Source of the DNA: a virus
Reading direction: 5' to 3' (one strand)
Length of the DNA: 13,064 nt
Virus genome (UHGV): UHGV-0254580
In this document: one piece after another, positions 1 to 13,064 of the stretch
Layout of the letters: every line of letters starts with the position of its first letter
Position numbering within the stretch: position 1 is the first letter of the stretch
Notes under the pieces: generated by a model
Told to the model about the DNA's origin: nothing
What the model saw: the letters and a program-made list of their open reading frames with translations, nothing else
Database searches by the model: none
Translations under genes and position numbers: made by a program

Positions 1-155
1 ACGCCCGGAACGCCCCGCCGTTCCAGCCATATGCGGCACTCCTGGTTAAATTTCATTTTTCGCGGGTATAAAAAAACGATGGGGCGGGCAGTCCGGAAGA
101 CGTCAGGTCACAGGGATTTGACCCGCCCCTCCCCTCTGGCAGTGGGAACTGGTTC

Positions 156-506
156 TTACTTAATCCGTTCACGGGCCGTCTTCGCCTTATGACACGGCCA
201 GCACAGACACTGTAGGTTACTGTCTGCATCGGTGCCGCCATGCGCTTTAGGGATGATGTGGTCAACGGTTTTCGCCTCGCGCACCACACCGGCACGCAGG
301 CACAACTGGCACAGGCCTTTGTCACGCTTCAGCACACGCGCGCGGATAACGTCCCACTTCGAACCATAACCGCGCTGATGACGGGACTGGCCAGACTTGT
401 ATTGCTTCCAGCCTTCGCTTTTGTGGCTTTCGCAGTAGCCTGATGGGTCAGTCGTGGTATGGCGGCAGCCGCGAACGCGGCAGGCTTTTGGGGTTCGTGG
501 AGGCAT
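156..506 (-). CDS. HNH endonuclease (phage packaging-associated type)
   Basis: 116-aa ORF with HNH core DHIIPKAHGG...N...CLCWPCHKAK and an N-terminal Cys pair (CRVRGC...CESH); sits at the packaging-proximal end with the same polarity as late genes. Confidence 0.8.
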   Translation of the reverse strand: MPPRTPKACRVRGCRHTTTDPSGYCESHKSEGWKQYKSGQSRHQRGYGSKWDVIRARVLKRDKGLCQLCLRAGVVREAKTVDHIIPKAHGGTDADSNLQCLCWPCHKAKTARERIK

Positions 507-633
507 CTATTATCCCTGTAGTTTTCGTTAAATATCTAACCATAACTGCAATCAGAAACCGCTTTAACACGGTTTGCTAAATAGACTTTTCAATCCAATG
601 AATAAACGGCAAGTAAATACCAATCGTTCATTT

Positions 634-1068
634 TCATTTGAATACAAACTGTTCTGAAAGAATATTATGACAAATACATTTCGCCTGAATACTATTATCT
701 CTCATTCTAATATATTCTTTGTGGGCAACAGATAAAGAACGACAACCGCTGTTTACACGTGGGTATTTTTCCAACATATGTTCGCATATCAAAAAAGCAT
801 TATTAATAGCATTTAATTTATGGCTTAACTCTCGTAGCTCGGCCCTTTTTTCAATACGAACATTACGACTAAGAGATAAAGGTAGCTGTGATAATGCATT
901 TGAATAATCAGCCACTGCCATTTTCAGAGCCATTTTGGCCTTCAGAGCCTCCTGTCGCCGCCAAACATTCATTGCCCAAAAACCTAATGTAACAGTTACA
1001 ATTGAACCTAAAGCCGATACAGCTGACCACACAGTTCCCCAAGGCCAGTTAAGTAATGTATGCCACAT
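634..1068 (-). CDS. Hypothetical membrane-anchored protein (moron, AT-rich island); start probably the second ATG preceded by GGAGG
   Basis: ORF-track ORF 634..1080 begins at a GTG; the MMWHTLL ATG pair lies just downstream of a GGAGG. Hydrophobic N-terminal segment (WGTVWSAVSALGSIVTVTLGFWAMNVW) followed by a charged helical region and a Cys-containing C-terminus. Local base composition is markedly more AT-rich than flanking phage DNA. Confidence 0.6.
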   Translation of the reverse strand: MWHTLLNWPWGTVWSAVSALGSIVTVTLGFWAMNVWRRQEALKAKMALKMAVADYSNALSQLPLSLSRNVRIEKRAELRELSHKLNAINNAFLICEHMLEKYPRVNSGCRSLSVAHKEYIRMRDNSIQAKCICHNILSEQFVFK

Positions 1069-1436
1069 CATAACCTCCACTGAATGAAAAGGTTAGTTTA
1101 TCGTAAGTGAACATCACTGGCACTATCTAAAGATTAGCTGCTCTACTAGTTGTACTCTCGATAATCTAAACAAAATGATACGTAATAAACCTGTTCATGA
1201 CTAGCTCTACTAGACACATGTTTAATCATCTACAAACGATTTGTACAAACTTCCACTTTCATATTGGTCCAAAAGGTTGGACTAATAGTTAATCACGATG
1301 CATATTTTATGTAAGCTGCTACATTACACTATAAAAACGCTGGCGTCTGAATTTAAGCCCATAAGTTTTATAAAATTATCATAATACACAGCTTTATTAG
1401 GCGCATTCGCACTGATAATGAAAAATATAACTCGAG

Positions 1437-1709
1437 CTATTTGTCTTTCGAATGCAAAATAGCGCGCCGTGATTCAATCTTTCTGATTCCAGTTTTATCA
1501 AAATTACATTGTCCCAAGGCTGACAATAGAGCAACATTCAACTCCAGACTGGTACCATACGTCAGCGGATTGGGTATAAACGGTACAGGAGTATCAGAAG
1601 TCAGGCTGGCTGGCAGTGGTGCCACCGGAGCGCTCACGTAAACCGTTCGCGTACTTCCGCAACCGGTCAGCAGCGGCAGCAGGCACAGGACGTGAAGCAC
1701 AATCATCAT
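1437..1709 (-). CDS. Rz1: Rz1-like outer-membrane spanin lipoprotein (o-spanin), overlapping Rz in a different frame
   Basis: Within ORF 1437..1937, an internal Met start followed by a signal peptide with lipobox LLTGC, a Pro-rich mature region (VSAPVAPLPASLTSDTPVPFIPNP) and a C-terminal Cys; it overlaps the 3' part of the Rz-like ORF and extends past it. Confidence 0.5.
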   Translation of the reverse strand: MMIVLHVLCLLPLLTGCGSTRTVYVSAPVAPLPASLTSDTPVPFIPNPLTYGTSLELNVALLSALGQCNFDKTGIRKIESRRAILHSKDK

Positions 1710-1986
1710 CCGCAACAGCCACTTTGATATCAGCCTGGGTTCTCTGTGACTCCAGTGCGATCTGCTGTTTTGCATGCTGGTTAGCCTCCAGAACTGTATT
1801 GACGAGTTGCAGTGATTGCAGGACGTTACGGGTAATGGCTGTTGCAGATTCAGCATTTTGTACAGCCTCATCAGCACGTTTCTTTTCGTGCTGATATTTG
1901 CTGTAGTAGTGGTTGGCAGACCAGATGAAAGAACCAATGACAGTAAAGAAGAATGCAGCGATAACCAGCTTATAGCTCAACTTCAT
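1594..1986 (-). CDS. Rz: Rz-like inner-membrane spanin (i-spanin)
   Basis: 130-aa ORF immediately after the endolysin with an N-terminal TM helix (LVIAAFFFTVIGSFIWSANHY) and a long helical periplasmic domain; position and architecture of phage Rz. The C-terminus is unusual, so a frameshift or alternative end is possible. Confidence 0.65.
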   Translation of the reverse strand: MKLSYKLVIAAFFFTVIGSFIWSANHYYSKYQHEKKRADEAVQNAESATAITRNVLQSLQLVNTVLEANQHAKQQIALESQRTQADIKVAVADDDCASRPVPAAAADRLRKYANGLRERSGGTTASQPDF

Positions 1987-2446
1987 TTACCACCCCACCA
2001 GCCTCTTTAAACCGGGAAATCAGGTCACTGATTTTATGTTCATACTGACCGTAACCTGCACCAGGTAACGACGCCCAGATATTGCTGCAACGATCGATAG
2101 CCTGACGGATATCACCGCGATCAATCATCGGTAAAGCGCCACGCTCTTTAATCTGTTGCAGTGCCACAGCGTCCTGGCTTTTCGGAGAGAAGTCTTTCAG
2201 GCCAAGCTGCTTACGATAGGCATCCCACCAACGGGAAAGAAGCTGGTAGCGTCCGGCGGCTGTTGATTTGAGTTTGGGGTTTAGCGTGACAAGTTTGCGA
2301 GGGTGATCGGAGTAATCAGTGAATAGCTCTCCGCCTACAATGACGTCATAACCATGATTTCTGGTTTTCTGCCGTCCGTTATCAGTTCCCTCTGACCACG
2401 CCAGCATATCAAGGAACGCCTTACGTTGATTATTGATTTCCACCAT
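1970..2446 (-). CDS. R: Endolysin R (lambda-type lytic transglycosylase)
   Basis: 158-aa protein [53 protein letters not shown]... matches recalled lambda R along most of its length; the last ~25 residues diverge. Confidence 0.9.
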
Positions 2447-2753
2447 CTTCTACTCCGGCTTTTTTAGCAGCGAAGCGTTTGATAAGCGAACCAATCGAGT
2501 CAGTACCGATGTAGCCGATGAACACGCTCGTTATATAAGCGAGATTGCTACTTAGTCCGGCGAAGTCGAGAAGGTCACGAATGAACCAGGCGATAATGGC
2601 GCACATCGTTGCGTCGATTACTGTTTTTGTAAACGCACCGCCATTATATCTGCCGCGAAGGTACGCCATTGCAAACGCAAGGATTGCCCCGATGCCTTGT
2701 TCCTTTGCCGCGAGAATGGCGGCTAACAGGTCATGTTTTTCTGGCATCTTCAT
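2430..2753 (-). CDS. S: Holin S (lambda S107/S105-type, class I holin)
   Basis: 107-aa protein [39 protein letters not shown]... with Met1-Lys2-Met3 dual start and three hydrophobic segments; overlaps the R start as in lambda. Confidence 0.9.
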
Positions 2754-2871
2754 GTCTTACCCCCAATAAGGGGATTTGCTCTATTTAATTAGGAATAAGG
2801 TCGATTACTGATAGAACAAATCCAGGCTACTGTGTTTAGTAATCAGATTTGTTCGTGACCGATATGCACGG

Positions 2872-2908
2872 GCAAAACGGCAGGAGGTTGTTAGCGCGAC
2901 CTCCTGTC
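2872..2908 (-). terminator. Candidate intrinsic terminator / stable hairpin in the late leader upstream of S
   Basis: Perfect 8-bp stem CAGGAGGT/ACCTCCTG (extendable to about 10 bp) with a 10-nt loop; on the minus strand it is followed by CCGTTTTGCCC. Lies between the tRNAs and the S start. Confidence 0.4.
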
Positions 2909-2994
2909 ACCCGCTTTCACGAGGTCATGTGTAGAAGGCCGCAGCGTAACTATCACTGATGAATTCAGGATAGCCAGTGGCTACGGCTCAGTTA

Positions 2995-3070
2995 TGGTGC
3001 TGGTTAACGGACTTGAACCGCTACCCATTCGCTTACAAGGCGACTGCTCTACCATTGGAGCTAAACCAGC
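2995..3070 (-). tRNA. tRNA-Thr (anticodon UGU), phage-encoded, with encoded CCA
   Basis: Manual cloverleaf on the minus strand: acceptor GCTGGTT/AACCAGC (7 bp), D-arm GCTC-CAATGGTA-GAGC, anticodon stem GTCGC/GCGAA with loop CTTGTAA (U33, anticodon TGT, A37), T-arm AGCGG-TTCAAGT-CCGTT, discriminator A, CCA. 76 nt. Confidence 0.6.
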
Positions 3071-3075
3071 ATGTT

Positions 3076-3150
3076 TGGCGGGACAGCGTGGACTCGAACC
3101 ACGATAAGAAGGTTAACAGCCTTCCGTAATGACCTTTATACGACTGACCC
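3076..3150 (-). tRNA. tRNA-Asn (anticodon GUU), phage-encoded, with encoded CCA
   Basis: Manual cloverleaf on the minus strand: acceptor GGGTCAG/CTGTCCC (one U-U mismatch), anticodon stem GAAGG/CCTTC (perfect) with loop CTGTTAA (anticodon GTT), T-arm CGTGG-TTCGAGT-CCACG (perfect), discriminator G, CCA. D-stem is only 3 bp. 75 nt. Confidence 0.5.
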
Positions 3151-3213
3151 AAATAAAAAAAGCCACCGTTGCAACTTAAGAGTCACTAACGGCAGCTTAC
3201 CTTCTAATTATGG

Positions 3214-3732
3214 CTAAATGGCTAATTGCATGTCAAGGCTTTTAACAGCAACATGCTTAACTTTCTCAACACGTTTACGCATTTTGAAAGCATTTTGCAT
3301 TGGTTGGTACAAAACAAATAACGACGCTTTCAGGATGTCGTCAATTTCGTTTCTACAGGTTGCCAGTGAAGGTTTTCTCCATCCCTCGCCACCACGTCCA
3401 CACATCTTGCGTGGCTTTGCAGTCGCGTGATAGTAGGATGCAATTGCTCGCTTAGATGAACCATGAGCGTAGTAGCTGAGGAGGATGCCAAAGGCTTTTT
3501 TGTCAATGCACATGACGGAATCGACGACCTGAGAAATCAACATTCCATCATCATCATTACACATTGGCCTTGTCATAATTCTTCCCGGCTCTACGCTCTC
3601 CATGAACTTAGCTATTACGCTGCTCATGCGCTTTTCCAGACGACCTGAATAAACCCATGCACCCCACAGTTCAAGCCAGCCATTCAGCCACTCGTGCTGT
3701 TCTTTGGTGAGGTTTAGTTCTCTTATGCTCAT
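3214..3732 (-). CDS. Putative late-gene antiterminator (Q-position protein; not lambda Q)
   Basis: 172-aa ORF directly after ninH (start overlaps the ninH stop) and upstream of the late leader, tRNAs and S, i.e. the Q position. Sequence does not resemble recalled lambda Q; the assignment is positional. Confidence 0.45.
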   Translation of the reverse strand: MSIRELNLTKEQHEWLNGWLELWGAWVYSGRLEKRMSSVIAKFMESVEPGRIMTRPMCNDDDGMLISQVVDSVMCIDKKAFGILLSYYAHGSSKRAIASYYHATAKPRKMCGRGGEGWRKPSLATCRNEIDDILKASLFVLYQPMQNAFKMRKRVEKVKHVAVKSLDMQLAI

Positions 3733-3917
3733 CGTCTTCCCCTTTTGCCCTGTTTGACCATCAGGACGCCGTTAACTATTACGTGACGTTCGCCTTTGCT
3801 GTCTCGGTTGTACTTGAGCACTGTTCCTCTTGCGCAGGAAAGCATCCTCGCCACTTCGGTCTGATTGCCTCGTGTCTGGATAAGAAGCTCTGGTATCGTT
3901 TGAATTGTGGCGTTCAT
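3729..3917 (-). CDS. ninH: NinH-like small DNA-binding protein
   Basis: 62-aa protein with the segment GNQTEVARMLSCARGTVLKY, resembling recalled lambda NinH (GNQTEVARRLKCSRGTVRKY); start overlaps the rusA stop. Confidence 0.7.
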   Translation of the reverse strand: MNATIQTIPELLIQTRGNQTEVARMLSCARGTVLKYNRDSKGERHVIVNGVLMVKQGKRGRR

Positions 3918-4276
3918 GCGTTCTCCAGTTCGGTGATTTTTATTCCAAGCCGTCCGCCTGGTACTTTCACACCACGAATTACGCGAATATCATCGAATTG
4001 CTCGTCGTCTTCCGCAAATCCGGCGTGGATAAGGGAGTCGAGTAAACCCTTCAGGATGTTATCGAGGTCGCGGCGGCGGGAGTCTGGAACGTCTGCGATG
4101 ACTTTGATGCGGAGTCGTGATTTGGTGAAAATGTCTAACTTAAGTTGGCGGATGATTTGCTGAACGTCTTTTCGGTATTTCTGGCCTTTATCGCTGATGT
4201 AATATTGGCTTCCCCGTCTTCGCCAGTAGGTATTCACCGACGGCGGGTAAGGAAGCACAAACTGATATTCGTTCAT
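3914..4276 (-). CDS. rusA: RusA-family Holliday junction resolvase
   Basis: 120-aa protein MNEYQFVLPYPPSVNTYWRRR...DVPDSRRRDLDNILKGLLDSL...GGRLGIKITE matches the RusA length and the conserved RRRDLDN motif (DLP12 RusA-like). Confidence 0.85.
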   Translation of the reverse strand: MNEYQFVLPYPPSVNTYWRRRGSQYYISDKGQKYRKDVQQIIRQLKLDIFTKSRLRIKVIADVPDSRRRDLDNILKGLLDSLIHAGFAEDDEQFDDIRVIRGVKVPGGRLGIKITELENA

Positions 4277-4563
4277 GGCTTAATCTTCCCCTCCTTCAGC
4301 AGTATCGTCTGCGTCCTGATCACACCTTCGAGGTGGTAAAGTCTGGCGTCTTTGTTGTCGAGATTATGGGTGCGTCGGTCGATTTCATCGTGACACGCGC
4401 TACAAGCCCATGCGCCGATCAGGTCGTCAGGCTTCATTCCAGTTCCGCAAATTCCAGCCATCCGGTAATGTGCCAGAACTGTAGTTTCAGGGTTGCCATT
4501 GCATACGCCGTAAATACGTACCTGGCATTCTCTTCCGCGCGCTTCTTTGCGTAGGTTAGCCAT
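4273..4563 (-). CDS. ybcO: YbcO-like protein (DUF1364-type, putative nuclease of the nin region)
   Basis: 96-aa protein MANLRKEARGRECQVRIYGVCNGNPETTVLAHYRMAGICGTG...ACSACHDEIDRRTH; Cys/His pattern and position immediately upstream of rusA as in DLP12. Confidence 0.6.
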   Translation of the reverse strand: MANLRKEARGRECQVRIYGVCNGNPETTVLAHYRMAGICGTGMKPDDLIGAWACSACHDEIDRRTHNLDNKDARLYHLEGVIRTQTILLKEGKIKP

Positions 4564-4832
4564 TATGGTTCACTCCAGTAATTCTCAATTGCAGCAGCCA
4601 TTCTCTGCATCCACTCTGCCAGCTTTAACGCGGCTTCTCTTTCAGAACCACATTTAGGGAAATCCTTCATTTCCATGCTGGCCTTATATGTTCTGAATGC
4701 CAGGTCTCCGGTAATAACCAGCTCCTGATCAAGCACAGAGCGTTTATTCCGGTGCTGAACGTAATAGACAGATTCAGTCCGCATTTCTTCTCTGTCTTTT
4801 TTGAAGGAAATAAGCTCAGAGAAATCACTCAT
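4563..4832 (-). CDS. Hypothetical nin-region protein (89 aa)
   Basis: ORF translationally coupled to neighbours on both sides (start overlaps the upstream zinc-ribbon ORF stop, stop overlaps the ybcO start); no motif I can assign. Confidence 0.5.
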   Translation of the reverse strand: MSDFSELISFKKDREEMRTESVYYVQHRNKRSVLDQELVITGDLAFRTYKASMEMKDFPKCGSEREAALKLAEWMQRMAAAIENYWSEP

Positions 4833-4995
4833 CGTCTTCTTCCTCGTACATTGAGCTATTCGGATCGCTCATCAGTTCTGCGCAGCAATCGGAGCACACG
4901 TGAACTTCCAGCACATGCAGCTTCTGACCGCAGTTAGCGCACGTTAAAGCTCGCTCGACGCTTTCTTGTTCGTAACTTCGATTTTGGTCAATCAC
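4825..4995 (-). CDS. Small zinc-ribbon protein (56 aa; NinD/NinF-like), GTG start overlapping the ninE stop
   Basis: Not in the ORF track (below size cutoff). Hand translation gives [56 protein letters not shown] with CxxC...CxxCC; it fills the gap between ninE and the 89-aa ORF with GTGA and ATGAGTGA overlaps. Confidence 0.45.
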
Positions 4996-5174
4996 CTTGT
5001 TTTCCTCGCACGTTCTCTAAGCCACCGGATATCCCACAGGTGAGCCGTGTAGTTGAAGGTTTTTACATCAGATTCTTTTGGGATTGGCTTGCGTTTATTT
5101 CTGGAGCGTTTCGTTGGAAGGTATTTGCAGTTTTCGCAGATTATGTCGGTGAAACTTCGTCGCTGTCGTCTCAT
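4992..5174 (-). CDS. ninE: NinE-like protein (60 aa from internal ATG of track ORF 4992..5219)
   Basis: [60 protein letters not shown]; the ATG overlaps the ninB stop (ATGA), so the 15 upstream residues of the track ORF are probably not translated. Confidence 0.6.
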
Positions 5175-5581
5175 TCGTACCTCCTGTCGGTAAACCTGAC
5201 ACCCTGACCAATAGCCCATGCTGTCGTGTACTCAATCAGACTTGCCATACGCTTCACACTCATCTGCGCGCTGCTTTCGCGGATGTTGACGTATTCGCCT
5301 TCAAGCCCGGGCAAAACATCAGCTTCCTGCTTTGTTGCCACTGCATGACCGCTTATCAACAAAACCTTCCATTGCTCTGGTTTTAACCATTTGCCGCACC
5401 ATTGAACTTGACGAGCGATATCCGCCAGCATCGCGTGAAATTTTGCGTTCTGGTCAAGATTTCGCTTGTAGTCAGTAATGCGGATGGTGACTGGCTTGTC
5501 TTTATCGAGAGGAGTTGCGAGGATGGCGTTGATTGCAGCTTGCTGTTGTTGCTTAGTTCGGAGGAATATTGTTTGCTTCAC
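5171..5581 (-). CDS. ninB: NinB-family protein (recombination mediator family)
   Basis: 136-aa protein with ...[38 protein letters not shown]..., similar to recalled lambda NinB (...RNRSLDQNRKLWACLGDVSRQVEWHGRWLDAESWK...). Confidence 0.8.
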
Positions 5582-5592
5582 TGAACACTCCT

Positions 5593-5784
5593 TTATTTTT
5601 TATGCCTGTGCCCCCATTCTTCCAGCAACCTTGCGGCGTACCACCCAAGAAACAAAGGAAAGAACATTACAATGAGATATTCCCCGCCACGGTCAATGTT
5701 CGAAATTGACCAGATTACGATGTAACCAGTACAGGACAGGAATATTACAAACCCCAAAAAGCTACTTCGTCGACTCATGCTCAC
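5593..5784 (-). CDS. Small membrane protein (63 aa, two predicted TM helices)
   Basis: FLGFVIFLSCTGYIVIWSI and LIVMFFPLFLGWYAARLL hydrophobic segments with a basic C-terminus; 4 bp downstream of the 71-aa ORF and 11 bp upstream of ninB. Confidence 0.5.
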   Translation of the reverse strand: MSMSRRSSFLGFVIFLSCTGYIVIWSISNIDRGGEYLIVMFFPLFLGWYAARLLEEWGHRHKK

Positions 5785-5788
5785 TCCT

Positions 5789-6004
5789 TCACTTTAAATC
5801 CAGACTCCGGATTATTCTGTTGCGCTGAAACTCATTGTTGAGTTTGAACAACCGTCGAAGAACACGGTCACGCGGATAGCGTCGTGCAGCAGGTGAATGC
5901 TCATACAACTCATCAAGCGGCAAACTGGACGATGAACGATACCGATACCAACGCACCAACTCTTCACGAAAATTAGCGCTGACAAGCTCAGCTATCGTAC
6001 TCAT
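5789..6004 (-). CDS. Hypothetical small basic protein (71 aa)
   Basis: First ORF after the tR2-like terminator, with GGAGG about 9 nt upstream of the ATG; Arg-rich, no recognisable motif. Confidence 0.5.
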   Translation of the reverse strand: MSTIAELVSANFREELVRWYRYRSSSSLPLDELYEHSPAARRYPRDRVLRRLFKLNNEFQRNRIIRSLDLK

Positions 6005-6031
6005 TTCTTAAAGCCTCCAATTACCATCCCC

Positions 6032-6064
6032 CAAATAAAAAGGCCTGCGATTACCAGCAGGCCT
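6032..6064 (-). terminator. Intrinsic terminator, lambda tR2-like
   Basis: Minus strand reads AGGCCTGCTGGTAATCGCAGGCCT followed by TTTTTATTTGGGGG: 8-bp GC-rich stem, 8-nt loop, U-tract. Same sequence type as the terminator preceding ninB in lambda (recalled). Confidence 0.65.
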
Positions 6065-6089
6065 GTTATTAGCTCAGTGATGTAGATGG

Positions 6090-6359
6090 TCATTGCTTCA
6101 TCTCCCTTTCCATTTCATCAATGTCAACGTCATCAGGAAGATGGGAGCAATACGCCGCTATACCATGATGATTTATCTCATACCCTTTGAACGTTACCAT
6201 CTGGCGCGTAATCTCAACTTCGTTCAGGAATCCGTCATCGCATAACTGCCTGGCTATTTTCGATTTGGTCTGGATTATTGGTAGTGCCTGTTCTTTCAAA
6301 GCGTATGATATTTGTGCATCCCATGCTTTTTCGAGAATGGCTAATTGTTTTTTATTCAT
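6090..6359 (-). CDS. Hypothetical protein (89 aa) in the ren-equivalent position
   Basis: ORF immediately downstream of the primase-helicase and upstream of the tR2-like terminator; acidic C-terminus; no motif I can assign. Confidence 0.5.
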   Translation of the reverse strand: MNKKQLAILEKAWDAQISYALKEQALPIIQTKSKIARQLCDDGFLNEVEITRQMVTFKGYEINHHGIAAYCSHLPDDVDIDEMEREMKQ

Positions 6360-8240
6360 TTAATACTCCGTCACGTTTTCCTGTCGCCACGCCTCGTCAT
6401 ATTCCGATTTCGGCATATTGGCGATGTAGCTATATGGCGATCCTGATTCAAGTTGCAGGAACTGGTGCGATTGCTCGTCAAGGAACAACGGGACACCACC
6501 TTCCCAACCTTCGCCGTTACGTTGTTTTTCAAGCATCAAAACAGATGCCGGAGATGCCAGTAGCTGTTCGTCCTTCTCTGACATCTTTTCACCACTCTGA
6601 ACTCTCTGTAACGCTCTCTCGCGAGCCTTGTTACGCCAGATGATGAAAAGGTTGTCTGTCAGGTCTGTTATCGCTCCAGAGCCTTTTACGTCCATTTTCC
6701 CGGTTGGTTTTTCTTCGCTGTCACCTTTTCGCGAGTGAGTAACGAGAATGACGTGGGAGTTTGTTTTGTTTTTGAAATCGCAAATCGAGTCAACAAACGC
6801 CTTCTGCCCGTTATAGTCATCGTCGCCTATGCCACATTTCATCAGGCTGTCGATGATGAATAACTGGATGCCGTATCGGCGGCGAGCGTAGTCGAATATT
6901 TCGATCAGCCTGTCGGCTTTCGCCGTTCCGGTCAGGCCAAACACCCAAAGTCTTTCGTCATAAAATTTAAATGCAGAGTCAATTTCCAGCACTGGCGGCA
7001 TCTTGCAGCACGTCGCCTGACGGGTAAGTCGCTTAAGGAGAATGCCTGGCTTCAGCTCAAGTGACGCGATGCACGTCTTCACACCCTGACGCATTGCCTC
7101 AAGTGCCATATGCCCGACAACCTCCGTTTTTCCGTGACCGTTCACACCATTGACCAGCGTCAACTCTGCCTCACGAAACTGGAATTTATCTGCCAGAGAT
7201 TCCCACGGTGGATTAAACAGATACTGCTGCTTGCCGTAGAAAGCGTTGATAGTGTCCTGGTAAAACTCTCGCGCGCTGTAGAGTTCTTCAGGATCGAAGT
7301 AGGATGCCGTGCCAATGTACTGCCAGATTTCATCCTCGGTAACACCGTTCATCAGGCATTCGTTGATGTCTTTGTACGGCAGAGTAACAAGACGGCAACG
7401 ATGTTCACCGAGTCGACTTGCGATTTCCCTTGCGGCTTCACGACCAACATCATCAACGTCCATCGAGATGAATATTTCCTCAAACCTGTCGAGGTTGTGA
7501 TACTCAAACTCAATCCACTGCTGCTTAGCGCCTTTCCCGCCACCAAACGGCACGGATAACGCCGAGATGCCGTATTGCGCATAGCTCATACAATCAATTT
7601 CGCCTTCGCAAAGTACAACCGCCCTCACGCCAGCGTCCAGAGCCTGCCATCCGAACAGACAAGGTTCGCAATCACCTTCTGCCATAATGACTTTCTTCCC
7701 GTCCGGGCGCTCAGTGCTGATTCGCTTGACCTGCAACAACTCACCATCGCGTTTGTACGGAATCACCAGAGCATCCAGTTCCCGCTCTCCATTCCACACC
7801 TTGCCGCTGACAACCTCGTAGCGCTTTACGATTTCTGGCGATATGCCACGCGATTGCAGGTACTCAAGATGGGATTCTGTTCTGGTAACGTAGCGGGCGA
7901 TTTTCTTGCGATCAGGTCTGGAGAATTTCTTCTCACGTTTGGCATCGAAATGGTGATCGTCATCCTTGATACCGAGAAATGCTTTCGCTTCCTGCATAGC
8001 CTGATGCAGATTAATTCCACGACATGACATCCACAAATCAAGCATGTCACCGCCGTCTCCCTCAGCGAAATCAGCCCATTTTTTCTTGCCGCTAAGGTTG
8101 ACCTTAAGGCTGTTTCCCTTGTCACCGTTGACGTTACCGGCAACCCACTCATGCCCCTCTTTCTTGCCGTTTGGCAACAGGTGCGGAGCCACCCTGTCAA
8201 CCTGCGCCCAAAGCAGGTCGCTAAGTTCACTTGGTGTCAT
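6360..8240 (-). CDS. Bifunctional replicative DNA primase/helicase (Toprim primase domain + RecA-fold SF4-like helicase)
   Basis: 626 aa. Toprim-like acidic motifs (VVLCEGEIDCMSY; ISMDVDDVGREAA) in the middle; C-terminal Walker A GVNGHGKTEV and Walker B-like LFIIDSLMKC. Occupies the position of lambda P, downstream of the O-like gene. Confidence 0.8.
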   Translation of the reverse strand: MTPSELSDLLWAQVDRVAPHLLPNGKKEGHEWVAGNVNGDKGNSLKVNLSGKKKWADFAEGDGGDMLDLWMSCRGINLHQAMQEAKAFLGIKDDDHHFDAKREKKFSRPDRKKIARYVTRTESHLEYLQSRGISPEIVKRYEVVSGKVWNGERELDALVIPYKRDGELLQVKRISTERPDGKKVIMAEGDCEPCLFGWQALDAGVRAVVLCEGEIDCMSYAQYGISALSVPFGGGKGAKQQWIEFEYHNLDRFEEIFISMDVDDVGREAAREIASRLGEHRCRLVTLPYKDINECLMNGVTEDEIWQYIGTASYFDPEELYSAREFYQDTINAFYGKQQYLFNPPWESLADKFQFREAELTLVNGVNGHGKTEVVGHMALEAMRQGVKTCIASLELKPGILLKRLTRQATCCKMPPVLEIDSAFKFYDERLWVFGLTGTAKADRLIEIFDYARRRYGIQLFIIDSLMKCGIGDDDYNGQKAFVDSICDFKNKTNSHVILVTHSRKGDSEEKPTGKMDVKGSGAITDLTDNLFIIWRNKARERALQRVQSGEKMSEKDEQLLASPASVLMLEKQRNGEGWEGGVPLFLDEQSHQFLQLESGSPYSYIANMPKSEYDEAWRQENVTEY

Positions 8241-8344
8241 GATTCCCTCAGATTGAGATTTTTAAACCAGAAATCGACAAACGAAATACTTAACCAGCCG
8301 TGGTTATAACCAGCGACCAGTAGCGATTTGATTTTTGATTTCAT
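8237..8344 (-). CDS. Possible 35-aa coupled ORF filling the O / primase-helicase intergenic gap
   Basis: ATG 3 nt after the O stop, preceded by AGGTGA; translation MKSKIKSLLVAGYNHGWLSISFVDFWFKNLNLRES; its TGA overlaps the primase-helicase ATG (ATGA). Short SD spacing; unverified. Confidence 0.3.
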   Translation of the reverse strand: MKSKIKSLLVAGYNHGWLSISFVDFWFKNLNLRES

Positions 8345-8347
8345 GGT

Positions 8348-9208
8348 TCACCTGTCGAAAAACACGTAGCCAGTTTTCGATACGGTGATTGCGGATGATG
8401 GTTTGGATTGTGGTTGAATGGTTTCTGGCTTTTCGTCGTTCCAGCGCTGACCGTTCAGGTAGCTCGATGGTAACAACCTGTCGAATCCGAACTGCTTACC
8501 ATTCCTGCATGCGATGTCTTCTGCCAGCATCGTGGCAAACTCGCTTGCTGTACCCCTTGTAGTTTTACGCCATTCCCTGAACTGTGTTCTGAATGCCGAA
8601 GCCGCGTTTTTCTTCCCGGCTTTCCGCATGCCTGCACACCAGAATATTTCCTCGAATGCCTTGTCGGTTTCTTCGTGACGGTCAGATGATTTTTCACACT
8701 CCGTCCGAACACTTTCGGACATAGTGTTTTTATTATTTCTTTTTTCTTTTGTAATAGTTTCTTTTGTGTGTCCCTGTTTTGGTGACAGCGCTGTCACCGT
8801 TTTGGTGACACTTTTTGTCACCAATGCAGTGACATTATCACCAGAGTAGTGACACCCTTCGATTTGCCATTCTTCGATGTTCTTGTTAGGCCCAATTTGC
8901 TGGCCTTCGCGAAGGATAACCTTCATCGCGATAAGCTCATTCTTGGCCTTGTTTACCTTCTGTCTTGGCAGCCTGGTAATTTGAGCTAACTGACTATCAG
9001 AGATGCGATCCATCTTTTTACCGTAGCCGTATGTTTTACGGCATATGGCGTGGGCAACCTTGCTCTGATTTTTCGTTAAATCTGCGCCGATAAGCTCTTC
9101 ATACAGGGCATTTGCAAGACGGGTATAACCATCTTCAACTTCTGCCACACGACGCTCCACAGGCCGTTGTGAAGGCCTTAAATGTGTTACGGTTGCAAGA
9201 TTACTCAT
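8348..9208 (-). CDS. O: Replication initiator, lambda O-like N-terminal origin-binding domain with divergent C-terminal domain
   Basis: N-terminal region [56 protein letters not shown]...GPNKNIEEW parallels recalled lambda O (DGYARLSNMLLEAYSGADLTKRQFKVLLAILRKTYGWNKPMDRITDSQLSEITKLP...GPNKNISEW). Iterons lie inside the gene, as for lambda ori. Confidence 0.85.
8720..8856. repeat. Putative origin of replication: iteron array (GTGACA/TGTCAC-based, about 23-bp period) plus adjacent AT-rich tract inside the O-like gene
   Basis: 18-bp perfect palindrome GGTGACAGCGCTGTCACC (8781-8798), GGTGACACTTTTTGTCACC (8804-8822), then GTGACATTATCACC and AGTGACAC; immediately adjacent AT-rich tract 8720-8765. 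Confidence 0.6.
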
Positions 9209-9347
9209 GACCTTTCTCCTTCTGCATCAGCTTCACTTTTTCCAACTCAGCCCGGAATCGACCAGGCTGCTTGAAGCTGGACAGGAAGCGATCACGTAGT
9301 ATGTGTTTGTGAATTTTGTCCTGGTAAGGACTGAGTTGTTTTGTCAT
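9201..9347 (-). CDS. Possible 48-aa basic protein between cII and O (translationally coupled to O)
   Basis: Not in the ORF track. AGGAG 7 nt upstream of the ATG; translation [48 protein letters not shown]; its TAA lies within the first codons of O (ATGAGTAA). Confidence 0.4.
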
Positions 9348-9356
9348 AATGACTCC

Positions 9357-9425
9357 TGTGGATTGATCCAGTCTTTCTACATCAGGCCTCGAAGAATTCG
9401 CCGTTCTTCGGGGCTTTTTCTTTTG
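9357..9425 (+). ncRNA. Candidate oop-like antisense RNA with intrinsic terminator overlapping the cII 3' end
   Basis: Plus-strand hairpin CGAAGAA-TTCGCCG-TTCTTCG followed by GGGCTTTTTCTTTT at about 9399-9432, antisense to the cII C-terminus; a CATAAT -10-like hexamer at 9345-9350. Positional analogue of lambda oop; extent approximate. Confidence 0.35.
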
Positions 9426-9663
9426 TCAGGTAATTGGCAAGCCGCTTAGTCAGCTCAGCCATTTCATCGTCTTCGATTCCGTATTCCAGAACAGCCAGCA
9501 TCATGCTTACCTGCGAGAAGAAACCATTCTTCCATCGGCTTACCTGATATTCAGGAACCCCCATTGCTCGAGCGAATGTCTTCTGCCCCATCAGTGCCAG
9601 TTTGTTCAGCAAGGCTGACTCGATGCGAGCCGCTTTCTTGCTTTTAGTTGCAATAGTACTCAT
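9382..9663 (-). CDS. cII: cII-like transcriptional activator
   Basis: 93-aa protein ...[64 protein letters not shown]... parallels recalled lambda cII (...[60 protein letters not shown]...). Confidence 0.85.
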
Positions 9664-9739
9664 AGATAATTTCCTTAATGATTAGATAGAGTTGGCTTCG
9701 CAAAGAAACGCAAAACCATAGAGATTTGTTTCTGGTAAT

Positions 9740-9771
9740 GCCCTTTTTCAGGGCGGGGATGTGTAAGAGCG
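9740..9771 (-). promoter_or_regulatory. nutR-like N-utilisation site (boxA CGCTCTTAC... and boxB GCCCTGAAAAAGGGC hairpin)
   Basis: Minus strand reads CGCTCTTACACATCCCCGCCCTGAAAAAGGGC between cro and cII; the boxB stem-loop GCCCT-GAAAAA-GGGC matches the lambda nutR type. Confidence 0.7.
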
Positions 9772-9779
9772 TTAATAAC

Positions 9780-10010
9780 TTAAGCGGCCATTAATTCAGG
9801 CCAGATGCTTTCCCAATCAACCGGATGAAGGTCTTTGCGAGTCACTTCACCATTGCTGAACTTCTCAATCAGAACACAAAGTGCTGCGCCCAATTCATGA
9901 TTACGGCTAAGTGCTTTCCTCAAATAGCCGATAGAAGTTCCGCACTTGGTGGCAAATTCTCTCTGCTCTTCCAGTGAAAGGGAGTTCAGATACAAGCGGA
10001 GTTCTTCCAT
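9780..10010 (-). CDS. cro: Cro-like HTH repressor (76 aa), first gene of the rightward early operon
   Basis: Divergent from cI across the operator region; RBS GGAAGGAG upstream of the ATG; HTH-like segment QREFATKCGTSIGYLRKAL. Assignment is positional plus HTH. Confidence 0.65.
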   Translation of the reverse strand: MEELRLYLNSLSLEEQREFATKCGTSIGYLRKALSRNHELGAALCVLIEKFSNGEVTRKDLHPVDWESIWPELMAA

Positions 10011-10118
10011 TTGCTATCTCCTTCCCGTTGTTGAATAAGATGAGTTTACCTGTAGGTAAAAATCAAATAAATACCCATAGGTTATTTACCGGCAGGTAAT
10101 CAAAGATAGAATTAAATC
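10011..10118. promoter_or_regulatory. OR-like divergent control region (PR/PRM) with three TACCnnnnGGTA-type operators
   Basis: Operator cores TACCTGTAGGTA (10047-10058), TACCCATAGGTT (10072-10083, imperfect) and TACCGGCAGGTA (10087-10098). Candidate PRM -10 TAGAAT (10107-10112) ends about 6 nt before the cI ATG with no SD, suggesting a leaderless cI mRNA as in lambda. Confidence 0.7.
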
Positions 10119-10805
10119 ATGGATAAATACGAACAAAGACGACTAAGGCTGATAGAGATAAGAGACCGATTCTGTAATGGAAAGGCCTCAGAGTTGGCTC
10201 GTCGAATAGAAAGGGAACCATCATACGTTTCCAGAATGCTGTATCCGGAAGGAAAAAGCGGAAAAAAACGCATTGCTGACGATATGATGGAACTAATTGA
10301 AAAATCTTTTAATCTCCCACGCGGATGGATGGACATGCTTGCAGATGGTAAAGCTGGAGCTACAGACCATCTTGAGTTTGCGGGTAACGTTCGTGCGGGT
10401 TTTGTTCCGGTAATTGGTGAAGCCGTTTTGGGAGTTGATGGCTCAGTGGATATGATTGAATTCAGATCCGGTTGGTTAAGCATCTACAGCGGCGATAACG
10501 ATGCTTACGGTCTGAAGGTTAAGGGTGACAGCATGTGGCCAAGGATTCAGTCAGGAGAATATGTTGTTATTGAACCAAATACGCCAGTACATCCAGGTGA
10601 TGAAGTCTTTGTAAGGACCAAAGACGGTCACAACATGATAAAGATCATGAACAAAACAAGAGACGGTGATTATCAGTTTAGTAGCATAAACAGTGATCAC
10701 CGCCCAATCACTCTTCCTGTTGAAGAAGTTGATAAAATGCATTTTGTTTCAGCTATTGTGAAACACACCAGGTACGTAGACCAGGACGATCTGCCAAAAG
10801 TTTGA
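10119..10805 (+). CDS. cI: cI repressor (N-terminal HTH, C-terminal LexA/S24-peptidase autocleavage domain)
   Basis: 228-aa protein with HTH-like ELARRIEREPSYVSRML and C-terminal S24 features (GDSMWP Ser motif, downstream Lys); divergent from cro across palindromic operators. Not lambda cI by sequence. Confidence 0.9.
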   Translation: MDKYEQRRLRLIEIRDRFCNGKASELARRIEREPSYVSRMLYPEGKSGKKRIADDMMELIEKSFNLPRGWMDMLADGKAGATDHLEFAGNVRAGFVPVIGEAVLGVDGSVDMIEFRSGWLSIYSGDNDAYGLKVKGDSMWPRIQSGEYVVIEPNTPVHPGDEVFVRTKDGHNMIKIMNKTRDGDYQFSSINSDHRPITLPVEEVDKMHFVSAIVKHTRYVDQDDLPKV

Positions 10806-10819
10806 GGATAAAGCAGCAA

Positions 10820-11116
10820 GTGTTTATACCCGGCATAGTAGTCGCTGTTGTAATCATCTGCTTCATATGGGCAAAGTTATCTCCTGTAAGCTCTAAGCAT
10901 ACAGCTGAACTCATGAAGAAGAAGCATCTTATACATGAGGCAGAATCGATAATTAAAAAGTTCAAAGGCATGTCATACGACGACATGTCATCAGAGCAGA
11001 TTGCTATGTATAAATGCGCCATTGAGCGTCTTGACTACTTAAACGGACTCAAACCCAAACACACCCCAGTAGAATCAAAATTGCCGCAATGGCCAAGCAA
11101 TCCAAATAGCTTCTGA
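10820..11116 (+). CDS. Small membrane-anchored protein co-transcribed with cI (rex-position accessory gene); alternative TTG start at 10802
   Basis: Track ORF 10802..11116 starts at a TTG overlapping the cI stop; a GTG at 10820 has GAGGA about 11 nt upstream. N-terminal TM helix (FIPGIVVAVVIICFIWAKL) then a charged soluble domain; followed by a terminator. Confidence 0.6.
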   Translation: MFIPGIVVAVVIICFIWAKLSPVSSKHTAELMKKKHLIHEAESIIKKFKGMSYDDMSSEQIAMYKCAIERLDYLNGLKPKHTPVESKLPQWPSNPNSF

Positions 11117-11127
11117 CATCTCCTTTC

Positions 11128-11150
11128 AGCCCGCAAAGCGGGCTTTTTTA
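11128..11150 (+). terminator. Intrinsic terminator ending the cI operon
   Basis: AGCCCGC-AAA-GCGGGCT followed by TTTTTTA, 11 bp after the stop of the membrane-protein ORF. Confidence 0.65.
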
Positions 11151-11168
11151 TATCAATCCAAAAAATTA

Positions 11169-11253
11169 ATTACCTGAAAATTCAAGCAGGTAAACTCTTA
11201 CATCAATTTTATTTACCTGCAGGTATAGACAACTGTTTTACCTGTAGGTATAT
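11169..11253 (+). promoter_or_regulatory. OL/PL-like region: operators (TACCTGCAGGTA and TACCTGTAGGTA) overlapping a leftward-type promoter driving N
   Basis: Perfect palindrome TACCTGCAGGTA (11213-11224) and TACCTGTAGGTA (11238-11249), 25 bp apart; split palindrome TTACCTG-N10-CAGGTAA (11169-11192). Candidate -35 TAGACA (11225-11230), 17-bp spacer, -10 TATATT (11248-11253). Confidence 0.7.
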
Positions 11254-11295
11254 TTTAGGCCATCAGCAGGACGCACTGACCACCATGAAGGTGAT

Positions 11296-11326
11296 GCTCT
11301 TAAAAATTAAGCCCTGAAGAAGGGCA
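11296..11326 (+). promoter_or_regulatory. nutL-like site (boxA TGCTCTTAA, boxB GCCCTGAAGAAGGGC)
   Basis: Reads GATGCTCTTAAAAATTAAGCCCTGAAGAAGGGC between PL and N; boxB hairpin GCCCT-GAAGAA-GGGC as recalled for lambda nutL. Confidence 0.75.
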
Positions 11327-11482
11327 GCATTCAAAGCAGAAGGCTTTGGTGTGTGTGATACGAAACGAAGCATTGGCCGGAAGTGCGAATCCGGATTAGC
11401 TGTCAATGTGCCATTGCTGGGTGTTTTCGTTCAGGACTACGACTCCCACACACAACCAAAGCTAACTGACAGGAGAATCCAG

Positions 11483-11806
11483 ATGGATGCACAAACACGC
11501 CGCCGCGAACGTCGCGCAGAGAAACAGGCTCAATGGAAAGCAGCAAATCCCCTGTTGGTTGGGGTAAGCGCAAAACCAGTTAACCGCCCTATTCTCTCGC
11601 TGAATCGCAAACCGAAATCACGAGTAGAAAGCGCACTAAATCCGATAGACCTTACAGTGCTGGCTGAATACCACAAACAGATTGAAAGCAACCTGCAACG
11701 TATTGAGCGCAAGAATCAGCGCACATGGTACAGCAAGCCTGGCGAACGCGGCATAACATGCAGTGGACGCCAGAAAATTAAGGGAAAATCGATTCCTCTT
11801 ACTTAG
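11483..11806 (+). CDS. N: Antitermination protein N (lambda-type)
   Basis: 107-aa product MDAQTRRRERRAEKQAQWKAANPLLVGVSAKPVNRPILSLNRKPKSRVESALNPIDLTVLAEYHKQIESNLQRIERKNQRTWYSKPGERGITCSGRQKIKGKSIPLT from the internal ATG of track ORF 11351..11806, preceded by AGGAGA; matches recalled lambda N including the Arg-rich boxB-binding N-terminus. Confidence 0.9.
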   Translation: MDAQTRRRERRAEKQAQWKAANPLLVGVSAKPVNRPILSLNRKPKSRVESALNPIDLTVLAEYHKQIESNLQRIERKNQRTWYSKPGERGITCSGRQKIKGKSIPLT

Positions 11807-12361
11807 TTACTTAGATATTGGCCTTGGCTTTATCTCAATATTATATGGATCATAGCTGGCAACTAATTCAGTCCAGTAAATATCCTCAATAGGGAATAAT
11901 ATATGCTTCCCGTTCCATCGGGAAAAAGTTTTGTTCAACACACCAAGCTCAATCAACTCACTAATGTATGGGAATTGTTTTGATGTAACCACATACTTCC
12001 TGCCTTCATTAAGGGCTGCGCACAAAACCATAGATTGCTCTTCTGTAAGGTTTTGAATTACTGATCGCACTTTATCGTTTTGCATCTTAATGCGTTTTCT
12101 TAGCTTAAATCGCTTATATCTGGCGCTGGCAATAGCTGATAATCGATGCACATTAATTGCTAGCGAAAATGCAAGAGCAAAGACGAAAACATGCCACACA
12201 TGAGGAATACCGATTCTCTCATTAACATATTCAGGCCAGTTATCTGGGCTTAAAAGCAGAAGTCCAACCCAGATAACGATCATATACATGGTTCTCTCCA
12301 GAGGTTCATTACTGAACACTCGTCCGAGAATAACGAGTGGATCCATTTCTATACTCATCAA
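11807..12361 (-). CDS. sieB: Superinfection exclusion protein B (SieB), lambda-type
   Basis: 184-aa membrane protein abutting the N stop on the opposite strand; length, position and polarity match recalled lambda sieB; hydrophobic N-terminal segments. Confidence 0.8.
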   Translation of the reverse strand: MMSIEMDPLVILGRVFSNEPLERTMYMIVIWVGLLLLSPDNWPEYVNERIGIPHVWHVFVFALAFSLAINVHRLSAIASARYKRFKLRKRIKMQNDKVRSVIQNLTEEQSMVLCAALNEGRKYVVTSKQFPYISELIELGVLNKTFSRWNGKHILFPIEDIYWTELVASYDPYNIEIKPRPISK

Positions 12362-12485
12362 ACTGTAGGGGTTGTAATAGTTTATCCGATTTCTCGCTGT
12401 AGGGGTACACGAGAACCACCGAGCCTGATGTGGTTAAAAGACAGGCACAATCTTTACTACCGCTATCCACTATTTAAGGTGATAT

Positions 12486-12572
12486 ATGGAAGAAGAATTT
12501 GAAGAGTTCGAAGAGCATCCTCAGGATGTGATGGAACAATACCAGGACTATCCGTATGACTACGACTATTGA
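12486..12572 (+). CDS. Small acidic ORF (28 aa; lambda orf28-like) overlapping the ral start by 17 nt
   Basis: MEEEFEEFEEHPQDVMEQYQDYPYDYDY; position 124 bp from the sieB start and 17-nt overlap with ral match the recalled lambda arrangement. Expression unverified. Confidence 0.4.
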   Translation: MEEEFEEFEEHPQDVMEQYQDYPYDYDY

Positions 12573-12756
12573 TAAAAATCAATGGTGTGGACAATTCAAG
12601 CGATGCAATGGATGCAAGCTGCAATCGGAATACATGGTTAAGCCTGAAGAAATGTTTCCTGTAATGGAAGATGGGAAATATGTCGATAAATGGGCAATAC
12701 GAACGACGGCAATGATTGCCAGAGAACTTGGTAAACAGAACAACAAAGCTGCCTGA
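12556..12756 (+). CDS. ral: Restriction alleviation protein Ral (lambda-type)
   Basis: 66-aa ORF MTTTIDKNQWCGQFKRCNGCKLQSEYMVKPEEMFPVMEDGKYVDKWAIRTTAMIARELGKQNNKAA; size and position (N, sieB, orf28, ral, ea10) as in lambda. Confidence 0.8.
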   Translation: MTTTIDKNQWCGQFKRCNGCKLQSEYMVKPEEMFPVMEDGKYVDKWAIRTTAMIARELGKQNNKAA

Positions 12757-12893
12757 TAGTGACCTTTATTTTTGGCATAAATAACAGAATAAACACTGCA
12801 CTGTGTATTCATTCCAACGAGTGAATACACGGAGCAATGTCGCTCGTAACTAAACAGGAGCCGACTTGTTCTGATTATTGGAAATCTTCTTTG

Positions 12894-12920
12894 CCCTCCA
12901 GTGTGAGGGAGATTTTTTAT
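12894..12920 (+). terminator. Candidate weak intrinsic terminator between ral and ea10
   Basis: CCCTC-CAGTGT-GAGGG hairpin followed by AGATTTTTTAT on the PL-transcribed strand. Confidence 0.35.
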
Positions 12921-12938
12921 CTATGAGGATATGAATAG

Positions 12939-13064
12939 ATGTCAAACATCAAAAAATACATCATTGATTACGACTGGAAAGCATCAATAGAAATTGAAAT
13001 CGACCATGACGTAATGACAGAGGAAAAACTTCACCAGATTAATAATTTCTGGTCAGACTCTGAA
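12939..13064 (+). CDS. ea10: Ea10-like protein, 5' partial (runs off the window end)
   Basis: ATG at 12939 preceded by GAGGA; open to the window end (MSNIKKYIIDYDWKASIEIEIDHDVMTEEKLHQINNFWSDSE...). The 182-bp spacing from the ral stop matches the recalled lambda ral-ea10 spacing. Confidence 0.6.
   Translation, partial: MSNIKKYIIDYDWKASIEIEIDHDVMTEEKLHQINNFWSDSE

Follow-up and report, generated by a model that had tools for sequence, protein, structure and literature searches.

A moron cassette in the late operon of a lambdoid prophage and the conserved leader hairpin of its cargo gene

Morons are the main route for fitness, virulence and defence genes in temperate phages, and how such genes are kept off in lytic growth when they are embedded in a heavily transcribed late operon is, to our knowledge, rarely addressed. 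A short, AT-rich gene in the viral genome UHGV-0254580 raises the question directly: what is the gene, how did it come to lie among the late genes, and when would its product be made? The stretch of DNA analysed here (13,064 nucleotides, hereafter the window) is a lambdoid prophage of Escherichia coli with HK97-like packaging, read on the minus strand, and all features named below lie on that strand unless stated. The genes for replication protein O, a primase-helicase, NinB, YbcO and RusA come in that order before the antiterminator Q (3214-3732). After Q follow the genes for tRNA-Asn and tRNA-Thr (3150-2995), the S holin (2430-2753), the endolysin (1970-2446), an Rz-like i-spanin of the DUF2570 type (1594-1986) and an Rz1-like o-spanin (lysC, 1437-1709), the last identified from the RefSeq annotation of near-identical loci. 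The HNH endonuclease gene of the packaging module (156-506) lies on the far side of the AT-rich gene, and in near-identical genomes it is followed by a P27-type small terminase gene. The order Q, lysis genes, cargo gene, HNH places the cargo gene within the Q-dependent late transcription unit. No isolated phage was matched by near-identical DNA.

The Rz1 and HNH genes are the upstream and downstream flanks of a slot, which in the window is filled by an AT-rich insert of 930 bp (507-1436, no strand assigned) running from the Rz1 stop codon to the HNH start codon. The GC content of the insert is 0.355, compared with 0.468 for the remaining window, and it is the lowest among all 930-nt windows of the 13-kb sequence (median 0.463). 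The first-pass annotation had described an AT-rich block at about 510-1440, and GC content in 300-nt windows bears this out, with values of 0.33-0.41 over approximately 500-1500, as against 0.49-0.53 on the Rz side and 0.58-0.60 on the HNH side. The third codon positions of the cargo gene follow the same trend (GC3 0.285, compared with 0.48-0.64 in four flanking genes). Alignment to relatives with an empty slot fixes both edges of the insert precisely, one against the HNH start codon (506) and the other against the Rz1 stop codon (1437). A non-coding spacer (507-633) separates the stop codon of the cargo gene from the HNH start.

In Escherichia coli PT62 and EC21Z-137 the slot is empty, and the two flanking genes stand approximately 27 bp apart. 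In one sister prophage the same slot is filled by iss, a bor homologue, on the opposite strand, and in other E. coli relatives it holds a GrlR-family gene, a DUF2441 gene or two hypothetical genes; HK97 carries a KilA-N gene at the equivalent position. The proposal that the gene occupies the position of bor-type cargo in lambda is thus upheld by relatives with the same flanks. A megablast search of positions 100-2500 against 5,426 complete E. coli genomes found the HNH and lysis flanks to be widespread and the middle variable, with the cassette itself in 27-28 genomes. E. coli strain 1506 was considered as a case of gene-specific loss and rejected, because an IS5-mediated truncation removed the whole prophage end. 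A search of plasmids returned a single weak match.

The region is therefore a mobile cargo cassette, inserted in the late operon between the Rz/Rz1 genes and the HNH-terminase genes. It has two properties of a moron in the sense of Juhala and Hendrix: relatives with the same flanks have an empty or otherwise filled slot, and the GC and GC3 of the gene and insert fall below those of their neighbours, with the same direction in the orthologues. The lambdoid morons HK97 gp15 and gp22 and lambda bor and lom resemble it in being extra genes absent from otherwise collinear genomes, in having a composition unlike that of their neighbours and in their late-operon location; the cargo gene too may have a promoter of its own. 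HK97 gp15, Bor and Lom have no sequence relationship to the cargo protein. The cargo gene differs from a classical moron in that no factor-independent terminator of its own was found; a scan of 400-1700 on both strands detected no intrinsic terminator, including between the cargo gene and Rz1 or HNH. Rfam likewise gave no match over 400-1700.

The cargo gene is a real coding gene under purifying selection, with dN/dS of 0.10-0.28 against its orthologues and synonymous sites that are saturated. It had been described as an open reading frame of 144-148 amino acids, and a maximal frame of 148 amino acids does exist (634-1080), but the start codon had to be corrected. The true start is the ATG at 1068 (1068-1066), which gives a coding sequence of 144 amino acids plus stop (634-1068). 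Every orthologue opens with MW/MF/ML-Q and a single Met, alleles 97% identical to this one have ATT in place of the ATG at 1071, and the Shine-Dalgarno (SD) sequence GGAGG (1078-1074) lies 5 nt from 1068 and only 2 nt from 1071. RefSeq annotates 144 amino acids in isolate F1267 and 145 in EC1515. The non-coding region that had been noted upstream is present at 1069-1436 (368 nt), where there is no open reading frame longer than 31 amino acids and no Rfam match. Only about 60 of these nucleotides, the last before the start codon, are conserved with the gene in distant orthologues and travel with it; the rest is an AT-rich, lineage-specific spacer (1101-1436).

The protein belongs to phrog_6169, which it matches at E = 4.4e-57 over residues 4-145 against positions 2-164 of the 165 in the profile. 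The phrog_6169 HMM was also matched by all 33 of 33 diverse family members. As this family carries no functional annotation, membership gives the protein a name and no explanation. The family is small: an exhaustive HMM search of 1.84 billion representatives recovered 68 cluster representatives at E <= 0.001, nearly all of 130-200 amino acids. Its hosts are prophages of E. coli, Salmonella, Enterobacter, Klebsiella and Hafnia, and orthologues 60-70% identical to the window protein occur in Hafnia, Enterobacter, Salmonella and E. coli. Among phage records, a protein search found only Enterobacter phage CobraSix and Salmonella phage 118970_sal3, both unannotated.

Searches for a known function returned little. 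Pfam and NCBIfam gave no match for the protein at E up to 10, Pfam gave nothing meaningful for the 33 family members, and a PDB sequence search gave no match. Matches in PADLOC-DB 2.0 were marginal only (Csx19 at E = 0.034; '1TM effector' at E = 0.0071 in 1 of the 33 members). Pfam scans found no meaningful similarity to the superinfection-exclusion families SieB, Imm and HK97 gp15, and an hhalign comparison with HK97 gp15 gave a probability of 0.4%. No similarity linked the cargo protein to a known exclusion or defence protein. We found no paper on the protein, on its accession or on a hairpin-gated moron.

Conservation within the family is concentrated next to the membrane. Across 33 diverse members the conserved positions (145-residue numbering) are W37, Q40, K46, K50, E97 and F144, and the most conserved part is a basic juxtamembrane motif, W-R/K-x-Q-E/D-x-L-K-A-K-x-x-F/L-K; one Glu and a C-terminal F-V-F-K are the other conserved features. 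The C-terminal Cys-rich segment singled out by the first-pass annotation does not hold up as a feature of the family, as Cys95, Cys109, Cys131 and Cys133 belong to the window allele and are not conserved across the family. A Cys-rich metal or disulfide motif was accordingly rejected, given the unconserved cysteines and the predicted cytoplasmic location of the domain.

A single N-terminal transmembrane (TM) helix had also been proposed, and both hydrophobicity and an AF2 model confirm it. The helix spans approximately residues 15-33 (970-1026), the most hydrophobic 19-residue window of the protein, and no member of the family has a second hydrophobic segment. Before this helix the window protein has no Lys or Arg, and it has four in the next 15 residues; the family means for the same two stretches are 0.24 and 4.5. 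By the positive-inside rule the predicted topology, N-out/C-in, is unambiguous, with the short N-terminus in the periplasm. The AF2 model (pLDDT 82.9) is all-helical after the TM helix, which agrees with the helical part of the helical, charged remainder described earlier, and forms a four-helix bundle in which the TM helix continues unbroken into the first bundle helix. The bundle, of about 110 amino acids, is predicted to face the cytoplasm. A fold search returned no specific match, only a generic four-helix bundle. The bundle resembles peptide-binding bundles such as FAT domains in a generic way only. The possibility that the protein is a second i-spanin was rejected: its predicted topology is N-out/C-in and not the N-in/C-out (type II) of Rz-like proteins, a complete Rz/Rz1 pair is already present upstream, and relatives that share the lysis cassette lack the gene.

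To place the gene across its family, 154 loci were collected, many of them redundant, and a panel of Pfam-labelled proteins served to class their neighbours. In all 154 loci, inside the late operon, those flanking genes that were recognised share the strand of the family gene. In 90 of the 154 the gene has a lysis gene on its upstream side and a packaging gene on its downstream side, and in 12 other cargo takes the upstream position, again with packaging downstream. The gene sits between TerL and portal in 20 of the 154 (the CobraSix group) and between Mu-F-like and scaffold-like head genes in two. At least four unrelated types of lysis cassette accompany the family, namely lambda S holin with a GH24 endolysin and DUF2570 spanin, holin_2_1 with Phage_lysozyme and DUF2514 or Phage_lysis, holin_8 with holin_3_7 and GH19, and holin_3_1 with GH108. 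Three or more types of packaging module occur (HNH with P27 TerS; Nu1-like with GpA; ParB_N with TAGT and Terminase_2/6). No constant partner gene occurs across the family loci, and the GC content of the family gene (0.37-0.44) is always below that of its locus (0.44-0.55). Orthologues 62-70% identical turn up between four unrelated kinds of lysis cassette and three unrelated kinds of packaging module, which agrees with the earlier suggestion of separate acquisition. CobraSix carries an integrase, an excisionase, a Q-like antiterminator and RecT, and its gene content thus marks it as a temperate lambdoid too; all host phages examined in detail are temperate lambdoids.

What travels with the gene, then, is a short leader, and in it we find a hairpin that encloses the Shine-Dalgarno sequence. 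The 3′ arm, GGAGGTTA (1071-1078), holds the GGAGG and pairs with a 5′ anti-SD arm, TAACCTTT (1088-1095), with two G.U pairs and a loop of 9 nt (1087-1079). The hairpin is kept in members down to 23% protein identity, and the matched arms change together between lineages: AACCTCC/GGAGGTT, ACCTCA/TGAGGT, CACCTC/GAGGTG, TTAGCCC/GGGCTAA, TCCCCTCA/TGGGGGGA, ATCCTTT/AAAGGAT and ATCCTCAT/ATGAGGAT, with further matched cores CCTCC/GGAGG, CCTCA/TGAGG, CCCCTC/GGGGGG and TCCTTT/AAAGGA. RNAalifold returned no consensus structure on a MAFFT alignment of 55 distinct leaders, so pairs were counted explicitly on the same alignment, with 500 shuffles and slid arms as controls. Paired cells made up 80.3% (shuffled 69.2 +/- 1.4%, slid 43-55%), cells changed on both sides numbered 52 (shuffled 25.6 +/- 3.5, slid 22-33), and the covariation score was 0.389 (shuffled 0.228 +/- 0.018, slid 0.11-0.15). 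On none of the three measures did any of the 500 shuffles come up to the observation. With synonymous sites saturated between these orthologues, the survival of the leader implies selection on it.

The hairpin of the window allele is weak (-7.0 kcal/mol, z = -1.1) and, taken alone, is not distinguishable from shuffles. Orthologue hairpins reach -9.2 to -13.7 kcal/mol with z of -2.9 to -4.3. In the family, covariation places the Shine-Dalgarno sequence in a conserved hairpin, as in the T4 type of gating, of which the window allele is a weakened version. An RNA thermometer was considered and rejected, since the orthologue stems, at -11 to -14 kcal/mol, are too stable. The U-rich arm of the window allele resembles a fourU element.

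Adjoining the 5′ arm is a -10-like hexamer, TAAACT (1095-1100), which matches the family consensus TAnAAT at 4/6 positions. Variants in the family include TAAAAT, TAGAAT, TACAAT, TATAAT and GATAAT, and in most lineages its end falls anywhere from 2 nt within the 5′ arm to 3 nt short of it. Column by column the counts are T 43/47, A 43/55, n, A 40/55, A 40/55 and T 51/55; read from this alignment, the conservation is that of a sigma-70 -10 element. Hairpin and hexamer occur together in 34 of 79 family leaders, compared with 12 of 726 other SD-bearing open reading frame starts at the same loci. Five of these 12 starts proved to belong to extra copies of the family, and three or four precede other TM-plus-helical cargo proteins. 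A -35-like GTGCCA (1118-1123) lies 17 bp upstream of the hexamer (spacer 1117-1101) and makes up the 3′ half of a conserved palindrome, of which a remnant, AGTGCCAGTGATGTT, is seen at 1124-1110. A sigma-54 promoter or a CRP site in this palindrome was rejected on by-eye comparison with the consensus sequences, as the spacing and half-sites do not fit. The suggestion that the gene could be expressed independently survives in part: the -10-like hexamer is conserved family-wide and is a candidate promoter, but it has a weak -35 region, with 3-4 of 6 positions matched, and a generic promoter scan did not call the site. A second, upstream extended -10-like motif, TGyGATAAT, is also present, and transcripts from it would keep the hairpin. 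Transcription usually starts about 7 nt downstream of a -10 hexamer, and from the hexamer a start is predicted at approximately 1085-1089, inside or after the 5′ arm.

This arrangement suggests how the gene may be expressed. The upstream anti-SD arm would lock the Shine-Dalgarno sequence in a hairpin, and with the sigma-70 -10 hexamer set against that arm, transcripts from the gene's own promoter would start inside or after it. An own-promoter mRNA without the anti-SD arm would then be translatable, while Q-antiterminated late read-through from Rz1, which no terminator interrupts, would carry the full hairpin and be poorly translated. Such a gate would silence late read-through, and the protein would be made mainly in the lysogen. 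We infer promoter activity, the position of the start site and differential translation from the leader, whose conservation suggests that translation occurs only from the gene's own promoter and not from the late transcript. Experiments have established the same gating logic for T4 genes e, soc, 49 and I-TevI (PMC3014915). These genes and Aeh1 mobE resemble the cargo gene in having the Shine-Dalgarno sequence in a hairpin, with a promoter, in the cargo gene a candidate one, in or against the DNA of the 5′ strand (PMC3014915). The cases differ in that the candidate cargo promoter is sigma-70-like and belongs to a temperate lambdoid phage, where the arrangement is known from sequence, and in that the silenced transcript is the early one in T4 and would be the late one here.

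We know of no mention of an anti-SD hairpin with an embedded -10 element in the classical description of morons. The family-wide leader hairpin and hexamer are the new finding; the gene that carries them is an uncharacterised member of the moron class. The same leader design is found before other TM-plus-helical cargo proteins in the Q-holin slot, and a palindromic junction element is shared. These leaders, together with the shared element, hint that the design is wider than phrog_6169. The broadest version of this reading, in which a sigma-70 promoter in an anti-SD hairpin is a general, hitherto undescribed moron design of lambdoid prophages that hides late-operon cargo from translation on Q-antiterminated read-through and permits it in the lysogen, and the bundle a new family with a new exclusion or abortive-defence activity, is decidedly doubtful.

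On another account, the hairpin and A/T-rich hexamer do not gate translation. They would instead reflect a palindrome arisen by chance, an intrinsic terminator read on the opposite strand (stem plus ATTTTAT there) or an element for processing or stabilising the mRNA. A terminator scan does flag the element on the antisense strand in two orthologues, and this account would sit well with the insignificance of the window's own hairpin and the silence of RNAalifold. It is nevertheless quite improbable: covariation is well above both shuffled and slid controls, the element is approximately 25-fold enriched over other gene starts, and the antisense side has no converging gene. Position 3 of the hexamer varies freely (A, G, C, T) while T1, A2 and T6 are near-invariant, and as such variability would break a U-tract, the antisense-terminator reading was rejected. 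A more serious challenge to the gate accepts the hairpin and assigns it another purpose. The gene may be a late-expressed lytic accessory, acting in lysis timing or in membrane events of packaging and release, with the hairpin throttling a potentially toxic membrane protein or coupling its translation to that of an upstream open reading frame. In some phages small membrane proteins encoded after the spanins act in lysis, as does the releasin of phage Mu, and the invariant co-orientation with late genes in 154 of 154 loci, inside the late operon, is also what a late-expressed gene would show. Lysis upstream and packaging downstream in 90 loci, intergenic distances of sometimes only 24-80 nt, and the lack of a terminator between the cargo gene and either Rz1 or HNH lean the same way. 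One subgroup has a methyltransferase gene whose stop codon falls within the leader, inside the hexamer (TAGAATAA), and there translational coupling would fit rather than silencing. Set against this, near-identical prophages that share the lysis cassette lack the gene, and the four unrelated holin/endolysin/spanin types and the roughly 20 loci at TerL-portal or inside head genes leave it with no fixed lysis partner. Simple throttling would also leave the conserved, tight spacing between hexamer and anti-SD arm unexplained. We thus consider a lytic role unlikely.

The remaining alternatives concern the protein, and its predicted topology bears on each. Lysogenic conversion by a Bor/Iss-like factor, with a changed cell surface (serum resistance, adhesion) as the outcome, is brought to mind by the iss gene in the same slot of a sister prophage and by AT-rich cargo with a probable promoter of its own. 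The protein has no match to the Bor family in Pfam, no lipobox, no signal peptide and no basic n-region, and with C-in topology its folded domain would lie wholly in the cytoplasm by the positive-inside rule and could not be surface exposed, which makes such a role very unlikely. Working instead from the cytoplasmic side, the protein could be an anti-defence or host-takeover factor directed against a membrane-associated immunity or stress component of the host. Genes of the Acb2/Tad1-hairpin type (the anti-CBASS/Thoeris sponge family) adjoin it in the same slot at several loci (L045/46, L097, L115, L122, L155-158), and the four-helix bundle is generically like that of peptide-binding FAT domains. 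This role is improbable, since the protein is not homologous to any known anti-defence protein and no neighbouring gene accompanies it consistently, and since silencing of late read-through, if real, would better suit a function at the lysogen stage.

The predicted cytoplasmic bundle on an N-out anchor, the restriction to temperate lambdoids, the dispensability of the gene and the probable lysogen-restricted translation all speak against a Bor-like or core lysis role, and fit a factor expressed by the prophage at the inner face of the membrane. There the protein may act to exclude or abort superinfecting phages. HK97 gp15, P22 SieA and T4 Imm are comparable in being small inner-membrane proteins encoded in accessory DNA of a phage or prophage; the cargo protein differs in having no detectable homology to gp15 or Imm and in its single N-out/C-in TM helix with a bundle of approximately 110 amino acids. 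Superinfection exclusion or abortive defence is the most likely role we can name, and we put it forward tentatively, as possible rather than probable. The explanation that best accounts for the locus as a whole combines a moron cassette, hairpin-gated expression in the lysogen and an inner-membrane exclusion or abortive protein, and we give this combination somewhat less than an even chance of being right in full. The observation and interpretation of the first-pass annotation stand overall, with corrections to the start codon, the cysteines and the topology, and with no terminator found.

The promoter-in-hairpin leader is the part of this locus worth following up. If neither the gate nor the exclusion or defence role holds, the gene is an ordinary uncharacterised moron. 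The phrog_6169 family can reasonably be considered for the part of a new exclusion or defence factor. If the gate is real, a mechanism known from T4 would extend to temperate phages, and enterobacterial prophages would carry a simple rule, readable from sequence, for recognising cargo that is expressed only in the lysogen.

RefSeq start codons differ for the phrog_6169 cargo gene across near-identical genomes (window 1066-1071), giving products of 145 aa (WP_225896238.1) and 144 aa (WP_016159276.1); comparison of the sequences favours the 144-aa form. Elsewhere in the window prophage, genes for tRNA-Thr(TGT) (window 2995-3070, minus strand) and tRNA-Asn(GTT) (window 3076-3150, minus strand) are placed in the late-operon leader, with the antiterminator Q on one side and the holin on the other.

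In some prophages, two diverged family paralogues lie within one slot between the lysis and packaging genes, each with its own leader, in which a -10-like hexamer abuts a hairpin pairing with the Shine-Dalgarno (SD) sequence (locus L103, 5001.. and about 7115..; L164, 4923.. and 5509..). In many others, a distant 184-aa paralogue fills the same Rz-HNH slot, 249 nt 3′ of Rz and 54 nt 5′ of HNH (the E. coli-type loci L123-L146 and L161; Salmonella phage 118970_sal3, 76310-76861). A direct tblastn link between the window protein and this paralogue was not found, as the divergence is too great. In the prophage of E. coli strain 1506 (L041; NZ_CP059288.1, 3546263-3547449), an insertion or deletion caused by the IS5-like ISKpn26 has truncated the prophage within the AT-rich spacer upstream of the family gene, with loss of the cargo gene and the entire packaging and structural end.

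Genes of the Acb2/Tad1-hairpin type (PF24729, an anti-CBASS/Thoeris sponge family) directly adjoin family members in this lysis-packaging slot (L045:4863-5147, L046, L097, L115, L122, L155-L158). Another set of loci (L040:3456-5976; also L033, L057, L062, L079, L080, L085) carries a four-gene cassette 5′ of the family gene, encoding proteins of 133 aa, 193 aa (MptE-like), 302 aa and 205 aa (Methyltransf_23). The leader hexamer there contains the stop codon of the preceding methyltransferase gene (TAGAATAA). A ParB_N gene and a TAGT (transglycosylase-like) gene lie downstream, ahead of the terminase, and together with the cassette they suggest a module for modification of DNA or another target.

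In several subfamilies, an element of ∼25 nt, GGCATTCAyTGAGTGCCTGyGATAAT, which includes the inverted repeat GGCATTC-ACT-GAGTGCC, lies about 10-13 nt 5′ of the leader hexamer. The same element precedes unrelated cargo genes of the slot; with up to 5 mismatches allowed, 17 matches preceded a family gene and another 27 lay at other positions. Intact copies include L024:5945-5970, L040:3869, L056:2791, L062:2868, L080:2475, L151:5987 and L155:5943, with others in L101, L110 and L115, while the window retains only a remnant (about 1110-1124, minus strand). Possible roles for the element are those of an operator, a promoter or a junction at which morons recombine.

In an SRAP/YedK-like gene (protein start MCGRFAQ...; L009:12308 and L118:7030, minus strand), a TATACT hexamer likewise precedes a hairpin that pairs with the SD, which may reflect chance or a similar gate. 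The leader design itself, in which a -10-like hexamer sits directly against an anti-SD hairpin, is also present on three non-family cargo genes (L037:4254, L009:4042 and L120:492, plus strand). Their products, of 194, 264 and 231 aa, each combine an N-terminal region with a single TM helix and a long helical domain; two of the three are encoded in the Q-holin slot and start with MAWxGIPFP. Because these three genes carry the same arrangement, the hexamer-hairpin leader may not be confined to phrog_6169.

Follow-up and report, generated by a model that had tools for sequence, protein, structure and literature searches.

Why does a lambdoid phage carry two tRNA genes between its late antiterminator gene and its lysis genes? 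We addressed this question in the virus genome UHGV-0254580, of which a stretch of 13,064 nucleotides was analysed (hereafter the window). The window is a mosaic lambdoid prophage or phage; its best matches, mEp043 and a prophage of E. coli PA45B, cover 58-67% of it. The feature is ordinary and had been recognised correctly in an earlier reading of the DNA (the sequence-only reading); its interest comes from recent work on an identical threonine tRNA.

Two tRNA genes directly behind the late terminator

The sequence-only reading had folded two phage tRNAs by hand, Thr-UGU and Asn-GUU. ARAGORN returned exactly these genes, with the same coordinates and anticodons (tgt and gtt) on the minus strand (Table 1), as the only two tRNA genes in the 13-kb window. 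Rfam agreed: RF00005 matches Thr with 61.5 bits (E 1.4e-11) and Asn with 55.3 bits (E 6.9e-10), each over model positions 1-71 of 71. Because these scores far exceed the gathering score of 29 and the matches are full length, chance is excluded for both. The structural details of that reading could likewise be read in both sequences, which fold into cloverleafs with canonical T-arms (GGTTCAAGTCC in Thr, GGTTCGAGTCC in Asn), a GTTCRA T-loop, a 7-nt anticodon loop (CUGUUAA in Asn, CUUGUAA in Thr) with U33 and the purine A37, and an encoded CCA.

E. coli threonyl-tRNA synthetase recognises its tRNAs by the identity elements G1-C72, C2-G71, G35 and U36, and asparaginyl-tRNA synthetase by G34, U35, U36 and the discriminator G73. 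The Thr sequence carries every element of the first set and the Asn sequence (ending ...CUGUCCC-G-CCA) every element of the second, and by these elements each tRNA is predicted to be a substrate of the corresponding enzyme. Both genes are bacterial elongator tRNAs encoded by a phage.

The transcribed order on the minus strand is Asn, spacer (3075-3071), Thr, and therefore the tRNA that had earlier been called the second, Asn, lies nearer to the promoter. Spacer length is 5 nt in nearly all phage 21-type copies and 6 nt in one. Together the genes form a compact cassette of 156 bp directly 3' of the late terminator tR', with the 5' end of tRNA-Asn at the base next after the tR' U-tract.

Table 1. 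Features of the late region, all on the minus strand of the window
Feature	Position	Evidence or detail
Holin/antiholin S, lambda family, first lysis gene of the late operon	2430..2753 (-)	phrog_126, E 1e-40
Rest of late leader	2754..2994 (-)	strong hairpins ~2987-2938 and ~2917-2874
tRNA-Thr(UGU), 76 nt, encoded CCA; the published tRNA-Thr21	2995..3070 (-)	ARAGORN, Rfam, phage 21 identity
Intergenic spacer AACAT, 5 nt	3071..3075 (-)	sequence
tRNA-Asn(GUU), 75 nt, encoded CCA, discriminator G73	3076..3150 (-)	ARAGORN, Rfam, phage 21/Sf6/BTP1 identity
Short late leader RNA	3151..3200 (-)	tR' hairpin 3198-3160, U-tract to 3151
Late promoter PR'	3207..3236 (-)	promoter scan, 11/12 matches
Late antiterminator gene, Q21 type, 172 aa	3214..3732 (-)	phrog_943 'anti-termination protein Q-like', E 8e-93

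The profile matches of the flanking genes (Table 1) bear out the placement on the late-transcribed strand between the gene at the Q position and the holin gene. By tblastn, the window Q is 97-99% identical to Q of CUS-3, ST64T, L, HK75 and Sf6-like phages and 81% identical to Q of phage 21; for the holin, RefSeq gives the name 'phage holin, lambda family' in E. coli prophages that are 99% identical. PR' consists of a -35 TTGACA (3236-3231), an 18-nt spacer and a -10 CATAAT (3212-3207), and in an alignment with phage 21 (OL657228) it falls on the PR', QBE and -10 annotated there. Two TTAGCCA repeats in its spacer/-10 region (3225-3219 and 3217-3211) occupy the position of the phage 21 Q-binding element and, by that position, form a putative Q-binding element; they differ from the phage 21 repeats (ATTGAGCA/AATGAGCA) in step with the divergence of Q. 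The late transcript start is placed by homology at ~3200, and the short leader with tR' folds at -21.5 kcal/mol (z = -4.7, with 0/200 shuffles equally stable). From the tR' hairpin onward this short leader is base for base that of phage 21, for which a TSS, pause element and terminator are annotated at L134 856-905 and an 'aRNA' at 4652-4701 of AJ237660; the Sf6 record annotates tR' as well. The layout thus matches the experimentally mapped late region of phage 21. In BTP1, the transcriptome paper names the two tRNAs separately from the five genes that it reports as highly expressed in lysogens, and has the late operon begin immediately behind them (PMC7067206).

Downstream of the tRNAs, the rest of the leader folds at -49.3 kcal/mol (z = -4.4), and its hairpin at ~2917-2874, followed by CCGUUUUGCC, looks like a candidate weak intrinsic terminator in the folding model. 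We rejected the downstream hairpins as part of the cassette: the tRNA-free HK75 shares 2997-2400 at 98%, and the tRNA-free leader of P22 matches 2922-2701 at 73%.

Conservation and distribution of the cassette

The tRNA pair is already known. A 166-bp stretch over both genes is 100% identical to phage 21, Sf6 and BTP1 (AJ237660, OL657228, AF547987, NC_042346), and the genes are annotated at the Q-holin position in Sf6 (AF547987), in the complete phage 21 genome and in BTP1, in keeping with the earlier statement that lambdoid phages carry tRNA genes there. The pair of HK446 is 99.4% identical to that of the window. Several records, among them that of HK446 and the older entry for phage 21, leave the tRNA genes unannotated, and therefore at least one recent paper credits HK446 with a single tRNA when there are two.

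Are both genes intact? The sequence-only reading had noticed in Asn a 3-bp D-stem and a U-U acceptor mismatch, and had suggested that this tRNA could be degenerate. The irregularities are real (U13·U22 and U4·U69 in the Rfam NC line and the family alignment), but the suggestion does not hold. Among the family members compared (12 unique Asn variants, and 16 unique Thr variants across 52 loci), Asn is the better conserved of the pair, with 43/55 copies identical. U13·U22, which leaves the 3-bp D-stem, is invariant, and U4·U69 (4-68 in the family-alignment numbering) is never repaired, becoming U·C in three variants, while the neighbouring Asn pairs 6-66, 7-65 and 28-42 (same numbering) have changed on both sides. 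Both-sided changes also occur in the Thr stems, at 3-70, 5-68, 6-67 and 51-63, and a G27·A43 mismatch that shortens the Thr anticodon stem to 4 bp is invariant in all 16 variants and 52 loci. Degeneracy, judged from these alignments, is not supported for either gene. The earlier reading was silent on G27·A43, the functionally important feature.

The cassette occurs in podoviruses (Sf6, BTP1) and siphoviruses (21, HK446, Oslo), beside lambda-type, P22-type and pinholin lysis cassettes. A strict linkage to the Q21-type antiterminator was rejected, as the cassette is joined to a lambda-type Q in HK446 and is missing from HK75, which has a Q21-type gene. In the HK75 slot the tRNAs are replaced by an element of 201 bp that includes a T-arm; as a tRNA it was rejected (no ARAGORN call at default settings, mutually inconsistent calls under relaxed ones, and a T-arm only in Rfam), and we treat it as a tRNA-like remnant. 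Roughly one in four complete E. coli genomes (1492/5426) matches the Q-tRNA-holin region, not all of these matches necessarily including the tRNAs. Adjacency of Asn followed by Thr gave at least 120 matches in phages, with 89 isolated pairs among the matches listed, and the reverse order gave 100, of which 32 were isolated; the comparison patterns Asn-Arg(UCU) and Thr-Arg(UCU) gave at least 120 and 62. Set against such null tRNA pairs, these adjacency counts support no claim of a special enrichment of the Asn+Thr dyad in phages.

Several explanations other than nuclease evasion have to be measured against this pattern. If one or both genes were decaying pseudo-tRNAs, functionless relics riding with the Q module, the two U·U mismatches in Asn and the G·A mismatch in Thr would be unsurprising, as would two partial losses: in the ST64T/L/PS3 lineage Asn is intact and Thr is altered and uncalled by ARAGORN, and in Stx2c phages that have a Q21-type gene, Asn is cut down to roughly its first 24 nt. 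However, the Rfam scores of both genes are about double the gathering threshold, phages with Qs that share just 81% have tRNA pairs that are 100% identical, seven stem pairs are kept by compensatory double changes, and the mismatches are conserved, not drifting; the Thr sequence decodes ACA experimentally, which already refutes decay for this gene, and we consider the idea extremely improbable. Hardly more credible is that the tRNAs make up for damage that prophage integration does to a host tRNA gene. This was raised for HK446 in a 2026 preprint (bioRxiv 10.64898/2026.07.10.737580), and many temperate phages do integrate into tRNA genes, yet among the carriers examined none has a UGU or GUU tRNA gene as its known target, the same cassette accompanies different integration modules, and in Sf6 ~18 kb separate its place in the late leader from the integration site. 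Phage L, which has a related variant cassette, uses the P22 site in thrW (CGU) and rebuilds an intact gene (phage L paper). The tRNAs could also serve mainly as RNA-processing punctuation, with RNase P/RNase E cuts freeing the Q-loading leader and setting the 5' end or stability of the lysis mRNA, and decoding as a by-product. They do stand exactly between tR' and the lysis genes, in a slot that other tRNA-like elements use (the HK75 element, a four-tRNA array in Klebsiella phages). But P22 and lambda have no tRNA in the equivalent leader, the strict conservation of anticodon loops and identity elements goes beyond the needs of processing alone, and decoding by Thr has been demonstrated; we judge this very unlikely.

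The sequence-only reading had proposed that the isotypes may reflect codon usage, and the strong form of this proposal is that codon supplementation is the main selected function, the demand of the late genes for ACA and AAC/AAU exceeding the host pool. We compared the annotated coding sequences of Sf6, P22, the window and E. coli. ACA stands at 17.3 per 1000 codons in Sf6 late genes, 1.7-fold the 10.0 of 19 ordinary E. coli genes, with 12.9 in the late genes of tRNA-free P22 and 2.9 in genes for ribosomal proteins and elongation factors; E. coli reads ACA with thrU alone; and in the coat gene of phage L, AAC makes up 24/25 Asn codons (phage L paper). Against this, Asn codons rise only 1.14-fold (48.5 in Sf6 late genes, 42.4 in E. 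coli), with an AAT fraction equal to that of the host, and the most enriched codons, AGA (5.2x), AGG (4.0x) and ATA (2.7x), have no tRNA in the cassette, ACA ranking fifth. Host tRNA-Asn is not rare, E. coli K-12 having four asn tRNA genes. Moreover, because the virion and lysis genes of the carriers are unrelated, the cassette, which moves among them, is not matched to a particular gene set, and host tRNA-ThrU in excess hardly protects against the P2 nuclease Old where the phage version does. The proposal thus finds weak support for Thr and none for Asn; as the main explanation it was rejected, and we regard it as unlikely.

Nuclease evasion as the preferred reading

What, then, would the tRNAs protect against? 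P2 Old cuts host tRNA-ThrU, the sole reader of ACA in E. coli, after the C of paired CNG motifs (PMC12445682). The window Thr is identical in sequence to phage 21 tRNA-Thr21, which was 'also protected against P2-OLD' (PMC12445682, NAR 2025): it is active in ACA decoding in vivo, rescues cells from P2 Old, and is described with C28U/G42A and a shortened anticodon stem; without ATP it is left uncut, its cleavage is reduced at 150 mM K+, and its site 1 is nearly fully resistant (PMC12445682). All the hallmarks of an Old-resistant Thr tRNA are found in the window, namely UGU, loss of the paired CNG motifs (C28U/G42A) and the shortened stem. The stem, GUCGC/GCGAA, has the G27·A43 mismatch, a U28-A42 pair and 4/5 pairs overall, and positions 28-30 (UCG) and 40-42 (CGA) hold no CNG motif. 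Over-expression of host tRNA-ThrU gives little or no protection against Old, unlike the phage version (PMC12445682), and therefore sequence, not dose, decides in this setting. Published experiments on the identical sequence show that Thr functions as a nuclease-resistant stand-in.

The protection has limits. Rescue from Old by Thr tRNAs is partial, and colonies remain small (PMC12445682). With the Thr(UGU) tRNA of HK446, the Old-sensitive phages HK97, HK542 and Bas34 plate near wild type, but lambda is unrescued and the toxicity of Old in recB-deficient cells is unrelieved (bioRxiv 10.64898/2026.07.10.737580). HK446 also encodes Oad2, a protein inhibitor of Old, so that the natural share of the tRNA is uncertain, and the authors of the preprint suggest another role for it (bioRxiv 10.64898/2026.07.10.737580). 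A link to HepS, the Gifsy-1 anticodon nuclease, was considered and rejected: HepS mainly cuts the Thr(GGU) loop and senses siphovirus tail tips, and because the phage Thr loop equals the host loop no such link is evident.

Host tRNA-Asn is cut by P2 Old (PMC12445682) and by PARIS AriB (PMC11464382, PMC12409363); it is not among the tRNAs depleted more than 2-fold in the Old tRNA-seq of 2026 (bioRxiv 10.64898/2026.07.10.737580). The window Asn reads AAG at 28-30 and CUU at 40-42, as against CGG and CCG in host asnT, and has no CNG on either strand; Klebsiella-type Asn variants with C28-G42 recreate CAG/CUG motifs. Its anticodon stem, GAAGG/CCUUC, has all five pairs from 27-43 to 31-39 in standard form and so is not shortened, and the Old resistance of Thr needed motif loss and stem shortening together (PMC12445682). 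Asn carries C39 and so lacks U36-A-A-U39, where host asnT reads UAAUCC. At positions 36-41 the two phage tRNAs read UAAGCG (Thr) and UAACCU (Asn), as against UAAUCA and UAAUCC in the host, which breaks the AriB motif U36-A-A-U39-C40-A41 (cut between C40 and A41); evasion of AriB involves substitutions at 39 and/or 41, and distal determinants also exist (PMC12409363). The main target of AriB is tRNA-Lys(UUU), and T4 and T7, which have no Lys tRNA, were rescued only by T5 tRNA-Lys (AriB study). The cassette, with two tRNAs in the whole window, has no tRNA-Lys(UUU) and thus would be unable to neutralise the tested PARIS alone. Our literature search found no tests of tRNA-Asn21 aminoacylation or of its cleavage by Old or AriB, tRNA-Asn appearing as a host substrate only. 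A role of Asn like that of Thr is, from these sequence features, plausible but unproven.

We put at roughly 85% the probability that these are two functional elongator tRNAs behind tR', Thr being a nuclease-resistant stand-in for thrU and Asn most likely the same for tRNA-Asn. As the layout suggests, constitutive PR' would start late transcription ~50 nt upstream of the tRNAs, and most transcripts would end at tR'; in the presence of Q, and probably also through a low-level leak of the terminator, polymerase would pass tR', and host tRNA-processing enzymes would cut both tRNAs from the 5' end of the late lysis/virion mRNA. Infected cells die when the Toprim nucleases P2 Old or PARIS AriB cut the anticodon stem of thrU. 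The phage Thr then replaces this only ACA-reading tRNA of the host; because its stem is shortened by G27·A43 and has no C-N-G cut motifs, it survives and ACA stays readable, as the experiments with Old on the identical sequence show. Asn would most likely be a spare for host tRNA-Asn, a slower substrate of Old and AriB, and a modest ACA-decoding supply for ACA-rich phage genes would be a compatible secondary benefit.

Two further points weigh against nuclease evasion: tRNAs behind tR' may come late when Old responds to early events (e.g. RecBCD inhibition), and the Thr tRNA of P1/P7 retains both CNG motifs. For the defence role, delivery of the tRNAs from the site behind tR' would have to be early enough.

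A bolder version of nuclease evasion, possible and offered tentatively, would have the whole cassette act, as a minimal module of two tRNAs, in counter-defence against ATPase-Toprim nucleases (P2 Old, PARIS AriB and their relatives). Asn, free of both CNG motifs and of UAAU, would then back up host tRNA-Asn as a spare that resists cleavage, the conserved mismatches U4·U69 and U13·U22 might be distal evasion determinants, and with a leaky tR' behind a constitutive promoter, lysogens and freshly infected cells would be pre-loaded with both spares before Q appears. If this is true, addition of Asn should turn the partial rescue by Thr alone into a fuller one. The 55-year-old puzzle of P2-lambda interference has become easier to understand through the identical Thr tRNA, because this tRNA survives Old, the destroyer of the host's only ACA reader; Asn, its constant companion, may be a second nuclease-proof spare.

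Comparison with known systems

Late-leader tRNAs are also carried by the Stx phage 933W, whose ileZ-argN-argO genes lie on the late transcript between Q and the toxin and lysis genes, 3' of Q, PR' and tR'. The Stx phage tRNAs are Ile and Arg isotypes that read the rare codons AUA, AGA and AGG, and codon supply is a far better fit for these than for Asn and Thr. In the Klebsiella phage ST101-KPC2phi6.1, homologous Asn (90%) and Thr (85%) genes stand in the same order within an array expanded by Phe and Arg(UCU), Asn-Phe-Thr-Arg(UCU). This array follows an antiterminator gene and precedes a holin gene, as in the window, although both of those genes differ from the window's, and its Asn has the C28-G42 pair that recreates the CNG motifs.

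The temperate coliphages P1 and P7 carry a tandem with the same two anticodons in the same order and a 2-5 nt spacer; their Thr genes are 80-83% identical to that of the window and their Asn genes ~59%. In P7 the tRNAs follow the C1-controlled operator Op(ban), annotated as controlling them, whereas in the window a Q-dependent terminator stands in front. P7 Thr still has both CNG motifs and its stem is full, P7 Asn keeps UAAUCA, and both look nuclease-sensitive by the published rules.

T5 neutralises PARIS AriB with tRNAs Lys(UUU), Thr(UGU) and Asn(GUU) (PMC11464382, PMC12409363), the last two sharing their anticodons with the window pair. In T5 and in the window alike, Thr and Asn both carry substitutions near the AriB cut site, at positions 39 and 41, and are without CNG, which by analogy suggests the same principle of cleavage-resistant replacement tRNAs for the window pair against AriB. 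The sequences are unrelated, however, and T5 is a virulent phage with an array of ~24 tRNAs and promoters of their own, whereas the window pair comes without Lys(UUU); the T5 Asn stem is weakened to 3/5 pairs, and that of the window has 5/5.

The closest system is the late leader of phage 21 and Sf6, the source of tRNA-Thr21 (PMC12445682), which has the same cassette, 100% identical over 166 bp, at the same position behind tR'. Only the surroundings differ from phage 21: the window Q is 81% identical, other repeats occupy the position of the Q-binding element, and a lambda-type holin stands where phage 21 has the pinholin S21.

Two tRNA genes in the late leader

ARAGORN, run over the whole window, returns exactly two tRNA genes, and both match the Rfam tRNA model at full length, far exceeding its gathering score of 29. 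The sequence-only reading had proposed phage-encoded Thr-UGU and Asn-GUU tRNAs on the late strand between the Q-position gene and the holin; the predicted coordinates and anticodons agree with it, and the flanking ORFs bear out the placement. The T-loops that it quoted are in the sequence, U33, a purine at 37 (A37) and an encoded CCA occur in both genes, and the oddities reported for tRNA-Asn are confirmed: its acceptor stem is mismatched at U4·U69, and a U13·U22 mismatch reduces its D-stem to 3 bp. That reading had missed two features, a G27·A43 mismatch that shortens the anticodon stem of tRNA-Thr, and the order on the transcribed strand, where tRNA-Asn comes first and a 5-nt spacer separates it from tRNA-Thr. 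In E. coli, threonyl synthetase recognizes G1-C72, C2-G71, G35 and U36 as identity elements, and asparaginyl synthetase G34, U35, U36 and G73; each gene carries the full set of its own synthetase.

Features of the window on and around the late leader
Feature	Position	Strand	Evidence or remark
tRNA-Thr, anticodon tgt	2995-3070	minus	ARAGORN; Rfam tRNA model, 61.5 bits, E 1.4e-11
tRNA-Asn, anticodon gtt	3076-3150	minus	ARAGORN; Rfam tRNA model, 55.3 bits, E 6.9e-10
Q-like antiterminator ORF, upstream of the tRNAs	3732-3214	minus	ORF annotation search
Lambda-family holin ORF, downstream of the tRNAs	2753-2430	minus	ORF annotation search
Near-consensus promoter TTGACA-18-CATAAT, between Q and the tRNAs	3236-3207	minus	Promoter scan
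Very stable hairpin and U-tract (tR'), between Q and the tRNAs	3198-3151	minus	z = -4.7
Two TTAGCCA repeats, in PR' spacer and -10	3211-3225	minus	
Two very stable hairpins, between tRNA-Thr and holin	2874-2987	minus	z = -4.4
SieB superinfection-exclusion gene, adjoining the N-like gene	11807-12361	minus	phrog_6399, E 2e-114
HNH endonuclease ORF, downstream of the lysis genes	156-506	minus	phrog_144; usual site of terminase-associated HNH genes

The holin is followed by an endolysin and then a spanin; the remainder of the window has the usual genes of a lambdoid early region (RusA, NinB, primase/helicase, O, cII, cro, cI, N-like, SieB). Alignment to the experimentally annotated late region of phage 21 places the transcription start at ~3200. 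From the terminator hairpin onward the window equals phage 21 base for base, and its Q is only 81% identical to that of phage 21. The TTAGCCA repeats stand at the position of the phage 21 Q-binding element (ATTGAGCA/AATGAGCA) and are probably the binding site of the window's diverged Q, a difference in repeats that fits with the divergence between the two proteins.

Because the first base of tRNA-Asn directly follows the U-tract of the late terminator tR', the tRNAs should be reached only by polymerase that passes tR'. In an older phage 21 record (AJ237660; 4652-4701 of our extracted locus L002), which leaves the tRNAs unannotated, the terminated leader 'aRNA' ends exactly one base before tRNA-Asn (4702 onward), so RNase P cleavage of a read-through transcript would leave a leader whose 3' end almost coincides with that of the terminated one. 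Beyond the gene identity, layout and structural constraint demonstrated here, we envisage that transcription from PR' runs through tR', in part Q-dependently and in part by leak, that host processing enzymes excise the tRNAs from the late transcript, and that the cassette may benefit the phage in its natural context, with tRNA-Asn possibly acting alongside tRNA-Thr. In the BTP1 transcriptome, the tRNA pair is kept apart from five genes highly expressed in lysogens, and the late operon begins right after the two tRNA genes (PMC7067206); this grouping is compatible with leak through tR', and is confounded by the high spontaneous induction of BTP1.

Of the two hairpins downstream of tRNA-Thr, the second (CAGGAGGU...ACCUCCUG, then CCGUUUUGCC) is 73% conserved in the tRNA-free leader of P22; it looks like a weak terminator, and might stop leak-through transcripts ahead of the lysis genes. 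We considered this structured leader as a part of the cassette and rejected it: it is common to tRNA-free HK75 and partly to P22, and therefore belongs to the lysis-gene leader.

Constraint on both genes

We compared phage 21-type copies drawn from viral contigs and a Klebsiella phage, 55 of Asn (12 variants) and 52 of Thr (16 variants). Two-sided compensatory stem changes occur in both genes, at pairs 6-66, 7-65 and 28-42 of Asn and at 3-70, 5-68, 6-67 and 51-63 of Thr. The mismatches G27·A43 (Thr) and U13·U22 (Asn) are invariant across this set; U4·U69 (Asn) never becomes a standard pair and is U·C in three variants. The suspicion that tRNA-Asn might be degenerate is unsupported, since Asn is the better conserved of the pair and remains intact in the ST64T/L/PS3 lineage, in which the altered second gene receives no ARAGORN call.

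The altered gene is seen in Salfasec13b (1586-1657 of locus L004), PS3, ST64T, phage L and ST160. Next to an unchanged Asn, its anticodon arm has been rewritten (CCUAAGA loop) and its variable region is shortened; in the phage L paper, tRNAscan gives Leu-UAA for it. Two IMG/VR loci (2529292904_000011, L019 about 1165-1340; 2529292889_000004, L065) have an intact Asn and a chimeric Thr, with a phage 21-type 5' half, a 3' half like that of the host gene thrU and an altered downstream flank, which ARAGORN miscalls as Gly(tcc). The chimera suggests recombination of the phage Thr gene with a thrU-like gene.

Nuclease evasion and codon supply

For the Thr half, experiments published in 2025-2026 established the function. 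Killing by P2 Old, which is the effector in classic P2-lambda interference, comes from two cuts in the anticodon stem of host tRNA-ThrU(UGU) that fall after the C in paired CNG motifs; slower substrates are Lys(UUU), Asn(GUU) and Val(UAC) (PMC12445682, NAR 2025). The UGU tRNA of phage 21, tRNA-Thr21, 'also protected against P2-OLD': it is uncut without ATP and poorly cut at physiological K+, with site 1 almost fully resistant, and its anticodon stem is shorter and carries C28U/G42A (PMC12445682). The window Thr has the sequence of tRNA-Thr21, with exactly those stem features; that it decodes ACA, resists Old and rescues cells has thus been shown by others on an identical sequence. A 2026 preprint adds that the Thr(UGU) tRNA of HK446, described there as its single tRNA, restores plating of Old-sensitive HK97, HK542 and Bas34, that a Thr tRNA alone rescued neither lambda nor recB-deficient cells, and that HK446 also encodes a protein inhibitor, Oad2 (bioRxiv 10.64898/2026.07.10.737580). 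PARIS AriB cleaves between positions 40 and 41, beside a U36-A-A-U39 motif; its substrates are Lys(UUU), Thr(UGU) and, less efficiently, Asn(GUU) (PMC12409363). Full rescue from AriB requires all three T5 counterparts.

Whether the Asn partner evades nucleases as well is a separate matter; in the literature on P2 Old, PARIS and carrier phages we found no published test of the phage 21 Asn tRNA. With a position numbering that correctly gives U36AAACC41 for T5 Lys (PMC12409363), host asnT has CNG on both strands of its anticodon stem (27-31/39-43 GCGGA/UCCGU; 5/5 pairs) and UAAUCC at 36-41. The window Asn has CNG on neither strand (GAAGG/CCUUC; 5/5 pairs) and UAACCU at 36-41, and T5 Asn, which helps against PARIS, likewise lacks CNG (GCAUC/GUUGA; 3/5 pairs) and has UAAGUU. 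However, the stem of the window Asn is unshortened, whereas Thr needed motif loss and stem shortening together; Asn is outside the tRNAs depleted >2-fold by Old in the 2026 preprint data; CNG motifs are recreated in Klebsiella-type variants; and the cassette is without a Lys tRNA. We regard a real anti-nuclease role for Asn as rather unlikely.

The alternative that the isotypes reflect codon usage is weakly supported for Thr and unsupported for Asn. Per 1000 codons of annotated CDS, Sf6 late genes have 17.3 ACA and 48.5 Asn codons, versus 10.0 and 42.4 in 19 ordinary E. coli genes, 2.9 and 34.3 in E. coli ribosomal and EF genes, and 12.9 and 52.9 in the late genes of P22, which has no tRNAs. 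AAT makes up 0.48 of the Asn codons both in Sf6 late genes and in ordinary E. coli genes. Over-use by the phage is strongest for AGA, AGG and ATA, none served by the cassette, and the cassette travels among phages whose late genes are unrelated. For Thr, codon supply adds a secondary benefit at most. Overall, the observation is confirmed and its interpretation supported.

The cassette in known phages

The Asn-Thr feature is already known and annotated. The 166 bp over both genes are 100% identical in phage 21 (two records), Sf6, BTP1 and several Salmonella phages, and about 40 phage records match them at 98% identity or more. Of 5426 complete E. coli genomes, 1492 contain a match to the Q-tRNA-holin region, though some of these matches may leave out the tRNAs. 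The Sf6 record AF547987 labels PR', qut, tR', 'tRNA-Asn ... similar to phage 21' and 'tRNA-Thr ... similar to phage 21', the complete phage 21 genome record annotates both tRNAs, and the phage L and BTP1 papers mention them.

Stx2/Stx2c phages 1717, Stx2a_WGPS6 and phi313/99 (database matches H119-H122), several with a Q21-type gene, match only ~the first 24 nt of tRNA-Asn and 5 nt of the tR' tail (window 3155-3127), which points to a mosaic recombination junction inside the tRNA gene.

The Q of HK75 is 97% identical, and HK75 matches window 3800-3150 and 2997-2400, but an unrelated 201 bp take the place of the 152 bp with the tRNAs. This element (HM173637, L132 1784-1984; slot at window 3149-2998) has a strong fold and a tRNA-like T-arm at its end (GCCGGTTCGATTCCGGC); no convincing tRNA was called in it. 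It recurs in about 112 phage records, annotated 'tRNA-Ser', 'polyubiquitin-A' or blank. HK75 is reported to be Old-sensitive.

HK446 has a lambda-type Q and PR', yet the same cassette, downstream leader and holin, matching window 3160 onward at 98.8%. It carries both tRNA-Asn and tRNA-Thr (NC_019714, L133 906-1061; cf. window 2995-3150), a pair 99.4% identical to that of the window and unannotated in the GenBank and RefSeq records. Phage 21 differs from the window in its holin. In Klebsiella phage ST101-KPC2phi6.1 (L003 1501-1820), homologous Asn and Thr genes lie inside an Asn-Phe-Thr-Arg(UCU) array between a different antiterminator and a different holin; its Asn retains U4·U69, and three stem pairs covary. 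By sequence comparison, the unit common to these three contexts and the window is just the two genes, 3150-2995. P7 (L005 1425-1578) and P1-type loci (e.g. L026) likewise have Asn(GUU) followed by Thr(UGU), here downstream of Op(ban), an operator under C1 control. Their Thr shares about 80-83% identity with the window Thr, but their Asn only about 59% with the window Asn, and the 5' strand of its anticodon stem, GUUGA, is that of E. coli tRNA-Lys.

Follow-up and report, generated by a model that had tools for sequence, protein, structure and literature searches.

The 13,064-nt viral sequence analysed here, referred to throughout as the window, very probably carries a late-gene switch that follows the phage 21 plan and belongs to a mosaic lambdoid phage, with Q-dependent antitermination at the terminator tR'. 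Judged by its sequence, Q is an ordinary, previously described late antiterminator of the phage 21 type and belongs to the Sf6/L subtype. The cassette formed by Q, the late promoter pR', the Q-binding element (QBE) and tR' is likewise already known: it is annotated in Sf6 and has been discussed for phage L (PMC8022706). The genes of interest lie on the minus strand, where the tRNA genes are followed by genes for a lambda-type S holin, an endolysin, Rz and an HNH endonuclease. The coordinates of the features are collected in Table 1.

Table 1. Features of the late-gene switch and its surroundings in the window, with the evidence for each.
Feature	Coordinates	Strand	Basis and remarks
Q gene	3214..3732	minus	172 aa; predicted late antiterminator of the phage 21 family, Sf6/L subtype
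Diverged 'specificity cassette'	3204..3469	minus	codons ~89-172 (DNA-binding half) and pR' core with repeats
pR' -35 hexamer, TTGACA	3231..3236	minus	scan; same position as the phage 21 -35; Sf6 annotation
Putative Q-binding element, tandem 8-bp repeats AATTAGCC and ATTTAGCC	3227..3220 and 3219..3212	minus	alignment, covariation
pR' -10 hexamer, CATAAT	3207..3212	minus	scan, alignment; phage 21 has AACACT there
Predicted transcription start, +1 (G)	3200	minus	inferred by alignment with the phage 21 aRNA start
Sigma-dependent pause element, -10-like TAAGCT at +2..+7	3194..3199	minus	identical to phage 21
tR' intrinsic terminator	3151..3198	minus	fold; identity to annotated tR'/aRNA
tRNA-Asn (GTT)	3076..3150	minus	ARAGORN; Rfam RF00005, 55.3 bits; annotated in Sf6, SfI and BTP1
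tRNA-Thr (TGT)	2995..3070	minus	ARAGORN; Rfam RF00005, 61.5 bits
Lambda-homologous lysis-gene leader with hairpin 2872..2908	2754..2994	minus	~97% identical to lambda and lambda hybrids over 241 bp
S24-type repressor	10119..10805	plus	followed by cro-like and CII genes

The Q gene and its family

Q is the final gene of the nin region, with NinB, YbcO, RusA and NinH upstream, and its start codon overlaps the NinH stop codon (ATGA). An initial annotation, made from the letters alone, had put a 172-aa protein in the Q position, and this assignment stands: the ORF comes last in the nin region, next to the late promoter. The protein had also been judged unlike lambda Q. In agreement with this, lambda Q had no detectable sequence similarity to it, and in a PDB sequence search at E<=10 all hits were Q chains of phage 21, the lambda Q chain being absent even at this threshold. 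The family, however, which had been called uncertain, could be assigned. Phage 21 Q (PDB 6JNX/6JNY and 6P18-6P1C) matched at E 2e-90 over residues 1-162 of 162, Pfam PF06530 (Phage_antitermQ) at 89.6 bits (1.8e-25; score cut-off 26 bits) and phrog_943 (PHROG 943, 'anti-termination protein Q-like') at 8e-93; no NCBIfam model matched. The profile search against Q families proposed as a check on the initial annotation returned the phage 21 type, and the family matched is an antiterminator family and not one of another kind. In the phage L paper, the phage 21 family is 'type 3' and has 12% identity to the lambda/P22 type (PMC8022706).

Identity to phage 21 Q (Q21, 162 aa) was 97% over residues 1-94 (91/94), 66% over residues 95-162 (45/68) and 84% overall, and Q carries 10 additional C-terminal residues. 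From the 97% identity of residues 1-94 and the published Q21 structures, we infer that Q acts in antitermination and forms a ring at the RNA-exit channel. Residues 15-102 (3427-3690) also gave weaker matches to PHROG 79 and 753 (~5e-11) and to DUF1133 (1.7e-8), and a tblastn search with Q21 produced 32% matches to Q of some lambda-named phages. There are hints in these sequences of an N-terminal module common to several Q types. At the other end of the protein, the -35 hexamer and the Q-binding repeats double as coding sequence for the C-terminal tail VKSLDMQLAI (3214-3246, minus). Relatives have ORFs of 155-176 aa, with the pause element starting 6 to 46 nt beyond the last sense codon; from these lengths and distances, the reach of the ORF into promoter DNA seems to determine tail length.

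Promoter, pause element and terminator at the 3' end of Q

A promoter scan identified TTGACA and CATAAT on the minus strand, separated by an 18-nt spacer, a match to 11 of the 12 sigma-70 consensus positions. This was the sole 11/12 match on both strands of the 13-kb window, for which shuffles gave an expectation of 0.275. The -35 hexamer sits within the Q codons Leu-Asp-Met, the Q stop codon TAG (3216..3214) falls within the spacer and the -10 hexamer starts two bases past the stop. The initial annotation had reported no confident sigma-70 pair. The near-consensus pR' at 3236..3207 overlaps the 3' end of Q and was overlooked because the last ten codons of Q hold the -35 hexamer and the Q-binding repeats, out of sight of a reader who had searched only the gap between Q and the first tRNA gene. 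A late promoter mapping elsewhere had been named as a result that would count against the assignment; in spirit this is not what we found, as the predicted promoter maps to the 3' end of Q. More generally, late promoters of the Q21 family can hide in the final codons of Q, where a search of the gap alone fails.

The same site is annotated in a close relative. The Sf6 record AF547987 marks a promoter, a qut site and tR' on sequence ~99% identical to the window. Its promoter, described as 'nearly identical to phage 21 late promoter', runs from 22 nt before to 7 nt after the Q stop codon and maps to 3236..3207 of the window, and its tRNA-Asn and tRNA-Thr are labelled 'similar to phage 21'. A literature search yielded no usable experimental mapping of the late start site in BTP1 or Sf6.

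In a five-way alignment of the window, Sf6, phage 21, SfI and Nil2, the sequences were identical from the T at +2 onward (TAAGCTGCCGTTAGTGACTCTTAAGTTGCAACGGTGGCTTTTTTTATTTGGG). The phage 21 record AJ237660 annotates a promoter and a 50-nt short RNA ('aRNA', 4652..4701), and the terminated leader RNA predicted for the window is also 50 nt long (3200..3151). The -10-like pause element, whose role is taken from Shi 2019 (PMC6606751) and Yin 2019, had a constant spacing to the QBE in each of the 60 family loci compared. The AJ237660 record itself (locus 601-1120) does not agree with the crystallised Q21 or with SfI: its Q shows a local frame difference around residues 24-28 and has 161 instead of 162 aa, and one base is missing from its downstream QBE repeat (GCAAGT-AGCA). 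These discrepancies are probably sequencing errors in the 1999 entry.

The 63 bp between the Q stop and the first tRNA (3151..3213) are as the initial annotation had given them, and the T-rich run noted directly before the tRNA is present at 3161..3151, where it constitutes the U-tract of tR'. Upstream of this tract, the terminator has an outer stem (3198..3188 with 3170..3160), an inner stem (3186..3181 with 3176..3171) and a tetraloop. Folding of the leader yielded a long interrupted hairpin (3198..3160) followed by U7-A-U3, with a free energy of -20.8 kcal/mol and a z score of -3.5, and the sequence equals the annotated tR' of Sf6 and Nil2 and the aRNA of phage 21. A generic terminator scan of 2700..3800 flagged nothing, and tR' was recovered by direct folding; the scanner missed it because of its long interrupted stem and loop, the loop limit being 3-8 nt. 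An Rfam search matched only the two tRNAs and no curated family covering the leader RNA.

The first base of tRNA-Asn (3150) adjoins the final U of the tR' U-tract (3151). RNase P cleavage of a read-through RNA would free a leader nearly identical to the terminated 50-nt RNA; in Stx phages, short pR' leaders can work as sRNAs (StxS). Among the 54 family loci scanned, 15 had tRNA genes just downstream of Q/tR', most commonly Asn(GTT) (9 loci), often with Thr(TGT), and otherwise Met, Gly or Phe. The tRNA-bearing loci include L087, L089, L095-L098, L114, L125, L126, L131, L133, L134, L137 and L140. The tRNAs look like optional cargo in a recurrent slot after Q/tR', as in Stx phages.

Binding repeats and residue/base covariation

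Between the -35 and -10 hexamers lie two tandem repeats whose TTAGCC cores are 8 bp apart; the downstream repeat includes the Q stop codon and overlaps the -10 hexamer. In the alignment they are base for base in register with the phage 21 QBE, ATTGAGCA/AATGAGCA. The Q21 QBE consists of two TGAGCA direct repeats with C:G pairs at -21 and -13, and two Q21 protomers occupy these repeats, contacting bases through H95, A124, R127 and R128, inserting R113 into the minor groove and touching the backbone through S93, K94 and T125 (Shi et al., PMC6606751). Yin et al. 2019 likewise describe the Q21 site as two 8-bp subsites and report that a Q torus narrows the RNA-exit channel. Compared with Q21, Q of the window retains S93, K94, R113, A124, T125 and R127, and two contact residues are changed, H95R and R128N. 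The combination that specifies DNA recognition in phage 21 (TGAGCA with H95, A124, R127, R128 and R113) is therefore not the one found here. The two substitutions, occurring with TTAGCC repeats, place Q in a distinct specificity subtype that is still inside the Q21 family, and they suggest that its site preference has been altered from TGAGCA to TTAGCC. The initial annotation had expected both the antiterminator family and its engagement site to differ from those of lambda, and this was correct: the family is that of phage 21 and the site is not a lambda site.

The same repeats have been read independently as the QBE of the L-type Q. The phage L protein is described as ~80% identical to Q21 and divergent from residue 94 onward, with three of six contact residues changed, and in its promoter AATTATCC/ATTTAGCC replaces ATTGAGCA/AATGAGCA and overlaps the 3' end of the gene (PMC8022706). 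On this description, the Q allele of the window is the published subtype. The extent of the change was evident in a sliding comparison with SfI, whose Q is 100% identical to Q21: identity was 97-100% from 3738 to 3470, fell to 53-80% from 3469 to 3204 and returned to 97-100% from 3203 to 2934. This drop and recovery indicate that the swap is a discrete cassette of ~265 bp.

For covariation, we assembled 49 family loci from one-genome-per-species contigs together with 10 phage loci, took the pause element as the anchor for each site and cross-tabulated the contact residues with the bases of the downstream repeat. Copies in an IMG/VR scan were only 97-99% identical versions and thus of no use for this purpose. 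A common geometry of -35, two repeats, -10 and TA...T element was shared by all 60 loci. Among 27 distinct combinations, with shared ancestry uncorrected, N at residue 128 was accompanied by T at repeat position 2 in 7/7 and R by G in 18/19, the lone exception at this position being a poorly anchored site (L129). At position 6, again uncorrected for shared ancestry, R95 went with C in 9/10 and H, Y, L or I at residue 95 went with A in 16/17; the lone R95 exception was L095, a Q21-like protein that retains TGAGCA. All four combinations of positions 2 and 6 were present: TGAGCA in phage 21, TGAGCC in Edwardsiella GF-2 and others, TTAGCA in Proteus Pm34 and Morganella, and TTAGCC in the window, Sf6, Pantoea and Yersinia. 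Further classes paired R124 with TGGACA, E124/K128 with TTACCC and Q127 with TGGCAC. Across loci L086-L140, the family thus holds at least seven repeat classes that track residues 95, 124, 127 and 128. This covariation supports the idea that the TTAGCC repeats are the binding site of Q. Two loci with a Q close to that of the window, one labelled as a Cellvibrionaceae MAG (L092; Q 98% identical) and one as a Segatella copri MAG (L097; 83%), have enterobacterial-phage flanks and are probably mis-binned phage DNA.

We lean slightly towards the view that the Q21 family consists of orthogonal Q/QBE pairs with a simple residue/base read-out that are exchanged as ~265-bp cassettes. In such a read-out, the base at position 2 may be set by residue 128 (G with Arg, T with Asn) and that at position 6 by residue 95 (C with Arg, A with any other residue), while residues 124 and 127 may account for the further classes TGGACA, TTACCC and TGGCAC. 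The cassettes appear to be exchanged between otherwise identical N-terminal (polymerase-docking) and pause/terminator modules. If this is true, the Q allele of the window would be insulated from the phage-21-type Q of co-resident prophages such as Stx phages. Naturally orthogonal antiterminator/site pairs, which these seem to be, bear on cross-activation among prophages, including Stx phages that use Q21, and are possible parts for synthetic circuits. The L-type QBE is already published. No family-wide recognition code for Q21 turned up in the literature searched, and the covariation is the one mildly new by-product of the analysis.

The proposed late switch and its relation to known systems

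The proposed mechanism builds on the sequence features, homology and covariation seen in this analysis and transfers to the window, by analogy, the pausing, two-protomer binding and exit-channel ring established for Q21 (Shi 2019; Yin 2019). The early rightward operon ends with Q, and pR' overlaps the 3' end of this gene. Without Q, polymerase would start at about 3200, sigma-70 region 2 would re-bind TAAGCT and cause a pause near +14, and transcription would stop at tR', releasing a leader of about 50 nt comparable to the 6S RNA of lambda and the short RNA of phage 21. When Q is present, two of its protomers, bound to the TTAGCC repeats, would dock on the paused polymerase, and one of them would ring the RNA-exit channel so that only single-stranded RNA could pass; the terminator hairpin could then not form. 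Its 3' arm (about +31 to +41) would be synthesised only after Q loading, and transcription would proceed through tRNA-Asn, tRNA-Thr, S, R, Rz and the late genes.

The late transcript could instead start elsewhere, for example between tRNA-Thr and S, with Q overriding the hairpin at 2872..2908 and the promoter at 3236..3207 being a chance match. In favour of this hairpin are its clean G+C-rich stem of 8-9 bp and the UUUU that comes after it, and the initial annotation had proposed it as the target for Q read-through. However, it folds no better than shuffles (z -1.6), it lies in sequence that in lambda is downstream of pR'/tR', and the promoter scan found no promoter-like site in 2700-3200, while the promoter, QBE and pause element at 3236..3194 keep their geometry across 60 loci and covary with the protein. 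We therefore consider a start elsewhere highly improbable. For the same reasons (lambda homology, fold stability and the empty promoter scan upstream), the hairpin was rejected as tR', and the leader terminator is placed at 3198..3151. The hairpin came in together with the lambda-type lysis genes and has no part in the Q loading site, and the lambda-like character that had been ascribed to S extends to the sequence upstream of it.

Two further readings question the protein. Q might have kept its specificity for TGAGCA or be decaying, in which case the TTAGCC repeats would not be what it binds and the cassette would not work in this phage. Its DNA-binding half is, after all, only 66% identical to Q21. 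Yet the promoter has no TGAGCA repeats, the changed residues are the base-contacting ones and track bases across the family, and the allele occurs with the same repeats in the viable phages Sf6, L, BTP1 and HK629 and in at least 598 IMG/VR stretches at 97-99% identity; we give this reading very little credence. Even less probable, to the point of being negligible, is that the ORF encodes another DNA-binding regulator resembling sigma region 4, for instance an activator of pR', instead of an antiterminator. Although the Q21 fold is similar to region 4 of ECF sigma factors, the N-terminal 94 residues of Q are 97% identical to those of Q21, and the exit-channel ring is made in Q21 by helix H2 and loops L1/L2 (Shi 2019, PMC6606751), elements that we assume to fall within these residues. 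The terminator, moreover, comes immediately after the pause element, as antitermination requires.

The closest phage overall, mEp043, covers 58% of the window at 98% identity. The replication module (6360-8240 and 8348-9208, minus) encodes an O-like initiator (PF04492) and then a 626-aa fusion of Toprim and DnaB-like primase-helicase, and differs from the lambda O/P pair. The leftward operon contains an N-like antiterminator (PHROG 271, 5e-23) and SieB (PF14163, 1e-29), in a region spanning 11483-11806 (plus) and 11807-12361 (minus), and the phage seems to pair early antitermination of the N type with late antitermination of the phage 21 type. A 148-aa ORF (634-1080, minus), located between the genes for Rz and the HNH endonuclease, matched PHROG 6169 only (3.7e-57; function unassigned) and gave no Pfam hit.

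Among the closest known systems are those that share the Q allele of the window. Gene 59 of Shigella phage Sf6, gene 23 of Salmonella phage L, BTP1 q and HK629 Q encode proteins 98-99% identical to Q that differ from it by point changes only. All four phages have the same promoter, repeats and terminator, and Sf6 and BTP1 share the tRNAs. The upstream repeat is AATTAGCC in the window and Sf6, but AATTATCC in L, BTP1 and HK629. R95/N128 contacts with TTAGCC-type repeats were found in Sf6, BTP1, HK629, L092 and L093, and the stretch from Q through the S leader is ~98-99% identical to CurroJimenez_Bas106, vB_EcoP-720R6, HF4s and Sf6.

Phage 21 has the same layout of -35, two direct repeats spaced by 8 bp, -10 and TAAGCT at +2..+7; its terminator is identical, and tRNA-Asn and tRNA-Thr follow there too. 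It differs from the window in its repeats (TGAGCA twice, versus TTAGCC twice), its -10 hexamer (AACACT versus CATAAT) and its spacer (17 nt versus 18), and the Q ORF of the window is 10 codons longer, running through the -35 and the repeats. The lambda leader, at ~190 nt, is far longer than the 50-nt leader predicted in the window. Lambda Q involves NusA and needs a -35-like element that is absent from other lambdoid late promoters (papers including PMC6606751). In Stx phages of the Nil2 and 933W type, tRNA genes and cargo directly follow the Q-controlled terminator, as they do in the window, and Nil2 uses Q21 and an identical tR'. By contrast, the Stx phages carry tRNAs Ile, Arg and Arg with toxin cargo in this place, whereas the window carries Asn and Thr and then lambda-type lysis genes.

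Follow-up and report, generated by a model that had tools for sequence, protein, structure and literature searches.

The pairing of an O-like origin binder with a primase-helicase or a putative helicase has been described for phages (PMC10307801). In the epsilon34/ES18 region, gp50 was reported as the origin binder, accompanied by a putative helicase (PMC2629481), and the version found in a Stx phage (Stx2a_F403) was classed as replication type 'Eru5' by authors who stated that nothing was known about the replication proteins or the replication mode of the Eru phages (PMC8951638). Fusions of DnaG with an SF4 helicase represent a recurrent form of phage helicase (PMC4889955). The literature was searched for the dependence of ES18-, mEp043- and Eru5-type phages on DnaB, DnaC and DnaG, and no biochemical or genetic test was found.

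Here, a stretch of 13,064 nucleotides of the virus genome UHGV-0254580 was analyzed, which is called the window throughout. It comes from the middle of a mosaic lambdoid (pro)phage whose early-right operon lies on the minus strand. The combination of O and a primase-helicase observed in the window is real, but it is common and already described, and we do not present it as new. The likely best explanation of the locus is an ES18-type lambdoid replication module, consisting of an origin within the initiator gene, the O protein, a micro-protein and a primase-helicase resembling T7 gp4. The following features were assigned.

Right of the replication genes (window coordinates): ral-like ORF, sieB and N-like gene
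10119-10805, plus strand: S24 repressor
9780-10010, minus strand: cro-like gene
9382-9663, minus strand: cII
8348..9208, minus strand: O-like replication initiator, 286 aa (Phage_rep_O, TIGR01610, identity to lambda O)
8237..8344, minus strand: 35-aa micro-ORF, MKSKIKSLLVAGYNHGWLSISFVDFWFKNLNLRES (phrog_21848, E 4e-26)
6360..8240, minus strand: bifunctional primase-helicase, 626 aa (Pfam, PHROG, sequence and fold matches, T7 gp4 alignment)
6090..6359, minus strand: 89-aa ORF, translationally abutting the helicase stop codon (phrog_2239, function unknown)
6041..6064, minus strand: strong predicted terminator-like hairpin with T-run (pattern match only)

In the direction of minus-strand transcription the cro-like gene is followed by cII, O, the 35-aa ORF, the 626-aa ORF and the 89-aa ORF, and then by ninB, other nin genes, rusA, Q, two tRNAs, holin, endolysin, Rz and an HNH endonuclease. 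An Rfam scan of the window returned the two tRNAs and nothing more, and the window shows no phage DNA polymerase. Using tblastn with lambda P, a P-like loader, two DnaC-like loaders and two DnaB-like helicases as queries, no P-like, DnaC-like or DnaB-like gene was detected in the window, in agreement with the original prediction, which had placed the 626-aa protein in the position of a P-type helicase loader. The 89-aa ORF was considered as a further part of the module and rejected, as only ~10 of the 80 loci whose helicase shows at least 99% identity contain it, which marks it as a variable accessory rather than a fixed component. The hairpin at 6041..6064 is placed like lambda tR2 and putatively closes the replication gene block.

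The O-like initiator is built from an N-terminal winged-helix domain, an origin-encoded linker and a C-terminal domain of non-lambda type (aa ~157-286). The winged-helix domain Phage_rep_O (PF04492) was found at aa 20-114 with an E-value of 1e-37, TIGR01610 matched with 2e-30, and the protein is 49% identical to lambda O over about aa 1-157. Beyond aa 157 no BLASTP similarity to lambda O was detected. Both the O-like N-terminal domain with its iterons and the divergent C-terminal domain, which had been proposed from the DNA letters, were thus recovered. The origin and the core of the C-terminal domain were located as follows.

8769..8854: four 19-bp dyad iterons, consensus TGTCACCnnnnnGGTGACA, spacing 20-24 bp, within the O gene at codons ~119-147
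8735..8768: A/T-rich stretch directly downstream of the iterons, with the direct repeat TTTCTTTTGT present twice
8423..8680, minus strand: core of the O C-terminal domain, aa 177-262, a four-helix bundle in the AF2 model

For the iterons, 4 matches with 0-2 mismatches were found versus 0.41 expected by chance in the whole window. Iterons and A/T-rich stretch lie at those codons of the O gene where they are also found in lambda O (ori-lambda). The A/T-rich stretch, which encodes the Lys-rich linker of O, is by analogy a putative DNA-unwinding element.

The core of the O C-terminal domain was modelled confidently as a four-helix bundle (AF2 pLDDT >90) and carries the motif F..FW.AGMRK..KK.A..AF ... 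GFD.L.P.SYLNG.RWNDE. The domain has no sequence match in Pfam, NCBIfam or PDB. Compared with a profile of the domain, lambda O gave no match (E 0.24) and P22 gp18 was found to be without the domain. All loci which were fetched by the helicase and for which upstream sequence was retained possess the O C-terminal domain (at least 94% identity) and the micro-ORF directly upstream, combined with an N-terminal domain that is either the same as that of the window or unrelated. Among the loci fetched by alignment of the C-terminal domain (57-100% identity to the window), the primase-helicase was located directly downstream in 80 of 80. The identities of C-terminal domain and helicase roughly track each other, with values of 99/99, 77/78 and ~61/60. 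At least five N-terminal domains are fused to the O C-terminal domain (Phage_rep_O, the Fraca type, HTH_36 of the Eru5 type and two others), and BLAST found no mutual relation between them. With 91% identity to lambda O over aa 19-157 and 98% identity to the window protein in the C-terminal domain, epsilon34 gp50 reads as a natural chimera with the junction right after the origin-encoded linker. In ~160 loci, recombination junctions were found between the N- and C-terminal domains and not between the C-terminal domain and the helicase. This pattern of swaps resembles the classical specificity of the lambda O C-terminus for P and fits a contact of the O C-terminal domain with the helicase. Nevertheless, co-inheritance of the C-terminal domain, the micro-ORF and the helicase can also arise from simple physical linkage.

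The micro-ORF is the third part of the module, which had been overlooked in the original prediction. Starting 3 nt past the O stop codon, it ends in a stop codon that shares the letters ATGA with the helicase start. Its counterparts are ES18 gp60 and epsilon34 gp51, and it is annotated in these phages. A length of 35 codons was observed in every fetched locus, among 38 nucleotide and 26 amino-acid versions, with eight positions invariant and the other two frames closed. The micro-ORF also accompanies helicases of only ~60% identity in modules of the Escherichia phage Fraca type, and in the enterobacterial clade its linkage to the helicase is strict. The Vibrio and Pseudomonas versions of the module lack it.

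The wider family of the O C-terminal domain is very large. Its profile matched 58,444 representatives of 50%-identity clusters at E <=0.001 and 28,426 at 1e-10. Most of these matches occupy the C-terminal end of 200-340 aa proteins or form stand-alone proteins of 100-170 aa. Relatives sharing 42-49% identity with the window domain are followed by DnaC-like loaders (L175, L187; phrog_50), by a lambda-P-like loader (L182; phrog_109, E 1e-21) or by a DnaB+DnaB_C helicase (L180). A relative of 59% identity (L256) has no recognisable partner, and neither have L170-L174. For the small stand-alone homologs no helicase was found nearby. In a Vibrio phage the initiator is 25% identical in the C-terminal domain, yet its helicase is 60% identical, and in Pseudomonas phage P7869 a helicase homolog occurs with an initiator lacking the C-terminal domain. 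An exclusive pairing of the O C-terminal domain with the primase-helicase was therefore rejected, since relatives adjoin DnaC-like, P-like or DnaB-like partners or no partner at all, and with such varied neighbors the domain is not a signature of the primase-helicase. Of the contact between O C-terminal domain and helicase that had been presumed initially, the part that stands is the consistent linkage in the ~160 loci, while the specificity of the domain for this helicase was lost with the relatives of 42-49% identity found elsewhere. The role of the domain may be a general docking of DnaB-family helicases or one that does not depend on the partner.

The second of these options corresponds to an alternative explanation. 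Here, the O C-terminal domain would perform a job common to many initiators, acting on melted or single-stranded origin DNA, in oligomerisation or on a host factor, and the helicase would be recruited by the 35-aa protein or by single-stranded DNA. The size of the domain family, the members preceding loaders of both kinds, a DnaB-type helicase or no recognisable partner, the low identity of the Vibrio domain in spite of the well conserved helicase, and the strict linkage of the micro-ORF to the helicase in the enterobacterial clade are all in favor of this explanation. The distribution of the junctions, which split the N- from the C-terminal domain and leave the C-terminal domain with the helicase as in lambda O/P, speaks against it, as do the Vibrio and Pseudomonas modules, which keep initiator and helicase adjacent without any micro-ORF. 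Overall, we regard an O C-terminal domain without docking function as a real possibility, although on balance a somewhat improbable one. The more general version of the docking idea was also weighed. In this version the ~85-aa helical domain of this very large family would be a general docking module of phage initiators for a DnaB-family hexameric helicase, and in the enterobacterial clade the 35-aa micro-protein would serve as a dedicated loading cofactor of the primase-helicase. If this were true, the helicase addressed could be phage-encoded (gp4-like or DnaB-like) or could be host DnaB, reached via a P-like or DnaC-like loader. This proposal is offered tentatively, and we consider it unlikely.

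The 626-aa ORF at 6360-8240 was predicted to encode a protein with Toprim and Walker A/B motifs, and the coordinates proved to be exact. The protein is divided into three domains.

7956-8240, minus strand: aa 1-95, zinc-less CHC2-like N-terminal domain
7311-7928, minus strand: aa ~105-310, DnaG-type RNA-polymerase/Toprim domain
6441-7208, minus strand: aa ~345-600, SF4 RecA-type helicase domain

In the Pfam annotation of both proteins, which had been suggested as a check, primase and helicase domains were found next to the Phage_rep_O domain of the initiator. Toprim_2 was located at aa 209-296 (E 3e-12) and AAA_25/DnaB_C at aa 355-594 of the 626-aa protein. PHROG 239 'DNA primase/helicase' covers the protein from end to end with an E-value of 4e-171, and among proteins of solved structure T7 gp4 (E ~1e-23) and Twinkle (E 6e-14) come nearest in sequence. 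The AF2 model (mean pLDDT 70) yielded Twinkle, T7 gp4 and a ZBD+RPD fragment of Aquifex DnaG as top Foldseek matches. Walker A reads GVNGHGKT (K371) and Walker B LFIIDS (D464). To assess the catalytic residues, an alignment was made of the protein, T7 gp4 and four homologs from temperate phages (39-61% identical). The primase residues K172, K182, E212, D261, D263 and D291 correspond to T7 K122, K128, E157, D207, D209 and D237, and the helicase residues K371, E395, D464, H502, R536 and R574 to T7 K318, E343, D424, H465, R504 and R522. Every catalytic residue checked in both halves was found conserved in the alignment, including the arginine finger. By its sequence, the product of the 626-aa ORF is a primase-helicase of the T7 gp4/Twinkle type. 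The helicase family comprises 2352 clusters at 90% identity (E <=1e-10).

The Cys4 zinc site of the primase is absent from the window protein, where residues aligning with T7 C17, C20, C36 and C39 are A, V, C and I. The first 95 aa contain only 1-2 Cys in the window protein and in all 20 aligned close homologs, and no zf-CHC2 domain was found in the precomputed Pfam lists of 120 homologs. These N-terminal 95 aa are well conserved within the helicase family and were modelled as beta strands followed by two helices, in a CHC2-like arrangement (pLDDT ~67-84). T7 gp4 requires the Cys4 zinc site for template-directed priming. Metazoan Twinkle, which is also without the Cys4 site, retains the fold but is not a primase.

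These observations bear on a second alternative, in which the 626-aa protein would replace DnaB in the manner of P22 gp12, while the zinc-less half would not prime, host DnaG would be recruited and the Toprim half would have a structural or regulatory role. The lack of the Cys4 site in every family member and the loss of priming activity in metazoan Twinkle are in line with such a helicase without primase function. P22 gp12, which works with DnaG, provides a precedent (Wickner 1984, cited in PMC8022706). Nevertheless, all six primase residues are invariant in homologs down to 39% identity and in T7, and the strong conservation of the N-terminal 95 aa argues for a working zinc-free template-binding domain. 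We hold a purely helicase function to be rather unlikely.

The module is widespread. The 3.3-kb block is ~98% identical to mEp043, Sf101 and vB_EcoP-720R6 and 88-91% identical to SEN22, epsilon34 and g341c, and these viable phages as well as ES18 possess the same module. Of 5426 complete E. coli genomes, 2026 match part of the block, and 247 contain a single place that covers at least 80% of it. The window is only a fragment of a mosaic prophage, and at most 67% of the window was covered at a single place in any E. coli genome, which might point to a non-working remnant in a cryptic prophage. This is highly improbable, since none of the module ORFs is disrupted, their identity to the ORFs of the plaque-forming mEp043 and Sf101 is 98-99.5%, and the surrounding regulatory, nin, Q and lysis genes are intact too.

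Returning to the ES18-type module as the preferred explanation, its genes would follow cro and cII in the rightward transcript from pR. The iterons would be bound by the N-terminal domain of O, which would also melt the A/T-rich stretch. The phage hexameric helicase would then be brought to the melted DNA, probably via the O C-terminal domain and/or the 35-aa protein, and would, like T7 gp4, need no dedicated loader but load itself. It would unwind the DNA and lay RNA primers for the host Pol III holoenzyme, with host polymerase, SSB, gyrase and ligase still being required. The original prediction had claimed initiation independent of both host DnaB and host DnaG. We would treat these factors separately. 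The module would probably bypass DnaB and DnaC, because the SF4 motor is intact, a loader gene is missing and P22 gp12 provides the precedent. For DnaG a bypass is only slightly favored; here we are less sure because of the absent Cys4 zinc site, even though the catalytic center is intact and the N-terminal domain is conserved.

The main value of these results is a correction of annotation, as the gene is still named 'P', 'hypothetical protein' or 'toprim domain-containing protein' in several deposited genomes. The module is very common and is also present in the Stx2a phages of outbreak strains ('Eru5'), and for this reason its replication mode could affect prophage induction and toxin gene dosage. 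The C-terminal domain family, for which neither a Pfam nor an NCBIfam model exists, the 35-aa ORF and the zinc-less primase N-terminal domain are side results of possible interest to specialists.

Compared with the known systems, the window is closest to the ES18-type modules (ES18 gp59-gp60-gp61; epsilon34 gp50-51-52; mEp043, Sf101, SEN22, g341c), whose gene order it shares, located between cII and the nin region. The helicases of these modules are 94-99.5% identical to that of the window (93.8% for ES18 gp61), the O C-terminal domains 98-100% and the micro-ORFs 71-100%. The downstream 89-aa ORF is variable relative to the ES18-type modules. The O N-terminal domain of epsilon34/ES18, which is itself nearly that of lambda O, is only 55% identical to the domain of the window. 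The window carries a different allele of this domain, and the iteron specificity should accordingly differ from that of epsilon34/ES18. Eru5 (Stx2a_F403, phi24B, Min27) shares the micro-ORF, an O C-terminal domain of 95% identity and a helicase of 97.7% identity outside an insertion, a 342-aa Hint+LAGLIDADG intein located after the P-loop; its initiator possesses an HTH_36 N-terminal domain where the window has Phage_rep_O.

The similarity to lambda O/P comprises the O N-terminal domain, the anatomy of the origin and the location between cro-cII and the nin region. The window differs by the lack of a P homolog and by the unrelated O C-terminal domain. Lambda P is a loader which captures host DnaB, whereas the module in the window carries its own helicase and primase. 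In P22 gene 18/gene 12 an O-like initiator is likewise followed by a phage SF4 helicase replacing DnaB (PMC8022706). However, P22 gp12 is of the DnaB type, lacks a primase domain and works with host DnaG, and P22 gp18 is without the C-terminal domain found in the window. T7 gp4 and mitochondrial Twinkle share the three-part architecture and the catalytic residues with the window protein, which is ~25% identical to T7 gp4 and, like metazoan Twinkle, is without the Cys4 zinc site. Unlike T7 gp4, the window protein belongs to a temperate phage with an origin-binding initiator.

The helicase gene of the window (6360-8240, minus strand; 626 aa) was found in an enlarged form in related phages. In the Stx phages Stx2a_F403 (homologous locus L003, 2861-5767), phi24B and Min27, and in phiKp_30, the encoded helicase comprises 968 aa and carries a 342-aa Hint+LAGLIDADG intein directly after the P-loop (about aa 372). 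Apart from the intein, the intein-bearing and the window helicase are 97.7% identical. The intein-bearing gene is named 'P' in the annotation of phi24B, and that of Min27 splits it into two ORFs, 'P' and 'ORF31'. Some further loci (L046, L071, L159 and L163; about 3011-3500) showed ~490 bp of extra sequence at the junction between the conserved 35-aa ORF and the helicase start, while the modules of O initiator, 35-aa ORF and helicase were otherwise identical. This insert contains a small ORF which ends at the helicase start, its final 29 aa being MKLSELSTKYGVSEMQISTIRRGNAWRHL. Within the 5' end of the window helicase gene a fifth iteron-like match was observed (8120-8138); it is weak, with 3 mismatches, and probably arose by chance.

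For the C-terminal domain of the lambda-O-type initiator (aa 177-262; window 8423-8680) a family of 58,444 cluster representatives was obtained at E-values up to 0.001. None of the 39 family members compared with the Pfam and NCBIfam models was matched. A tandem duplication of this domain was seen in some proteins (P0251-P0253).

Outside the replication module the following features were observed:

501-1500: low-GC island, about 36% GC versus about 48% elsewhere
634-1080: 148-aa ORF, phrog_6169, inside the island
2995-3070 and 3076-3150, minus strand: a pair of tRNA genes, Thr(TGT) and Asn(GTT), flanked by the genes for the Q antiterminator and the holin

The island is flanked by an Rz-like gene and an HNH endonuclease gene (156-506) and looks like a moron. 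The interval between Q and holin is the site of tRNAs in many lambdoid and Stx phages.

Finally, several elements were compared with known phages. The helicase C-terminus (6360-6404) forms an acidic tail with an aromatic last residue (...EYDEAWRQENVTEY), which is not kept in the Vibrio and Pseudomonas homologs. It recalls the tail of T7 gp4, which is also acidic and ends in Phe. Between cII and O lies a short ORF (about 9205-9347, minus strand); its stop codon and the start codon of O share the sequence ATGA. Its counterparts are orf48 of P22 and, in the annotation of the homologous locus L001, the 'DUF2740 family protein' at this position. On the plus strand, antisense to the cII 3' end, a strong terminator-like hairpin (9384-9416) is located where the oop RNA terminator of lambda and P22 is found.

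Follow-up and report, generated by a model that had tools for sequence, protein, structure and literature searches.

A window of 13,064 nucleotides, i.e., the whole stretch of DNA from virus genome UHGV-0254580 that was analysed, carries a repressor gene, a cro gene and operator-like sites between nutR on one side and nutL and N on the other. This raises two questions: to which immunity type does the control region belong, and where is it joined to lambda-like DNA? The first-pass annotation had proposed a natural hybrid of the imm type, in which non-lambda cI, cro and operators lie between lambda-type nut sites. We assign a probability of about 90% to the following reading: the region, part of a lambdoid phage or prophage of mosaic make-up, is a lysis-lysogeny switch whose cI, Cro and OR and OL operators are of the mEp043 immunity type, and to which a lambda-like pL arm was joined by homologous recombination. 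That is, judged by its sequence, the region is already known: it is an ordinary lambda-family control region that shares its repressor, Cro and operators with the sequenced phage mEp043.

Identity of the immunity region

The region has the layout of a lambdoid switch. The genes cI (+ strand) and cro (- strand) diverge from a 108-bp gap that holds three operator-like sites, and a second operator cluster, OL, overlaps pL upstream of nutL and N. The features of the cro-cI side are listed below; element coordinates in the first-pass annotation were each exact or off by a few bases.

9780-10010, - strand: cro, mEp043 type; 76 aa; phrog_35 (transcriptional repressor), E = 7.5e-16
10045-10060, unstranded: OR1, predicted operator TTTACCTGTAGGTAAA; overlaps the inferred pR -10
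10070-10085, unstranded: OR2, predicted operator AATACCCATAGGTTAT
10085-10100, unstranded: OR3, predicted operator TTTACCGGCAGGTAAT; overlaps the -35 of the pRM-like promoter
10085-10112, + strand: pRM-like promoter, TTTACC, 16 nt, TAGAAT; consensus scan, 9/12 match
10119-10805, + strand: cI repressor; 228 aa; N-terminal HTH domain and C-terminal S24 self-cleaving domain; Pfam Peptidase_S24, E = 1.4e-17

Positions 6802-11355 of the window are 98.8% identical to mEp043 at the nucleotide level. The two cI proteins agree in 227/228 aa and the operator half-sites are identical, such that an immunity region of unknown type is ruled out. The order cII, nutR, cro, OR, cI, small ORF, terminator, OL, nutL is collinear between the window and mEp043 (JQ182734 / NC_019706 / PV340537). 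Furthermore, the published qPCR primers for mEp043 cI (PMC3442831) have their matches in the window, near 10317-10337 and 10381-10400. Phage mEp043 is treated as a separate immunity group (PMC3442831), which, according to papers that cite Kameyama 1999, was defined there by phenotype.

Comparison with lambda gives a different picture. No lambda nucleotide match is found by blastn for 9772-11260, the window's cI aligns with lambda cI over just 55 aa (31% identity) that surround the S24 serine motif, the two Cro proteins are not significantly similar (E = 2.3), and the operators differ from the 17-bp ones of lambda. This refutes the reading that the immunity region is lambda's own and that the first-pass annotation had merely been mistaken about lambda's cI, cro and operators. 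We found nothing in favour of that reading, as the S24 serine motif is all that the two regions have in common, and we consider it practically impossible. The non-lambda nature of the cassette, as originally proposed, is thus borne out.

The region is not of the 434 type either. Apart from a weak similarity in cII, lambda imm434 has no match in the window to the left of 11252. The cI protein of 434 is 23% identical in the C-terminal and 11% in the N-terminal domain, and 434 cI, cro and operators are unrelated to those of the window. The architecture is nevertheless shared, i.e., lambda imm434 also carries a heterologous cI-cro-operator block with its left bound at the pL transcription start, followed by a nutL-N-sieB-ral arm that is 99.1% identical to the window's.

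Repressor, Cro and the OR region

The repressor's domain content is that of a self-cleaving phage repressor. Its catalytic dyad consists of Ser138, located in GDSM and invariant in the alignment, and presumably Lys175, assigned from the MIKI motif; Leu104-Gly105 occupies the aligned cleavage position. A sequence search of cI against the PDB gave no match at E <= 0.01. Cro matches the PDB chains 8co2/8c7k, which are named 'phage antirepressor protein Cro' (E = 2e-10).

Operator-like sites are strongly enriched. For the pattern TTACC-N4-GGTAA with at most one mismatch, we find 4 sites, all of them in the two control regions, compared to 0.29 expected; none of 200 shuffles reaches 4. The OR2 half-sites are unchanged in alleles of 92-99% identity. 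Since the pattern used to retrieve the IMG/VR loci of ~75% identity demanded OR half-sites, we left the OR of these loci out of the conservation evidence and used OL, which lies outside the pattern. Among sister alleles with 84% aa identity in cI, the HTH region hardly varies and the half-sites at OL do not differ.

The spacing of the operators relative to cI follows lambda in part. The centres of OR1 and OR2 precede the cI ATG by 66.5 and 41.5 bp (lambda: -66 and -42, respectively). In contrast, OR2 and OR3 abut, with centres 15 bp apart compared to 23 bp in lambda; the autoregulation logic may therefore differ in detail. The inferred -10 of pR is TAAACT (10048 to 10043, - strand), with a weak -35, TTTATT, that the consensus promoter scan missed.

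These positions suggest a switch that would work as follows. By analogy with lambda, the repressor would bind three 16-bp sites at OR and two at OL, all with the pattern TTTACC-N4-GGTAAA, and thereby shut both pR, which serves cro, cII and the replication genes, and pL, which serves N, sieB, ral and the genes beyond. Transcription from pRM would start at or next to the cI ATG and give a leaderless cI mRNA as in lambda. In the activation geometry that we infer, repressor at OR2 would activate this transcript, which also carries the gene of a small membrane protein, and the position of OR3 over the pRM -35 would provide negative autoregulation. The prophage would presumably be inducible via RecA-stimulated self-cleavage of the repressor.

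The small gene after cI

10802-11116, + strand: small gene following cI; 104 aa with TTG as start codon, 98 aa with the GTG at 10820; N-terminal hydrophobic helix
11128-11150, + strand: intrinsic terminator at the end of the cI operon; 7-bp GC-rich stem and T-run; -12.6 kcal/mol, z = -4.7

Lysogens probably express the small gene as part of the cI operon. The gene matches phrog_10450, a family of unknown function (E = 1.4e-54), has no match among Pfam or NCBIfam families, and is annotated as hypothetical in mEp043. Where 434 carries hex after cI, the window has this unrelated ORF (no similarity to 434 Hex). A lysogen-expressed accessory gene with a terminator after cI is a feature shared with lambda, as are the divergent cI/cro pair around a tripartite OR, the probably leaderless cI and the position of OL/pL upstream of nutL-N. 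Repressor, Cro and operator sequences are unlike lambda's, and rexAB is absent from the window. Apart from two tRNAs, an Rfam scan of the whole window yielded no hits, i.e., no RNA family in the immunity region.

OL, pL and a split repeat

11170-11193, unstranded: split inverted repeat TTACCTG-N10-CAGGTAA; two operator half-sites with an extra helical turn between them; upstream of OL2
11212-11227, unstranded: OL2, predicted operator TTTACCTGCAGGTATA
11226-11254, + strand: pL promoter, TAGACA, 17 nt, TATATT; 10/12 match; no other promoter-like site of the region does better
11237-11252, unstranded: OL1, predicted operator TTTACCTGTAGGTATA; between the pL -35 and -10

Conservation is most pronounced at OL. 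In 25 distinct OL alleles, the half-sites of OL1 and OL2 show no substitution, with all changes confined to the central 4 bp and the inter-operator spacer, and the pL -35 is invariant. The split repeat is kept in 24 of these 25 alleles, including one from a ~75%-identical cassette. Unlike lambda, the window has only two canonical OL operators and no canonical OL3.

This arrangement invites comparison with 933W and phi24B, whose repressor is the nearest characterised relative of the window's cI (about 50% identity overall, 62% in the C-terminal domain). Both repressors have Leu-Gly at the aligned cleavage position. The 933W repressor is presumably cleaved at this Leu-Gly. Neither PMC4848623 nor PMC5977221 makes that point. 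Likewise, the OR1-OR2 spacing is 25 bp in both, as annotated for 24B, and both have two canonical OL sites. The kinship is restricted to the C-terminal domain: the N-terminal domains are only 20% identical, the operators of 24B (e.g., CGTACTTTCAGTACG) are unrelated to the window's TTTACC-N4-GGTAAA, and N/nut system and flanking genes differ as well.

A switch that runs on 933W-like logic, i.e., without pairwise cooperativity, with two OL sites, a low repressor level and easy induction, and with the split half-site pair in place of OL3, would fit these similarities. It would also agree with the literature, in which 933W lacks OL3 and its repressor is reported not to bind cooperatively (PMC3317979). 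Because the C-terminal domain is 62% identical to that of the reportedly non-cooperative 933W repressor, lambda-style cooperativity cannot be assumed for the window's repressor. On the other hand, 62% identity does not fix cooperativity, and OR1 and OR2 have lambda's positions relative to pRM. We regard 933W-like logic as a tentative option with the odds against it.

Going one step further, the mEp043-type switch may follow a logic that differs from lambda's altogether. Its repressor would join a DNA-binding domain of its own to a C-terminal domain of the 933W kind, with Leu-Gly aligned to the cleavage position, and the switch would combine this with abutting OR2/OR3 and two canonical OL operators, with the split pair at 11170-11193 acting as a new kind of third OL site, through either looping or an extended binding mode. 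We consider this unlikely. If true, it would define a widespread E. coli prophage family with a switch logic unlike that of lambda, 434, P22 and 933W.

nut sites, the lambda-type arm and its junctions

The elements that flank the mEp043-type cassette are given below.

9382-9663, - strand: cII-like activator, mEp043/EC1515 allele; 93 aa; Pfam Phage_CII, E = 7e-30
9740-9771, - strand: nutR; boxB GCCCTGAAAAAGGGC at 9740-9754, boxA CGCTCTTA at 9764-9771
11261-11355 (95 bp), + strand: shared segment that opens at the pL start and closes just beyond nutL; nearly the same sequence in the window, mEp043, 434 and lambda (three- and four-way alignments)
11295-11325, + strand: nutL; boxA-like TGCTCTTA at 11295-11302, boxB GCCCTGAAGAAGGGC at 11311-11325
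11356-11482, + strand: N leader, lambda type (alignments)
11483-11806, + strand: N antiterminator, lambda type; 107 aa; Pfam N36, E = 1.5e-26
11807-12361, - strand: sieB, superinfection exclusion gene, lambda type; Pfam SieB; phrog_6399, E = 2e-114; inside the lambda-like block
12486-12572, + strand: orf28
12556-12756, + strand: ral
12939 onward, + strand: start of ea10 (ATG at 12939), cut by the window end at 13064

The N/nut system belongs to lambda's specificity class. Both boxB sequences are identical to lambda's, are preceded by a boxA and are predicted to fold into a 5-bp stem with a pentaloop. The boxA of nutR is that of lambda, and the one of nutL differs at its first base (T for C). 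N is identical to lambda N in 106/107 aa, the sole change being I107T, such that the N-terminal 36-mer is wholly conserved. The lambda type of nutL, nutR and N, claimed from the outset, is therefore confirmed. N and the nut sites of phage 21, in contrast, are not known to be of lambda type. Once pL and pR fire, the lambda-type N would be expected to bind the boxB hairpins of nutL and nutR and to cause antitermination.

From 11261 to the window end at 13064, nucleotide identity with lambda is 98.8%. Gene order (N-sieB-orf28-ral-ea10) and spacing, i.e., a sieB-orf28 gap of 124 nt, an orf28/ral overlap of 17 nt and a ral-ea10 gap of 182 nt, equal the lambda annotation exactly, as the first-pass annotation had stated. 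In mEp043, nutL and nutR are likewise of lambda type and N is 93.5% identical to the window's at the nucleotide level. Its pL arm, however, lacks sieB, ral and ea10 and carries TolA-like and other genes; the window turns lambda-type after 11355. Where the window has the lambda-type N leader, mEp043 and most cassette carriers show a different, longer spacer, which in mEp043 is unrelated to the window's.

Homology to lambda sets in at 11261, a single base ahead of the pL start of lambda, and homology to 434 at 11252. The left junction with lambda thus lies between OL1 and nutL. A junction between OL and nutL had been proposed before, and this placement stands when the window is compared with lambda. 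Relative to mEp043, the alignments instead place the crossover that joins the mEp043-type cassette to the lambda-type arm within the shared 95-bp segment. Here, the handful of informative sites is contradictory (11278 is as in lambda, 11295 as in mEp043) and both positions are polymorphic among alleles, which precludes a finer placement. Homologous recombination within this segment would account for the joining of cassette and arm.

On the other side, the nutR core forms a 36-nt island with 34/36 nt identical to lambda and flanks diverged in both directions. In 434, lambda identity resumes right after cro at nutR; in the window it does not. The cII protein is only 49% identical to lambda cII (about 66% at the nucleotide level), and the replication module consists of an O-like gene and a primase/helicase instead of lambda O/P. 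The lambda arm is consequently present on one side of the window only. A second junction near nutR, as first suggested, does not hold for the window, which lacks lambda-grade identity to the right of nutR. It does exist in E. coli K56-43-un and OkiPb01675, where the same cassette is followed by lambda-identical sequence from the nutR boxA on, through cII. On this side, nutR is the conserved joint that corresponds to the pL-nutL segment, and in the window it leads into a non-lambda cII and replication module.

Occurrence in E. coli genomes

Of 5426 complete E. coli genomes, 52 contain the cassette, and 15 of these have the lambda N-sieB arm as well. These 15 comprise EC1515, whose prophage adjoins ybhC (the lambda attachment-site region), and 14 others; all share the same cassette and lambda-type arm, from cII through ea10. 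The EC1515 prophage is 99.97% identical to window positions 9340-13064 and departs from it at the cII/O junction near 9340: it has a lambda O/P-type replication module, disrupted by IS3, and the window has the mEp043-type O-like gene and primase/helicase. Among 40 related loci, module boundaries recur at 11348-11355, at nutR (about 9700) and at 9338-9340; the break at 11348-11355 is seen again in most of them.

The mosaic is natural because identical DNA is found in prophages of E. coli isolates from clinical and animal sources. The idea of a natural imm-type hybrid survives in part, with lambda-like DNA restricted to the N side. A laboratory-built lambda immunity hybrid in the manner of lambda imm434 might be suspected, given that the left boundary is no more than about 10 bp away from the one between lambda and 434 DNA in that phage. 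Such a construct is extremely improbable: cII, Q, the replication genes and a large part of the nin region are not those of lambda, and the same cassette and arm occur at 99.9-100% identity in clinical, animal and food E. coli chromosomes from several countries as well as in IMG/VR contigs.

The cassette could also be a relic within a defective prophage, i.e., a conserved sequence that no longer controls a viable phage. The EC1515 relative, with IS insertions and truncated replication and nin genes, points in this direction, and no complete E. coli genome covers at least 80% of the whole 13-kb window. We nevertheless consider it very unlikely, as the window has an intact set of switch genes, conserved operators and promoters, and full-length ORFs for replication, nin, Q and lysis genes. 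In addition, mEp043, with its nearly identical cassette, is a plaque-forming phage.

Biological meaning

For annotation, the value lies in the assignment itself: the prophage carries mEp043 immunity, which has little significance beyond correct annotation. Given this immunity, its predicted phenotype is resistance to mEp043-type phages and sensitivity to lambda, 434 and similar phages, combined with lambda-type N antitermination. Two loose ends have some research value, namely the small gene after cI and the conserved split half-site element at OL. For the family, the locus is a well-populated and clean case of the textbook modular exchange among lambdoid phages: dozens of genomes pair this cassette, cut at the same three conserved joints (the segment from pL start to nutL, the boxA of nutR and the junction of cII and O), with differing arms.

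Identity of the immunity block

The window covers a lambdoid early-to-lysis region, drawn in reverse of the standard lambda map such that N lies on the + strand. Starting at the low-coordinate end, its ORFs are, in order, HNH gene; Rz/Rz1, R and S; two tRNAs; Q-like gene and nin genes; 626-aa primase/helicase and O-like gene; DUF2740 ORF; cII, cro, cI and a small ORF; N, sieB, orf28, ral and the start of ea10. The immunity block is a known type, that of phage mEp043, inside an ordinary natural mosaic; DNA identical to it can already be found in public records of phages and E. coli genomes.

The first-pass annotation had described a hybrid with repressor, cro and operators unlike those of lambda, placed between lambda-type nutR and nutL/N. 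We aligned the region to lambda and found this factual part to be correct, i.e., the immunity region is not lambda-identical. There is no blastn match to lambda within 9772-11260, cI has only the S24 serine motif in common with lambda cI (31% over 55 aa), and Cro is unrelated to lambda Cro by sequence comparison.

A megablast search against phage records gave a single strong match family, namely three mEp043 records (98.8%). The gapless pairwise alignment with mEp043 covers 6802-11355 (98.8%) and spans primase/helicase, O-like gene, cII, nutR, cro, OR, cI, small ORF, terminator, OL and nutL; 227/228 aa of cI are the same. After mEp043, the closest repressors in the phage collection, at about 50% identity, are of the 933W/phi24B Stx-phage type. 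mEp043 is a member of a Mexican faecal lambdoid collection, picked to cover different immunity groups (PMC9836094), and has been used as a phage with an immunity group of its own (PMC3442831). Both published mEp043-specific cI qPCR primers (PMC3442831) are found in the window. Given this identity and the recognised immunity group, the "different" repressor, cro and operators represent an immunity type that is already sequenced and phenotypically recognised.

The replication module is also built as in mEp043. Window 1-2033 has no match to mEp043. A 40-mer taken from 1-2033 is absent from GTDB species representatives. The late-transcript leader holds the two tRNA genes, with the Q-like antiterminator gene (3214-3732) on one side and the holin gene (2430-2753) on the other.

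Replication module and side genes
6360-9208, - strand: 626-aa primase/helicase fusion and O-like initiator
2995-3070 and 3076-3150, - strand: tRNA-Thr(TGT) and tRNA-Asn(GTT)
156-506, - strand: HNH endonuclease-like ORF, 116 aa, downstream of the lysis genes
634-1080, - strand: unannotated 148-aa ORF, hydrophobic N-terminus, downstream of the lysis genes

Lambda-type arm and junctions

Antitermination sites and pL arm
9740-9754, - strand: nutR boxB, GCCCTGAAAAAGGGC
9764-9771, - strand: nutR boxA, CGCTCTTA
11295-11302, + strand: nutL boxA-like, TGCTCTTA
11311-11325, + strand: nutL boxB, GCCCTGAAGAAGGGC
11483-11806, + strand: N, 1 of 107 residues unlike lambda N
11807-12361: sieB
12486-12572: orf28
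12556-12756: ral
12939: ea10 ATG

N and both nut sites are lambda-type as proposed. Each boxB folds as the expected 5-bp stem with pentaloop, and window 11261-13064 is 98.8% identical to lambda from 35583 leftward (blastn). The suggested lambda order and spacing of N-sieB-orf28-ral-ea10 holds exactly (sieB-orf28 gap of 124 nt, orf28/ral overlap of 17 nt, ral-ea10 gap of 182 nt). The nutR boxA equals that of lambda, while the nutL boxA differs in its first base, a position where cassette alleles carry T, C or G.

Regarding the left junction, which had been placed between OL and nutL, the answer depends on the reference. In a three-way alignment, window, mEp043 and lambda turn near-identical at 11261, i.e., 8 bp past OL1 and one base before the A at 11262 that matches the 5' end of lambda pL mRNA (AUCAGCAGG), which we take to be the pL start. 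Since the near-identity begins here, the heterology boundary with regard to lambda is, by alignment, the putative pL start, in agreement with the proposal. 434 DNA converges with the window at the same place (11252), and all four remain together through nutL up to 11355. Past this point, the window tracks lambda to its end, while mEp043 has a different, longer nutL-N spacer and rejoins inside N at 93.5%. With regard to mEp043, the true parent type, the proposed position does not hold: the crossover lies somewhere in the shared 95-bp segment 11261-11355, where informative sites conflict and are polymorphic.

On the nutR side, lambda-likeness is restricted to a 36-nt core (34/36; boxA, spacer, boxB and two further bases) with flanks diverged both ways, and cII shows 49% aa identity to lambda cII. 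Beyond the immunity region on this side, similarity to lambda is otherwise confined to the lysis genes S and R (96%), 338 bp in ninE-ninF (95%) and two short patches, of 33 bp where cII meets O and of 67 bp where lambda ren meets ninB. With lambda-like DNA limited to these pieces, the window is not lambda with swapped immunity. Of the imm-type hybrid, the natural mosaic thus stands but not the simple immunity substitution; from the alignments, the window is a mosaic throughout, in which only the N side has an arm of lambda-grade identity. Likewise, the junction assumed near nutR is not found in the window, but it does exist in two other genomes, where the cassette's right end is joined to lambda-identical DNA from nutR boxA (97.5-99% to lambda rutA, nutR and cII). 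These breaks at boxA show nutR serving as the right-hand recombination joint.

Cassette-to-lambda nutR/cII joints (coordinates of the respective locus)
2092-2492: L007, E. coli K56-43-un
2379-2492: L008, OkiPb01675

Operators, promoters and repressor

Each operator spans 16 bp and follows the pattern TTTACC-N4-GGTAAA.

Operators and promoters
10045-10060: OR1
10070-10085: OR2, AATACC....GGTTAT
10085-10100: OR3, overlapping the -35 of the pRM-like promoter
11212-11227: OL2
11237-11252: OL1, between the pL hexamers
pL: TAGACA, 17 nt, TATATT
pRM-like promoter: TTTACC, 16 nt, TAGAAT

Allowing at most 1 mismatch, the core pattern occurs 4 times (0.29 expected), always within the operator regions. 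Among 25 distinct OL alleles, one of which stems from a cassette with about 75% DNA identity, the OL1/OL2 half-sites and the pL -35 are invariant, while variation is free in the 4 central bp and in the spacer between the operators, as would fit a dimeric HTH protein that contacts the half-sites. The predicted pRM-like start would be at or beside the cI ATG, as in lambda; OR1 and OR2 are centred 66.5 and 41.5 bp upstream of this ATG (lambda: 66 and 42 bp). For pR, we infer TTTATT, 17 nt, TAAACT, set in the register seen at pL; this candidate is below the promoter-scan threshold.

The repressor (cI, 10119-10805) is a domain mosaic. Compared to the phi24B/933W repressor, its C-terminal domain shows 62% identity but its N-terminal domain only 20%, and the operators of 24B bear no sequence relation to those of the window. 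Leu104-Gly105 aligns with the lambda cleavage site Ala111-Gly112; 24B also has Leu-Gly at this position. The window has only two canonical OL operators, and 933W is likewise reported to lack OL3, with OR1 and OR2 bound without cooperativity (PMC3317979, PMC5977221).

A split inverted repeat (TTACCTG-N10-CAGGTAA, 11170-11193) has the operator half-sites one helical turn wider apart than in the five operators. They are kept in 24/25 distinct OL alleles, including that of the 75%-identical cassette. Among the features described, only this repeat might be worth experimental work.

The small ORF after cI

Small ORF and terminator
10802-11116, + strand: small ORF overlapping the cI stop codon, 104 aa from TTG or 98 aa from GTG at 10820
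11128-11150: strong terminator after the small ORF

The encoded protein carries a hydrophobic helix at its N-terminus; it matches phrog_10450, a family of unknown function, and gave no hit in Pfam or NCBIfam. Its position is that of lambda rexAB or 434 hex, although it is unrelated to Hex, and based on this position it is probably expressed in lysogens. NCBI PGAP calls the ORF in K56-43-un but not in EC1515 and 3/4 other examined E. coli genomes.

Distribution of the cassette

Using a threshold of at least 97% identity over 9780-11260, the cro-to-OL block is present in 52/5426 complete E. coli genomes and chromosomal in every case; 15 of the 52 also have the lambda-type N-sieB arm. The prophage of the urinary-tract isolate E. 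coli EC1515 adjoins ybhC, in the region of the lambda attachment site, and shows one mismatch to window 9340-13064. It has lambda-type O/P, where the window has the mEp043-like primase/helicase and O-like genes, with the swap at the cII/O junction near 9340.

GTDB provided one further Escherichia species representative with the cassette, and an IMG/VR search with the OR half-site pattern gave 34 contigs. Four of these contigs (L014, L024, L032, L036) form a sister lineage (about 75% nt, cI 84% aa, Cro 89% aa), which probably shares the immunity specificity, given its identical operator half-sites and almost invariant cI residues 20-45 (putative helix-turn-helix).

The breaks of all mapped loci cluster at 9338-9340 (cII/O junction), about 9700 (nutR), 11348-11355 (just past nutL) and 11739-11781 (end of N). 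That is, the distribution of the cassette is standard lambdoid modular exchange at short conserved joints.

What the first reader, a model, noticed from the sequence alone, without database searches (positions are those of the whole stretch)
10011..10118. Tripartite OR with TACCnnnnGGTA operator cores and probable leaderless cI
Three 12-bp sites with a shared TACC...GGTA inverted-repeat core lie between cro and cI. The site nearest cI sits between the candidate PRM -35 and -10. The cI ATG is 6-7 nt downstream of a TAGAAT -10 with no Shine-Dalgarno, mirroring the leaderless cI mRNA from lambda PRM. The operator consensus would define the immunity specificity.
Basis: partly seen in the sequence, partly recalled or inferred. 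Interest (0 to 1): 0.45.

Follow-up and report, generated by a model that had tools for sequence, protein, structure and literature searches.

The report
Lambda-type phage repressor switch region
This is the on/off control region of a lambda-like prophage (phage mEp043 type), with three repressor-binding sites between the repressor and cro genes and a repressor gene that very probably starts right at its mRNA's first base; it is a real but ordinary kind of switch whose binding-site sequence had not been written down.

Summary
The 108-bp cro–cI gap (10011-10118) has two exact TACCNNNNGGTA sites and one with a single mismatch. Two more exact sites flank the PL promoter 1.1 kb away. The window holds four exact sites where shuffles predict 0.04, and the whole 42.9-kb mEp043 genome has no others.

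The window is 99.4% identical to phage mEp043 in the immunity region compared (9700-10900). Across 58 distinct relatives, from Escherichia to Paraburkholderia and Stenotrophomonas, the three sites sit at fixed positions (-72/-73, -47/-48, -32/-33 from the ATG). They travel with the repressor's N-terminal helix-turn-helix domain and a Cro homologue, while the repressor's C-terminal domain is swapped.

The geometry copies lambda:
- OR2 is centred at -41.5 from the cI ATG (lambda: -42).
- OR3 shares its left half with the PRM -35 hexamer.
- A -10 hexamer ends 6-7 nt before an ATG in 55 of 58 relatives.
- There is no Shine-Dalgarno pairing (-0.9 kcal/mol, against -6 to -9 for neighbouring genes).

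Repressor binding and the mRNA 5' end remain inferred. I rate it a new member of a known kind, of modest interest. One conserved split half-site repeat upstream of OL is unexplained.

The parts
10047..10058 (.). OR1, TACCTGTAGGTA (extended TTTACCTGTAGGTAAA, 10045-10060). It covers the spacer and the first two bases of the PR -10, and is centred at -16.5 from the predicted PR start.
   Evidence: Exact match. At -72/-73 from the ATG in nearly all of the 58 distinct relatives, with an invariant TACC/GGTA core and a Y-R-Y-R centre.
10072..10083 (.). OR2, TACCCATAGGTT, an imperfect site. It is centred at -41.5 from the cI ATG and -41.5 from the predicted PR start, and abuts both -35 hexamers.
   Evidence: One-mismatch hit. 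The imperfection is conserved: position +11 is T or C in 52 of 58 relatives and position -1 is A in 58 of 58. Lambda OR2 is centred at -42.
10087..10098 (.). OR3, TACCGGCAGGTA (extended TTTACCGGCAGGTAAT). Its left half is the PRM -35 hexamer. It is centred at -26.5 from the cI ATG and 15 bp from the OR2 centre.
   Evidence: Exact match. Fixed at -32/-33 in relatives; ATTTACC is invariant; position +4 is a purine in 55 of 58, unlike OR1 and OR2.
10085..10112 (+). Candidate PRM: -35 TTTACC (10085-10090), 16-bp spacer, -10 TAGAAT (10107-10112).
   Evidence: The only plus-strand promoter-like site in the gap. A -10 of form TAnnnT ends 6 or 7 nt before the ATG in 55 of 58 relatives, with a constant 16-bp spacer.
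10119..10805 (+). cI repressor, 228 aa. The N-terminal helix-turn-helix spans about residues 1-70 and the C-terminal S24 self-cleaving domain follows. The ATG at 10119 is the predicted first base of the PRM transcript.
   Evidence: Pfam Peptidase_S24, E 1.4e-17. AlphaFold2 pLDDT 87 with an alignment. Foldseek finds Xre-type HTH proteins, best hit 5d50 Rep. In-frame TAA at 10113-10115. No Shine-Dalgarno pairing.
10043..10071 (-). Candidate PR: -35 at 10071..10066 (TTTATT here, TTGATT in mEp043 and EC1515), 17-bp spacer, -10 TAAACT at 10048..10043. The predicted start is near 10036, 26 nt before the cro ATG.
   Evidence: The family consensus puts AATCAA (that is, TTGATT) directly against OR2 and keeps TAAnnT overlapping OR1. 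PL has the same layout. The simple consensus scan did not detect it in the window.
9780..10010 (-). cro, 76 aa, with a GGAG Shine-Dalgarno.
   Evidence: PDB Cro 8co2/8c7k, E 2e-10. PHROG 35, transcriptional repressor. A homologue (45-100% identity) is found in 22 of the 23 related loci tabulated.
11214..11225 (.). OL2, TACCTGCAGGTA, directly upstream of the PL -35.
   Evidence: Exact match. Paired with OL1 at 25-26 bp in 72 of 73 distinct OL regions.
11239..11250 (.). OL1, TACCTGTAGGTA, overlapping the PL -10.
   Evidence: Exact match; family conservation.
11226..11254 (+). PL: -35 TAGACA, 17-bp spacer, -10 TATATT. It drives nutL (boxB 11311-11325) and N.
   Evidence: Best promoter match in the region, 10 of 12. 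Annotated as putative PL in JQ182734. N carries the N36 domain.
11170..11193 (.). Split inverted repeat TTACCTG-N10-CAGGTAA: two operator half-sites set one extra helical turn apart. It may be a third OL element or a PL2-like promoter. Function unresolved.
   Evidence: Present in 42 of 73 distinct OL regions, always exactly 44 bp upstream of the OL2 core, with conserved interior and flanks.
9638..9670 (+). Candidate PRE: the cII site TTGCTTTTAGTTGC (9638-9651) inside cII, and a -10 GATAAT (9665-9670). It would give a long-leader cI transcript antisense to cro.
   Evidence: Sequence. The same site is annotated as a putative cII binding site in JQ182734. The cII gene is identified by Pfam, E 6.8e-30.

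Best explanation
The 108-bp gap is the right operator (OR) of a lambda-type genetic switch belonging to the mEp043 immunity group.

**The sites (inferred function).** The repressor dimer, and very probably Cro, recognise a 14-16 bp palindrome, TTTACC-YRYR-GGTAAA, through an N-terminal Xre/lambda-like helix-turn-helix.

**Repression of the lytic promoters (inferred).**
- OR1 overlaps the PR -10 and OR2 abuts the PR -35, so occupying them shuts off cro and the replication genes.
- The same two-site design at OL shuts off PL and N.

**Self-control of the repressor (inferred).**
- OR2 is centred at -41.5 from the cI start and 7.5 bp from the PRM -35. This is the lambda position for contacting sigma region 4, so it should activate the weak PRM promoter (TTTACC, 16 bp, TAGAAT).
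- OR3 shares its left half with the PRM -35, so filling it should turn PRM off.
- Each site carries its own conserved deviation: OR2 has weak flanks and OR3 has a purine at +4. This looks like a hard-wired order of occupancy.

**The leaderless message (inferred).** The PRM transcript should begin at, or one base before, the A of the cI ATG and so be translated without a Shine-Dalgarno, as in lambda. During establishment of lysogeny, cII-dependent PRE (9638-9670) supplies a second, long-leader cI transcript.

**What is shown and what is not.** Shown here: the sequences, their enrichment, their positional conservation, the gene identities and the geometry. Not shown: binding, activation, auto-repression and the mRNA 5' end.
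For: - **Enrichment.** Four exact sites against 0.04 expected, all in OR or OL. None elsewhere in the 42.9-kb mEp043 genome. In 4-kb related loci exact sites occur almost only at OR and OL.
- **Independent phage.** CharmingMan has a repressor N-terminal domain 80.6% identical over 72 aa, with an unrelated C-terminal domain and different flanks. It shows the same layout: 25 + 15 bp site spacing, TAGAAT 8 bp after OR3, and two OL sites.
- **Family footprint.** In 58 distinct OR regions from at least nine genera the sites sit at fixed offsets. The half-sites are invariant while the centres vary, and ATTTACC and TAnnAT are conserved.
- **Module inheritance.** The operators travel with the N-terminal domain and Cro. 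The C-terminal domain is of at least three kinds. H-19B and 933W share the C-terminal domain (66.7%) but have other operators and no Cro homologue.
- **Protein fold.** The N-terminal domain folds as an HTH (pLDDT 87; Foldseek hits to Rep 5d50, C.Esp1396I, ClgR and the 434 repressor).
- **Leaderless design.** The -10 ends 6 nt before the ATG in 11 relatives and 7 nt in 44, out of 58. There are 29 different linker sequences. The start codon is ATG in all 58. Anti-SD pairing is -0.9 kcal/mol for cI, against -6 to -9 for cro, cII, O and N.
- **Lambda measured directly.** TAGATT, 6 nt, ATG; OR2 centre at -42.
Against: - There are no binding, footprint or transcript-mapping data for this immunity group. 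I found no paper holding these operator sequences, and the GenBank records annotate no operators.
- PR in this window fails the simple consensus scan. Its -35 carries a substitution seen in none of the other 57 relatives.
- OR2 and OR3 centres are only 15 bp apart, much closer than lambda's 23 bp. Joint occupancy and cooperativity are therefore uncertain.
- By half-site match alone OR3 looks as good as OR1, unlike lambda, so the order of filling is a guess.
- The related 933W repressor, which shares the C-terminal domain type, is reported not to bind OR1 and OR2 cooperatively (PMC5977221).
- The six substitutions between the window and mEp043 in OR and OL all miss the half-sites, but that is expected by chance about 30% of the time (my arithmetic).
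Confidence: 0.82

Rival explanations
1. The sites are operators as described, but cI is not leaderless. The maintenance transcript would start further upstream or come from another promoter, and be translated through an A/U-rich, S1-dependent leader without a Shine-Dalgarno.
For: The region upstream of the ATG is A/T-rich. PRE must give a leadered cI message that is translated despite having no Shine-Dalgarno. In some relatives an in-frame ATG overlaps the -10 (TAAAATG, TAGAATG), and it is the annotated start in CharmingMan.
Against: The only plus-strand promoter-like site in the gap is TTTACC-16-TAGAAT. The -10 keeps a 6-7 nt distance to the ATG in 55 of 58 relatives while the linker sequence varies freely. 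All starts are ATG. The MDKYE N-terminus is conserved from that ATG. The window has an in-frame stop just upstream. Lambda has the identical geometry.
Confidence: 0.15
2. OR2 and OR3 cannot be filled together because their centres are only 15 bp apart. The switch would then work by competition: repressor at OR1+OR2 would keep OR3 empty and PRM on, or Cro or repressor at OR3 would displace OR2. It would not use lambda-style independent auto-repression at high repressor levels.
For: The 15-bp spacing, with only 3 bp between the cores, is invariant across the family. The two facing halves are the deviant ones: OR2 GGTT and OR3 TACC-purine.
Against: Fifteen base pairs puts two dimers on nearly opposite faces of the helix. 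From general knowledge, that arrangement allows joint binding at the overlapping LexA boxes of colicin promoters. Nothing here tests occupancy.
Confidence: 0.2
3. The repeats are not protein-binding sites. They would be by-products of overlapping promoter hexamers (TTTACC as a -35, GGTAAA/GGTATA as a -10) reused in PR, PRM and PL.
For: Each half-site does double as part of a promoter element: TTTACC is the PRM -35, and GGTA+AACT and GGTA+TATT are the PR and PL -10s.
Against: Both halves are conserved as a palindrome with fixed 4-bp centres even where no promoter element overlaps, for example the left half of OR1, both halves of OL2 and the right half of OR3. The motif tracks one particular DNA-binding domain across unrelated flanks.
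Confidence: 0.03

Closest known systems
Bacteriophage lambda OR/PRM/PR switch with leaderless cI mRNA
   Same: Divergent cI and cro around three operators. OR1 and OR2 lie over PR. OR2 is centred at -41.5 (lambda -42) and 7.5 bp (lambda 7) from the first base of the PRM -35. The third site blocks PRM. The -10 (TAGAAT here, TAGATT in lambda) is followed by 6 nt and then the ATG, with no Shine-Dalgarno. cII/PRE, an N protein with the N36 domain and lambda-type nutL/nutR boxB hairpins are all present.
   Different: The operator is a 12-16 bp TTTACC-N4-GGTAAA palindrome, not a 17-bp TATCACCGC-type site. OR2-OR3 spacing is 15 bp rather than 23. OR3 overlaps the -35 rather than the spacer and -10. 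OL has two canonical sites rather than three. The repressor's N-terminal domain gives no Pfam hit, and lambda repressor does not appear among the PDB sequence matches.
Shiga-toxin phages 933W and H-19B (CI repressors)
   Same: The C-terminal S24 domain is 66.7% identical (49-50% over the whole protein). The overall lambdoid layout is the same. 933W also has three OR sites and lacks an OL3 (PMC5977221).
   Different: The N-terminal domain is only 21-27% identical (H-19B) or undetectable (933W type). The operators differ: TTTAYC..GATAAA-like in H-19B and unrelated annotated sites in phi24B. There is no Cro homologue. They form a different immunity group.
Phage 434 operators (ACAA-N6-TTGT)
   Same: A short palindrome with conserved outer half-sites and a variable centre that differs systematically between sites. 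Here that is Y-R-Y-R in OR1 and OR2 against a purine-first centre in OR3. That the centre tunes affinity in 434 is recalled from the literature, not tested here.
   Different: Different sequence, a 4-bp rather than 6-bp centre, and an unrelated protein sequence. 434 repressor (1pra) is only a weak fold hit.
Shigella phage SfV cI / annotated putative operator region
   Same: The cI N-terminal domain is 39% identical. The operators share the TACC...GGTA half-sites (TGTACC-CTATC-GGTACA). The cI ATG lies close behind an A/T-rich -10-like stretch.
   Different: The centre is 5 bp rather than 4, the flanks differ, and so does the site arrangement.
Rep repressor of Salmonella phage SPC32H (PDB 5d50)
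   Same: It is the best structural match to the modelled N-terminal domain (Foldseek E 6e-4, TMq 0.76, 24-26% identity).
   Different: Rep is controlled by an antirepressor and is reported to bind DNA as a tetramer, with the paired DNA-binding domains coming from different dimers (PMC9638917). The window repressor has an S24 self-cleavage domain.

Membership tests
Lambda-type (lambdoid) CI/Cro immunity switch | Divergently transcribed repressor and cro genes separated by a short gap holding multiple copies of one palindromic operator | tested here: met
   cro 9780-10010 (-) and cI 10119-10805 (+), with three sites in the 108-bp gap.
Lambda-type (lambdoid) CI/Cro immunity switch | Repressor with an N-terminal helix-turn-helix DNA-binding domain and a C-terminal LexA/S24 self-cleaving domain | tested here: met
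   Pfam Peptidase_S24 over residues 104-204, E 1.4e-17. The N-terminal domain has no Pfam hit, but the AlphaFold2 model (pLDDT 87) matches Xre/lambda-like HTH structures.
Lambda-type (lambdoid) CI/Cro immunity switch | A second operator (OL) with the same sites over PL, upstream of N and nutL | tested here: met
   Two exact sites bracket TAGACA-17-TATATT. nutL boxB and the N gene follow. This is conserved in relatives.
Lambda-type (lambdoid) CI/Cro immunity switch | The middle operator is placed to activate PRM (about -42) and the cI-proximal operator overlaps PRM | tested here: met
   OR2 centre at -41.5 and OR3 centre at -26.5, over the -35. Lambda measured at -42. Only the geometry was tested; activation itself was not.
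Lambda-type (lambdoid) CI/Cro immunity switch | Repressor and Cro physically bind the sites, with differential affinity | not testable with these tools
   Only indirect support: the sites are co-inherited with the N-terminal domain and Cro, and each site carries its own conserved deviations.
Lambda-type (lambdoid) CI/Cro immunity switch | A third OL site supporting OL-OR looping | tested here: inconclusive
   There is no third canonical site. A conserved split repeat TTACCTG-N10-CAGGTAA lies 44 bp upstream of OL2 in 42 of 73 OL regions.
Leaderless cI mRNA of the lambda PRM type | The -10 hexamer ends 6-8 nt before the start codon, so transcription starts at or next to the A of the AUG | tested here: met
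   TAGAAT at 10107-10112 and ATG at 10119. The gap is 6 or 7 nt in 55 of 58 relatives. Lambda has TAGATT, 6 nt, ATG.
Leaderless cI mRNA of the lambda PRM type | No Shine-Dalgarno, and an AUG (not GUG or UUG) start codon | tested here: met
   Anti-SD duplex energy is -0.9 kcal/mol, against -6 to -9 for neighbouring genes. The start codon is ATG in all 58 relatives.
Leaderless cI mRNA of the lambda PRM type | Experimentally mapped 5' end at the A of the AUG | not testable with these tools
   No transcript data were available.
933W / H-19B immunity groups | Same DNA-binding domain, same operator sequence and a homologous Cro | tested here: not met
   N-terminal domain 21-27% identical or undetectable; no Cro hit; different operator sequences. 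Only the C-terminal domain is shared.

The most novel reading that the evidence does not exclude
The family may not run a plain lambda-style switch. Three observations leave this open:
- The invariant 15-bp OR2-OR3 spacing, with deviant facing halves.
- The two-site OL.
- The conserved element whose two operator half-sites lie one extra helical turn apart (11170-11193).

Together they could mean that the repressor binds as a higher-order assembly whose DNA-binding domains pair across dimers, as reported for the closest structural relative, SPC32H Rep. The split element would then be the OL anchor of a long-range OL-OR complex that sets PRM output.
Probability: 0.12. Interest if true: 0.55.

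Novelty: new member of a known kind. Interest (0 to 1): 0.3.

Why it matters
It gives a concrete operator sequence, promoter map and site hierarchy for an immunity group that has none on record. The group is found in about 1% of complete E. coli genomes (52 of 5,426) and in prophages from Pantoea, Atlantibacter, Paraburkholderia, Stenotrophomonas and others.

This allows homo-immunity to be predicted from sequence; for example, mEp043 and CharmingMan should cross-repress. It corrects likely misannotated repressor starts. It also offers a compact 12-16 bp operator and repressor pair for synthetic circuits. Finally, it adds a well-conserved example of a leaderless repressor gene beyond lambda.

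It does not change how we think such switches work.

Tried and rejected
- **Clear-plaque mutant.** I compared wild-type mEp043 with its c-1 mutant, hoping the mutation would fall in an operator. The two are identical across 9640-11345, so this was uninformative.
- **Window versus mEp043 substitutions.** The six differences in OR and OL all avoid the half-sites, but by my arithmetic that happens by chance about 30% of the time, so I do not count it as evidence.
- **Literature.** A full-text search for the operator sequences found only unrelated primer hits. An mEp043 search found no regulatory study. Searches for PDB codes 8C7K/8CO2 and 7NKV/8C3K/8C3L did not find their papers. Tyler et al. 2004 on the 933W operators is not held.
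- **Structure.** Single-sequence AlphaFold2 of the N-terminal domain was too weak to use (pLDDT 62). It was replaced by a run with an alignment.
- **Sequence-only domain searches.** Pfam and NCBIfam found nothing for the N-terminal domain. The PDB sequence-profile hit to 'phage repressor CI' 7nkv is marginal (E 0.016).
- **Alternative PR.** I first considered TTGATT (10066..10061), 18 bp, CATCTT as PR. I rejected it as the ancestral promoter because the family consensus places the -35 directly against OR2.
- **ORF 10802-11116 as binder of the split repeat.** Rejected, because relatives that have the repeat lack that ORF.
- **One failed script run** and one run with excessive output added nothing.

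Full report
**What the window is.** The immunity region compared, 9700-10900, is 99.4% identical to Escherichia phage mEp043. Identity across 6700-11358 is 98.6%. The same immunity region, at 80% or more coverage, is present in 52 of 5,426 complete E. coli genomes.

The gene content is classic lambdoid:
- minus strand: cro (9780-10010), cII (9382-9663, Pfam Phage_CII), O (8348-9208) and a primase-helicase (6360-8240);
- plus strand: cI (10119-10805, S24 peptidase C-terminus), a 104-aa ORF (10802-11116), a terminator (11128-11150), nutL boxB (11311-11325) and an N gene with the N36 domain;
- minus strand again: sieB.

The finding's coordinates, 10011-10118, are exactly the cro–cI gap.

**Checking the observation.** The three sites exist as described. 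They are TACCTGTAGGTA (10047-10058), TACCCATAGGTT (10072-10083, one mismatch) and TACCGGCAGGTA (10087-10098).

Exact TACCNNNNGGTA occurs four times in the window, against 0.04 expected; none of 200 shuffles reached that. The other two exact copies are at 11214-11225 and 11239-11250, and they bracket the best promoter match in the region, TAGACA-17-TATATT. That is PL, so these two sites form OL.

In the full 42.9-kb mEp043 genome these four are the only exact matches. The one-mismatch hits elsewhere are at the chance level.

**Comparative evidence.** Near-identical copies carry little information, so I looked for diverged relatives of the repressor's N-terminal domain.

Phage CharmingMan has a repressor that is 80.6% identical over the first 72 residues, but its C-terminal domain and flanks are unrelated. 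Its cro–repressor gap is 107 bp, against 108 bp here. It has three exact sites with the same 25 + 15 bp centre spacing, TAGAAT 8 bp after the third site, the conserved MDKY start 7 nt after that, and two sites bracketing its PL.

Scans of genome and viral collections gave 91 more loci from Escherichia, Pantoea, Atlantibacter, Dryocola, Izhakiella, Paraburkholderia, Stenotrophomonas and metagenomes. With the window and CharmingMan, they yield 58 distinct OR sequences:
- The sites sit at -72/-73, -47/-48 and -32/-33 from the ATG.
- TACC and GGTA are essentially invariant, while the central four bases vary.
- Exact sites occur almost nowhere else in the roughly 4-kb loci, apart from a pair 25-26 bp apart downstream of the repressor gene.

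A Cro homologue (45-100% identity) accompanies the N-terminal domain in 22 of the 23 related loci tabulated. The C-terminal domain, in contrast, is of at least three unrelated S24 types, or in one case a short non-S24 tail. Conversely, H-19B and 933W-type phages share this window's C-terminal domain (66.7%) but have other operators and no Cro homologue.

So the specificity module is the N-terminal domain, Cro, OR and OL together.

**The DNA-binding domain.** Pfam and NCBIfam do not recognise residues 1-100. A single-sequence model was poor. With a 41-sequence alignment, the AlphaFold2 model has pLDDT 87 (above 90 over residues 1-70) and four helices.

Foldseek places it among Xre/lambda-repressor-like helix-turn-helix proteins. 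The best hit is Rep of Salmonella phage SPC32H (5d50; E 6e-4, TMq 0.76), followed by C.Esp1396I, ClgR, HigA and the 434 repressor. The likely recognition helix, EREPSYVSRM, is almost invariant across the family. That fits the invariant half-sites.

**Promoter geometry.**

*PRM (plus strand).* The -35 is TTTACC (10085-10090), the spacer is 16 bp and the -10 is TAGAAT (10107-10112). It is the only plus-strand promoter-like site in the gap. Taking the A of the ATG (10119) as +1:
- OR2 is centred at -41.5, and its centre is 7.5 bp from the first base of the -35.
- OR3 is centred at -26.5, and its left half is the -35 hexamer itself.

I measured lambda on NC_001416 for comparison. It has TAGATT, 6 nt, ATG; OR2 centred at -42 and 7 bp from the -35; and OR3 in the spacer. 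OR2 is therefore in the lambda activating position and OR3 in a blocking position.

*PR (minus strand).* The family consensus puts TTGATT (AATCAA on the plus strand) directly against OR2. Seventeen base pairs further on, TAAnnT overlaps the end of OR1. In the window this reads TTTATT, 17 bp, TAAACT (10071..10043), with a predicted start near 10036. PL has the same layout.

**Leaderless cI.** Six bases separate TAGAAT from the ATG. An in-frame TAA at 10113-10115 excludes upstream starts, and homology to relatives begins before any downstream start.

Pairing with the anti-Shine-Dalgarno sequence is -0.9 kcal/mol for cI. It is -8.8 for cro and O, -7.4 for N and -6.1 for cII.

Across the family a -10 with A at position 2 and T at position 6 ends 6 nt (11 cases) or 7 nt (44 cases) before the ATG, out of 58. 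There are 29 different linker sequences, and the start codon is ATG in all 58. Conserved length with free sequence, and a strict ATG, are what a leaderless design predicts. This remains an inference until a 5' end is mapped.

The cII-dependent PRE, TTGCTTTTAGTTGC at 9638-9651 plus GATAAT at 9665-9670, is annotated in JQ182734. It will also produce a long-leader cI transcript, as in lambda.

**Differences from lambda.**
- The operators are short: a 12-bp core, or 16 bp with flanks.
- OR2 and OR3 centres are only 15 bp apart.
- OL has two canonical sites. The same is reported for 933W (PMC5977221).

Each OR site also has its own conserved signature:
- OR1 is consensus, with a Y-R-Y-R centre.
- OR2 has A at -1 (58 of 58) and T or C instead of A at +11 (52 of 58).
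- OR3 has a purine at +4 (55 of 58).

I read these as built-in affinity differences, but the order of filling cannot be derived from sequence alone.

**Unexplained element.** TTACCTG-N10-CAGGTAA (11170-11193) consists of two operator half-sites one extra helical turn apart. It occurs in 42 of 73 distinct OL regions, always exactly 44 bp upstream of the OL2 core. Its interior (..TCAA..) and flanks are also conserved.

The remaining OL group has 26-bp OL1-OL2 spacing and keeps only the left half. The element could be a weak third operator, a PL2-like promoter (ATTACC-16-TAAACT) or a host-factor site. I could not decide between these.

**Literature and novelty.** No held paper contains these operator sequences, and no regulatory study of mEp043 turned up. 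The three mEp043 GenBank records annotate cI, cro, a putative PL and a cII site, but no operators. The more distant SfV (39% N-terminal identity) has an annotated 'putative operator region' with TGTACC-N5-GGTACA sites.

**Verdict.** It is a new, apparently uncharacterised operator specificity within a thoroughly known kind of switch, so I file it as a new member of a known kind, with interest about 0.3.

Noticed in passing
window 11170-11193: Split inverted repeat TTACCTG-N10-CAGGTAA, made of two operator half-sites one extra helical turn apart. It lies between the cI-operon terminator and OL2. It is conserved in 42 of 73 distinct OL regions at exactly 44 bp from the OL2 core. Function unknown.
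   Followed up: partly
window 10069 (PR -35, 10071..10066): The window has A where mEp043, EC1515 and all the other 57 distinct family OR sequences have C. This changes the PR -35 from TTGATT to TTTATT. It may be a promoter-down change in this prophage. A second TTGATT lies 5 bp downstream (10066..10061).
   Followed up: yes
window 9638-9670: A lambda-style PRE: TTGC-N6-TTGC inside the start of cII, followed 13 nt later by GATAAT. It would give an antisense-cro, long-leader cI transcript.
   Followed up: partly
window 9700-9713 (minus strand): A second TTGC-N6-TTGC (TTGCGTTTCTTTGC) lies on the opposite strand, in the cro-cII gap downstream of nutR. Its significance is unknown.
   Followed up: no
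window 9741-9772 and 11311-11325: The nutR boxB (GCCCTGAAAAAGGGC) with boxA (CGCTCTTA), and the nutL boxB (GCCCTGAAGAAGGGC), match lambda's as I recall them. They go with an N protein carrying the N36 domain. So a lambda-type antitermination module is joined to a non-lambda immunity module.
   Followed up: partly
L006 2492-2503 (CharmingMan) and many relatives (e.g. L009, L010): An in-frame ATG overlapping the PRM -10 (TAGAATG, TAAAATG) is annotated as the repressor start in CharmingMan (MKAMDKY...). The conserved MDKY start three codons later is more likely, so the start is probably misannotated. The repressor is also labelled only 'hypothetical protein' there.
   Followed up: partly
related loci L008-L097; proteins P0003-P0054: The same N-terminal DNA-binding domain is fused to at least three unrelated S24 C-terminal domains. 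It also occurs with short non-S24 tails of about 135-145 aa, for example Paraburkholderia L016 (136 aa) and E. coli cluster P0013 (543 members). These may be non-SOS-inducible repressors.
   Followed up: partly
window 10802-11116: A 104-aa ORF of unknown function (PHROG 10450) overlaps the cI stop codon and is followed by the terminator. It occupies the position of lambda rexAB and is probably expressed in the lysogen together with cI.
   Followed up: no
window 6700 and 11358 onward, compared with mEp043: High identity to mEp043 runs from 6700, the edge of the mEp043 stretch I had fetched, to 11358. It breaks at 11358 in the nutL-N leader, resumes at 98% over 11446-11739, and then drops. Beyond that the window carries sieB, which the mEp043 annotation does not show at this position. 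The prophage is a mosaic that shares the immunity module.
   Followed up: no

Follow-up and report, generated by a model that had tools for sequence, protein, structure and literature searches.

The locus described here raises the question of which function is exercised by a small gene placed directly behind a phage repressor gene. In phage lambda the slot from cI to OL holds rexAB, which is read from PRM in the lysogen. In the window, by which the whole analysed stretch of 13,064 nucleotides from virus genome UHGV-0254580 is meant, an open frame was listed at 10802-11116 on the + strand, directly 3' of an S24-type cI gene. The initial annotation had placed this frame in the rexAB slot, and the gene does lie between cI and OL/PL, like rexAB in lambda and bstA in BTP1. 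In BTP1, bstA occupies the cI-to-N slot and has the promoter of cI as its own (PMC7067206). The same slot holds L0084-L0083-stk-L0081 in 933W, ending at tM.

Gene call and coding status

The open frame was found to be coding, as had been assumed, but its true start is located further downstream than the first codon of the frame. Codon 10820 reads GTG in the window, 23 of 31 close relatives have ATG at this place, and the N-terminus common to the family, M-(Y/F/W)-I-(P/S), maps to this codon. In addition, the relative L004 has a stop codon two codons 5' of the homologous ATG. On these grounds 10820 was taken as the start and TTG 10802 was rejected. The gene, also delimited by its profile match and its homologues, thus extends from the GTG to a TGA stop at 10820-11116 (+ strand) and encodes a protein of 98 aa, not of about 104. 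The start lies 14 nt past the cI stop, without overlap, and the suggested coupling of the start to the cI stop had to be given up. A GAGGA Shine-Dalgarno sequence was read at 10804-10808 (+ strand), overlapping the cI stop and 11 nt before the start; a similar GAGGA is found 8 nt 5' of the start in the relative L005. Judged from its sequence, the initiation site in the window, with GTG and GAGGA at a distance of 11 nt, is a weak one.

Codon position 3 holds 12 of the 18 variable sites among 32 close copies (p = 0.004), and ten of the substitutions are synonymous and eight non-synonymous. The ORF is intact in 31 out of 31 close copies, and homologues at 30-42% identity have kept its length, N-terminus, motifs and architecture. 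From the third-position bias and the homologues of like length and architecture it is concluded that, as far as sequences can tell, the ORF is a real coding gene and not a chance frame. An antisense ORF of 89 aa (10753-11022) and the other two + frames were also considered. They were rejected because the pattern of substitutions agrees with no frame except the + frame from 10820, and because some variants introduce or abolish stops in the two alternative + frames.

The gene is annotated in phage mEp043 as a 'hypothetical protein' (mEp043_049), and PGAP (NCBI) does not call it in the one RefSeq genome that was inspected in detail. Among the 30 matches listed (52 E. coli genomes), no annotated feature except cI lies under the match. 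A search with Rfam at gathering thresholds gave no known RNA in the region and only two tRNAs, both elsewhere in the window. With a GC content of 41%, against 43% for cI, the ORF is not distinct in base composition.

Immunity region and repressor operon

The immunity region is 99% identical to that of phage mEp043. Its cI gene (10119-10805, + strand), the first cistron of the operon, encodes an S24/LexA-type repressor that matched PF00717 (E 1.4e-17) and phrog_4 and is 99.6% identical to mEp043 cI. Divergent from it lies a cro-like gene (9780-10010, - strand; phrog_35 transcriptional repressor, E 7.5e-16), 100% identical to mEp043 cro. Three OR operators, palindromes of the type TTACCNNNNGGTA, were located by pattern match at 10046-10099. 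The pattern had 10 matches in the window compared to 1.45 expected and clusters only at OR and OL. A consensus scan revealed a promoter, TTTACC-16-TAGAAT (10085-10112, + strand), which by analogy with lambda we take to be PRM. Between its -10 hexamer and the cI ATG there are 6 nt, and the cI mRNA should therefore be leaderless. A candidate cII-binding site (TTGCN6TTGC) of PRE, facing cI and the ORF, was found by pattern match at 9638-9651 (+ strand) and is annotated in mEp043 too; because the pattern had three matches in the window compared to 0.76 expected, the site is weak when taken alone.

The initial annotation had also proposed that the gene is co-transcribed with cI and closed by its own terminator, and the sequence supports the first proposal and bears out the second. 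An intrinsic terminator (11128-11150, + strand; -12.6 kcal/mol, z -2.5) begins 11 nt past the ORF stop, with a stem at 11128-11144 (AGCCCGC-AAA-GCGGGCT) followed by a T-run. This terminator is kept in all 31 close relatives and in L004 and is absent in L005. Since a scan of the sequence gave no terminator-like site in the interval from cI to the ORF, and a terminator follows right after the ORF, co-transcription with cI from PRM is the natural reading. No promoter of its own was seen for the ORF in the consensus scan. A single 9/12 match within cI (10428-10456) was not above the shuffle expectation. The OL operators and the PL promoter (TAGACA-17-TATATT) are located at 11213-11254 on the + strand, with operator matches at 11213-11251 and PL, the 'putative PL' of mEp043, at 11226-11254. 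Because OL and PL lie downstream of the ORF, the ORF is not readable from PL. The first gene of the PL operon encodes a lambda-type antiterminator N (11483-11806, + strand; PF11438 N36, E 1.5e-26), and a gene for SieB (PF14163) lies 700 nt from the ORF on the opposite strand.

Protein family and homology searches

The window protein matched PHROG 10450 with an E-value of 1.4e-54, residues 7-104 of the 104-aa frame corresponding to profile positions 1-98 of 98; the N7 paralogue matched the same profile with an E-value of 3.2e-52. PHROG 10450 is a small family of Escherichia and Salmonella prophages without assigned function, and its members are labelled hypothetical in all sources. The protein had been called undescribed, which holds for its function but not for the family, already present as PHROG 10450, or for the gene, already present as mEp043_049.

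No motif had been recognised in the protein, and the homology and structure searches agreed with this, giving no match beyond PHROG 10450 and no characterised non-defence protein. At E <= 1, Pfam returned only three sub-threshold, unrelated matches (TTC3, 60KD_IMP and Chromo_MIT1), and PADLOC-DB 2.0 returned 0 defence families. No match was obtained in NCBIfam, in the sequence-profile search of the PDB or in the fold search. A word-indexed database of 5.8 billion proteins, combined with exhaustive phmmer, gave only members of PHROG 10450 itself. Two long repetitive proteins, P0008 and P0012, were set aside as low-complexity matches. Pfam holds models for YebO and Imm, and neither these nor the SieB and Rex families matched the window protein at E <= 1. 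No member of the family was found in the GTDB species-representative genomes scanned, and no paper on PHROG 10450 emerged when the literature was searched for exclusion genes located after cI and for exclusion proteins of the inner membrane. As PADLOC, Pfam and the fold search gave no match, a role in defence has to be argued from context.

Predicted architecture and topology

The window protein has a single hydrophobic segment, which is N-terminal and is followed by a Lys/Arg-rich stretch with 4 K/R in the next 15 residues. The transmembrane segment was assigned to residues 2-20, FIPGIVVAVVIICFIWAKL (10823-10879, + strand), with a mean Kyte-Doolittle value of 2.5 and a helix in the AF2 model. 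According to the hydropathy table, all 20 family members analysed have no K/R before the segment and 1-6 after it. The pattern of one N-terminal TM helix and a charged cytoplasmic domain, described in the initial annotation, is thus predicted throughout these members. The predicted cytoplasmic domain (10880-11113, + strand) consists of the continuation of the TM helix to residue 47, a loop, a helix at 58-76 and a C-terminal tail (AF2 with MSA: pLDDT 79, pTM 0.57). In alignments A1-A3, which hold at most 18 members at 27-42% identity, residues K34, I38, E40, A41, M56, C66, A67, L71, W91 and P92 are invariant and H27 is nearly so. A one-pass membrane protein with the N-terminus out, the C-terminus in and a cytoplasmic helical hairpin is therefore predicted, the orientation being assigned solely by the positive-inside rule.

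Paralogues in the sieA position of P22-like prophages

SieA of P22 is an inner-membrane protein of 162-164 aa with at least three TM helices and a cytoplasmic FxRYPxEAxxFNK motif, encoded between genes 16 and 9 (Leavitt et al. 2024, PMC10883804). At 27 P22-like loci a homologue of the window gene, termed type 2, was found convergent with and adjoining ejection gene 16, i.e. in the position of sieA in P22, and a sieA homologue was present at none of them. Two of these loci (L044 and L053) have about 420 nt of upstream sequence nearly identical to the P22 series of orf59a, mnt terminator, annotated sieA promoter, ribosome-binding site and GTG, and the homology to P22 stops at the start codon. 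At several P22-like loci the homologue thus takes the exact place of the sieA coding sequence, with the upstream DNA, ribosome site and GTG of sieA retained. The replacement is not one by a related protein. When the family profile was compared with P22 SieA, the hhalign probability was 0.5%, with 13 aligned columns within a TM segment (type A only).

The exact replacement of sieA by relatives of the window gene makes it a good candidate for an exclusion gene. Occupancy of the sieA slot is, on the other hand, a sign of common regulation and not of common function. Unknown or non-exclusion genes, e.g. orf59a and 933W L0083/L0084, are also found in the sieA and cI-N slots. The type-2 copies behave as exchangeable cassettes, and at some loci, among them L055, L044 and L039, a type-2 paralogue is present with no mnt, arc or ant. 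One viral contig of 38 kb carries both paralogues (L011 and L047), which suggests that they are not redundant.

Linkage to cI and divergence

In a megablast search of 5426 complete E. coli genomes, cI and the ORF were each counted in 52, and the ORF was never missing beside this cI type. The two genes are adjacent at all 31 close loci, and the diverged relatives L004 and L005 have kept the order cI-ORF. In comparisons across the same lineages, the ORF had a dN of 0.54-0.62 compared to 0.10 for cI and 0.07-0.10 for cro. Amino-acid identity was 41-42% for the ORF and 84% for cI, cI and cro together being at 84-92%. The amino-acid divergence of the ORF thus exceeded that of cI and cro about sixfold. 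A dN/dS of about 0.27 among close copies indicates purifying and not positive selection, and the rapid divergence could reflect relaxed constraint instead of an arms race.

Comparison with known systems

The window protein resembles P22 SieA in being, by prediction, a prophage-expressed inner-membrane protein, and its paralogues occupy the exact sieA position, at L044 and L053 with shared upstream DNA, ribosome-binding site and GTG. It differs from SieA in size (about 100 aa in the family), in having one TM helix and in its motifs; FxRYPxEAxxFNK is absent from alignment A3. The window copy is located after cI and not by gene 16, where only the type-2 paralogues are found. Like rexA-rexB of lambda, the window gene follows cI in the PRM operon and precedes a terminator and OL. 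However, Rex is composed of two genes, for a soluble sensor and the multi-pass RexB, and between cI and the terminator the window has a single ORF, encoding a single-pass protein of 98 aa. BstA of BTP1 and Stk of 933W are likewise encoded by single genes or short operons after cI, transcribed with cI, and anti-phage functions are known or have been proposed for them. They have no similarity to the window protein and are large and soluble, BstA being a DNA-binding abortive protein and Stk a Ser/Thr kinase. HK97 gp15 (a YebO-like moron) and T4 Imm are small inner-membrane proteins, encoded by prophages or phages, which block genome entry and leave the outer-membrane receptor untouched, and small envelope proteins are discussed in the same paper (PMC3594210). 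The window protein is of a similar size class and, by analogy, would probably act in a similar mode. The gp15 gene differs in being placed in the tail operon with a promoter of its own, whereas the window gene forms part of the repressor operon. A moron in the sense of Juhala and Hendrix has its own promoter and terminator, a base composition that sets it apart, and is present in some and missing in others of a set of related phages. Of these features the window gene has the terminator; a promoter of its own was not seen, its GC content is close to that of cI, and it is always present beside this cI type, while the type-2 copies behave as exchangeable cassettes.

Proposed function and alternative explanations

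By analogy with these systems, the window gene is proposed to encode a lysogen-expressed inner-membrane superinfection-exclusion protein, as the second and last cistron of an mEp043-type repressor operon in a lambdoid prophage, a reading to which we give slightly less than an even chance. The initial annotation had regarded the gene as a strong candidate of this kind. The paralogues in the sieA slot of P22, using the sieA signals, speak for it, but PADLOC, Pfam and the fold search lend it no support. In the lysogen the gene would be read together with cI from PRM, and while lysogeny is being established probably from PRE. Translation would start at the weak GAGGA/GTG site past the cI stop, and the transcript would end at the ORF's own terminator, before OL/PL. 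The predicted product is a bitopic inner-membrane protein with a periplasmic N-terminus of 1-2 residues, one TM helix and a basic cytoplasmic domain of about 78 residues, which would form a helical hairpin and a conserved C-terminal W-P tail. It would thus be a portable accessory gene of PHROG 10450, expressed in the lysogen. In analogy with SieA, HK97 gp15 and T4 Imm, the protein may prevent incoming phage DNA from passing through, or emerging from, the conduit in the inner membrane. A possible target is the phage ejection or tape-measure channel, at its end facing the cytoplasm, and another is a host inner-membrane factor needed by this channel. A more far-reaching reading, possible but doubtful, is that PHROG 10450 constitutes a minimal exclusion class of about 100 aa with one TM helix and the soluble part in the cytoplasm, which would be interchangeable with the unrelated three-TM SieA. 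Its repressor-linked and ejection-gene-linked lineages would have different targets, and genome delivery would be blocked from the cytoplasmic face of the inner membrane.

For a protein that is to block a conduit spanning the periplasm, a soluble domain in the cytoplasm is an unusual arrangement, and a periplasmic domain would reach such a conduit more easily. Exclusion could also be pictured with a cleaved signal peptide or an N-in anchor and a periplasmic helical domain acting on the incoming tail or ejection apparatus, for which T4 Sp and lactococcal Sie2009 serve as models. The small residues often found before His27 (VSS, SNA, TGA and SSA) resemble a -3/-1 signal peptidase site, but in several members the putative -1 position is taken by Ile, K/R follow directly after the hydrophobic core, and a basic n-region is lacking in all 20 members (0 K/R); we consider this topology very improbable. 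The protein could also be an abortive-infection effector or sensor, inactive in the lysogen, which on infection oligomerises or opens the membrane in the manner of RexB or a holin, so that the membrane potential is lost and the invader fails. The cI-to-N slot does hold the abortive systems rexAB in lambda and bstA in BTP1, the nearby SieB is of the abortive type, and a single TM helix with a predicted helical hairpin could oligomerise. RexB, however, requires RexA and has several TM helices, whereas the window gene encodes one small protein with no recognisable sensor. A protein with one TM helix and an outer tail of 1-2 residues would be a poor channel former unless highly oligomeric. Taken with the negative PADLOC search and with paralogues that replace the entry blocker sieA and not an abortive gene, this makes abortive infection rather unlikely.

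Many small bitopic proteins of E. coli, of the MgrB and SafA type, modulate inner-membrane proteins. The window protein could work in this way as a lysogenic-conversion factor and not in defence, by modulating a sensor kinase, transporter or protease in the host inner membrane and altering host physiology or fitness. Its cytoplasmic domain is well sited to contact the cytoplasmic domains of membrane proteins, the gene is by context expressed in the lysogen, and no defence signature was found with PADLOC. We nevertheless regard conversion as unlikely, though the least so of these alternatives. The family is confined to prophages and absent from the GTDB species-representative genomes scanned, and both of its slots are best known for exclusion genes. 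Furthermore, a divergence six-fold faster than that of the neighbours and two paralogues in one prophage are more readily understood from a conflict between phages than from a conserved target in the host. The tight linkage to one cI type (52 and 52 genomes), with the same pairing in L004 and L005, and a possible co-expression from PRE would also fit a phage-internal regulator, which tunes lysogeny, induction or lysis of its own phage, e.g. through membrane sequestration of a regulator or protease. This is improbable, as type-2 paralogues occur away from cI, some of them at loci without mnt, arc and ant, and the protein therefore needs no immunity genes. The 84-92% conservation of cI and cro, compared to 41% for the ORF, also argues against co-evolving partners.

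Relevance and prevalence

The range of other phages that can infect a strain is set by the prophage genes active in the lysogen. This is of relevance for phage therapy, for an understanding of the passage of DNA across the inner membrane and for the way in which Stx phages and other converting phages spread. With its precise swap against sieA under the same signals, a 'hypothetical protein' behind cI becomes the subject of a hypothesis that can be tested sharply. If exclusion holds true, a comparison with SieA, unrelated but found in the same slot with the same promoter, could reveal what is attacked during injection. If the family is in fact a minimal exclusion class, the last step of DNA entry in P22-like and possibly other lambdoid phages, which is poorly understood, would become accessible to genetics. 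If there is no exclusion, the repressor operon has long kept a small membrane protein for another reason. The family is tiny and easily cloned, and each of its two forms was found in about 1% of complete E. coli genomes.

Genomic context and start codon of the ORF

The window comes from a lambdoid prophage and spans its early and lysis region. Encoded on the minus strand are an HNH endonuclease, spanin-like and endolysin-like ORFs, an S-type holin, two tRNAs, the Q antiterminator, nin-region genes, a primase-helicase, an O-like replication gene, cII and cro, with cI, the gene under study (the ORF, 10820-11116), N and Ral (12556-12756, PF11058) on the plus strand; sieB (11807-12361, minus strand, PF14163) lies between N and ral. 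The plus strand therefore runs 'leftward' on the phage map. Phage mEp043, in which the ORF bears the name mEp043_049 (hypothetical protein), matched positions 10700-11260 with 99.1% identity. Left of PL (11263-12760) the window was mosaic relative to mEp043: N was 92% identical to mEp043 N, at another offset, and sieB and ral were present in the window and both missing from the mEp043 stretch.

The initial annotation had placed the ORF between cI and OL, in the slot of lambda rexAB, closed by its own terminator and start-coupled to the cI stop. The slot and the terminator were confirmed. The S24-type repressor gene cI (10119-10805, plus strand, PF00717) lies upstream. A clean intrinsic hairpin followed by a T-run (11128-11144, -12.6 kcal/mol) was found 11 nt past the ORF stop, and after it come the OL operators, two palindromes of the kind seen three times at OR. 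A PL-like promoter (11226-11254) comes next and precedes N (PF11438). The operator pattern TTACCNNNNGGTA gave 10 matches in the window against 1.45 expected, confined to 10046-10099 and 11213-11251 save one match with one mismatch at 753.

The start-coupling was not retained. The open frame spans 10802-11116, and 10802 was ruled out as the start by the PHROG 10450 match, which begins at residue 7 of the 104-aa frame, by the N-terminus M-(Y/F/W)-I-(P/S) common to every homologue, and by a stop codon two codons upstream of the corresponding ATG in L004, a diverged relative with the same gene order. Together with the codon at 10820, which reads GTG in the window, whereas 23 of 31 close relatives have ATG there, these observations define a protein of 98 aa starting 14 nt after the cI stop. 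The sequence GAGGA at 10804-10808 overlaps the cI stop.

The ORF is the last cistron behind cI, and no terminator-like site was found between the two. Because PL lies downstream, the ORF can be read only by PRM, or by PRE via a candidate cII site at 9638-9651. Transcription of the rex slot in the lysogen is known for lambda rexAB and for cI-bstA of BTP1 (PMC7067206).

In L005, a second diverged relative, no hairpin terminator was present from the ORF stop to OL (5294-5330), and transcription of the repressor operon may there extend into the PL region; the window, L004 and 31 of 31 close copies have such a hairpin. In phage 933W, whose cI is 49% identical to that of the window, the cI-to-OL slot (3191-5290) holds four genes, L0084, L0083, stk and L0081, followed by the annotated terminator tM, an illustration of how variable the slot cargo is.

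Coding status and evolutionary rate

The ORF is a real gene on three counts. First, it was intact in all 32 close copies compared (the window, mEp043 and IMG/VR prophages); among its 18 variable sites besides the start, 12 were third codon positions (p = 0.004) and 10 were synonymous. The crude dN/dS is about 0.27; for cI it is about 0.12. Second, homologues at 27-42% identity have kept its length and layout. Third, strong AAGGAGG ribosome sites stand 6-7 nt ahead of the start in the paralogues of the P22 sieA slot (type 2).

NCBI PGAP makes no call for the window-type gene: in E. coli PA45B a 718-bp unannotated gap separates cI from N (2505-3222, the equivalent of window 10806-11482), and of the hits in 52 complete E. 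coli RefSeq genomes, the 30 listed ones had no annotated feature but cI under the match. GenBank gives the gene as a hypothetical protein in mEp043 records, and the type-2 paralogues bear the same label.

The DNA of L004 and L005 is collinear with the window, with conservation resuming at the OL operators past the ORF. Amino acid identity to the window was 84% for cI and 89-92% for cro, but only 41-42% for the ORF. Synonymous sites were saturated in all three genes; dN was 0.54-0.62 for the ORF, 0.10 for cI and 0.07-0.10 for cro. Retention of its motifs shows that the ORF is constrained, yet its rate of change is about six times that of its neighbours.

Protein family and predicted structure

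Exhaustive HMMER searching of 1.8 billion representatives, together with a profile search against 5.8 billion proteins, gave a small family with about 24 clusters at the 90% identity level, every one 'hypothetical' and, where the source was named, from E. coli, E. fergusonii or Salmonella. The members share length and layout with the window protein at 27-42% identity, and sequence similarity places the window protein in PHROG 10450, which carries no functional annotation. Searches of Pfam, NCBIfam, PADLOC and PDB sequences gave zero matches. Only PHROG 10450 relatives were found by homology, and the fold search returned nothing beyond generic helical hairpins.

Residues 2-20 of the window protein are strongly hydrophobic. 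No Lys or Arg precedes this segment and one to six follow within 15 residues in 20 of 20 members; by the positive-inside rule the N-terminus is thus predicted to be outside and the C-terminus inside. The single N-terminal TM helix and cytoplasmic domain proposed earlier therefore stand as a prediction. The AlphaFold2 model (18-sequence alignment, pLDDT 79) has a long helix (5-47) that leads out of the membrane into the cytoplasm; a loop joins it to a second helix (58-76), and the C-terminal tail is of moderate confidence. K34, I38, E40, A41, M56, C66, A67, L71, W91 and P92 are invariant in the family alignment, and H27 is nearly so.

Two genomic positions and replacement of sieA

Classification of 60-odd loci gave two fixed positions for PHROG 10450. 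Type 1 lies right behind a window-type cI, ahead of OL/PL and N, and includes the window, mEp043, 29 IMG/VR loci and the diverged metagenomic relatives L004 and L005. cI and the ORF were adjacent in every close locus examined, and megablast found each in 52 of 5426 complete E. coli genomes. Type 2 is found in P22-like prophages, oriented as mnt, convergent with ejection gene 16 and abutting it; the two stop codons are 8 nt apart in the N7-type allele, which is present in 57 of the 5426 genomes. Between the type-2 gene and the tailspike gene lie ant/arc/mnt, other ORFs or almost nothing. A 38-kb P22-like contig (IMG/VR UViG_2563366933_000009) carries a cI-linked and a gene 16-linked copy, 37% identical, and the presence of two paralogues suggests non-redundant specificities.

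Neither standard slot fits the 114-aa family member P0009 (locus L006, 5001-5345), which is divergent from P22-like gp7/gp20 genes and has type VI secretion genes (Hcp, Tlde1) beside it. The locus may be a decayed prophage edge.

The sieA gene of P22 faces gene 16 in convergent orientation, and a promoter of its own is annotated. The P22 orf59a-to-sieA region was aligned with the type-2 loci. L044 and L053 were nearly identical to P22 over the orf59a end, the mnt terminator, the annotated sieA promoter, the 5' leader, the RBS CTAAGGAGGTTGGT and the GTG, and the similarity ended exactly at the start codon, after which P22 reads TCT GAT (SieA) whereas the others read TAT ATA TCG (M/V-Y-I-S). In L044, orf59a is retained at 98%. 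Other type-2 loci kept at least the last ~33 nt (CATGGTATCCTGC..AAAACTAAGGAGGTTGGTGTG), all DNA further upstream being different. A conserved, extended -10-like TGGTATCCT stands 22-30 nt ahead of the start and is kept in L055 although the annotated P22 sieA -35 region is not. A sieA homologue was present in none of 27 type-2 loci, and the family profile was unrelated to SieA (hhalign probability 0.5%). Given the shared upstream signals, the join at the start codon and the absence of sieA, members of PHROG 10450 are exact replacements of the sieA coding sequence under sieA's expression signals.

The recombination joint lies precisely at the shared RBS and GTG (P22, 2831-2895; L044, L053 and L055, ~3860-3931). 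The start of P22 SieA was considered uncertain in 2024 (PMC10883804), and the position of the joint supports the GTG start (164 aa).

Proposed function

The initial annotation was largely right about the ORF apart from its start, and the exclusion or defence role that it proposed is a reasonable reading; the sieA swap adds a new, independent genomic argument to what we still only infer. The protein would insert into the inner membrane, its soluble part on the cytoplasmic side, and would there interfere with delivery of superinfecting DNA, like the SieA displaced in P22-like prophages. We consider it somewhat probable that the ORF product is a lysogen-expressed anti-phage exclusion protein; a block of phage DNA entry as its specific mechanism is put forward tentatively. 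A periplasmic topology within the exclusion idea is very improbable. SieA resembles the ORF product in the proposed way of working and differs from it in TM number and motif, with no homology. RexAB, BstA and Stk have only the slot in common with the ORF. HK97 gp15 and T4 Imm are of the same size class and share the mode of action predicted for the ORF product, with no sequence similarity.

A host-physiology role without phage connection is rather unlikely, and an abortive, membrane-damaging role somewhat more so. Regulation within the phage is improbable, as type-2 copies function at a distance from cI, in some loci with no immI genes present. We rate the ORF product as a putative non-homologous addition to the known prophage inner-membrane exclusion proteins. 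The hypothesis is cheap to test and informative whatever the outcome.

Other features of the window

A boxB-like hairpin, GCCCTGAAGAAGGGC (11311-11325), was scored as a minus-strand 'terminator' by the scan and is presumably nutL. Genes for tRNA-Thr (TGT) and tRNA-Asn (GTT) (2995-3070 and 3076-3150, minus strand) lie between the Q antiterminator and holin genes, where tRNAs and toxin genes are found in lambdoid phages of the Stx type. Between the spanin-like and HNH endonuclease genes lies an ORF of 148 aa (634-1080, minus strand) whose N-terminal segment is hydrophobic. Pfam gave no family for it at E <= 0.01 and PADLOC nothing above noise level; it may be another membrane-protein accessory gene. 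The cro-like protein (9780-10010, minus strand) gave a sub-threshold match to PF15943 'YdaS_toxin' (26 bits, cut-off 30), a similarity that links the protein to the YdaS-type Cro of the Rac prophage.
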